Shown: positions 1 to 36,876 of the stretch, one piece after another
How the letters are laid out: the number at the start of each line of letters is the position of its first letter
Position numbering within the stretch: the stretch's first letter is position 1
From: Promethearchaeota archaeon
GTDB lineage: Archaea; Asgardarchaeota; Lokiarchaeia; Sigyniarchaeales; SOKP01
Direction: 5' to 3'
Assembly: GCA_011364975.1 (NCBI GenBank)
Contig: RDOE01000033.1
Location: forward strand, 1 to 36,876
DNA: 36,876 bases
Translations under genes and position numbers: made by a program
Notes under the pieces: generated by a model
The model's input: only the letters and a program-made list of their open reading frames with translations
Databases searched by the model: none
Told to the model about the DNA's origin: nothing

Positions 1-276
1 CTATTAGCGGGTGAGAAAAAAGAATCCGCTGGGGAAATATTCAATTTAGGGTATTCTAGTCCAATAAGTGTAAATGAGCTTGTAGACAAGATGTATAGGT
101 TATCTGGTAAACCAAAAAAGATTAAATTTGTTGAAAAACAAAAGGGTGACGTAGATGTAACCTACTCTGATACCAGTAAAGCTAACAAGATTTTAAACTA
201 TTATCCTCAGGTAAGTATCGATGAGGGATTAAAAAAGACATTTGAATGGCAATTACAATATAATTCATCTCATTAA
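1..276 (+). CDS. NAD-dependent epimerase/dehydratase, C-terminal part (truncated by window edge)
   Basis: Frame is open from base 1: LLAGEKKESAGEIFNLGYSSPISVNELV...QKGDVDVTYSDTSKANKILNYYP. This is a typical extended-SDR C-terminus, paralogous to the next gene. Confidence 0.85.
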   Translation, partial: LLAGEKKESAGEIFNLGYSSPISVNELVDKMYRLSGKPKKIKFVEKQKGDVDVTYSDTSKANKILNYYPQVSIDEGLKKTFEWQLQYNSSH

Positions 277-386
277 GTGGGAATATGTATTGAATATTGT
301 TGTTTGGTTGCTAAGTTATAATAACTATGTGAAATTAGAAATATAAAAATACCATTTATTGATTTTTTACGAGAAGTGAAACAAAT

Positions 387-1358
387 TTGGATTTCAAAGG
401 GAAAAGAGTTTTAATAACTGGGGCAGCAGGGTTTATAGGAAGTAACTTAACAGATGCATTATTGGAAAAGGGAGCGGAAGTAATTGGGATTGATAATTTA
501 TTTAATGGGCGAGTAGAAAATTTAGAAGAGGCAATGCAAAATAAGAATTTTCAATTTCATAAAGGAGATATACGGGATCTAAACTTTTTATTAGATTTGT
601 TTAAAGATATTGATATTGTGTATCACCAAGCCGCATTTACCAGTGTTCCACAATCTGTAAAAATGCCGGAAAATTGTAATAATGTGAATGTAAATGGGGT
701 TTTAAATGTATTAAATGCTGCGCGACGTATGAATGTAGATAAAGTCGTCTATGCCTCAAGTTCATCTGTATACGGAGATACTCCCACTTTACCTAAACGA
801 GAAGATATGCCAAGGATACCAATCTCACCTTATGGAGTTGCAAAACTCGCTTGTGAGGCATATATGCAAGTTTATTATCAAGTATACGGGTTAAAAACAA
901 TTTCATTACGTTATTTTAATGTATTTGGTCCAAGGCAGAGAGATTCCCCCTATAGTGGTGTGATAGCTATTTGGCTTGGAAACATTATTAGGAATGAGGA
1001 TTTGGTAATTTTTGGTGATGGAACTAATTCAAGGGATTTTACATATATTAAAGATGTGATTCTTGCTAATCTTCTTGCTACAGAACATGATGCTCCCGGA
1101 GAAATCCTTAATATTGGAGCAGGTTCACCTATTAATTTAACGGATTTGGCTAAATTAATGTTAAAGATTACTAAGAAAGAAACATTAGGATTGATTTATT
1201 CTGATCCAAGACCAGGCGATATTATCCATAGTTACGCGGATATAACTAAAGCTAAACAGTTAATAAAGTTTGAACCGCAATTTAACCAAGAAGCAGGATT
1301 AAAAGATTATTTTAAATGGTATAAAAATAAGTATAATGTCGATCTAGATATTGTATAA
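387..1358 (+). CDS. NDP-sugar epimerase/dehydratase (extended SDR, WbpP/GalE-like)
   Basis: TGAAGFIG Rossmann motif, ASSSSVYG, catalytic SPYGVAK (YxxxK), LRYFNVFGP; TTG start. Confidence 0.93.
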   Translation: MDFKGKRVLITGAAGFIGSNLTDALLEKGAEVIGIDNLFNGRVENLEEAMQNKNFQFHKGDIRDLNFLLDLFKDIDIVYHQAAFTSVPQSVKMPENCNNVNVNGVLNVLNAARRMNVDKVVYASSSSVYGDTPTLPKREDMPRIPISPYGVAKLACEAYMQVYYQVYGLKTISLRYFNVFGPRQRDSPYSGVIAIWLGNIIRNEDLVIFGDGTNSRDFTYIKDVILANLLATEHDAPGEILNIGAGSPINLTDLAKLMLKITKKETLGLIYSDPRPGDIIHSYADITKAKQLIKFEPQFNQEAGLKDYFKWYKNKYNVDLDIV

Positions 1359-1366
1359 TTGTATGA

Positions 1367-3658
1367 GTGAAAATGAGAGACATTAGATATGACTTTTACC
1401 AAGTTCTGGAATATTTTAGGCGAAACTATAATTTCATTTTCTTGATGGGGTCAGTAATTGCTTTTATCTTTATATTTTTCAATATTCTGGGAGTTTTTGA
1501 TGGCATAATAGAGCTAATAATCATAGGAAATCTTGTCATTTTTGGCACTTTTTTAAGTTCTTTGTTTGTAGTGTTATTGCTTCCAAGCTATCCTTTATTT
1601 TTCGTTATTTTTAGAAACAAAAACTTTAACATTTTAGAAAAGTTAAGTTTTACATTAATAATTAACCTCTCGTTCTATATTTTAGGAGGGTTTATTGCAT
1701 TCTATTTAACTATTCCTTTAACGGGAATATTCTTTTTAGCATTATCATTTAGTGTCTATTCAATCTTCCTCGCTTTTATTGCAATAAAAGAGTTCAAATT
1801 GAAAAGGTACTTTTTTTTTAGGTTGAGAAAGAATGAACGAGAAATAAAAGAGGTTTATAGCTCTAAATCTATAAGACAATTCATTCAAAGTAAGGGTTCA
1901 CTAAACGCCATTTTGTTTATTATTTTCCTTTTCTTAATGTTGAGTGCATTTACACTTTCAGTTCCATTATTTGGGGGTACAGACTCATGGTTACATATTA
2001 GTATTATTAAAGTAATTACTGAAATTAACGTTTTACCTCTAAATGAATATTTAGGGGCTATGGGACTTCACATTTTCAGCGCTACATTTCATTTTTTCTC
2101 AGGAATTGATTTAATTTTAATTCCTCGCTTTTTTATATTTTATAGCTTTCCAGTTTCGTCATTAATTGTATATAACTTATTCAGAAGAATCTTTAAAAAT
2201 AAGAGTATAGCTATTTTTGGAGTATATATGTTAGTTTTCTCATCGTTAGGATTTGCGATTATGATGTATCAATTTTGGCCTTCAGCGATCGCATTTATTC
2301 AAGGTCTTTTTATCTTCTATTTATTATATACTCGTTTTAAACTTTTCATAAAGAAGGACCCTCCCTCAATTGAGGAGATTAAAACTAACATGGTATTTAA
2401 TTATGTATCTATCATAATAATCTTTGTTAGCGCTTTAATGACTCACTCGCTTATCATTATGATTTTATTGATCTCATATTTATGGATTTATGCTATATAT
2501 TTCATAAAAAGCTATAAACGTGGGATAGATTTTTTCCTTTTATGTGGATTATTCGTTATATTTCTCATATTTAATGCATTTGGTATTAGTACTGGGCATT
2601 TCAATGTTTTCAATTCTTTTTTTAGACTTCCTTGGTATTTAATATTAGGGGGTCTTATATTTGTTCTAATAATTGTCTCAATTTTTATTTGGCATCAAAA
2701 AAGAGTGATTGATTTTAGTTCAGGGAGGTATCGGCTTATCCTGGAAGGAGATTTATACGGATATTATAAAAAGATTGAAGATAAGTATCTTTATCCTATA
2801 ATTCTTGGACTAACGATTGGTTTAACGTTGAGTTGGATTGTGGTTAATACTCTTTGGTTCAATTTACCTGTGGTCACAGTTTTTACAGGGATAGAAGTTT
2901 TCTTCATTTCTCTACTTAGCATTTGGGGGTTAGGGATTTATCAGAACAAACCAAAAGGAAAGATATTATGGCTGTGGGGTGTTTGTTTAACATTATTAGT
3001 ATTATTTGGTTTTATATTCGATGCGATTAATAATTCATATACACTCTTCTCCCGCATTTTTTATTTAACGTCAATAGTAATTGTAGTTGGATTTTTATCT
3101 TACATCTACAAACTTATTCGTATCGGTAATTTAAGAACCTTAAAAGTGAAGATTTTATTATTTAGCTTGATTACATTTTCGCTTTTTGCGACTTTTACTG
3201 AAGAAATGAATTCCATTGAAATTTTCAGTCTAAAAAACAGAGAGATTTCATCCATTCAATGGTATTCTAATTATTCCTCAGAAGAAAACATCATAATTGG
3301 AGAATATGGATGGAATTATGTGTTTATCTATTATGATTATCCATTTACAGAATATAATAGGAATAAACCTTTTAATTCGATTTTCGAATTTATTCCAGTG
3401 AATGATACCTTATTGCATCCAAATAATCACATTAATTCAGAGGGTAAAAATATACTGACTGAATTAAAACATGATTCAAATGGAACAGACATCTTTTTAA
3501 TTTTGACGGACTATTATCTTCTGGTAGAAGGTAGTACCTTATTTAATCAACTTACTGAGCAAGAAATCGAGTTATACTATAGTTTACCGTACTTAAATCG
3601 AATTTATTCGGTTAAAAGTGAAAATGGAGATGAAATACCTTACTATTGGGTTATTTAA
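1367..3658 (+). CDS. Large polytopic membrane protein, possibly GT-C-fold glycosyltransferase/polymerase-like
   Basis: 763 aa with many hydrophobic segments, a loop motif GGTDSWLH after the N-terminal TMs and a soluble C-terminal domain. It starts 8 nt after the sugar epimerase. Confidence 0.55.
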   Translation: MKMRDIRYDFYQVLEYFRRNYNFIFLMGSVIAFIFIFFNILGVFDGIIELIIIGNLVIFGTFLSSLFVVLLLPSYPLFFVIFRNKNFNILEKLSFTLIINLSFYILGGFIAFYLTIPLTGIFFLALSFSVYSIFLAFIAIKEFKLKRYFFFRLRKNEREIKEVYSSKSIRQFIQSKGSLNAILFIIFLFLMLSAFTLSVPLFGGTDSWLHISIIKVITEINVLPLNEYLGAMGLHIFSATFHFFSGIDLILIPRFFIFYSFPVSSLIVYNLFRRIFKNKSIAIFGVYMLVFSSLGFAIMMYQFWPSAIAFIQGLFIFYLLYTRFKLFIKKDPPSIEEIKTNMVFNYVSIIIIFVSALMTHSLIIMILLISYLWIYAIYFIKSYKRGIDFFLLCGLFVIFLIFNAFGISTGHFNVFNSFFRLPWYLILGGLIFVLIIVSIFIWHQKRVIDFSSGRYRLILEGDLYGYYKKIEDKYLYPIILGLTIGLTLSWIVVNTLWFNLPVVTVFTGIEVFFISLLSIWGLGIYQNKPKGKILWLWGVCLTLLVLFGFIFDAINNSYTLFSRIFYLTSIVIVVGFLSYIYKLIRIGNLRTLKVKILLFSLITFSLFATFTEEMNSIEIFSLKNREISSIQWYSNYSSEENIIIGEYGWNYVFIYYDYPFTEYNRNKPFNSIFEFIPVNDTLLHPNNHINSEGKNILTELKHDSNGTDIFLILTDYYLLVEGSTLFNQLTEQEIELYYSLPYLNRIYSVKSENGDEIPYYWVI

Positions 3659-4439
3659 AGATTTCATAATCACCAAAAAATAGCGTATCTAGTTTATTCT
3701 TGAATATAACATTTTTATCTCCTTCAATTTTAAACATACTAGGCAAAATCCCTACTTGTCCAATCTTATCTTCTCTGCTTATAAATGCCGCTCGTACACC
3801 TTCGATATCATCTGCAATATCTAATCCCCTTTTTATCGATTTTTCAATATCCTCTCCCTTAACAGCATTAGCAATTCTTGTAGCGGCTCCATCCGCTAAT
3901 GTTGCAGTATTGGCAAATATGGTGACTGAATCAGCTTGACCCAAACTTATTGCATGTCCAAAAGTAGAAGAGCTAGTACCAATTCCGATTGGACAATCCT
4001 CTCTCTGTATTAAAAAGCCCATATTTATGTTAAGTTCGTTAAAACCGGCAAAAAGAGCAACTTTAATGGGAAAATCTGATTGAATCATCATCTCTCCTCC
4101 ATTTTCTACTAAAGCAATCTCTACAGGACCATCTTCGTTTAAACCTTTACTTTTCATTGTCTCAACCATTAAATCAGCAAATGCACCTGCTACGGTCGCC
4201 ATTGGTCCGACCTCACAAATTTCTGAGGTCTTTACCATCAAATCCACAATTTTGAGACTTGATTCAATTTTTAAAGGAGAAAAAGAAGTAAGAAAATCGT
4301 GATTTTGAGCTACAAACGCATCTAATATTTTCCGATGATAATAAAAGCATTCTTTCGCTTCTAAAATAGCTAGTTTTGATTCTGAAATGATAGTGATATC
4401 CGATTCTTTTTCTAAAAAATGATTTTTATATACTTTCAA
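3651..4439 (-). CDS. UPF0280 / ApbE-superfamily protein
   Basis: VGPMATVAGAFAD, VENGGE, GIGTSSSTFGHAISLGQADSVT, ADGAATRIANAV motifs. Confidence 0.88.
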   Translation of the reverse strand: MKVYKNHFLEKESDITIISESKLAILEAKECFYYHRKILDAFVAQNHDFLTSFSPLKIESSLKIVDLMVKTSEICEVGPMATVAGAFADLMVETMKSKGLNEDGPVEIALVENGGEMMIQSDFPIKVALFAGFNELNINMGFLIQREDCPIGIGTSSSTFGHAISLGQADSVTIFANTATLADGAATRIANAVKGEDIEKSIKRGLDIADDIEGVRAAFISREDKIGQVGILPSMFKIEGDKNVIFKNKLDTLFFGDYEIFK

Positions 4440-4547
4440 TTTTTTAAAGTGTATTCTTCGTGATACTCTTACATCTTAAGATTTTATTTTAATTAAATAT
4501 AAATAAATTTGATATTATTAATTATTCAAAACTTTTTATTGAATAAT

Positions 4548-5039
4548 ATGCAAAAAATTAATTACGACGAAATCGTTTCACAGCTGAAATCAGAACTCAA
4601 TTCTGAATGCGCTATCGCTAATAAATATGGAATTGTACTTGGATCAAAAATAAAAGAATTTTCTAAAGGAAAAATAATTCCTCATAAAATTCTTTCCTTG
4701 ATTGCTAATTCACGAGATATTGCAGATGAATTAAACTTAAATAAAATAAATTCATTTGCGTTAGAAGCGCAGGATTACAACTATCTATTTAGTTTCAGTG
4801 ATGAACTTATATTGATCTCTAAACTTAATCTAGATATGAACTTAGCAAAATATATGCCAAGTATTACTGTATTTTTGAAAAAACTCAACGAAACAATGAA
4901 AAAGGAAGAGGTCATGGAGTTTTCAGTATTTGATTTTTCAAAGGAAATTCAGCGGATTGAAGAAAGTGTAAAGAAAGCAAAATCTCGAGAGAAAAAATAT
5001 TCAATAATAAAGGATCTTGTTAAATATGTTTCAAAATAG
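4548..5039 (+). CDS. Roadblock/profilin-like fold protein (putative GTPase partner)
   Basis: Helix, then AIANKYGIVL, helix, three beta-strands and a helix, as in roadblock/profilin folds. ATG at 4548 is preferred over TTG 4509. Lies directly upstream of a small-GTPase gene. Confidence 0.55.
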   Translation: MQKINYDEIVSQLKSELNSECAIANKYGIVLGSKIKEFSKGKIIPHKILSLIANSRDIADELNLNKINSFALEAQDYNYLFSFSDELILISKLNLDMNLAKYMPSITVFLKKLNETMKKEEVMEFSVFDFSKEIQRIEESVKKAKSREKKYSIIKDLVKYVSK

Positions 5040-5076
5040 TGAGATTCAAATAATAAGAACACAACAATATAATTAA

Positions 5077-5081
5077 GGTGA
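5077..5081 (+). promoter_or_regulatory. Shine-Dalgarno GGTGA in front of putative ATT start at 5088
   Basis: AAGGTGA AAGGCA ATT TTA AGA CAA; 6-nt spacing. Confidence 0.6.
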
Positions 5082-5087
5082 AAGGCA

Positions 5088-7268
5088 ATTTTAAGACAAG
5101 TATATATTTATAAAGGAACGAATTTACTTTATTATCGCCATTTTGGGAAGGCTCTTAAAAAAGATATATTTGGTTCTCTCGTTCAAGATTTAATGAAAGA
5201 GGCTTTTGCAAAAGAAGGAACCCAAGTAGAGTATCATGATTATTATAAATATCGAATATCATATGTAAGCGAAAAAGGCCAAGAATTAATTTTTTTGTTT
5301 GTTACAGGTCTAACGGATAATTTTGATAACATCAAAAAAGAATTAATAAAGTGTAAAAAAGAATTTCTCAATCTTTTCGAAGATATTTTACAGCATAAAT
5401 ATGACTCAAAAACTTTTGAGGTTTTTGATCCCACAATCGATGCAATCCACAGAAATCTACGACCTAAAATTTCTCTTGTAGGATTTTCGGGAGTAGGTAA
5501 AACTACAATCACAAGATTAATTAAGGCAGAAGAAATTCCTATGCAGCATATCCCGACTATTACAGGGGATATTGCTACTATCAAAATTGGGAAGCTTCAC
5601 TTTCACTTATGGGATTTTGCCGGTCAAGAACAATTTAGTTATCTTTGGAATAATTTTATCAAAGGAAGTGATGCAGTCCTCTTAATTACAGATTCCACAT
5701 TAGAGAATGTCGAAAAAAGTAAATTTTTCTTGGAATTAATAAAAGAACAAGCACCAAATGCCCATTCTTCAGTTATTGCTAATAAACAAGACTTAGAAGA
5801 GGCAATGAGTCCAAATCAAATTGAAAAGATTTTAGGTATAAAAACCTATTCTATGATTGCTAAAGATGAAAATAATAGAGACAAGATGATAACAATTATT
5901 GCAGACATTCTAGAAATGAGTGCAGAAGTTTCTCCATTATTAAAACCATTATTAGAAAGAGATACTTTTATGGAACAAGCAACCAATGCTTTACAAAATG
6001 CAGAGTTCGAAAAGGCTGCAATGTATTTTGAAAAAATAAGCGATTTATGCATAGAATTAGGAGATGATTCTTTAGGGAGAGAATTCTATGAAAAAGGAAA
6101 AAAAATCAAAGATATGCTTGAAAAATCAAAAGCTCCTCCCCTCAAAATAGTAGAAGAATCACCTAAAATTGAACCACAAGTTTCTGAAACTGCACCCGAA
6201 GAAAAACCTATAAAAGAGGAACTTAAACCAAAAATTATACCACCAAAGACACCAGTACCAACTAAACCCGCCGAAGTACCGCCAAAGTCACCAGTACCAA
6301 CTAAACCCGCCGAAGTGCCGTCAACGACACCAGTACCGACTAAACCTGCCGTAAAACCGCTAACAACACCAGTACCAATTAAACCAGCTGTTCCAACTGA
6401 AGCTACACAAGATTCAAAAAAGCCATTGGTACCATCATCTATTGAACCAGCCACAAAAAAGATAGAAGGAGAAGTGGAAGCAAAGATTGAGCCACCTCCT
6501 ATAGCCCAAGTGCAAAAAACCGCTGAAGAAATAAAGGGCTTTACAAAAATAGAAGCAGAAATACCGGATTCAGTCCCAAAAGCAACTATTGCTCCTGATG
6601 AAAACCAAACAAGTAAGGGTTTGGATTTAAAACCTGAAGATTTTATGGTTTCACAAAGACCTAAAACAGTGGTAAATGTTCCTAAGGATGCAAAAGCAAT
6701 GTTAAGAACATCCCCTTTTGCTCATGTAACTAACCCTACTGAACCTCAAGTACCTAAACCGAAAGCCCCAAAACAGGTGATTGAGATAAAAGAAATGAAG
6801 CCTTCTATAATACCTAAAATAGAAAAAGAGCACGTTGAGCCGAAAATAACTCCCCCACCGCCACTGTTCGTGAAACCCAAACCTGTAATAATGCCAGAAA
6901 TCCCACCAAAAGATAAAATACAAACACCGATACCCGTACGCCCTATTGAGTTAATAAAGCCGCAAGCTCAACCATCTCCTGTAAGTATGCCACCCACGAT
7001 CCCTACGCAGCCACCAGAATCTCATAGTATGCGTCAAGAGAAATCATCTGAGGTAAACTCACAACAAAAAGAAAATTTGGAGAAATCGTTAATGGATTTA
7101 AAAATTAAAAGGGCAAATATCTCGAAAATGGCATTAGATTTGGATATGAAAGAACTTACTGGTGAAATTACAAGTGATGAATTGGAAGCGAAAAAGAAAA
7201 AATTAGGAGAAATAGAGGAGAAAATCATTCAGCAAATTAAAGATATGGAAAAGTTATTAGGTGCTTAA
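5088..7268 (+). CDS. Multidomain small GTPase: longin-like N-domain, Arf-like GTPase, helical TPR/MIT-like bundle, Pro-rich linker, C-terminal coiled coil
   Basis: G1 GFSGVGKTT, G2 PTI, G3 WDFAGQE, G4 NKQD. The frame extends upstream of ATG 5193 to ATT 5088 (ILRQVYIYKGTNLLYYRHFG, a longin-like first hairpin). Confidence 0.85.
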   Translation: MLRQVYIYKGTNLLYYRHFGKALKKDIFGSLVQDLMKEAFAKEGTQVEYHDYYKYRISYVSEKGQELIFLFVTGLTDNFDNIKKELIKCKKEFLNLFEDILQHKYDSKTFEVFDPTIDAIHRNLRPKISLVGFSGVGKTTITRLIKAEEIPMQHIPTITGDIATIKIGKLHFHLWDFAGQEQFSYLWNNFIKGSDAVLLITDSTLENVEKSKFFLELIKEQAPNAHSSVIANKQDLEEAMSPNQIEKILGIKTYSMIAKDENNRDKMITIIADILEMSAEVSPLLKPLLERDTFMEQATNALQNAEFEKAAMYFEKISDLCIELGDDSLGREFYEKGKKIKDMLEKSKAPPLKIVEESPKIEPQVSETAPEEKPIKEELKPKIIPPKTPVPTKPAEVPPKSPVPTKPAEVPSTTPVPTKPAVKPLTTPVPIKPAVPTEATQDSKKPLVPSSIEPATKKIEGEVEAKIEPPPIAQVQKTAEEIKGFTKIEAEIPDSVPKATIAPDENQTSKGLDLKPEDFMVSQRPKTVVNVPKDAKAMLRTSPFAHVTNPTEPQVPKPKAPKQVIEIKEMKPSIIPKIEKEHVEPKITPPPPLFVKPKPVIMPEIPPKDKIQTPIPVRPIELIKPQAQPSPVSMPPTIPTQPPESHSMRQEKSSEVNSQQKENLEKSLMDLKIKRANISKMALDLDMKELTGEITSDELEAKKKKLGEIEEKIIQQIKDMEKLLGA
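6243..6390 (+). repeat. Coding tandem repeat, about 4 x 39 bp (13 aa, TPVPTKPAEVPxx)
   Basis: CACCAGTACC recurs at 6250, 6289, 6328 and 6367. Confidence 0.9.
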
Positions 7269-7408
7269 TAAACTAATCTTGATTCCGATTAAACCTCCTG
7301 ATTAATTATTCATTTTTGGCTTTTCTTCAATGAATTTTTATATAATAAAATTTAATTGTTTTCACTACTTAATTGATGCAAGCTTAAATTAGATAACCTC
7401 GAATAAAG

Positions 7409-8854
7409 GTGGCATTCCTGAGTCCAATTATCGTAATGAAATTTGGTGGTAGTTGTCTTGTAAATAACTCCGCTTTTGAAAAGATAGTTAAAATTATAGG
7501 TATATATCATGATTCCAGAAAAGTTCTTGTTGCGTCAGCATTAAATGGGATTACTGATATATTATTATCAACTGCCCAGAATATAAAAAATGCTTCAATT
7601 CTGGATAAAAATATGGCAATTCTAGAAAAAAGGCATTTTGATATCATAGAGCAAATTTTTGATGAAGATTCTGCTCATTATTTGAAGGCTAAGGATTGGG
7701 TTGATGAAAAATTAAGCAATTTAGAAGAAATCTTTGCTGATGTTGAAGAATTCGGTCTTGAGCCTTATTATAAAGATAATATATTAGCCTATGGAGAGAT
7801 TCTATCAACCTATATCCTTCATCAATATCTTTTAAGCAAAGGTTTAGATTCTGAATTTATACCCGCTAACAAATTAATAATAACCAATGATGAATTCAAT
7901 AATGCGTATCCTCTTTATGAATTAACAAATGCGAGAGTTGCCCGATTATTATTGCCATTTCTAGAAGACCACGAAAAAGATATTAATGTTTGTGTCACGG
8001 GGTTTATAGGTAGGAATAAAATTGGATATACTACAACTCTCGGGAGGGGAGGATCTGATTATAGCGCTACAATTCTAGCCCATTCTCTTCACGAAGTTAG
8101 CATCGACAAAGACATTAGAGTTATTCTTTGGAAGGATGTTGATGGATTATTTGCAATTAATCCGAAGTTTGTGCCAAAATCATTTCTTATTAAATATTTA
8201 GATTATGATGAGGCTAAACACATCGCGAATTTTGGAGCGAAAATTATCCATCCCAAATGCCTTGAGGCTATTGAAAAGAAAAATATACCTTTAGAGATTA
8301 GAAACTTTGATAAGCCTTTAGAGAAAACGGATTTTACTCATATCTCCGAATATACTGATAAAACTCAAATTAAAGGAATCTCTACAGTCGAAAATGCTGT
8401 AATCATTTCTGTGACATCTGGTAGTTTAGTTGATGTTCCAGGAGTATTAGCAAAAATATTTAAGGTGATGAGTAAAAATAAAATCAGTGTATCTCTAGTT
8501 GCTCAAAGTGCTACTGAAATTAGCACTTCATTTATCGTAGAACAAAAAGAAGCAAAGAAAGCCGTTGAAGCTTTAAAAAATTCGGGATATTTTTCAGATT
8601 TTTTTGAAATTAAGGCTGAAGATGTTGCAATAATTAATATCACTGGGAACAAAGTTTTAGAAAACAAAACCAAAGTAGATATCTTTCAAGCATTAGATAA
8701 GGAGAATGTAAGAGTTAAAGCTTTGAGCCAAAGTACTGAAGAATTGAACTTATCAATCGTTATTGGTAAAGAAAAATTAATTGAAGCAATCAAGGTGATT
8801 CATAACGATTTATGTGAAGATTTTGAATCTATTGAAGATCAAAATAAGAATTAA
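7409..8854 (+). CDS. lysC: Aspartate kinase with two ACT domains
   Basis: VMKFGGS, VASALNGITD, TTLGRGGSDYSA, WKDVDG, FGAKIIHP; C-terminal ACT repeats. Confidence 0.92.
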   Translation: MAFLSPIIVMKFGGSCLVNNSAFEKIVKIIGIYHDSRKVLVASALNGITDILLSTAQNIKNASILDKNMAILEKRHFDIIEQIFDEDSAHYLKAKDWVDEKLSNLEEIFADVEEFGLEPYYKDNILAYGEILSTYILHQYLLSKGLDSEFIPANKLIITNDEFNNAYPLYELTNARVARLLLPFLEDHEKDINVCVTGFIGRNKIGYTTTLGRGGSDYSATILAHSLHEVSIDKDIRVILWKDVDGLFAINPKFVPKSFLIKYLDYDEAKHIANFGAKIIHPKCLEAIEKKNIPLEIRNFDKPLEKTDFTHISEYTDKTQIKGISTVENAVIISVTSGSLVDVPGVLAKIFKVMSKNKISVSLVAQSATEISTSFIVEQKEAKKAVEALKNSGYFSDFFEIKAEDVAIINITGNKVLENKTKVDIFQALDKENVRVKALSQSTEELNLSIVIGKEKLIEAIKVIHNDLCEDFESIEDQNKN

Positions 8855-8903
8855 AACATAAATTCTAAAAAAGAGAACGGGTAAAAAATAATACTAGCAA
8901 TTA

Positions 8904-9431
8904 TTATTGAGTTCTGGAGTTTATAATTCTACGTGTGAGCTCAGTAAATGCTTCATCAACATTTTCTCCAGTTTTTGCAGAAGTTTCGATATAGATACTA
9001 CCTTCATTTTCAGCAAAACTACGAGCTTCATTTCTATCGATAACTTCTCCCACATCTTCAAGTAAATCCAATTTATTTCCGATAAATACAAAAGGAATAT
9101 TTTGTTCGGTGAATTGCCGAATTTCAGTTAGCCATTTTCGTGTTTCAATATAAGTTTGTTCTCGAGTAAGATCAAAGACCAATAAAGCTCCAGCTGCTCC
9201 TTTGTAAAAGGTACTTCGAATGAATTCAAATCGTTGTTGACCGCCAATATCCCAGATACTTAAAGTAGCGATTTCATTTGGTTTAAATTCGACATCTTTG
9301 GTTAAGATATCCACACCAACAGTTAATTTATAATTTTGTTGAAATCGATTTTTGATAAATCTCTGAACTAAACTTGTTTTACCGACAGCGGCAGCTCCAG
9401 TTAGGAGAACTTTTAACTTAAAACTTGACAT
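8904..9431 (-). CDS. Rab-like small GTPase
   Basis: GAAAVGKTS, YKLTVGVD, IWDIGGQQRF, STFYKGA, GNKLD, ETSAK; no C-terminal Cys prenylation motif. Confidence 0.93.
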   Translation of the reverse strand: MSSFKLKVLLTGAAAVGKTSLVQRFIKNRFQQNYKLTVGVDILTKDVEFKPNEIATLSIWDIGGQQRFEFIRSTFYKGAAGALLVFDLTREQTYIETRKWLTEIRQFTEQNIPFVFIGNKLDLLEDVGEVIDRNEARSFAENEGSIYIETSAKTGENVDEAFTELTRRIINSRTQ

Positions 9432-9689
9432 GAAGTATCTCTACCTTTAAATTATTCTTATATTGTTAAATAATTATTAATGGTATATAATTTATTATCT
9501 TATTTGTTATTTAAGAATTTATTTAATTCTTCTTATAAAATTAATATACAATTTGTTAAAAAATTAATATCTTTATCTCTTAAATACTTTTATACTAATT
9601 TTAATTGTCAATACCTTGTTGTATTTAACTATAGTTCATTTTAGGTAGAAATTTTCAACGTAATTATTTTCATTACCTAGATTATTTAA

Positions 9690-9711
9690 AAGGGGATTGC
9701 AAAGTCCCCTT
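9690..9711 (-). terminator. GC-cored hairpin plus U-run downstream of corrinoid activator gene
   Basis: + strand AAGGGGATT-GCAA-AGTCCCCTT. On the - strand it lies 20 nt past the stop at 9732 and ends in TTTT. Confidence 0.45.
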
Positions 9712-9731
9712 ACTAAGTAAGTTTAATATGT

Positions 9732-11711
9732 CTACCTTTTTGGGATTTCATTATATTCCTTCAAACTTGGAAAATAATTTAGCTTTAAATGAGGAAAGTA
9801 CATAGATTCCGCATATTCTTTCTGAAAATTTTGCTGTACTGCTATTTCAACATAATTAATAGACTTTAACAATTGATGAGCTTTATCTCGTAAATCTCGA
9901 TTTAAAAGACAATTTTGAGCACCAATTCCAGCCGCATTTCCTATTTGCAGAATCTTTTCCTCAGATATATCGGGAATCATCCCAATAAATTTCGCATTAT
10001 TTTTATTGATATAGTTCCCAAATGCGCCCGCTAAGAAGATTTGACCAATTTTTAAATCGTTCTTCTGTAATTCATTTAGTTTTTGTAATATCAACCTAGT
10101 ACCACAAAAGAAAGCGCCTTTTGCCATTTGAAGCTCCCTAATATCATTCTGTGAGATAGTTATATTACGATGAAATGAGGTCTCTTCTTTTGATGCTATT
10201 ATAAACTCAAAACTTTTTTCTAAATTAATAAATCGTTCATGAGAAATAACTTGCTTATTAAATCCTCCACTTCTGGTAATTATTTTTGATCTTAACATTT
10301 CTGCAATTATATCTATCAATCCTGAGCCACAAATTCCAAGTGGTTCTTTATTATTAATGGTAGTATAAGAAACATCGAAGTTTTTCGGGTTTATATGGAC
10401 TGTATCTATTGCACCCGATGCAGCTCTCATCCCATGAGTGATATGAGCACCTTCAAGCGCAGATCCTGCAGCACACGAACCTGTCGCAATAATTTCCTTA
10501 TTTCCTATAATTATCTCTCCATTCGTGCCTACATCAATTGCTAAAGTTAATTCTGATTCCTTATCAATCTCAGATGATATTATCACTCCCATGGTATCAG
10601 CACCTACATAACCTGCTATTAAAGGAAGCATATATATATTCGCGTTTGGAAATATTTGTAATCCAACTTCTTTTGCGGGTAAATTAAGTCCTTTCTGAAC
10701 GCTTGGAACATAGGGACTTAATCCAATATAAGAAGGATCAATTCCTAAAAATAAATGATGCATTACGGAATTACCAACTATCACAGTCTCATATATTTGT
10801 TTTGGAGTGATTCCTGCACTCTTACAAGTAGATTCTATAATTTTATTTAAAGTATCTAACACAAGGTCTCTTAAATGTAATAATGATTCCTCACTATTTT
10901 TAACATATGTGATTCGAGAAACAACATCTTCACCGAAGGCGGTTTGAGGATTTAAGGCAGAATCTAAAGCGTAGATTTTACCGTTGATTAAATTAATAAG
11001 GTATCCTACTATTGTTGTAGTACCTATATCAAAAGCAATTCCAAAGCTTTCTTGAGTTTTATCCCCCGCTTCACAATCTATTATTTTAGAATCATTCCAT
11101 AGAGTAAGTGTTATCTTATGGTCTTGTTCTCTTAGAATATTGGGTAATTTTTTCAATGCATCATACTCAATTTCAAATGTGAAAGGAATATCATCATCCT
11201 TAATGATACTACCACTAAGAGAAGCTATAATTCTTTCTAAATCCGCAACAGGTTCTGTTAAATTTGGTTTGCGAACGTTAAGATATTTCTTAATAATTGA
11301 AGGTTTTAAGTTTACTCCCTTATTTACTCCAGAGGTTAATATTTTAAAATTCTCGATTAAAAGTTCTTCGGGTAAGAAAATCTTTACTTGAGGGATTATA
11401 CTTTCTTCTACAAGCTTAGGAGGATTATCTCCAATAATGCACTGGCAAGCTAATCTATAATTTTGATTTATCTCTTTTTGAGTAAGCAATGCTTTTTCAA
11501 TGCTTGTAGATGGATTTAAAATAGTAAAACCTTGCTGGATTATGATTTTACATTTTCCACACTTACCTTGACCACCGCAGAGAGAAGTTATACGAATTCC
11601 TGAATTAATTAAAATTTGATAGAAATTTTGTTTTTCTTGTATAAGAACTCTACGAGAAATAGGTTCAAAGTCAACAATAGCCAGAGGTTTTTTTATTTCC
11701 ATATATTTCAC
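9732..11711 (-). CDS. ATP-dependent reductive activator of corrinoid proteins (RACo/AcsV-like, ASKHA, N-terminal 2Fe-2S)
   Basis: CGGQGKCGKC...RLACQ ferredoxin, FDIGTTT, GEDVVSRI, IDVGTNGE, SCAAGSALEG, GICGSG, LAGAFG, GNAAG. Confidence 0.92.
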   Translation of the reverse strand: MKYMEIKKPLAIVDFEPISRRVLIQEKQNFYQILINSGIRITSLCGGQGKCGKCKIIIQQGFTILNPSTSIEKALLTQKEINQNYRLACQCIIGDNPPKLVEESIIPQVKIFLPEELLIENFKILTSGVNKGVNLKPSIIKKYLNVRKPNLTEPVADLERIIASLSGSIIKDDDIPFTFEIEYDALKKLPNILREQDHKITLTLWNDSKIIDCEAGDKTQESFGIAFDIGTTTIVGYLINLINGKIYALDSALNPQTAFGEDVVSRITYVKNSEESLLHLRDLVLDTLNKIIESTCKSAGITPKQIYETVIVGNSVMHHLFLGIDPSYIGLSPYVPSVQKGLNLPAKEVGLQIFPNANIYMLPLIAGYVGADTMGVIISSEIDKESELTLAIDVGTNGEIIIGNKEIIATGSCAAGSALEGAHITHGMRAASGAIDTVHINPKNFDVSYTTINNKEPLGICGSGLIDIIAEMLRSKIITRSGGFNKQVISHERFINLEKSFEFIIASKEETSFHRNITISQNDIRELQMAKGAFFCGTRLILQKLNELQKNDLKIGQIFLAGAFGNYINKNNAKFIGMIPDISEEKILQIGNAAGIGAQNCLLNRDLRDKAHQLLKSINYVEIAVQQNFQKEYAESMYFPHLKLNYFPSLKEYNEIPKR

Positions 11712-11908
11712 AATTAATCCTAATTGAAGAAAAAAGGTATGTGTTTTTAATTTAAACGCAAAAAATCATATTATTCCAGTAAATCTCAATAATAGTGTTA
11801 ATTATCAAAATATAAAAAATTTAATTAATAAATTAGTTTAACTTATTGTAAGACATAAGAATGATATCAACTATTTTCTTATTTGTAATTCAAATAAATT
11901 AAGCATAC

Positions 11909-14900
11909 GTGAATATATTGATAGAGAGAAACGAAAACTTAGCAAAAGAAGCAGTGCAATATATTGAACTAGCCCAAAAGTTTGAAGAGGAAAACGATTA
12001 CGAAAAGGCAATTTATAATTACCAACTAGCTGCCGATTGTCTCAAAAGGAGTGGGTATTTGATGGAAAGGGTTGATGATATATATGCTAGAATTGAAACC
12101 TTAAAAATAGGTAAGAAAAAAGAGCAGGTATATCAACATCAACAAATCAAAGCTCAAATTAATCAATTATCGGAACAGGCTTTCTCTCTTGTAGAAATTG
12201 CACAGCAACTCGAAAATGAGAATCGAATCGAAGAGGCAATTAATCAATATACAGCTGCAATCAAAATATTCTTGCAAGCTGGTTGGACTGATTTTCAATT
12301 ACAAAATCTTAGAGATAAAGTATTAGAGCTGAGTAAGAAACCAAAACAAGTAACTCCGATCCAACGTATAACAAATCAAGAAGATACTTTACCTATATCA
12401 CTTTCAGAGCCATCTGATATTCAAGTTGTTGATGCTTTTGGAACCAAAAAGAGTATTGAGAAAACAGAAGAGTTAAGTAAATATTTAGACTTTAAAAAAA
12501 AGGAGGAGCAAATTCAAAATGATGCTTTTGCATTTATAGATAATGCAAAATTCTTTGAAAAGGATAAAAATTATGATAAAGCGATTGAAAATTATCAAAA
12601 AGCTATTGAATTATTAAATCAAATCGGTTGGCAAGAACAAACGAAAAATTTCCAATATGTTATCCAGCAGTTGCAGGGACAAAAATACAGATATGAAAGA
12701 CTTGAACAACAACGTCAGATTGAGAAGAGTCAGATTTATGAAAAACCAGAAAAACAAAAAGAAGGAAAATTAGAACGCTTAAAAGTAATTGAGCAAGGAG
12801 AATCAAAAATTAAAGAAGAAAGAATCCAAAACGAAGCATTTAATCTAATTGATATTGGAAAAAAGTACGATCGTGAGAAACAATATGAAAAAGCACTAGA
12901 ATCGTTTAATAAAGCTATAGAATTATTTAAATCTATCGAATGGGATGCATACATTCAACCAATCATTAATTTCATTAATGATGTTAAAGAAAAGCAAGAG
13001 AAAGAAAAAGGTTTAGATGTCATTGCCAAGAAACGCGAAACTAAACTAAGGAATCTACAAGATTCTATATTTATCAAACAAAGAGAGGAATTTGTTCAAA
13101 CTGCTCGGGAAATTGAGAAAAGAAGGCTGGAATATGAGAAAGAAAAACTAGAGATCAAAAGAAAAGAAGGCATCTTTTTTTCAAAATTGAGTGAAGCTGA
13201 TGAGATTTTAAAAGGAGGTAAAGATTTAGAAACTGCAATTATAAAATACCAAGAGGCATTGGAGCACCTTAAAAATCTTGGACCAGGGTGGGAACCTTAT
13301 ATTGATACACTCAATGCAACAATTTTGAGTATTAAGAAGTTAAAAGAGGACCAAACTAATTGGTTACTAAAATATCAGAAAAAAACAGATCAATATAAAA
13401 CGGCTGATTTAGAATTCCAAGAGTATATCTCAAAAGAGTTAGACAAAGAACGGGTGAAAATTAAACAAAGAGATTTAGATTTAGAACTTAGGAGAGATGA
13501 ATTAGAATATCGAGAACAAAGGAAAAATGCTGCTTTTAAAGCTTTAGAAGAAGCTCAAGATTATATTAATAAAAAGGATTATGATAATGCGATTTTGGCT
13601 TATCAATCAGCAGGTAGTATATTTGCAGGGATACAATGGGAGGATGAAATTCATCTAATTGAAAATGCTATAAATGAACTGGAAGAAAGAAAGCGAAGTG
13701 ATATAGAACTAAAACAAAGGGAATTAAAAAAATCTATAGAACGCCAAAAAGCTGACATGCAATTCCAAGATCAAATCTCAAGTATGTTAAAAGAGGAAAG
13801 GGAGAAATTGCATCAGAGTGAAATTAAGTTACGTGAACGAGAACAAGAGTTAGATTACAGAGAAAAGGAGAAGGAGAAAGCTTTTGAGATTTTAGATTCT
13901 GCTCAAGATGAGTTACAAAAAGGTGATTATGACAAAACGATTGAATCATATCAAAATGCTATGAACATCTTTGCTGAGATTCAATGGTATGATGAAGTGG
14001 AACTAATAGGAAAATCGATATTAGAAATTAGAAATAGAAAACGGGAAGCAGAGATAAAGACTCAAAGGGACCTTCAGTTGATGTTAAAAAAAGAACAAGA
14101 GGATAATGAATTTCATCAAAAAATCGTTAATGAAATGAAAATTCAAAAACAAAAATTACAACAAAAACAATTAATATTACAAGATCGAGAAAAAGAATTA
14201 GAACTTAGAGCACAACGGAAGGAAGATGCGTTCAGAATAATTGATGAAGCCCAAAATTATTTATCTTTAGGAAAATTTGACATGTCTATTGAGAGTTATA
14301 GGAAAGTAGCAGAGATTTTTTCTCAAATTCACTGGGATGATGAATTAAATTTAATTATGCAGGCTATAAGAGATATAGAAATTAAGAAAAAAGAGAATGA
14401 ATTATGGAAAGAAAAGTCTATCCAAGAAGCGATGGAGAGAGAAATAGCATACCAACGATTTTTGGACCAAATAAAACATCAAAGAGAACTCGAAAAAATC
14501 AAGGTTGATAAAGAAAAGGAACTTCTTGAACAGAAGAAGAAGCTTACAGAAGCGAATGTAATTAGACAAGAAAAAGTTTTAAACGAAATAGAAAATGCAG
14601 ATATCCTAATCAACCAAGAACACTACGATGAGGCAATTAAAATTTATGAAAAAAGCCTAATAGAGATGCAGGATCTTGGTTGGACCGAAAGTTACCTTAA
14701 ATTACTCGAAGAAACTCTCCAATCAATTATTATAAGAAAGAAAGAAAAAGAAACTGAGTTAGAACGGCAAAAAGCAATTCAACAACAACAAAAAGAGGAA
14801 GAAGAACGATTTTATAAAAAAATTGAACAACAAATGTTAAGAGAACAAAAAAGACTTGAACAAAAAGCTATCAAGATTCAAGAAAAAGAAGTATTAAAGG

Positions 14901-17900
14901 AACGTATGGAAGAACGTAGAGCAGAAGCTTTTGAACTAATGAATAATGCTGAAATTTTTCTGAGTAAGAGTGAATATGATCAGGCAATTGATGCTTATAG
15001 ACAAGCAGAACAAAATTTAAGTGAAATTCGATTCCCGACAGATTCCATAAGAGAAATGATTTTGAAAATTCAAGAGAAAAAAAGAGAAAAGAGTATCGAA
15101 CAACAAAAAGAGTTAGTGACGAAATTACTAAAACAAAAAGAAGAGGCCCAATTTAGAGCGCAAATTGCAGAGAAAATACGATCAGATGAGCAAAAACTAA
15201 AGATGAAGCAAATACAGGTTCAGCAACAAGCAATTCGTAAAATTGAGTTGGAAGAGTCCAAAAAAGAAGCATTTGGTCTTTTAGAAGACGCTGAAAAACT
15301 TACAAATTTAGGAAACTATGATGAAGCTTTGAATTTATATTATAAGGCAGAATTAAAATTATCTGAAATCCAATTTCCTACTGATGTAATTAAGGAAATG
15401 AAATTTAAAATTCAGAATAAAATTAGGGAAAGAGAGATTTCTAAACAGAAAGAATTAGAAAGTGCCTTGGAACGTGAAAAAGAAGAAAGACAATATCAGC
15501 AACATATGAATGAACTAATTACACAAGAAAAACAACGCCTGAAAGCTAAAGATATAAAGATGGGTGAAAAAGCAAAGAAGAAGGCAGAGATTGAGGCAAA
15601 ACGTGATAATGGATTCATAATATTAGATGATGCTCAAGATAAGTTAAAAAATAAGGATTTTGGGGGTGCTATTAAAGCATATCAAGATGCAATTTCAATC
15701 TTTACAGAGATAGGATGGGACAACGAAATTTCTCTGATTCAAACTTCAATAAGAGAAATACAATTGAGACGTAGAGCCCATCAAACTCATTTAGAAAGCG
15801 AGAAAAAGAAACAAATAGAAAAAGAAGAAGAGGAGAAACAGTTTGCTGAAGAATTATCACGTCAATTAAGAAGAGAACGGGAAAAACTTAATCAAGAACA
15901 GCTAAAATTGAGAGAGTATGAAAAAGAGTTAAAGTATAGAGAAGAAAGAAAAGATGAAGCCTTTGTCTTACTTGATCAGGCAAGAACCCTAATAGATGAG
16001 GGAAATGATGAAAAAGCTATTGAACTATACTATGAAGTAGAAAAAATTTTCGCGGAAATTCAATGGGATGATGAAATTCAAATTATTCATAATTCAATTA
16101 TAGATATTCAAAATAGAAGAACAGAAGCCCAAATTGCAAAGCAAAGAGAAATTGAAGAAAACCTTAATCGAGAGAAGGAGGAGTTAGCTTTTCAATATTT
16201 ATTGTTACATTTAACTAATGTTGAAAGACAGAATTTAGAACGCCAAGAGATTGAACTCAAAGAGAAAGAATTAGAATTGCAACACATAGATGACAGAAGA
16301 CAGGAGGCATTTAATCAACTCGATAGAGCACAGAGTTTAATATCTGAAGGAAAATTAGATGAAGCTCAAAATTATTATTATAATGTCATCAATATCTTTG
16401 CAGAGATTCAATGGAATGATGAAATACCGCTTATTCAGCAAGCAATTAGAGAGCTTGATCATAAAAAGAGGGAGACCGACTTTCTCAAACAAAAACAATT
16501 AGAAAAGGCAATAAGTGAAGAAAAGGTTAATAATGAATTCCTCCAACAAATTAAACGTTTGAGAGATGATGAAACTAGGAACATTATTAAAGAAAGAGAA
16601 AAACTCGAAAAGGTAAAAGAATTTTCAGTACAAGCTAAACAAAAGCAGGAACAAGCCTTCAATATGATTGAACAGGCAGAACTGCTATTGAGTCATGAAA
16701 ATTTTGATAATGCATTAACAGAATACCAAAAAGCAATTGATTTATTGAAAGATATAGGTTGGAGTGAATCATATCTAAAATTATTGGAAGAAACCGCTTT
16801 TGAGATAAGTAATAAAAAAATCGAAAAAGAGAGGAGAATAGCAAAAGAAAAAGAAATACAAAGAAAAAAAATAGAAGAAGAAAAAGAATTTGAGAAGAAT
16901 TTAGCCCAACAGATGAAAAATGAGCGTAGAAGATTACAACAAAAAGAATTAAAACTTAAGCAACAAGAAGATTTGAAGGAATTTTTAGAAAATCGAAAAA
17001 TTGAAGCCTTTAATCTCATAGACCGTGCTGAAATCTTATTAAAACAAGGATTATATGATCAAGCGATTGAAGAATACTTTCAAGCAGAGTTAATTTTAAG
17101 TGAAATTCAATTCCCGACTGATGCAATAAAAGAAATGATATTAAAGGTCCAGGAGAAGAGGAGGGAATATAACTTGATGAAACAACAAGAGTTGGAAATG
17201 AAACTCAAAAGAGAGCAAGAAGAAACTTTATTTTTTCAAAAGATTGCTGAAAATATGCGTATTCAAGAACAAAATATGAGATCAAAACAAATCAAATTGA
17301 AAAAGCGGGAAGATTTAAAAGATTATTTAGAACAAAGAAAAGACGATGCTTTTGATCTCTTGGATCAGGCTGAGCTTTATGTTAAAAAAGCGGATTATAA
17401 CAAGGCTTTAGAGTTCTATAGAAGTGCTGAATTGATTTTAAATGAAATTCAATATCCTACCGATTCTGTAGAGGAAACTATTTTAAAAATTAATGAAAAG
17501 AAAAGAGAGCAAGATTTACAAAAACAGATGGAATTAGAGCATAAGATTCAAAAAGAAAGAGAAGAAAAAGAATTTCAAATGAAAGTAGTTGAAAGTTTAA
17601 TAAAAGAGAAAGAAAGAATTAGAAAGAAAGAAGTTAGAGTTGAAAAACTAGCGCAATTACGTGAAAGGGCAGAGAGAAAAAAAGAAGAAGCTTTTTCTAT
17701 ATTAGAGGAAGCGGAATCATTTACAAAGAAGGCAGATTATGATAAAGCAATCGAAAAATATAGGAAAGCAATGATGATTTTAGATGAAATCCAATATCCA
17801 ACTGATTCAATCAATTCAATGATTATTAAAGTGACTAGTTTGAAAGGTCGATATGAATTAGAGAAAGAATTATCCTTGCAAAGAGAGCTTGAAAAGTTGG

Positions 17901-18958
17901 AGGAGGAACGACAATTACAAAAAATTATCGAAGAAAGAAAAAAACAAGAAAAAGAGAAAAAAGCTGCCCAACAACTTGCACTTCAAGAAAAAGAGCGGTT
18001 AATTCAAGACCAAATGACATATCGAGAAGCTGCTTATGCATTATTAGAAGAAGGAGGGCGAAATTTAAAACGAAGACTTCCTGCATATGATAAAGCAATT
18101 TCATTATATATCCAAGCCAGGGATTTACTTGCTGAAAAGATAGGATGGGAGCCAGAAATAAATAATTTAAACCAATTAATTAATGACTTAATTAAAGAAA
18201 AGGAAGCATTTTTAGAAAAACAGCAATTGGAAGAAGAGTTAAGGATTAAAAGACAAAAAGAATACGAACTATTTCAGCAAGATATTAGAAACAGGCGTTT
18301 AGAATATGAAAAGCAACAAAGAGAACAAAAACTAAAGTTTAAGCAATTATATGAAACTCAACAATATATTGATCAACAACGCGAAGATGGATTGAATTTG
18401 ATTGATGAAGCAAAACGCGCTATTAATCTTAGGGATTTTAAGACATCATATGCAAAATTTGAAAAAGCGATTGATTTATTTAATGAAATTGGATGGGAAG
18501 ATCAAGCAAAATATATCAAAAACGAAATAAGCAACACTAAAAAGATCGAACAAAAGATTCTTCAAGAAGAAGAGAGAATAAAGAAGATTCATCAAGAGTT
18601 AGAAGAGAAAAAACAGATAGAAGAGCGCAAAAAAAGGGAAGAAGAAGCTAAATTAAAAGAAATGGTTGGCGAAGTTGGAGATCTTACATCGGAAATCTCC
18701 CAATTAATAACACAGAGAAGAAAAGAAGAAGAGAAGGAAAAAAAGAAAGAAAAGGAGAAGATTAAAACTGAAGCGGGATTATTCAAGAAGGATATGACTG
18801 ATTTACTCGACTTAAAGCGAGAAATTATGAATGAAGTAGACCAATCTAAGAAAGACCTGAATAAACGAGCCGAACAACTCCAGTATGAGAAAGATAAGAA
18901 AAAGGCTGATGAAATCAAAGATATGCTCAAAAAAATCGCTAAGGAGAAGAAAAAATAG
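11909..18958 (+). CDS. Giant (2349 aa) helical repeat protein: 20 TPR/MIT-like bundles separated by long E/K/Q/R-rich helices
   Basis: Motif AFxxxxxAxxxxxxxxYDxAIxxYxxAxxIFxEIxW (or EIQF/YP) counted 20 times, mostly at 114-117 aa spacing. Confidence 0.85.
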   Translation: MNILIERNENLAKEAVQYIELAQKFEEENDYEKAIYNYQLAADCLKRSGYLMERVDDIYARIETLKIGKKKEQVYQHQQIKAQINQLSEQAFSLVEIAQQLENENRIEEAINQYTAAIKIFLQAGWTDFQLQNLRDKVLELSKKPKQVTPIQRITNQEDTLPISLSEPSDIQVVDAFGTKKSIEKTEELSKYLDFKKKEEQIQNDAFAFIDNAKFFEKDKNYDKAIENYQKAIELLNQIGWQEQTKNFQYVIQQLQGQKYRYERLEQQRQIEKSQIYEKPEKQKEGKLERLKVIEQGESKIKEERIQNEAFNLIDIGKKYDREKQYEKALESFNKAIELFKSIEWDAYIQPIINFINDVKEKQEKEKGLDVIAKKRETKLRNLQDSIFIKQREEFVQTAREIEKRRLEYEKEKLEIKRKEGIFFSKLSEADEILKGGKDLETAIIKYQEALEHLKNLGPGWEPYIDTLNATILSIKKLKEDQTNWLLKYQKKTDQYKTADLEFQEYISKELDKERVKIKQRDLDLELRRDELEYREQRKNAAFKALEEAQDYINKKDYDNAILAYQSAGSIFAGIQWEDEIHLIENAINELEERKRSDIELKQRELKKSIERQKADMQFQDQISSMLKEEREKLHQSEIKLREREQELDYREKEKEKAFEILDSAQDELQKGDYDKTIESYQNAMNIFAEIQWYDEVELIGKSILEIRNRKREAEIKTQRDLQLMLKKEQEDNEFHQKIVNEMKIQKQKLQQKQLILQDREKELELRAQRKEDAFRIIDEAQNYLSLGKFDMSIESYRKVAEIFSQIHWDDELNLIMQAIRDIEIKKKENELWKEKSIQEAMEREIAYQRFLDQIKHQRELEKIKVDKEKELLEQKKKLTEANVIRQEKVLNEIENADILINQEHYDEAIKIYEKSLIEMQDLGWTESYLKLLEETLQSIIIRKKEKETELERQKAIQQQQKEEEERFYKKIEQQMLREQKRLEQKAIKIQEKEVLKERMEERRAEAFELMNNAEIFLSKSEYDQAIDAYRQAEQNLSEIRFPTDSIREMILKIQEKKREKSIEQQKELVTKLLKQKEEAQFRAQIAEKIRSDEQKLKMKQIQVQQQAIRKIELEESKKEAFGLLEDAEKLTNLGNYDEALNLYYKAELKLSEIQFPTDVIKEMKFKIQNKIREREISKQKELESALEREKEERQYQQHMNELITQEKQRLKAKDIKMGEKAKKKAEIEAKRDNGFIILDDAQDKLKNKDFGGAIKAYQDAISIFTEIGWDNEISLIQTSIREIQLRRRAHQTHLESEKKKQIEKEEEEKQFAEELSRQLRREREKLNQEQLKLREYEKELKYREERKDEAFVLLDQARTLIDEGNDEKAIELYYEVEKIFAEIQWDDEIQIIHNSIIDIQNRRTEAQIAKQREIEENLNREKEELAFQYLLLHLTNVERQNLERQEIELKEKELELQHIDDRRQEAFNQLDRAQSLISEGKLDEAQNYYYNVINIFAEIQWNDEIPLIQQAIRELDHKKRETDFLKQKQLEKAISEEKVNNEFLQQIKRLRDDETRNIIKEREKLEKVKEFSVQAKQKQEQAFNMIEQAELLLSHENFDNALTEYQKAIDLLKDIGWSESYLKLLEETAFEISNKKIEKERRIAKEKEIQRKKIEEEKEFEKNLAQQMKNERRRLQQKELKLKQQEDLKEFLENRKIEAFNLIDRAEILLKQGLYDQAIEEYFQAELILSEIQFPTDAIKEMILKVQEKRREYNLMKQQELEMKLKREQEETLFFQKIAENMRIQEQNMRSKQIKLKKREDLKDYLEQRKDDAFDLLDQAELYVKKADYNKALEFYRSAELILNEIQYPTDSVEETILKINEKKREQDLQKQMELEHKIQKEREEKEFQMKVVESLIKEKERIRKKEVRVEKLAQLRERAERKKEEAFSILEEAESFTKKADYDKAIEKYRKAMMILDEIQYPTDSINSMIIKVTSLKGRYELEKELSLQRELEKLEEERQLQKIIEERKKQEKEKKAAQQLALQEKERLIQDQMTYREAAYALLEEGGRNLKRRLPAYDKAISLYIQARDLLAEKIGWEPEINNLNQLINDLIKEKEAFLEKQQLEEELRIKRQKEYELFQQDIRNRRLEYEKQQREQKLKFKQLYETQQYIDQQREDGLNLIDEAKRAINLRDFKTSYAKFEKAIDLFNEIGWEDQAKYIKNEISNTKKIEQKILQEEERIKKIHQELEEKKQIEERKKREEEAKLKEMVGEVGDLTSEISQLITQRRKEEEKEKKKEKEKIKTEAGLFKKDMTDLLDLKREIMNEVDQSKKDLNKRAEQLQYEKDKKKADEIKDMLKKIAKEKKK

Positions 18959-18970
18959 AATCTATTTTTT

Positions 18971-20515
18971 TCACAACATATAACTCTTTTTAAAATTTCT
19001 TGATAAATTCAAGACATAAATTAAAGTAATTATATTAATTAAACCAAAAATTACAATAACTAAATTTCTATATTCAAATACCATTCTGATTAGGAATTGT
19101 CCATTAGTTCCTTGAGTTAATTTTACTACTAAATAAAAATCGCTTATTTTATCAACTAAGATTCCCATTCTTTTTTGAGGAATATTACCTACTAAAGGGT
19201 TAATTGTATTAGTCAGTAAAATGGGTTCACCATAGCTATCAGGTTTATTGTTAAATAAATACATTTCGGCAGAAATATCACTGATTTTCTCAATTTCAAA
19301 GAAATAATGATTCGGTCTTAACTTTATAGGAAGACAAAAAACTGATTTGGTTTGATTTAGATTCACTAAGAAATTTGTAGTGATATTTAACATAATAGGA
19401 TTATTTAATGCATCTAATGCAGCATAGCCTTGGATAATGCCCCATCCTTGTATATTATCCTTAATATTCAATGGATTTATTGTTCTAATTGATGTCAAAG
19501 AGATTATACTTTTTAATTGCAATGGATCTAATCTTGGATTTTTTTCCAACATCAAAGCAGCTAATCCTGCAACAAATGGAGTTGCTCCTGAGGTTCCCGA
19601 TCTAAAACTATAATCGGTATTATAGTTTTTATTTGCACCATAAATACTAATTGCTGGAGCACAAACGTCTGGTTTTATGGTCCCTTCAAAGCTGGGCCCC
19701 TTAGCGCTATTAGGATACATATTACCGAAATAATCTACACCTCCTACCGCTAATACTTTTCTTTCGGAAGCTGGGGCATTGATTGTTCCATCTCCATAAG
19801 ATTTTGTAGGATCTCCATCATTACCTGCTGCTGCAACCACTAAAATACCCTCATCTACTAATTCGGCAACCATATCCTGTATTTTTGAAATATCGCCTAC
19901 ATTGTTTGCCTCTGGTTTAGCTCCAAAGCTCATGCTAACAATTCTGATATTGAAAGTATTCTTGTTTGATAATATCCAATTGACTGCTCTTAAAAGCATG
20001 GAAGAATTAGTTTCTCCGCTATAATCAAATATTTTTAATATTACAAATGACACATTCGTCGCTACTCCATGATATTCACTACTTTTACCACCTAAAATAG
20101 AGGCTGCCCATGTTCCATGACCATGATCATCAAATGGTACTGTTGTGTGGTTTGCTATTGCGTCATAAAATGCTATGATTCGGTTTGACCAATTATGAGT
20201 ACCATCATTAGTAAATACACTATGATTAGCATAAATACCTGTATCTAGAATTGCAACAGTAATATTATATCCAGTGTAAGTATTATCCCAAACATTTTGA
20301 GCTAGACCTATATAATCGCTAGCATTAAAGGAGGCAGATAAATGAAGATCTTTAGTTAAATGAGGGTAAAAAGTAGGAGTTAATAATTGATTTGAGGGAT
20401 AGAGTTGATAGTTTATTGGCTCATAACTTTCTAGATCTAAAGGAATCACTTGTAAGAACGGGATAAGGCAAAAAAAAAATATTAAAATTAGTCGTTTTTT
20501 CAAAAAGAAACACAT
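18971..20515 (-). CDS. Secreted, C-terminally anchored subtilisin-family (S8) serine protease
   Basis: Triad ILDTG, HGHGT, SGTSGATP; oxyanion AAGN; N-terminal signal-like helix; C-terminal TM followed by a basic tail. Confidence 0.92.
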   Translation of the reverse strand: MCFFLKKRLILIFFFCLIPFLQVIPLDLESYEPINYQLYPSNQLLTPTFYPHLTKDLHLSASFNASDYIGLAQNVWDNTYTGYNITVAILDTGIYANHSVFTNDGTHNWSNRIIAFYDAIANHTTVPFDDHGHGTWAASILGGKSSEYHGVATNVSFVILKIFDYSGETNSSMLLRAVNWILSNKNTFNIRIVSMSFGAKPEANNVGDISKIQDMVAELVDEGILVVAAAGNDGDPTKSYGDGTINAPASERKVLAVGGVDYFGNMYPNSAKGPSFEGTIKPDVCAPAISIYGANKNYNTDYSFRSGTSGATPFVAGLAALMLEKNPRLDPLQLKSIISLTSIRTINPLNIKDNIQGWGIIQGYAALDALNNPIMLNITTNFLVNLNQTKSVFCLPIKLRPNHYFFEIEKISDISAEMYLFNNKPDSYGEPILLTNTINPLVGNIPQKRMGILVDKISDFYLVVKLTQGTNGQFLIRMVFEYRNLVIVIFGLINIITLIYVLNLSRNFKKSYML

Positions 20516-20580
20516 AAAGACTTTAAATTTATATGAGTCATTTGTATTATATAATATTATAACTTTTAGGGATATTTAAA

Positions 20581-22155
20581 ATGACGGAAAACAAGGACGA
20601 AATAATTAAATCGCGAATGTATGCTCGTCAACAGTTAATTGAGGGGTTTGATCAAGAGACTATTAGTAATGGATGTATAATGATTGTCGGAGTTGGAGCA
20701 TTGGGATGTGAAATTGCTAAAGATTTTGCGTTAATGGGAATTGGAAAATTAATTTTAGTTGATTTAGATACAATTGAAACCTCTAATTTATCGCGACAGA
20801 TGTTATTTAAGCCGGGAGACGAGGGGCGCCCTAAAGCAGAAGTTGCTGCTGAACGATTAAAAGAAATGAATCCGTTTTTAAAAACAGATTTTTATTTCGA
20901 AAAAGTCCAAAAATTACCCATGTCTGTGTTTGAAGAAGTAGACGTAGTAATTGCTGCATTAGACAATTTCAATGCAAGGCTTGATTTGAATAAAATCTGC
21001 TTGCGCATAAAAAAACCCATGGTGGAGGGAGGAACGGTTGGTTTTGAGGGTCACGTACAGATTGTAATTCCTGAAGGATCAGAGATTCAATATAAAAACC
21101 GAGATAATGAAATAGAGAAAATAGTTGAACAAAGAATGTGGGAACTGGAAAATCCAGAGTATCTAGCGGCTCTAAGTGTAATAGAGCATTTAGAACAAGA
21201 AATCGAAAAGATTGTACAAAATAAGATTGAACCATTTAAAATACTTATAAGAAAGCAGGTAGAGGCAGAATTTGATAAAAGTTATGCTAATAAAGTCTTA
21301 GATGTGACTCCTTGTTACCGTTGTTTGGTACCAATACCACCTGCTGATGATAAATTAGTAGCTGCTTGTACTTTGAAGGGATTGCCACGAAACAGAAATC
21401 ATTGCGTAATAAAAGCAGAAGTTGATTTTGAAAAGCAATATGGATTTAAACCTGATCTAAACGTAGATGAAGATGTACTTAAATTAAAAGACTTAGCTCA
21501 AAATGAATTGAATAAATTACGGGAGCGAGTATTTAATGAAAACGTTCCCCCTGAGAAGTTAGAAACTCTAACTGGTGAAGAAATTCAAGAGTGGAAAAAC
21601 AATATTCAAGAAACTTTTGGAGCAGATTATAAATTTGAAGAAATGGAAAATATATTAGGTAATAAAATTGCCGCGATTCAATCTATAAGTTCTGTTATTG
21701 CAAGTATTCAATCTCAAGAAGCTTTAAAATTATTATTTAGAAAAAGAGGTCGAGATATAGGACCTCCAATGAATCCGCCCTACGTTAATTATAATGGAGT
21801 ATTTGGACAATTTGATCATTTGGAAATAGTAAAAAGAGATGATTGTTTAGCTTGCGGTAATATTGAAGGTGAAGAAAATGTTCAAATTGTCGTCCCTTTT
21901 GATGCAGACATCAATTATATCTTTAAAGCTTTAAGAATAATTGGATACTTGCTTGATCCCATCTTATGGATGATTACAAACCCCTCGACTAAAGAAATTT
22001 ATTGGAATCCTTATATCCCCTCAATGAAGGATCCTACACTCAAATTAACGTCTCTTAAGATTAACAATAATGATATTATTACCTTAACTCCTCTCGGTAA
22101 AGCGAAAGTAGAATCAGAGATCAAAAAATATAATGTAATTATAACGTACATGTAA
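20581..22155 (+). CDS. Ubiquitin-activating E1-like enzyme (ThiF/MoeB adenylation domain, catalytic Cys, C-terminal putative UFD)
   Basis: GVGALGCE, DLDTIETSNLSRQ, ALDNFNAR, CYRC and CLAC Zn motifs, ACTLKGLPRNRNHC resembling the UBA3/UBA2 catalytic-Cys segment. Confidence 0.9.
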   Translation: MTENKDEIIKSRMYARQQLIEGFDQETISNGCIMIVGVGALGCEIAKDFALMGIGKLILVDLDTIETSNLSRQMLFKPGDEGRPKAEVAAERLKEMNPFLKTDFYFEKVQKLPMSVFEEVDVVIAALDNFNARLDLNKICLRIKKPMVEGGTVGFEGHVQIVIPEGSEIQYKNRDNEIEKIVEQRMWELENPEYLAALSVIEHLEQEIEKIVQNKIEPFKILIRKQVEAEFDKSYANKVLDVTPCYRCLVPIPPADDKLVAACTLKGLPRNRNHCVIKAEVDFEKQYGFKPDLNVDEDVLKLKDLAQNELNKLRERVFNENVPPEKLETLTGEEIQEWKNNIQETFGADYKFEEMENILGNKIAAIQSISSVIASIQSQEALKLLFRKRGRDIGPPMNPPYVNYNGVFGQFDHLEIVKRDDCLACGNIEGEENVQIVVPFDADINYIFKALRIIGYLLDPILWMITNPSTKEIYWNPYIPSMKDPTLKLTSLKINNNDIITLTPLGKAKVESEIKKYNVIITYM

Positions 22156-22218
22156 TTTACTTAAATAATTTTTTTTAGGATTTTTTCTTGTTAATAATAA
22201 TATCGAAAAGATTGTTCT

Positions 22219-23049
22219 ATGATAAAATTAATTGCAAGGAAAGATTTAGATTTCGCTCATAAGTTAACTGAAGTTGAAGAATGGGGAACTTCTAAAGAAG
22301 AATTAGAGGACCTTTTTTTATTTAACCCTAAGGGTTTTTACGTTTCTGAATCTAGCGGAATTCTTAATGGAATGATATCCACTGCTTTTTATGGAAAATT
22401 CGGAGTTGTAGGTAATTTAATCGTCTCTAAAAGTTTTAGAGGTCAAGGAATTGGGAAAGGGTTAATGGAGTATGTGATCCAATATTTAAAATCTAAAGGT
22501 TGTAAGACTATTTTACTTGATGCTGTGCCTCAGATAATTCCGTTATATAAACAGCTAGGTTTTCGACCAGTTTGTCGTTCTTTACGATTAGAAGGAGAAT
22601 TAAAGTCTAAATTAGTTGAAAATGTACGCTTAATGACACCGAAAGATATAACTAAAGTTATCCAATTGGATAAAAAGCAATTTAAAGGCAATAGAGCATT
22701 TCTTTTAAAAAGAAGATTTTCACTTCATCCAAACTTATGCCATGTTTTAGTTCGAAAGGGAAAAATAAATGGGTTTATAATGGGTACCCCCAAAGAGAAT
22801 AAAATCTTTATTGGCCCATGGATTATCCATCCTATAGAATTTGAACCTCGGTTATTGCTTCAGAGTTTGGTAAATAATGTAAATATTAGAAAATTTCAAA
22901 TCGGTATCCTTGAAAATAATAATAGGGCTGTGCAATTAGCTCAAGATTTCGGCTTTACTGAATATTTTTATTCAATCAGAATGATATATGGTAAATCATT
23001 TAATCATTCCGAAGGATTATTTGCTATAGCAGGCCCTGATCGAGGTTAA
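22219..23049 (+). CDS. GNAT acetyltransferase (tandem GNAT-like domains)
   Basis: FRGQGIGKGLM acetyl-CoA motif, LYKQLGF; second degenerate domain ending GPDRG. Confidence 0.87.
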   Translation: MIKLIARKDLDFAHKLTEVEEWGTSKEELEDLFLFNPKGFYVSESSGILNGMISTAFYGKFGVVGNLIVSKSFRGQGIGKGLMEYVIQYLKSKGCKTILLDAVPQIIPLYKQLGFRPVCRSLRLEGELKSKLVENVRLMTPKDITKVIQLDKKQFKGNRAFLLKRRFSLHPNLCHVLVRKGKINGFIMGTPKENKIFIGPWIIHPIEFEPRLLLQSLVNNVNIRKFQIGILENNNRAVQLAQDFGFTEYFYSIRMIYGKSFNHSEGLFAIAGPDRG

Positions 23050-23078
23050 CTTACTTAGAACTTATATGTAAAATATTT

Positions 23079-23675
23079 TTACCTTCTTTTGTTAACTAAT
23101 TTTATAAGTTCCTCAATGTAGAAGGCATCGATACCAGCATTTTTACCTGCTTGGATATCAGTATCAGAATCTCCCAAAAAGATTACTTCTTCTTTGTTAA
23201 CCTTAAAATAATTTTGAATTATAAGCAATCCCTCTGGTTCTGGTTTCCATTTCCTTACATCCTCACGACCAATAATAAGGTGAATCTTGTCTCTAATTCC
23301 TGCAATAGCTAGTGATTTTAGGATCGTTTTTCGGGTGTTCAGAGATAAAATTGCTAATTTTGTATCGTCAGATACACCAAACAATTCTTTTTGTTCAATA
23401 AAAAAGACAGTCTCTAAAATTGGAACAGTATCTTCAATATTTTCTAATTCGTATTGGCGAATTAAGTCAAAAAAAATATCAAGCTCCTCCCAATCTTCCT
23501 TTTCTACAATTTTACTTAAACAAGAGGACATGGATTTAAATTCACATTTTTCTCCATATACTTCGAAAAACCTGTCTCTTAAAGCATTACGTAATTTATG
23601 CCAATCTGCTCTAAGCTTCACAATTGTATAATCTAAATCGAATATTATTACTTTTTTACCTTTAAAGGAGATCAT
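23079..23675 (-). CDS. HAD-superfamily phosphatase
   Basis: IFDLDYT, LSLN, KPEPEG, GDSDTD. ATG at 23675 is preferred over TTG 23717. Confidence 0.9.
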   Translation of the reverse strand: MISFKGKKVIIFDLDYTIVKLRADWHKLRNALRDRFFEVYGEKCEFKSMSSCLSKIVEKEDWEELDIFFDLIRQYELENIEDTVPILETVFFIEQKELFGVSDDTKLAILSLNTRKTILKSLAIAGIRDKIHLIIGREDVRKWKPEPEGLLIIQNYFKVNKEEVIFLGDSDTDIQAGKNAGIDAFYIEELIKLVNKRR

Positions 23676-23785
23676 AACATAATTAGATAAGTAATGGTAA
23701 TTATGTAAATGGTCCAACCTAATTCAATATACCCAAAATTCCTCGATTCAGAAATTCTTTTAAAGATACGAAAAATAGAATTCTT

Positions 23786-24184
23786 ATGGCAAAGAAAAAA
23801 AAGAACCCAATTCGAATTTCTAGGATGTATATTCAATTAAAAGTAGAAAATTTGGAACGGGCTAAAAAATTCTATGAAGAAGTTTTTAATTTTAATATTG
23901 CGTGGTATATGTCTCCTGAAGTAGGGTGGTGTGAATTTGATTTACCCGGAGGTACTCCTCGGTTAGGATTAAACACTATTGAACAAGGAGAACAAATAAG
24001 TCCGGATTCGAGTACTTTTACAATAGAAGTTCAAAATTTAGAAGAAACAAAGAATTATTTAGAGGATCAAGATATTAAAACCTCGGAAATTACGGACATA
24101 CCAAATATGGTATCATATTTTAATACTTCGGATTCAGAAGGAAATCGGATACAAATAGTCTCAGAGCCACGAGTAAAAGAATGA
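23786..24184 (+). CDS. VOC/glyoxalase-family protein
   Basis: VENLERAKKFYEEVF...FNTSDSEGNRIQI. Confidence 0.87.
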   Translation: MAKKKKNPIRISRMYIQLKVENLERAKKFYEEVFNFNIAWYMSPEVGWCEFDLPGGTPRLGLNTIEQGEQISPDSSTFTIEVQNLEETKNYLEDQDIKTSEITDIPNMVSYFNTSDSEGNRIQIVSEPRVKE

Positions 24185-24447
24185 TATGCTGGAAAATTTA
24201 AAAGATAAAAAATACATAATTAACTTTTTTAATCTTTTTTAATCTTGATTTATTTTTTTCTTTTTATTCGTTAGCTCGTTAGTTTAATAGTTATGAAAGC
24301 TTTGATGTTCTCTCTTAAAAAATTCAAAACATCCAATAATTCGTATTAATTTTTTATTTTTTTTTATAAATTTATAATTGACGCGAGCGTAGATAAATCA
24401 AGAAAAGGAAAAATTAAAAATAGAATATAAAAATTAATGAAGCTATT

Positions 24448-24966
24448 TTAGTCACGCGCATACTTGGCTGTCCAGCTTGCCGCCTTACTCTCAAATTTTT
24501 TAAGAGCTCTAAAATATTGTTCTCCCGCTTCATGATTTAATGGATCCCCTGGATTAAAGAAAGGAGGTTCCATATGCATCATTCCTTTCAACGCTTCGAT
24601 TATATTTGTTAATGTTTTGCTCGGAGTCCAACCACTTGCCCCAGTGGAGGCATCTACTTTTCCAACTAGATCTGGATTAATTAAATCTAGGCAGATGTTC
24701 AATTTACCAGGAGGTATAGATGAATCGATGTTTGGGTGCCACATTAAGGTAACCGCATAAGCATAGGGTGGAGCGAATGGATAATTTTCAGGAAATTTAA
24801 TCTCAAAGATAAAACGTCCCTTTGCATAAGGAGTTCCATCTTTTCCAATGATGGTTAAACGTAAATGATCAATTGAGCGTCCCCATGGTTCGATAATAAC
24901 ATTCGGGTCATCTTTATATGCTTCTATGACTTCAGTATAGTCAGTTTCTTCTCTCATTTTATTCAC
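24448..24966 (-). CDS. Ubiquitin-conjugating enzyme E2 (UBC family)
   Basis: GTPYAKGRF, FPENYPFAPP, WHPNI...ICLDLI catalytic Cys, WTP, DPLNHEAG. Start is GTG 24966 or ATG 24957. Confidence 0.93.
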   Translation of the reverse strand: MNKMREETDYTEVIEAYKDDPNVIIEPWGRSIDHLRLTIIGKDGTPYAKGRFIFEIKFPENYPFAPPYAYAVTLMWHPNIDSSIPPGKLNICLDLINPDLVGKVDASTGASGWTPSKTLTNIIEALKGMMHMEPPFFNPGDPLNHEAGEQYFRALKKFESKAASWTAKYARD

Positions 24967-25286
24967 TTCTCAGAATTCAATAGCTCAAAATATGATATTA
25001 AAATTTTTGTTAAATATCTAGTTTGAGTGTTCTTTAAAAAATATTATGTTAAAATTGATTTTAATTTTAAATAGTATAACTAAGAAAAAAAACCAAGATT
25101 GAAAAATTTTTGGTTTAACCAAAATAAAATTATTTTATACTTATACTCTGATTCATTTTACCAATTTACCTTAAGATCGAAAGGGAGTAACAAATGAACA
25201 AAAATCTATCTAATTCAATACAATTCAAAAATACGAATCATAATAATATTGTAATCTGAATTATTTCCCATCTTTTTGGGAATTTC

Positions 25287-25420
25287 CGAATTCTTTTCGC
25301 TCAATTACCTTGATCGTAGAATTGGGTTCGACATATTTATAATCAATAATTAACATATATAAAATTAGATACGTTAAATTATTAAATTTAATAAAAGAAA
25401 GCATAAACGAATATTATTCG
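25287..25420. promoter_or_regulatory. Putative Lrp-type operator sites upstream of gdhA (CGAA-N5-TTCG)
   Basis: CGAATTCTTTTCG 25287-25299, AGAATTGGGTTCG 25318-25330, CGAATATTATTCG 25408-25420. Confidence 0.5.
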
Positions 25421-25452
25421 ATTAACTTGTTATAAATAGATAGGAGGAGTCT

Positions 25453-26775
25453 ATTATTATAGAAAAAGTTGCAGTTTTAACTGAAGAAATTACGGGGCCT
25501 AAAAAGGTTAAAAAAGAATCCAAAGTAGATATAAACCCGTACGAAATGGCCAAAAGACAGATAGATATTGTAGCAAAAGAGATGGGTTTAGATGATAATA
25601 TTAAAAAATATCTTCAACGAGTTGAACGTTGCTTAATAGTTTCGATACCAATACTGATGGACAATGGTAAACTTGAAATGTTTGAAGGGTATAGAGTTCA
25701 TCATTCAACCATTCGGGGTCCTGGTAAGGGAGGAATTCGATATGCACCAAATGTTACACTTGATGAAGTTAAGGCATTAGCAACTTGGATGACACTTAAA
25801 TGTAGTCTTTTAAATTTACCTTTAGGGGGCGCTAAAGGTGGAGTTTGTGTGGATCCCACAAGGTTATCAAGGACTGAATTAGAAAAGATAACTCGGAGAT
25901 TTACTTCTGAAATTTTGAATATTATTGGTCCAGATATTGATATCCCGGCACCAGATGTCAATACGAATCCTCAAATTATGGCATGGATCATGGACACTTA
26001 CTCAATGAATAAGGGGAGATCTATTCCTGGAGTGGTTACAGGGAAACCTATAGAGATAGGGGGGTCAGTTGGGCGAGAATCAGCGACAGGAATGGGTTTA
26101 TATTACGTACTTGATGCTTTATGTAGTAGAGAAAACCTTGATCTTAAATCTCAGAAAGTTGTAGTTCAAGGATTTGGTAATGTTGGAGGAACAATCGCTA
26201 AAATACTCTTTGAAAAAGGGGTTAAAATAATAGCAATATCGGACATTAGTGGAGGATTATATAATAAAGATGGATTAGATATCAAAAGTTTGTTAGAATG
26301 GAGAGATAATAAACATCTATTAAAAGATTATGATAATGATAATTATGTTTATATCAATAATGACGAGGTATTAGAGATAAAATGTGATATTCTAATTCCA
26401 GCTGCTTTAGAGAATCAAATTCATAAAGCAAATGCAGATAATATAGAATGTAAAATAATATTAGAAGGAGCTAATGGTCCAACTACTCCAGAAGCAGATG
26501 AGATTTTACAGAATAAAGGGATTATTGTAGTTCCAGATATCTTAGCTAATGCAGGTGGAGTTTGTGTATCTTATTTTGAATATATTCAGGATATTCATAG
26601 TTATTTTTGGAAATTAGACAGAATTAATCAAGAACTTAAAAATATAATGGTAAATACCTTTGAAGAAGTTTATAATTTAGCAATAGAGAAGAATTTGACT
26701 TTAAGGATTGCTGCTTATATTATTTCTATCTCTCGATTAGAAAAAGCGATTGAATTGCGAGGAATTTTTCCTTAA
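25453..26775 (+). CDS. gdhA: Glutamate dehydrogenase (Glu/Leu/Phe/Val family)
   Basis: GPGKGGIRY, GGAKGG, DIPAPDVNT, GFGNVG, EGANGP, NAGGV. The frame is open upstream of ATG 25546 to ATT 25453 behind GGAGG and includes the conserved NPYEMA. Confidence 0.93.
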   Translation: MIIEKVAVLTEEITGPKKVKKESKVDINPYEMAKRQIDIVAKEMGLDDNIKKYLQRVERCLIVSIPILMDNGKLEMFEGYRVHHSTIRGPGKGGIRYAPNVTLDEVKALATWMTLKCSLLNLPLGGAKGGVCVDPTRLSRTELEKITRRFTSEILNIIGPDIDIPAPDVNTNPQIMAWIMDTYSMNKGRSIPGVVTGKPIEIGGSVGRESATGMGLYYVLDALCSRENLDLKSQKVVVQGFGNVGGTIAKILFEKGVKIIAISDISGGLYNKDGLDIKSLLEWRDNKHLLKDYDNDNYVYINNDEVLEIKCDILIPAALENQIHKANADNIECKIILEGANGPTTPEADEILQNKGIIVVPDILANAGGVCVSYFEYIQDIHSYFWKLDRINQELKNIMVNTFEEVYNLAIEKNLTLRIAAYIISISRLEKAIELRGIFP

Positions 26776-26880
26776 TTTTTTTATATTTTTTTCCTTTTAT
26801 ATCCAAATTGAGTGAACAGAATATTTTCCTTCTGTAATGATAAAATTATGTTTGAGTAACTCAAAACTCCATTACCTTTA

Positions 26881-27762
26881 TTATTGGATTTTAAACTTGA
26901 TTTTATGAGTCATTTTGAAAATATCAATAAAGCTTGATACATTCATTTCCTGCCGGATTCCTTCTATAGATTTTAATTTCTCATTTATAAATCTCCATAA
27001 CTCTTTTTCATCTTGAGCTATAATTTGAAGAATTATATTATATTCTCCTGCTGAAGACGCTATTAGTTGAATTTCATCAAATTCTGCTAATTTTTTAGAG
27101 ACCTGATTTATTTTCAGGGGATCAACAGAAAGACCAACTATTGCTATAGTATTATATCCTACTTTAAATGGATCTACAAATGTATCAAATTCTTGAATAA
27201 TCCCTTCATTTAACATACTCTGAACGCGATTATGGATAGTGCTGGCTGCTAAGCCAACTTTGTTACTTATTTCTTTATATGATATCTTGTAATTTTCCTG
27301 TAAAATGTTTAAAATTAATTTATCTTTTTCATCTATTCCCAATTGATATTTATCTTCGACGATTTTCGGCTTAATTTTATGACGCTCAATTGCATATAAG
27401 ATCGCTCTGGTTAAAATGGATTGATTAATTTCTCCTTTAACTAAATAATCTTGGAATCCTTTTTTGAGAGAATTTAGAGCAATTTCCTTGTCATCTAATC
27501 CCGTTAAAACAATAATTGGGATTTTAGAAGTGAGATCGATAAGATTTTCAAGTGTTGACTGTTTATCACTATCTGGAAGGGTTAAATCTAGCAAAATTAT
27601 GTTAAACTGTTTTTTCTCAAGTCGGTCTAGACCTTCAGAAAGTCGATTATAAGATTCTAAATCATATAAAAAACCTGGTGATTTTTTTAATAATTCTTCT
27701 ATAAGACGAACATCAGCTTTATTATCTTCAATTAATAAAATATTCAACTTTGAGCTTACGAT
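26881..27762 (-). CDS. Receiver domain fused to Lrp/AsnC transcription factor
   Basis: ILLIEDN, LLDLTLPD (phospho-Asp), LTG, DYLVK; then IDEKDKLILNILQEN...ISNKVGLAASTIHNRV HTH and RAM domain (AGEYNII). Start is ATC 27762 (SD-supported) or TTG 27747. Confidence 0.9.
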   Translation of the reverse strand: MVSSKLNILLIEDNKADVRLIEELLKKSPGFLYDLESYNRLSEGLDRLEKKQFNIILLDLTLPDSDKQSTLENLIDLTSKIPIIVLTGLDDKEIALNSLKKGFQDYLVKGEINQSILTRAILYAIERHKIKPKIVEDKYQLGIDEKDKLILNILQENYKISYKEISNKVGLAASTIHNRVQSMLNEGIIQEFDTFVDPFKVGYNTIAIVGLSVDPLKINQVSKKLAEFDEIQLIASSAGEYNIILQIIAQDEKELWRFINEKLKSIEGIRQEMNVSSFIDIFKMTHKIKFKIQ

Positions 27763-27820
27763 AAGTATACACCTTGAACTGATTCTTCTTCAAGATATTA
27801 AAATATAAGTATCTTTTAAC

Positions 27821-27895
27821 TGAATAATATTCGTTTTTCTATATAAATCCTATATCATTAATCCATATAGATTGTTGTTTTTAGAAATTTTTTCA
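27821..27895. promoter_or_regulatory. Putative operator sites in divergent receiver-Lrp / kinase intergenic region
   Basis: TGAATAATATTCG 27821-27833 and AGAAATTTTTTCA 27883-27895; same consensus as upstream of gdhA. Confidence 0.45.
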
Positions 27896-28159
27896 AATAT
27901 AGTCTAAACAATTTTTGTTCGATTTAAGCAATAAAAAATGAAAATTCATCTATAGATTGGAGCAATTTATTATTTTTATTCGGCAATTTCAAAATAATAG
28001 CCGATAAGATTTTAATAATTCACAACTTTCACTATGATATTTAAATATATAATTTCACTTGAATAACTAAAGGACTATTTACATATCCTTTATATTAGCA
28101 TAAATAATTTTGATATATAGAATCGATATTTTCTTAGAGATATATGAGTTAAGTGATAA

Positions 28160-29221
28160 ATGAAATTCAAATTTGAAGATGAAAGAATAAGAGTTTTTAT
28201 AATTATTATTTTAATCATTATTTCTTGTATATTAATTTATTATTTTGAAATTGTTCTTGGAACTACGCTCCTAATTGCCCTATTTTTTTATCTTCCTTCA
28301 ATTTTAGCTTGTATATGGTGGAATAAAAAAGGCATAACCGTACCTTGCTTTCTCTCCGTAATATTAATAATTTTTCATCTAATTCAAGATCCAAATATAT
28401 TCAGCCCTGTTACCATTAACAACTTATTAAGAGCCTTCTCGTTAATAATTGTCGGGACAGTAGTTGCATTATTATCAGAGCAACTTTCAAATAGAGAATA
28501 TGAGTTAAACGATATAATTGAGGATCTAAAACGTTCTAATGAAGATCTACAACAATTTGCATATGTAGCATCTCATGATCTACAAGAACCGTTAAGAGCA
28601 ATAACAAGCTTTTCTCAACTCCTAGAAGAGAAGTACCAGGATAAGATAGATAAGGATGGTAAAGAATTTCTTTATTTTATTACGGATGGTGCTAAAAAAA
28701 TGAATAATTTGATCAAAGATTTACTATTATATTCAAGAATTACTACCCATGCTCAGCCACCTACTCCAAACAACCTTGAGATCATATTAAAAGATGCCTT
28801 ATTTAATTTACATGAAGCTATAAAAGAAAGTGGTGCAACTATCACCTATGATAAATTACCAATCTTAACCGTGGACAAGACTCAATTTCTACAATTATTT
28901 CAGAATTTTGTAAGTAATGCTATAAAGTTTAGACGAGAAGAACCTCCTAAAATACATATTAGGGCAGAACTTGTTAATAATGAATGGTTATTTTCAATAA
29001 AAGATAATGGCATTGGAATTGAATCGAAATATTTTGACCGGCTTTATAACATCTTTTATCGCCTCCATACAAAAGAAGAATATCCCGGAACAGGAATAGG
29101 ATTACCAATTTGTAAAAAAATAGTTCAGCGATATGGTGGAAAAGTATGGGTGGAATCAGAACTTGGGAAGGGATCTACATTTTATTTTACAATTCCGATT
29201 AAAAAGTTAAAAACTAGCTAA
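28160..29221 (+). CDS. Membrane sensor histidine kinase (Cph1-like transmitter, about 4 N-terminal TMs)
   Basis: FAYVASHDLQEPLR H-box, NFVSNAIKF N-box, DNGIGI, GTGIGL, GKGSTF. Confidence 0.93.
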   Translation: MKFKFEDERIRVFIIIILIIISCILIYYFEIVLGTTLLIALFFYLPSILACIWWNKKGITVPCFLSVILIIFHLIQDPNIFSPVTINNLLRAFSLIIVGTVVALLSEQLSNREYELNDIIEDLKRSNEDLQQFAYVASHDLQEPLRAITSFSQLLEEKYQDKIDKDGKEFLYFITDGAKKMNNLIKDLLLYSRITTHAQPPTPNNLEIILKDALFNLHEAIKESGATITYDKLPILTVDKTQFLQLFQNFVSNAIKFRREEPPKIHIRAELVNNEWLFSIKDNGIGIESKYFDRLYNIFYRLHTKEEYPGTGIGLPICKKIVQRYGGKVWVESELGKGSTFYFTIPIKKLKTS

Positions 29222-29236
29222 AGAGTCTGATAAACA

Positions 29237-29677
29237 ATGGTTGAACAAAAGTTAAATGATTTTGAAATTTTACTGGTAGAGGATAATACCGCAGATATTC
29301 GCCTCACTCAGGAAGCAATACAGAAGAGTACAATTACTAGCCATCTAAATGTAGTAAAGGATGGAGTTGAAGCAATTAACTATTTAAAAAGAATCGGAAA
29401 ATATTCTAAAGTAAAACGTCCTGATTTGATCTTTTTAGATTTAAACTTACCTAAAAAAGGCGGATTAGAGGTTTTAAGTGAAATTAAGCAAGATACAGAT
29501 TTAAGACGAATTCCCGTAGTAATTTTAACTATTTCGGCTAATGAAGAAGATTTAATTAAAGCTTATAATTTCCATGCTAATTGTTTTATAAATAAACCAT
29601 TAGACATTAAGGAATTCTATACAATTATGGAATTTATTTGTATCTATTGGTTTAAAATTGTAAAACTTGCAAGATAA
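29237..29677 (+). CDS. Single-domain response regulator (Rcp1-like)
   Basis: LLVEDN, PDLIFLDLNLP, IPVVILT, ANCFINKP, terminal YWF; directly after the kinase. Confidence 0.93.
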   Translation: MVEQKLNDFEILLVEDNTADIRLTQEAIQKSTITSHLNVVKDGVEAINYLKRIGKYSKVKRPDLIFLDLNLPKKGGLEVLSEIKQDTDLRRIPVVILTISANEEDLIKAYNFHANCFINKPLDIKEFYTIMEFICIYWFKIVKLAR

Positions 29678-29691
29678 TAATTAAAAAAGAT

Positions 29692-29919
29692 TTAACTTTT
29701 AACTATTTCAATAAGTCTTTTAATAGTTTTTAAATATTCTTTATTTTCTGCTTTAGGTTCATTACACTTGTCAATAGGATTACAATTCCATGGTCGAGAG
29801 ACACGATCTCGTTCCCAAATTATCCCATGGCAAATTTCATTAGTTTCACAAGAATGATATATTTTTCGGCCTAATGAATACTCTATCCCACATTCTGGAC
29901 ATTTAACCATATAATTCAT
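29692..29919 (-). CDS. Small Cys-rich, putative Zn-ribbon protein
   Basis: VKCPECG...HSC...C...C...C; AAGGAG lies upstream on the - strand. Confidence 0.6.
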   Translation of the reverse strand: MNYMVKCPECGIEYSLGRKIYHSCETNEICHGIIWERDRVSRPWNCNPIDKCNEPKAENKEYLKTIKRLIEIVKS

Positions 29920-30284
29920 CTTATTATCTCCTTTTAAGAATAATATTCAATTCTAATTTTAAATAGAATTTTAAATAATACTAAGTTCTACACTTTAATA
30001 TATGGAGTTCATTTTATTTAAATTTATTGAACTCCATTCGGTAACATGATTTGATAATGTATAGAATTCGGCGTGGTATAATATTTTATGAATTAACTTC
30101 ATCGTAGATGATCAGTTAAATAATTTTGTCTTAATTTTCAGGTTATATTCATATCTTCATTTTGGTTTAAAAGAATTACTTTGAAATTTAGCCTAGCAAC
30201 AATTAATTATAGTGGTATTTACATAAAGATCAAATTTACTACATTCTTGTTAGTTCTTAAGAAAAAGCATAAAACATAAATTAC

Positions 30285-30292
30285 TATATAAA
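30285..30292 (+). promoter_or_regulatory. TATA box of tRNA-Tyr gene
   Basis: TATATAAA about 27 nt upstream of the tRNA 5' end, with an A-rich stretch further upstream. Confidence 0.55.
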
Positions 30293-30318
30293 TTCATTAA
30301 TACAATTACTGTAAAATA

Positions 30319-30469
30319 CCCCCCATAGCTCAGTTGGTCAGAGCGCGCGGCTGTAGATAATATCGCGCAACGAGGCATAAGCCCATGAAGTTGCGTCAGC
30401 CGATACCGTGAGGTCCCCGGCTCAAATTTACGTTTCATATTGAAAGTGATGAGGATCCGGGAGGGGGGA
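30319..30469 (+). tRNA. tRNA-Tyr(GUA) with two introns (30357-30404 at 37/38; 30427-30455 at 59/60)
   Basis: Acceptor CCCCCCA/AGGGGGG with discriminator A; D arm GCTC-AGTTGGTCA-GAGC; anticodon stem CGCGG/CCGTG with CT-GTA-G|A; variable loop AGGTC; T stem CCCGG/CCGGG. C1-G72 and A73 are the archaeal Tyr identity elements. No encoded CCA; a T-run follows. Confidence 0.93.
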
Positions 30470-30499
30470 CTAATTTTTTAAAATTTAAAAAAAGTGAAG

Positions 30500-32467
30500 T
30501 TATTTCTTATTTTTTTGAATATTCCTTCGAGTAAAAATTATTAATAGCCCAATTACATGTACCGAAAAGACCAAAATCATCCATAAATCATAACCGGGTA
30601 TCCCATCAGGGATCGACTTCAAATATAGATCCAATGAAAGATCATTAGGATCATCTAATTGAACTAATACATAATTATCGTATAATAAACTCACTTTGTA
30701 AGGAGTTTCAGTTAATTCAAGGTTAATAGTAGTAGTACCATCTATCCATATTTCCTCATAGTAGATTTCATTTCCATTATTATTATATATAGCTAGCGGG
30801 ACCAATTGTCTATATGTATACTCATTTAAGAGTTCATTATTATCCTCAATTATAATGGTTAGATTATTCGATCCAGAGTCAAATTCGACTTCTCCAAATG
30901 AATATTTTGGTAGGTACGGATTATCAAACCATGGAAAAAAGAACCAATCTAAAGAAGTTCCAATAATATCTTCAAAACATTTTTGTAAATCAGATAAGAT
31001 CGCGTGTTTGAATTCATATTGTATAAAAAATAGTTTTAAACCGTTAATAAAATTTGTATGACCAATAGTTTGCCGTAATTTTTCAAAGATTAAGGGAGTT
31101 TTATAATATCCTATAAATACCCAATCGGTATTTGTAGCTATAAATTCATAAGCAGTTTGATTAATTTTCGAACTCAATCCGGTTATAGCATAGTAAGTTC
31201 TGACTCTGTCAATATAACGAGTTACCATTTGAAAATATTCCCAAGTTCCATGATAATATTCTCCATAATAATCCGTGGACCAAACAACAATTCCCTCATC
31301 TAAGAAGGGTAAATCCACTTCATCATTTCCTACTATATTATACCACCATTGATGACAAGTTTCATGTGCAATTATTTTTTCTAAGATCCTACGGTTGATG
31401 GATAATGGATATGAATAAGTATCAACTGCTTCGGTTGCATAGATTTGACAAGGATATTCCATTCCCCCAAAAATAGTATATTCTTCTACGATATTTAGTG
31501 TGGGATAGGGATAAGTACCAAAAGTGCTGTTATAAAGGAGTAAGGCGTTTTCTGCATTATCTATCGCATAAGTTGCCCATAACTCATCGGATTTTGGCAA
31601 AAAGAAGGTAGAAAGGTTTACACCATTAACAAGCTTTGATTCTACTTGAAAGTAACGTGAAGCGGAAAACGTAACCTCTCTAACAGGATAAACTGGATTA
31701 AAGTGATGAAGTAGAGTGGAACCTTTACTTACTTTTTCTTGTAATTGACCCGTTGCTGCAATGATCATCTCTTTAGGAGCTTCTATAAAGAGATTATAAT
31801 ATGCCATATCAAAATAGAACGGATCTCCAACATCTAAATAGGGGTCTACATTCCAACCATCTTCCTGATCATAAACACAGGGAATGGGATAAAATCCTGT
31901 AAATTTGAAGATTTTAGTTTGATTAGAATCATACCCAAAAACATTTGCTCGATCATATGGTCCATCGGGAAGAGTTGCGGTAAATTGAATCACGAAACTT
32001 GCTCGTTCCTTTTCTTTTAGTTCTTTAGTGAGATTAACCCACATTAGTTGTTGGTTTGGATACACATTATAAGAAAGAATTTGACTATGATTTTCTTGAT
32101 CAAACACATTCTCAATTTCGATAGTTCCTTGTTTAGTTTCATACATCATTCCTGATAAATAAAGGTGAAAGGGAATTCGCGTAAAATTTTTTGGATCATT
32201 ATTATAAAAATCTACAGATAAATTTCCTTGGACTGAGGCCACTCCCTCATTGAAAATTACTGATAAATTATAAGAGGAGAAATTACTATCTGGTTGAGCT
32301 AACTTGAGCATTTTTTGTTGTTCCGCAAAAGTTTCTTCTTCCGAAATAATTCTTGGTTCATAGGTAGGATAAAGTGCATTTTGGGACGAAATAAGTGCGA
32401 ATTCAAGCATGAAAAAGAGAGAGAAGATTAAAATCTTATACAATTTAGAAGTTCGCATATTAATCAT
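30500..32467 (-). CDS. Extracellular M1-family zinc aminopeptidase with Loki-CTERM-like anchor
   Basis: GGMEY, HETCHQWW...LDEG; signal peptide; C-terminal IPGY + TM + basic tail. Confidence 0.9.
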   Translation of the reverse strand: MINMRTSKLYKILIFSLFFMLEFALISSQNALYPTYEPRIISEEETFAEQQKMLKLAQPDSNFSSYNLSVIFNEGVASVQGNLSVDFYNNDPKNFTRIPFHLYLSGMMYETKQGTIEIENVFDQENHSQILSYNVYPNQQLMWVNLTKELKEKERASFVIQFTATLPDGPYDRANVFGYDSNQTKIFKFTGFYPIPCVYDQEDGWNVDPYLDVGDPFYFDMAYYNLFIEAPKEMIIAATGQLQEKVSKGSTLLHHFNPVYPVREVTFSASRYFQVESKLVNGVNLSTFFLPKSDELWATYAIDNAENALLLYNSTFGTYPYPTLNIVEEYTIFGGMEYPCQIYATEAVDTYSYPLSINRRILEKIIAHETCHQWWYNIVGNDEVDLPFLDEGIVVWSTDYYGEYYHGTWEYFQMVTRYIDRVRTYYAITGLSSKINQTAYEFIATNTDWVFIGYYKTPLIFEKLRQTIGHTNFINGLKLFFIQYEFKHAILSDLQKCFEDIIGTSLDWFFFPWFDNPYLPKYSFGEVEFDSGSNNLTIIIEDNNELLNEYTYRQLVPLAIYNNNGNEIYYEEIWIDGTTTINLELTETPYKVSLLYDNYVLVQLDDPNDLSLDLYLKSIPDGIPGYDLWMILVFSVHVIGLLIIFTRRNIQKNKK

Positions 32468-32595
32468 TGTAATAAATTGTTAGGATACTTAAGGATATGT
32501 AATTAATTAAATCTTTTCTCTTCATATTTTGAAGTTCATAATATTCTTATGGTTATTCTTATTATTGTTATATACAACTAATATATCTGAGATCA

Positions 32596-33513
32596 ATGAA
32601 AAAGAAAAATACTGCTGTAATTGGAGCGGGTTGGTTTGGCAAGGCTCATATTAGAAATTTCTATAATCTTTCTAATCTTGTTGGCGTGTGTGATGAAAAT
32701 AAAGTAAAATTAAAAGAGGTAACTGATATCTATAGTGAAACAAATCCTTATACCAACGTTGACGATTTAATAAAGAATGAAAGCATTGATGCTGTGAGTA
32801 TAGTAACACCTCCAAAAGAGATACCTAAATTAGCCAGAAAATTTGCTGATAAAGGGATAGACGTACTTATGGAAAAACCAATGGCTCTAAATTTAGAAGA
32901 TTTAAGCTTTTTCAAGAAGTATGACAATGTCCGTATAATGCCAGGATTTATAGAATTATATAATCCTGTATTTGAGAATTTGTTACAAAAATTACCAGAA
33001 ATAGGAGAGATAATTTCGATTGCATCAAAGCGTATTGGTCTGTACCCTAAGAGAGATTGGGATATGGGAGTTATACTTGATTTGTCTATTCATGATATCT
33101 ACTTGCAAGAACGGATAATGGGAAAAAATAAGATCAAAAATTCGTTTGGTGTAAAAAAGTGTTTTAAGGATAGCAAACATGCTGATGCTGCATTTATCAT
33201 TTTAGATTTTGGTACTGCAATAGGACAGATTGAATCAAATTGGCTAACTCCTTCAAAATCTAGAATATTATATGTCAATGGCGAATTAGGGGGAATTTCT
33301 GCTGATTTTATAACTCAACAAATTAATATTCGAACAGGAATTGATCTTCAAGGAGAATGGCCTATTACAAAAGATGTTACATTTAATCCCCTAAGACAAG
33401 ATGAACCATTAAAAAGAGAAATCGTTAATTTCCTCTATGATAAAGAATCTATAGTTACTTTAGATGATGGAATACGAGCTTTAGATATTGCGTTAAAAAT
33501 CGTAAATTCTTAA
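32596..33513 (+). CDS. Gfo/Idh/MocA oxidoreductase
   Basis: IGAGWFGKAH, MEKPMA, DLSIHD, NWLTPSK. Confidence 0.9.
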   Translation: MKKKNTAVIGAGWFGKAHIRNFYNLSNLVGVCDENKVKLKEVTDIYSETNPYTNVDDLIKNESIDAVSIVTPPKEIPKLARKFADKGIDVLMEKPMALNLEDLSFFKKYDNVRIMPGFIELYNPVFENLLQKLPEIGEIISIASKRIGLYPKRDWDMGVILDLSIHDIYLQERIMGKNKIKNSFGVKKCFKDSKHADAAFIILDFGTAIGQIESNWLTPSKSRILYVNGELGGISADFITQQINIRTGIDLQGEWPITKDVTFNPLRQDEPLKREIVNFLYDKESIVTLDDGIRALDIALKIVNS

Positions 33514-33548
33514 TTTTATAATTCATGTTATAAATTGAGGTTAAAAAT

Positions 33549-33977
33549 ATGGGTGAGAACGGGAAAAGTAATGAGGAACTAGAGTTGGAACGAATTCGAT
33601 TAAAAAAAATGCAAGCTATGATGGAGGCTCAAAAAAAACAACAGAGTGCAAATGATAAAGTAATCTCCTTATCAGAAAAGCTAGACTATGTCCTTAAAGT
33701 TGTTTTACAGCCTGAAGCATATGCTCATCTTGAAAAATTAAAAAAAACAGAACCTAATGTCTATCAATATATTTTTAACGAATTAGTAAGTCAAGATGTA
33801 ATAATGAATATTGATTATCTAATAACCATCATTAACCGTCAACGTGGAGTAGGTAGAAGAATTCCTTTGGATATCATCATATATTTAGAACGTAAAGCGA
33901 AAGGAATAAGAGGTAAAATCCAAGTGAAAAAAGGGGACGGCGAAATGATGGATTTAGGTTCATATTTAACAAAATAG
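33549..33977 (+). CDS. PDCD5-like (dsDNA-binding family) protein
   Basis: ELERIRLKKMQAM...VLQPEAYAHLEKLK matches the PDCD5/MTH1615 pattern; C-terminal KIQVKK. Confidence 0.65.
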   Translation: MGENGKSNEELELERIRLKKMQAMMEAQKKQQSANDKVISLSEKLDYVLKVVLQPEAYAHLEKLKKTEPNVYQYIFNELVSQDVIMNIDYLITIINRQRGVGRRIPLDIIIYLERKAKGIRGKIQVKKGDGEMMDLGSYLTK

Positions 33978-34003
33978 CTGACTTAAAAGATAATAATTTA
34001 TAT

Positions 34004-34558
34004 CTACTGTTCTCTTGCAGAAATAATGGCAATTACCTCCCATTCTCCTGTTTCTAGAGTTTTAGCATCAATATTAGAGAATTGAAATGCAAAGGGTCTA
34101 CCAAATACTTGTTCAATCATCGGTCCGAGAGAACTTACGGCAAAAATTAGTAATCTTTTTAAAATGCCTTCCACTTTTCCTTCAATATTCAATTTTTCCA
34201 TAACCACTTTAATAATTTGAATTTCGCCTAAGTTGTATAGATAATGATATTCTAACTTAAAATCAACAGGTGTAGGAGCTTCAGGATTTAGTAACTTCAA
34301 ATCTCTCTTCCGAAAAGGAAATATTGTGTTAAGATAAAAAGTGAATATCTCCTTATAATGATCTCGTAATAGATAGGAAATTCTAGAGCCTTCTTTATAC
34401 TTCGGCCAATAACTCTGCATCATTTCTAGCAATCGGGGATAATTTTTGTACTTGTTTTCACTTTCTTTTTGTAGATAATTTAATAATTGGTTCTTTAACG
34501 GCTTGAATTCATTGTCTTTTGCTACTCTTTCTGCGAAGTTTCTAAATCGTTGGCTCAT
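34004..34558 (-). CDS. Hypothetical protein
   Basis: 184-aa ATG ORF filling the gap with normal composition; no motif recognised. Confidence 0.7.
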   Translation of the reverse strand: MSQRFRNFAERVAKDNEFKPLKNQLLNYLQKESENKYKNYPRLLEMMQSYWPKYKEGSRISYLLRDHYKEIFTFYLNTIFPFRKRDLKLLNPEAPTPVDFKLEYHYLYNLGEIQIIKVVMEKLNIEGKVEGILKRLLIFAVSSLGPMIEQVFGRPFAFQFSNIDAKTLETGEWEVIAIISAREQ

Positions 34559-34757
34559 CTTTTATTGTGGAGGAATAATTTACTAAGAACTATACTTAAA
34601 TATCTATATTTTTTTATATGATACTCCGATAATATAATTCTTTGGTTTTTTTTCAAGGTTCTATAGTTTAAATGAAGAATCTAGAAATTTTCGTGAATTT
34701 AAACTTATGAAACATCTTTCGAAAAAATAAATAGGTAATTTAATACTAATAAGTATA

Positions 34758-35966
34758 ATGATTGACAAAGTATCGCTCCTTTATACTGATAAATATCAAA
34801 CCTACAACTTTGGAGCGCAGCACCCTTTACGTCCACTTCGTCTGAAATTGACGTATAGCCTCATGGAAAAATTAAATCTCTTTAAGAATGAGCGGTTAAC
34901 GATAAAAGAGCCGATCATGGCCACACAAGAGCAGATAGAGCGGGTTCACAGTTCGGATTATGTATCTGTTGTGAAGAGGTTGAGCATTAATCCAGAAGAT
35001 CGGATAGTTAAACCTTATGTCTATGGATTAGGCCCGGGAGATAATCCTATTTTCCCAGGTATGTATGAAGCTTCTGCATTAGTATGTGGTGCTAGTATTC
35101 TAGCTGCGGATTTAGTTTGGAATGATGATGAAATGATGGTAGCATTTAATCCAGCTGGCGGACTTCATCATGCACAAAAAAATAAAGCATCCGGTTTTTG
35201 CATATTCAATGATATTGCTGTTGCAATACATCACCTTAAACATATAAAAAAGGATATTCGAATAGCCTATTTAGATATTGATTGTCATCATGGAGATGGA
35301 GTACAATGGCTTTTTTATGATGATCCAAATGTGCTAAAAGTATCTTTCCATGAAAGTGGTAAGTTCTTATTTCCAGGTAGTGGAAATACCAATGAAATTG
35401 GTGAAGGGAGGGGGAAGGGATTTTCAATAAATTTTCCACTACTTCCCGGTACGAGTAATAGAATGTTTGTTAAATTATTTCGATACTGTGTTCCAAGAAT
35501 CTTGGAAGCCTACTCTCCAGATTTATTATTTACTCAGTTAGGAGTTGATATGCATTTTAATGATCCGCTTACTCAAATGGGGCTTTCGATTGCAGCATAT
35601 AAAGATATTGCCCAAACTCTTTATACTTGTAATCATGATTATTGTAATAATAAATGGGTTGCAGTCGGAGGTGGAGGATATCTAATGACAGTTGTACCAC
35701 GTGCTTGGAGTATTTTCTTAGCAAGAATGTTAGATATTAATTTACCCAATGAATTACCCGAGGAATGGATACAAGAAGTTAAAAAGGAAGTTCCCTACGA
35801 AGAAACACCTTATCAATTGTGGGATCGGGATGATAGATCAGAAGTTCAATTACTTTCTCATCCTGAAATTGCGAAAAAAATGATTGATTATAATAATGAT
35901 TTAAAAAAGTTATGTGATGAGAAATATGTACCCAATATTTTAAACGGTTTTAAGTTAACCTCATAA
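34758..35966 (+). CDS. acuC: Zn-dependent deacetylase, AcuC / class I HDAC-like
   Basis: HPLRPLR, GDNP, GGLHHA, SGFCIFND, DIDCHHGDG, FPGSG, GVDMH, GGGGY. Confidence 0.9.
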   Translation: MIDKVSLLYTDKYQTYNFGAQHPLRPLRLKLTYSLMEKLNLFKNERLTIKEPIMATQEQIERVHSSDYVSVVKRLSINPEDRIVKPYVYGLGPGDNPIFPGMYEASALVCGASILAADLVWNDDEMMVAFNPAGGLHHAQKNKASGFCIFNDIAVAIHHLKHIKKDIRIAYLDIDCHHGDGVQWLFYDDPNVLKVSFHESGKFLFPGSGNTNEIGEGRGKGFSINFPLLPGTSNRMFVKLFRYCVPRILEAYSPDLLFTQLGVDMHFNDPLTQMGLSIAAYKDIAQTLYTCNHDYCNNKWVAVGGGGYLMTVVPRAWSIFLARMLDINLPNELPEEWIQEVKKEVPYEETPYQLWDRDDRSEVQLLSHPEIAKKMIDYNNDLKKLCDEKYVPNILNGFKLTS

Positions 35967-35972
35967 AAAAAG

Positions 35973-36695
35973 TTACATTGGAACCAAACTATTTTTTTTT
36001 AGAATCCAGTTGTCAATCAAGAATAGTTGATCATTGCTTTCGTTTGATCTATAATCTGAATGGATCCCTGATTTTGGGATCCAAACTTGCTGGTTATTGT
36101 TGAATTTTATTAATAAAGCTTTATCAGTTTCACCTTCTATATTTCCAGTTATCTCAGATTGAATGTTATCTATATATTCAATCGATTCTTTTACAAATGG
36201 AATCGAATTAGATTGAGCGTTATTAACTTTTTTCTTTAATGGTTTTACTTTGTTAGAGTTCGTATAATTATCCGATTTATTAAGTGTTGTAGCGTACACA
36301 ATTTTTTCTTCTAATACATGTTCTAAAATGCGCCTAAATATTTCTGATTGCGCAAAATTCAGCATTTTAGAGTATTTATCTACATATAATTTGAGCTTTT
36401 TTTTTGTCTGATCTTCCCATTGAAACGAAATTTGAGTCTTTACATCATTGAAGCTATGAAAACTTGACCACGATTCTAAATTACGGTTGAGTACTTCTAA
36501 TATCATCACGATTTCATCTAAACTTAATTTAATCGTCTTTCCCTCTCCTTGGGATGGTTTTTCCCAATTTCCATCATTTTTTTTTTGAATACATTTCAAG
36601 AAAATAAATGGCTCTGTTCTGGAGGAACTTTGGAGAGTAAGCCCTGTTGATTTGCCAAAAAAACTCTGTGAATGCTTATCGACCATATTCTTCAT
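35973..36695 (-). CDS. Hypothetical protein, Whirly/PC4-like N-domain plus small beta-barrel C-domain
   Basis: FIFLKC...NW...TIKLSLDEIVMIL...FH pattern; C-terminal ETDKALLI...VWIPKS after a low-complexity linker. Confidence 0.55.
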   Translation of the reverse strand: MKNMVDKHSQSFFGKSTGLTLQSSSRTEPFIFLKCIQKKNDGNWEKPSQGEGKTIKLSLDEIVMILEVLNRNLESWSSFHSFNDVKTQISFQWEDQTKKKLKLYVDKYSKMLNFAQSEIFRRILEHVLEEKIVYATTLNKSDNYTNSNKVKPLKKKVNNAQSNSIPFVKESIEYIDNIQSEITGNIEGETDKALLIKFNNNQQVWIPKSGIHSDYRSNESNDQLFLIDNWILKKNSLVPM

Positions 36696-36876
36696 ATTTT
36701 AAAAAGATTGATTGAGTTTTAAATCGATACTGTTTGTCAGATTTATAATATTCTAATTTTAACTAAAAAAAAATTGCGTCTAAAATTCAAAAATCTAAGC
36801 AACTCCCTCCTTATATTAAACTAATTTGTCTATATTACCCAAGCTATCAAATTTGAATACGGATCACCTCATGACT

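What the first reader, a model, noticed from the sequence alone, without database searches (positions are those of the whole stretch)
30348..30410. tRNA-Tyr anticodon intron looks like a self-targeting H/ACA-type guide for pseudouridine 35
Seen: intron CAGCCG (30397-30402) is perfectly complementary to exon CGGCTG (30348-30353), which ends immediately before U35. Intron ATC (30362-30364; TATC if acting in trans) pairs with GAT(A) (from 30356), which starts right after A36. U35-A36 is thus left unpaired at the base of an upper stem GCGCAAC/GTTGCGT (30365-30371/30390-30396). That stem is capped by a K-turn-like motif: GA, GGC-ATAA-GCC, 3-nt bulge CAT, GA. Established: this bipartite pocket with unpaired UN, upper stem and K-turn is the geometry of archaeal H/ACA guides bound by Cbf5/L7Ae. 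Psi35 is the classic intron-dependent modification of tRNA-Tyr, and H/ACA guidance of it has been proposed in Sulfolobales/Aeropyrum. Inference: the intron is an embedded guide. This fold excludes the anticodon stem and the weak 37/38 BHB (which has a U.C mismatch), suggesting a modify-first, splice-later switch. Caveat: no ACA box sits 14-16 nt downstream (AGG is found there).
Basis: partly seen in the sequence, partly recalled or inferred. Interest (0 to 1): 0.9.

Follow-up and report, generated by a model that had tools for sequence, protein, structure and literature searches.

The report
Pseudouridine guide inside tRNA-Tyr intron
The intron of this archaeal tyrosine tRNA gene carries a conserved kinked hairpin whose two flanks pair around anticodon base U35 just as a pseudouridine guide RNA would, so the intron may direct modification of its own tRNA before it is spliced out.

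Summary
Window 30319-30469 is a tRNA-Tyr(GUA) gene with two introns that ARAGORN and Rfam miss.

The 37/38 intron (30357-30404) holds a K-turn hairpin. Its 3' flank, CAGCCG, pairs with exon nucleotides 29-34. Its 5' flank, UC, pairs with G37 and the first intron base. U35 and A36 are left unpaired at a three-way junction.

I parsed 93 distinct homologues and read ten more; together they come from ten families of the phylum.
- The hairpin stems covary.
- The pair between intron base 1 and the base two before the hairpin takes the forms A-U, G-C, U-A and G.U.
- The strand between the K-turn GA and the 3' arm is 8 nt in 86 of 93.
- In 21 of 31 long-tailed introns a separate strand forms the splicing helix, yet the arm is kept.

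So there are two exclusive folds, a guide-like fold and a splicing fold. The missing ACA box is not disqualifying. ACA-less guides without a lower stem work in Sulfolobus islandicus and modify themselves in cis (PMC11077068).

Against the guide reading, Pus7/TruD looks intact, and no modification data exist. I put Cbf5-guided Psi35 at about 0.5.

The parts
30319..30469 (+). tRNA-Tyr(GUA) gene with two introns. Acceptor strands are 30319-25 and 30462-68; discriminator A is 30469.
   Evidence: Read by hand. ARAGORN and Rfam find nothing. Homologues at about 80% identity occur in 28 of 36 other genomes of the genus. Versions lacking intron 2 fix the mature sequence.
30348..30353 (+). Exon positions 29-34 (CGGCUG): the strand that pairs with the intron's 3' arm (helix B).
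   Evidence: RNAalifold predicts this helix. In A3 the 30-34 pairs are standard pairs in 52-60 of 60 rows.
30354..30355 (+). U35 and A36: the two unpaired junction nucleotides. U35 is the proposed target.
   Evidence: They lie between helix B, which ends at G34, and the G37:C pair. This geometry matches the H/ACA rule quoted in PMC11077068.
30356..30358 (+). G37 plus intron bases 1-2 (GAU): the strand that pairs with the 5' arm.
   Evidence: G37:C(-1) holds in 93 of 93. The i1:(-2) pair is A-U 81, G-C 8, U-A 2, G.U 1 and a mismatch in 1. One search gives the same picture.
30357..30404 (+). Intron 1 (48 nt), at position 37/38.
   Evidence: The only boundaries that restore the anticodon arm. The BHB central helix has 3 of 4 pairs here.
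30362..30364 (+). 5' guide arm (A)UC, directly abutting the upper stem.
   Evidence: C(-1) is invariant and U(-2) covaries with intron base 1.
30365..30396 (+). K-turn hairpin: 7-nt and 8-nt stem strands, GA, a 3-bp C-stem with a 4-nt loop, bulge CAU, GA, and an extra A at 30389.
   Evidence: Five of 7 stem pairs and 2 of 3 C-stem pairs show changes on both sides in A2. All 10 do in A3. The 3' strand is 8 nt in 86 of 93. A canonical H/ACA sRNA of the same genome has the same hairpin plan.
30397..30402 (+). 3' guide arm CAGCCG, directly abutting the upper stem.
   Evidence: The arm forms 5 or more contiguous pairs with exon 34 downward in 79 of 93. It is kept even where a separate BHB strand exists. 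Position 29 covaries with arm base 6: C-G 42, U-A 9.
30399..30404 (+). The same bases read in the splicing register: GCCG pairs with C32-U35 (with the U33.C mismatch), and AU is the 3' bulge before A38.
   Evidence: The 'W-Wg' pattern occurs in all 62 sequences with an 8-nt tail.
30427..30455 (+). Intron 2 (29 nt) in the T-loop at 59/60. The boundary is ambiguous by one T. It has a clean hBHBh' motif.
   Evidence: CTCA 30421-24 pairs with TGAG 30450-53. The intron is absent from eight relatives, L020, L021 and L024-L028, and L029 carries a different insertion in the T-loop.

Best explanation
The 37/38 intron of tRNA-Tyr(GUA) is an atypical H/ACA-type pseudouridylation guide embedded in its own target. 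'Atypical' here means it has no lower stem and no ACA box.

How I think it works:
1. In the nascent pre-tRNA the intron's K-turn hairpin forms and binds L7Ae.
2. The 3' arm (CAGCCG) pairs with positions 29-34. This displaces part of the anticodon stem.
3. The 5' arm (UC) pairs with G37 and the first intron base.
4. The result is a three-way junction that leaves only U35 and A36 unpaired at the foot of a 9-10-layer 'GA stem'.
5. L7Ae-Nop10-Cbf5-Gar1 docks on it as on a guide-substrate complex, and Cbf5 converts U35 to Psi35.
6. The RNA then refolds into the anticodon stem plus bulge-helix-bulge form, and the splicing endonuclease removes the intron.

Action in cis is favoured. The excised intron would also look like a free atypical guide, so it could act in trans on other precursors.

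What is shown: the conserved, covarying structure, the two exclusive folds, and the presence of the enzymes. What is inferred: L7Ae binding, Cbf5 catalysis and the order of events.
For: STRUCTURE
- The fold is the MFE, at -59.0 kcal/mol against -53.0 with the anticodon stem enforced and -49.5 with the BHB helix added.
- RNAalifold predicts it on an unfitted alignment.
- On A2 (37 rows) 90.5% of cells pair against 85.1% in shuffles, and the covariation score is 0.225 against 0.126, with 0 of 500 shuffles reaching either.
- On A3 (60 rows) the figures are 92.2% against 78.1% and 0.393 against 0.152, again 0 of 500. Slid controls reach at most 63%.

JUNCTION
- G37:C(-1) holds in 93 of 93.
- The i1:(-2) pair is A-U 81, G-C 8, U-A 2, G.U 1, mismatch 1. 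More U-A and G-C cases occur in families f10 and f27.
- That pair cannot be explained by the BHB, where intron base 1 sits in the bulge.
- The arm abuts the hairpin and pairs from G34 downward, with 5 or more pairs in 79 of 93.
- Position 29 covaries with arm base 6 (C-G 42, U-A 9). A31 is matched by U in L197.

ARM NOT EXPLAINED BY SPLICING
- In all 62 short-tail introns the arm is perfect for helix B, but it leaves a U33.C mismatch in the BHB register.
- In 21 of 31 long-tail introns a separate strand pairs 4 of 4 with C32-U35, and the arm is retained anyway.

RULER
- The strand from the K-turn GA to the arm is 8 nt in 86 of 93 and 9 nt in 7 of 93, although the sequence has fully diverged and both K-turn and K-loop versions occur.
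- This gives 9-10 pairs plus one unpaired base. PMC4652768 reports 10 layers for productive guides (sections read).
- A canonical H/ACA sRNA of the same genome (contig C76, 24448-24525, minus strand) has the same hairpin plan with 8 + 8 nt.

SPECIFICITY
- A strict hairpin descriptor hits only this intron and one other site in 3.7 Mb.
- Thirteen K-turn-less tRNA-Tyr introns from seven other families show no consistent arm arrangement.

MACHINERY AND PRECEDENT
- Cbf5, Nop10, Gar1 and L7Ae-family genes are all present.
- PMC11077068 passages report ACA-less guides that work in vivo and in vitro, one guide with only a 3' arm and a 6-bp duplex, and cis modification of a guide's own 5' region.
- Psi35 of pre-tRNA-Tyr is H/ACA-guided in Sulfolobales (PMC2651775 sections; PMC11077068).
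- An A at K-turn position 2n still binds L7Ae (start of the PMC3985660 abstract, in the listing).
Against: - There is no direct evidence for Psi35, L7Ae binding or Cbf5 action. No RNA data could be obtained.
- TruD/Pus7, the usual Psi35 enzyme, is a full-length 464-aa ORF with the catalytic Asp and the motif IIIa basic residue. Only the second residue of the basic pair is changed, to KC.
- TruD is found in 143 of 151 genomes of the phylum.
- Its motif II state does not track the module: a basic pair is kept in 12 of 21 module-bearing genomes and 12 of 20 others. A guide therefore seems redundant.
- There is no ACA/ANA box 14-16 nt downstream (AGG) and no lower stem.
- The 5' duplex is only 2-3 bp. 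It cannot form in cis in L022, which has a 2-nt loop, or in L197, which has a 4-nt linker.
- K-turn position 2n is A in 56 of 93 sequences.
- Family f17 carries an A.C mismatch in the arm. L113 has 3 extra nt between stem and arm.
- GA-stem length varies by one layer between lineages.
- The sequences are kin, so the shuffle tests overstate support. The exon side of helix B is fixed by tRNA function, which leaves few positions free to covary.
Confidence: 0.5

Rival explanations
1. The K-turn hairpin and helix B are an L7Ae-bound folding or timing device. It holds the precursor in a non-spliceable fold, or presents U35-A36 to an enzyme. The stand-alone Pus7/TruD makes Psi35 and Cbf5 plays no part.
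For: - TruD is intact here and nearly universal in the phylum.
- TruD motif state does not correlate with the module.
- The two exclusive folds by themselves only show a switch.
- L7Ae binds many K-turn RNAs. This last point is general knowledge, not a call.
Against: - It does not explain why both flanks abut the hairpin with exactly U35-A36 unpaired.
- It does not explain why the GA-to-arm strand keeps 8 nt across ten families.
- It does not explain why the hairpin copies the upper half of the genome's own H/ACA sRNA.
- In this fold U33 and G34, which are part of the Pus7 consensus as I recall it, are base-paired.
Confidence: 0.27
2. The intron is a guide only after excision. The released linear or circular intron is a free atypical H/ACA sRNA. 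It acts in trans on other pre-tRNA-Tyr molecules, and the cis fold is incidental.
For: - The excised intron would be a K-turn hairpin with two single-stranded arms, which is the description of atypical guides (PMC4652768 introduction; PMC11077068).
- In L022 and L197 the 5' duplex cannot form in cis.
- In trans the window's 5' arm gives 4 bp.
- The tRNA-Trp intron C/D guide was later judged to act in trans (PMC7994747 passage).
Against: - The cis fold is the MFE by 6 kcal/mol, so a trans guide would have to compete with it.
- The loop between intron base 1 and base -2 is 4-7 nt in 90 of 93 sequences, which suits a cis hairpin.
- Cis action has a precedent.
Confidence: 0.15
3. The hairpin is a C'/D'-like box motif, and the intron guides 2'-O-methylation, as the tRNA-Trp intron does in Euryarchaeota.
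For: The bulged strand reads NRUGA, like the start of a C box, and the other strand ends in RA. An intron-borne C/D guide has precedent.
Against: - There is only one K-turn and no second box pair.
- The 7-8 nt next to the boxes pair with each other instead of being free guides.
- The D-like strand is mostly AA.
Confidence: 0.03
4. The complementarity is a chance by-product of BHB formation and has no function of its own.
For: In the 62 short-tail introns the arm overlaps the BHB strand.
Against: - The arm is kept in 31 long-tail introns, and 21 of them have a separate, fully pairing BHB strand.
- The i1:(-2) pair covaries.
- The module is conserved across ten families.
Confidence: 0.03

Closest known systems
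Atypical ('H/ACA-like') archaeal guide RNAs: Pyrobaculum sR203-210 and S. islandicus sR109, sR136, sR148, sR563
   Same: - A K-turn hairpin flanked by two single-stranded guide arms, with no lower stem and no ACA box.
- The target U and the next base are left unpaired at the foot of the hairpin.
- The 3' duplex is dominant and short, about 6 bp.
- Cis modification of the guide's own 5' region is documented.
Sources: PMC4652768 sections and PMC11077068 passages.
   Different: - Those are free-standing sRNA genes that mostly target rRNA in trans. This one lies inside the intron of its own target.
- Here the 5' duplex is closed by a short loop.
- This one must unfold for splicing.
- It occurs in a different phylum, and no experiment exists for it.
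Classic H/ACA sRNAs Sso1 and sR115 that guide Psi35 of pre-tRNA-Tyr in Sulfolobales and Aeropyrum
   Same: The same target uridine. The guide pairs across the exon-intron boundary of the precursor, so the modification depends on the intron (PMC2651775 sections; PMC11077068).
   Different: [quoted passage not shown]
- They occur where aPus7 has lost motif residues. Here Pus7 looks competent.
Box C/D guide in the pre-tRNA-Trp intron of Euryarchaeota
   Same: A modification guide with an L7Ae-binding K-turn is carried in the 37/38 intron of the tRNA that it modifies (PMC7994747 passage).
   Different: It belongs to a different guide class, giving methylation by fibrillarin, and has two box pairs. 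It modifies positions 34 and 39.
Canonical H/ACA sRNA of the same genome (contig C76, 24448-24525, minus strand)
   Same: The upper hairpin has the same plan: 8 nt, GA, C-stem and loop, NAU bulge, GA, 8 nt.
   Different: - It has a 7-bp lower stem and an ACA box 14 nt from the upper stem.
- The ACA is kept in only 10 of 18 aligned relatives.
- It is a free-standing gene whose arms are not complementary to tRNA-Tyr.

Membership tests
Classic archaeal H/ACA guide RNA | ACA (ANA) box 14-16 nt 3' of the pair that closes the upper stem | tested here: not met
   AGG stands at 30411-13 and GAG at +14. No box is conserved at that position in the relatives' sequences.
Classic archaeal H/ACA guide RNA | Lower stem of 7-9 bp closing the pocket | tested here: not met
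   The 5' arm is closed by a 2-9-nt loop and the 3' arm runs on into the tRNA body.
Atypical H/ACA-like guide RNA | Hairpin with a K-turn or K-loop whose NC stem faces the pocket, and a GA stem of about 10 layers (8-13 reported) | tested here: met
   The stem has 7 + 8 nt or 8 + 8 nt plus two G.A/A.A pairs, which makes 9-10 pairs plus one unpaired base. The 3' strand is 8 nt in 86 of 93. Stems covary.
Atypical H/ACA-like guide RNA | Two arms abutting the hairpin that pair with the target and leave U plus one base unpaired | tested here: met
   Arm with exon 30-34(29), and UC with G37 and i1. U35-A36 are unpaired. Counts come, and the prediction.
Atypical H/ACA-like guide RNA | Binding of L7Ae and Cbf5-Nop10(-Gar1), and guide-dependent pseudouridine formation | not testable with these tools
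   Only the genes were found.
Kink-turn (L7Ae site) | C-stem, 3-nt bulge, tandem G.A/A.G pairs, NC stem | tested here: inconclusive
   The bulged strand reads NRU-GA in 92 of 93. The other strand is GA in 37 and AA in 56 of 93. An AA variant is known to bind L7Ae (start of the PMC3985660 abstract, in the listing). Folding was not tested.
Archaeal BHB tRNA intron | Two 3-nt bulges separated by a 4-bp helix at the splice sites | tested here: met
   The form is relaxed. The central helix has 3 of 4 pairs here and in all 62 short-tail introns, and 4 of 4 in 21 of 31 long-tail introns. There is no inner helix. Intron 2 has the full motif.
Box C/D guide RNA | C/D and C'/D' box pairs with free 10-12-nt guides next to D and D' | tested here: not met
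   There is one K-turn only, and the adjacent strands pair with each other.

The most novel reading that the evidence does not exclude
It would be a cis-acting, ACA-less H/ACA element whose guide fold and splicing fold exclude each other, which enforces 'modify first, splice later'.

That would be the first pseudouridylation guide found inside a tRNA intron. It would also offer an evolutionary reason why Psi35 of tRNA-Tyr depends on the intron in eukaryotes, and why that intron is so persistently kept.
Probability: 0.45. Interest if true: 0.9.

Novelty: new variant of a known kind. Interest (0 to 1): 0.78.

Why it matters
- It would add a second class of modification guide, H/ACA alongside box C/D, to the things that archaeal tRNA introns encode.
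- It would extend atypical ACA-less guides beyond Crenarchaeota.
- It gives a concrete, testable RNA switch that orders modification before splicing.
- These archaea have heavily interrupted tRNA genes and may be Asgard. A weak profilin hit is consistent with that but below the family cut-off. If they are, the module bears on an old puzzle: why the tRNA-Tyr intron and the intron dependence of Psi35 are conserved in eukaryotes.
- The module is also a practical marker. A covariance model of it finds tRNA-Tyr genes that standard annotators miss.

I found no description of it in print in five full-text searches. A 2026 preprint on Asgard tRNA introns contains none of the words Tyr, K-turn, kink, L7Ae, pseudouridine or ACA.

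Tried and rejected
1. RNA evidence. The look-up of sequencing runs listed no RNA holder of the stretch.

3. Pus7-loss correlation, as seen in Sulfolobales. I fetched the N-terminal TruD region from 40 genomes. The basic pair after the catalytic Asp is kept in 12 of 21 module-bearing genomes and 12 of 20 others, so there is no signal.

4. Genome-wide H/ACA descriptor. It gave 113 candidates against 85 in the reversed-genome control, which is noise. Only the C76 candidate was kept, because it is conserved. I did not find other atypical guides.

5. The GUGAUGA in intron 2 first looked like a C box. It is the BHB strand: TGAG pairs with the T-loop CTCA. No GA faces it. Rejected.

6. An alternative BHB using CAGC with 31-34 would give an 8-nt anticodon loop. 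Rejected by hand.

7. 'Helix B is ancestral to all tRNA-Tyr introns.' Thirteen K-turn-less introns show no consistent arm or G37 pairing. Not supported.

8. Naming the organism. The search for related loci returned only an uncultured archaeon and an unrelated bacterium. The profilin hit is below the cut-off.

9. Automated parsing.
- It failed on 4 of 97 sequences. I re-parsed those by eye.
- It is ambiguous for the three f19 sequences and for L211. The C-G pair claimed for L211 and the G-C pair claimed for L198 rest on my by-eye parses only.
- The 7/8 versus 8/8 split overcounts 8/8 for some g18 rows.

The supplements of PMC4652768 and PMC11077068 (structures of the atypical guides) could refine the GA-stem comparison.
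Full report
WHAT IS THERE

Window 30319-30469 (+) is a tRNA-Tyr(GUA) gene. It is interrupted twice.
- Intron 1 is 48 nt at position 37/38 (30357-30404).
- Intron 2 is 29 nt in the T-loop at 59/60 (30427-30455).

Default ARAGORN and Rfam gathering thresholds report nothing in the window. ARAGORN in intron mode finds only 22 tRNAs in the whole assembly and none is Tyr. The assembly is 3.74 Mb, 30.6% G+C and 99% complete.

Intron 2 has a textbook hBHBh' motif. T-loop CTCA pairs with TGAG, with 3-nt bulges on both sides.

Intron 1 does not. In the splicing register its central helix is C32-G, U33.C, G34-C, U35.G, and there is no inner helix.

THE OBSERVATION

Enforcing the anticodon stem gives -53.0. 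Adding the BHB central helix gives -49.5.

COMPARATIVE EVIDENCE: HOW THE SEQUENCES WERE GATHERED

1. A DNA search of 61 related genomes found the gene at about 80% identity in 28 of 36 other genomes of the genus.
2. An exon-1 pattern found it in two more genera of the family.
3. I built a covariance model of the anticodon arm plus intron (R1). It hit 35 of 41 genomes of a further genus. It also hit 48 of 151 genomes drawn across the phylum.
4. A second pattern search gave 20 more loci.

In all, 93 distinct sequences carrying the module were parsed. Ten more were read. Together they come from ten families: f1, f2, f9, f10, f15, f17, f19, f27, f30 and f32.

Thirteen tRNA-Tyr introns from seven other families (f8, f11, f13, f16, f22, f25, f26) have no K-turn hairpin.

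COMPARATIVE EVIDENCE: WHAT IS CONSERVED

(a) The hairpin.
- On the MAFFT alignment A2, 5 of 7 upper-stem pairs and 2 of 3 C-stem pairs show changes on both sides.
- On A3 all ten do. A3 was fitted to the model's hairpin, so it leans that way.
- The bulged strand reads NRU-GA in 92 of 93. The facing dinucleotide is GA in 37 and AA in 56.
- Some families have K-loop versions (UGA-loop-UGA) instead.

(b) A ruler.
- The strand between the 3' GA and the arm is 8 nt in 86 of 93 and 9 nt in 7.
- The 5' strand is 7 or 8 nt.
- The single unpaired base moves along the stem from lineage to lineage, but the length holds.

(c) The 5' junction helix.
- The base before the hairpin is C in 93 of 93 and pairs with G37.
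- The base before that pairs with intron base 1: A-U 81, G-C 8, U-A 2, G.U 1, one mismatch.
- One search gives AU 44, GC 8, UA 2, GU 1 and other 5 of 60. The five 'other' rows are four hairpin-less f8 rows and L106.
- Three more U-A cases occur in f10, and one U-A and one G-C case in f27.
- Switches occur within families: f10 has A-U and U-A; f17 has G-C and A-U; f27 has A-U, G-C, U-A and G.U.
- Helices 1 and 2 were not part of the model's structure, so these counts are not fitted.

(d) The 3' arm.
- It starts right after the hairpin and pairs from G34 downward, with 5 or more contiguous pairs in 79 of 93.
- Where the exon varies, the arm follows. Position 29 with arm base 6 is C-G 42 and U-A 9. 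It is G-C in L211, and A31-U occurs in L197.
- RNAalifold on the unfitted A2 alignment predicts this helix rather than the anticodon stem.

THE ARM IS NOT JUST THE SPLICING STRAND

In the 62 introns with an 8-nt 3' tail, the same six bases serve both registers. They are perfect for helix B but leave the U33.C mismatch in the BHB. A single C-to-A change would mend the BHB, yet it is never seen.

In the 31 introns with longer tails, the arm still abuts the hairpin. In 21 of them a separate four-base strand lies two bases before A38 and pairs 4 of 4 with C32-U35.

So two mutually exclusive pairings of positions 30-35 are both maintained: a guide-like fold and a splicing fold.

COMPARISON WITH H/ACA RULES

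Passages of PMC11077068 state the rule. The bipartite guide flanks the upper stem and forms two 3-10-bp duplexes around the target U and its unpaired 3' neighbour. L7Ae binds a K-turn in the upper stem.

PMC4652768 (sections read) reports that the 'GA stem' has 10 pairs or stacked layers in all productive guides. It reports 8-13 for Pyrobaculum H/ACA-like RNAs, which lack the lower stem and sometimes any ANA box.

Here the GA stem is 9-10 pairs plus one unpaired base, and U35-A36 are the only unpaired junction bases.

The same genome has a canonical H/ACA sRNA on contig C76 (24448-24525, minus strand). It has a 7-bp lower stem and ACA at 14 nt. It is conserved in 21 of 24 other genomes of the genus. 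Its upper hairpin has the same plan: 8 nt, GA, C-stem, NAU, GA, 8 nt. Its ACA is kept in only 10 of 18 aligned relatives.

Classic membership fails, because there is no ACA and no lower stem. Membership of the atypical class is met on every structural feature.

The function of that class is established. In S. islandicus four ACA-less guides work in vivo and in vitro, one with only a 3' arm and a 6-bp duplex. Two of them are pseudouridylated by Cbf5 in their own 5' region through 2-4 bp with their own 3' guide. That is the cis topology proposed here.

Cbf5, Nop10, Gar1 and two L7Ae-family genes are present.

EVIDENCE AGAINST

- TruD/Pus7 is a full-length ORF.
- Aligned to M. mazei TruD and yeast Pus7, it keeps the catalytic Asp and the motif IIIa basic residue. 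The pair after the Asp reads K-C instead of K-R or R-R.
- In PMC2651775 (sections read), loss of activity needed changes in both motifs.
- TruD occurs in 143 of 151 genomes of the phylum. The motif II state is unrelated to the module, at 12 of 21 against 12 of 20.
- So the Sulfolobales logic, where a guide rescues a dead Pus7, does not apply, and Pus7 may make Psi35 here.
- The 5' duplex is very short and cannot form in cis in two sequences.
- Family f17 has an A.C mismatch in the arm, and L113 has three extra bases at the junction.
- All sequences are relatives, so shuffle statistics overstate support.
- No RNA data were available.

VERDICT

The structure is solid: a conserved three-way junction built on a K-turn hairpin, alternating with the splicing fold. 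I put it at about 0.9. L7Ae binding is likely.

That the junction is a substrate for Cbf5, making the intron a self-targeting atypical H/ACA guide for Psi35, is the best single explanation at about 0.5.

Two rivals remain:
- an L7Ae-dependent folding or timing device, with Pus7 as the enzyme (about 0.27);
- a guide that acts only in trans after excision (about 0.15).

I found no description of such an intron in five literature searches, nor in the 2026 preprint on Asgard tRNA introns. I rate it a new variant of a known kind.

Noticed in passing
window 30427-30455: Second intron, in the T-loop at 59/60, with a perfect hBHBh' motif (CTCA/TGAG). Among the 28 genus homologues eight lack it (L020, L021, L024-L028) and L029 carries a different T-loop insertion. 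That suggests recent gain or loss.
   Followed up: partly
window 30325 and 30462: The acceptor-stem pair 7-66 is an A.A mismatch in this copy. Relatives have U-A or A-U there. Only one tRNA-Tyr locus was found in the genome.
   Followed up: no
window 30421-30427: The T-loop reads CUCAAAU, with C rather than U at position 54. Most genus homologues share the initial C; a few differ elsewhere in the loop (CUCGAAU, CUCAAGU) and L029 is interrupted there.
   Followed up: no
G000 contig C76, 24448-24525 (minus strand); locus L168: A canonical single-hairpin H/ACA sRNA: 7-bp lower stem, 8-nt and 7-nt pocket strands, 10-bp GA stem with a K-turn, and an ACA box. It is conserved in 21 of 24 other genomes of the genus. 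The ACA is replaced by ACU or GCU in 8 of 18 aligned copies. Its target was not sought.
   Followed up: partly
whole genome G000: ARAGORN with intron search finds only 22 tRNAs in a 99%-complete 3.7-Mb genome, and many of them have introns. The tRNA genes are heavily interrupted and under-annotated.
   Followed up: no
loci L193, L203-L210, L114-L121: The K-turn-less tRNA-Tyr introns of other families share a different conserved 3' block, roughly GCGCUCNUACAG followed by AA before A38, and a 5' hairpin. It is a second intron class of unknown meaning.
   Followed up: partly
L043 (G122), L102 (G007), L044/L045 (G088, G102): G122 has a second, intronless tRNA-Tyr-like gene. G007 has two module-bearing copies about 1 kb apart, one with a different 5' context. 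G088 and G102 carry a third intron in the variable region.
   Followed up: no
G000 contig C171, 13146-14456 (minus strand); locus L031: In TruD/Pus7 the pair after the catalytic Asp reads K-C. Across the phylum this pair is very variable (KR, RR, KK, HR, KC, KV, HT, AS, AH, AQ, KT, SN, KL, KF, KD, RE, KQ, KE, RN), while the motif IIIa basic residue is kept.
   Followed up: partly
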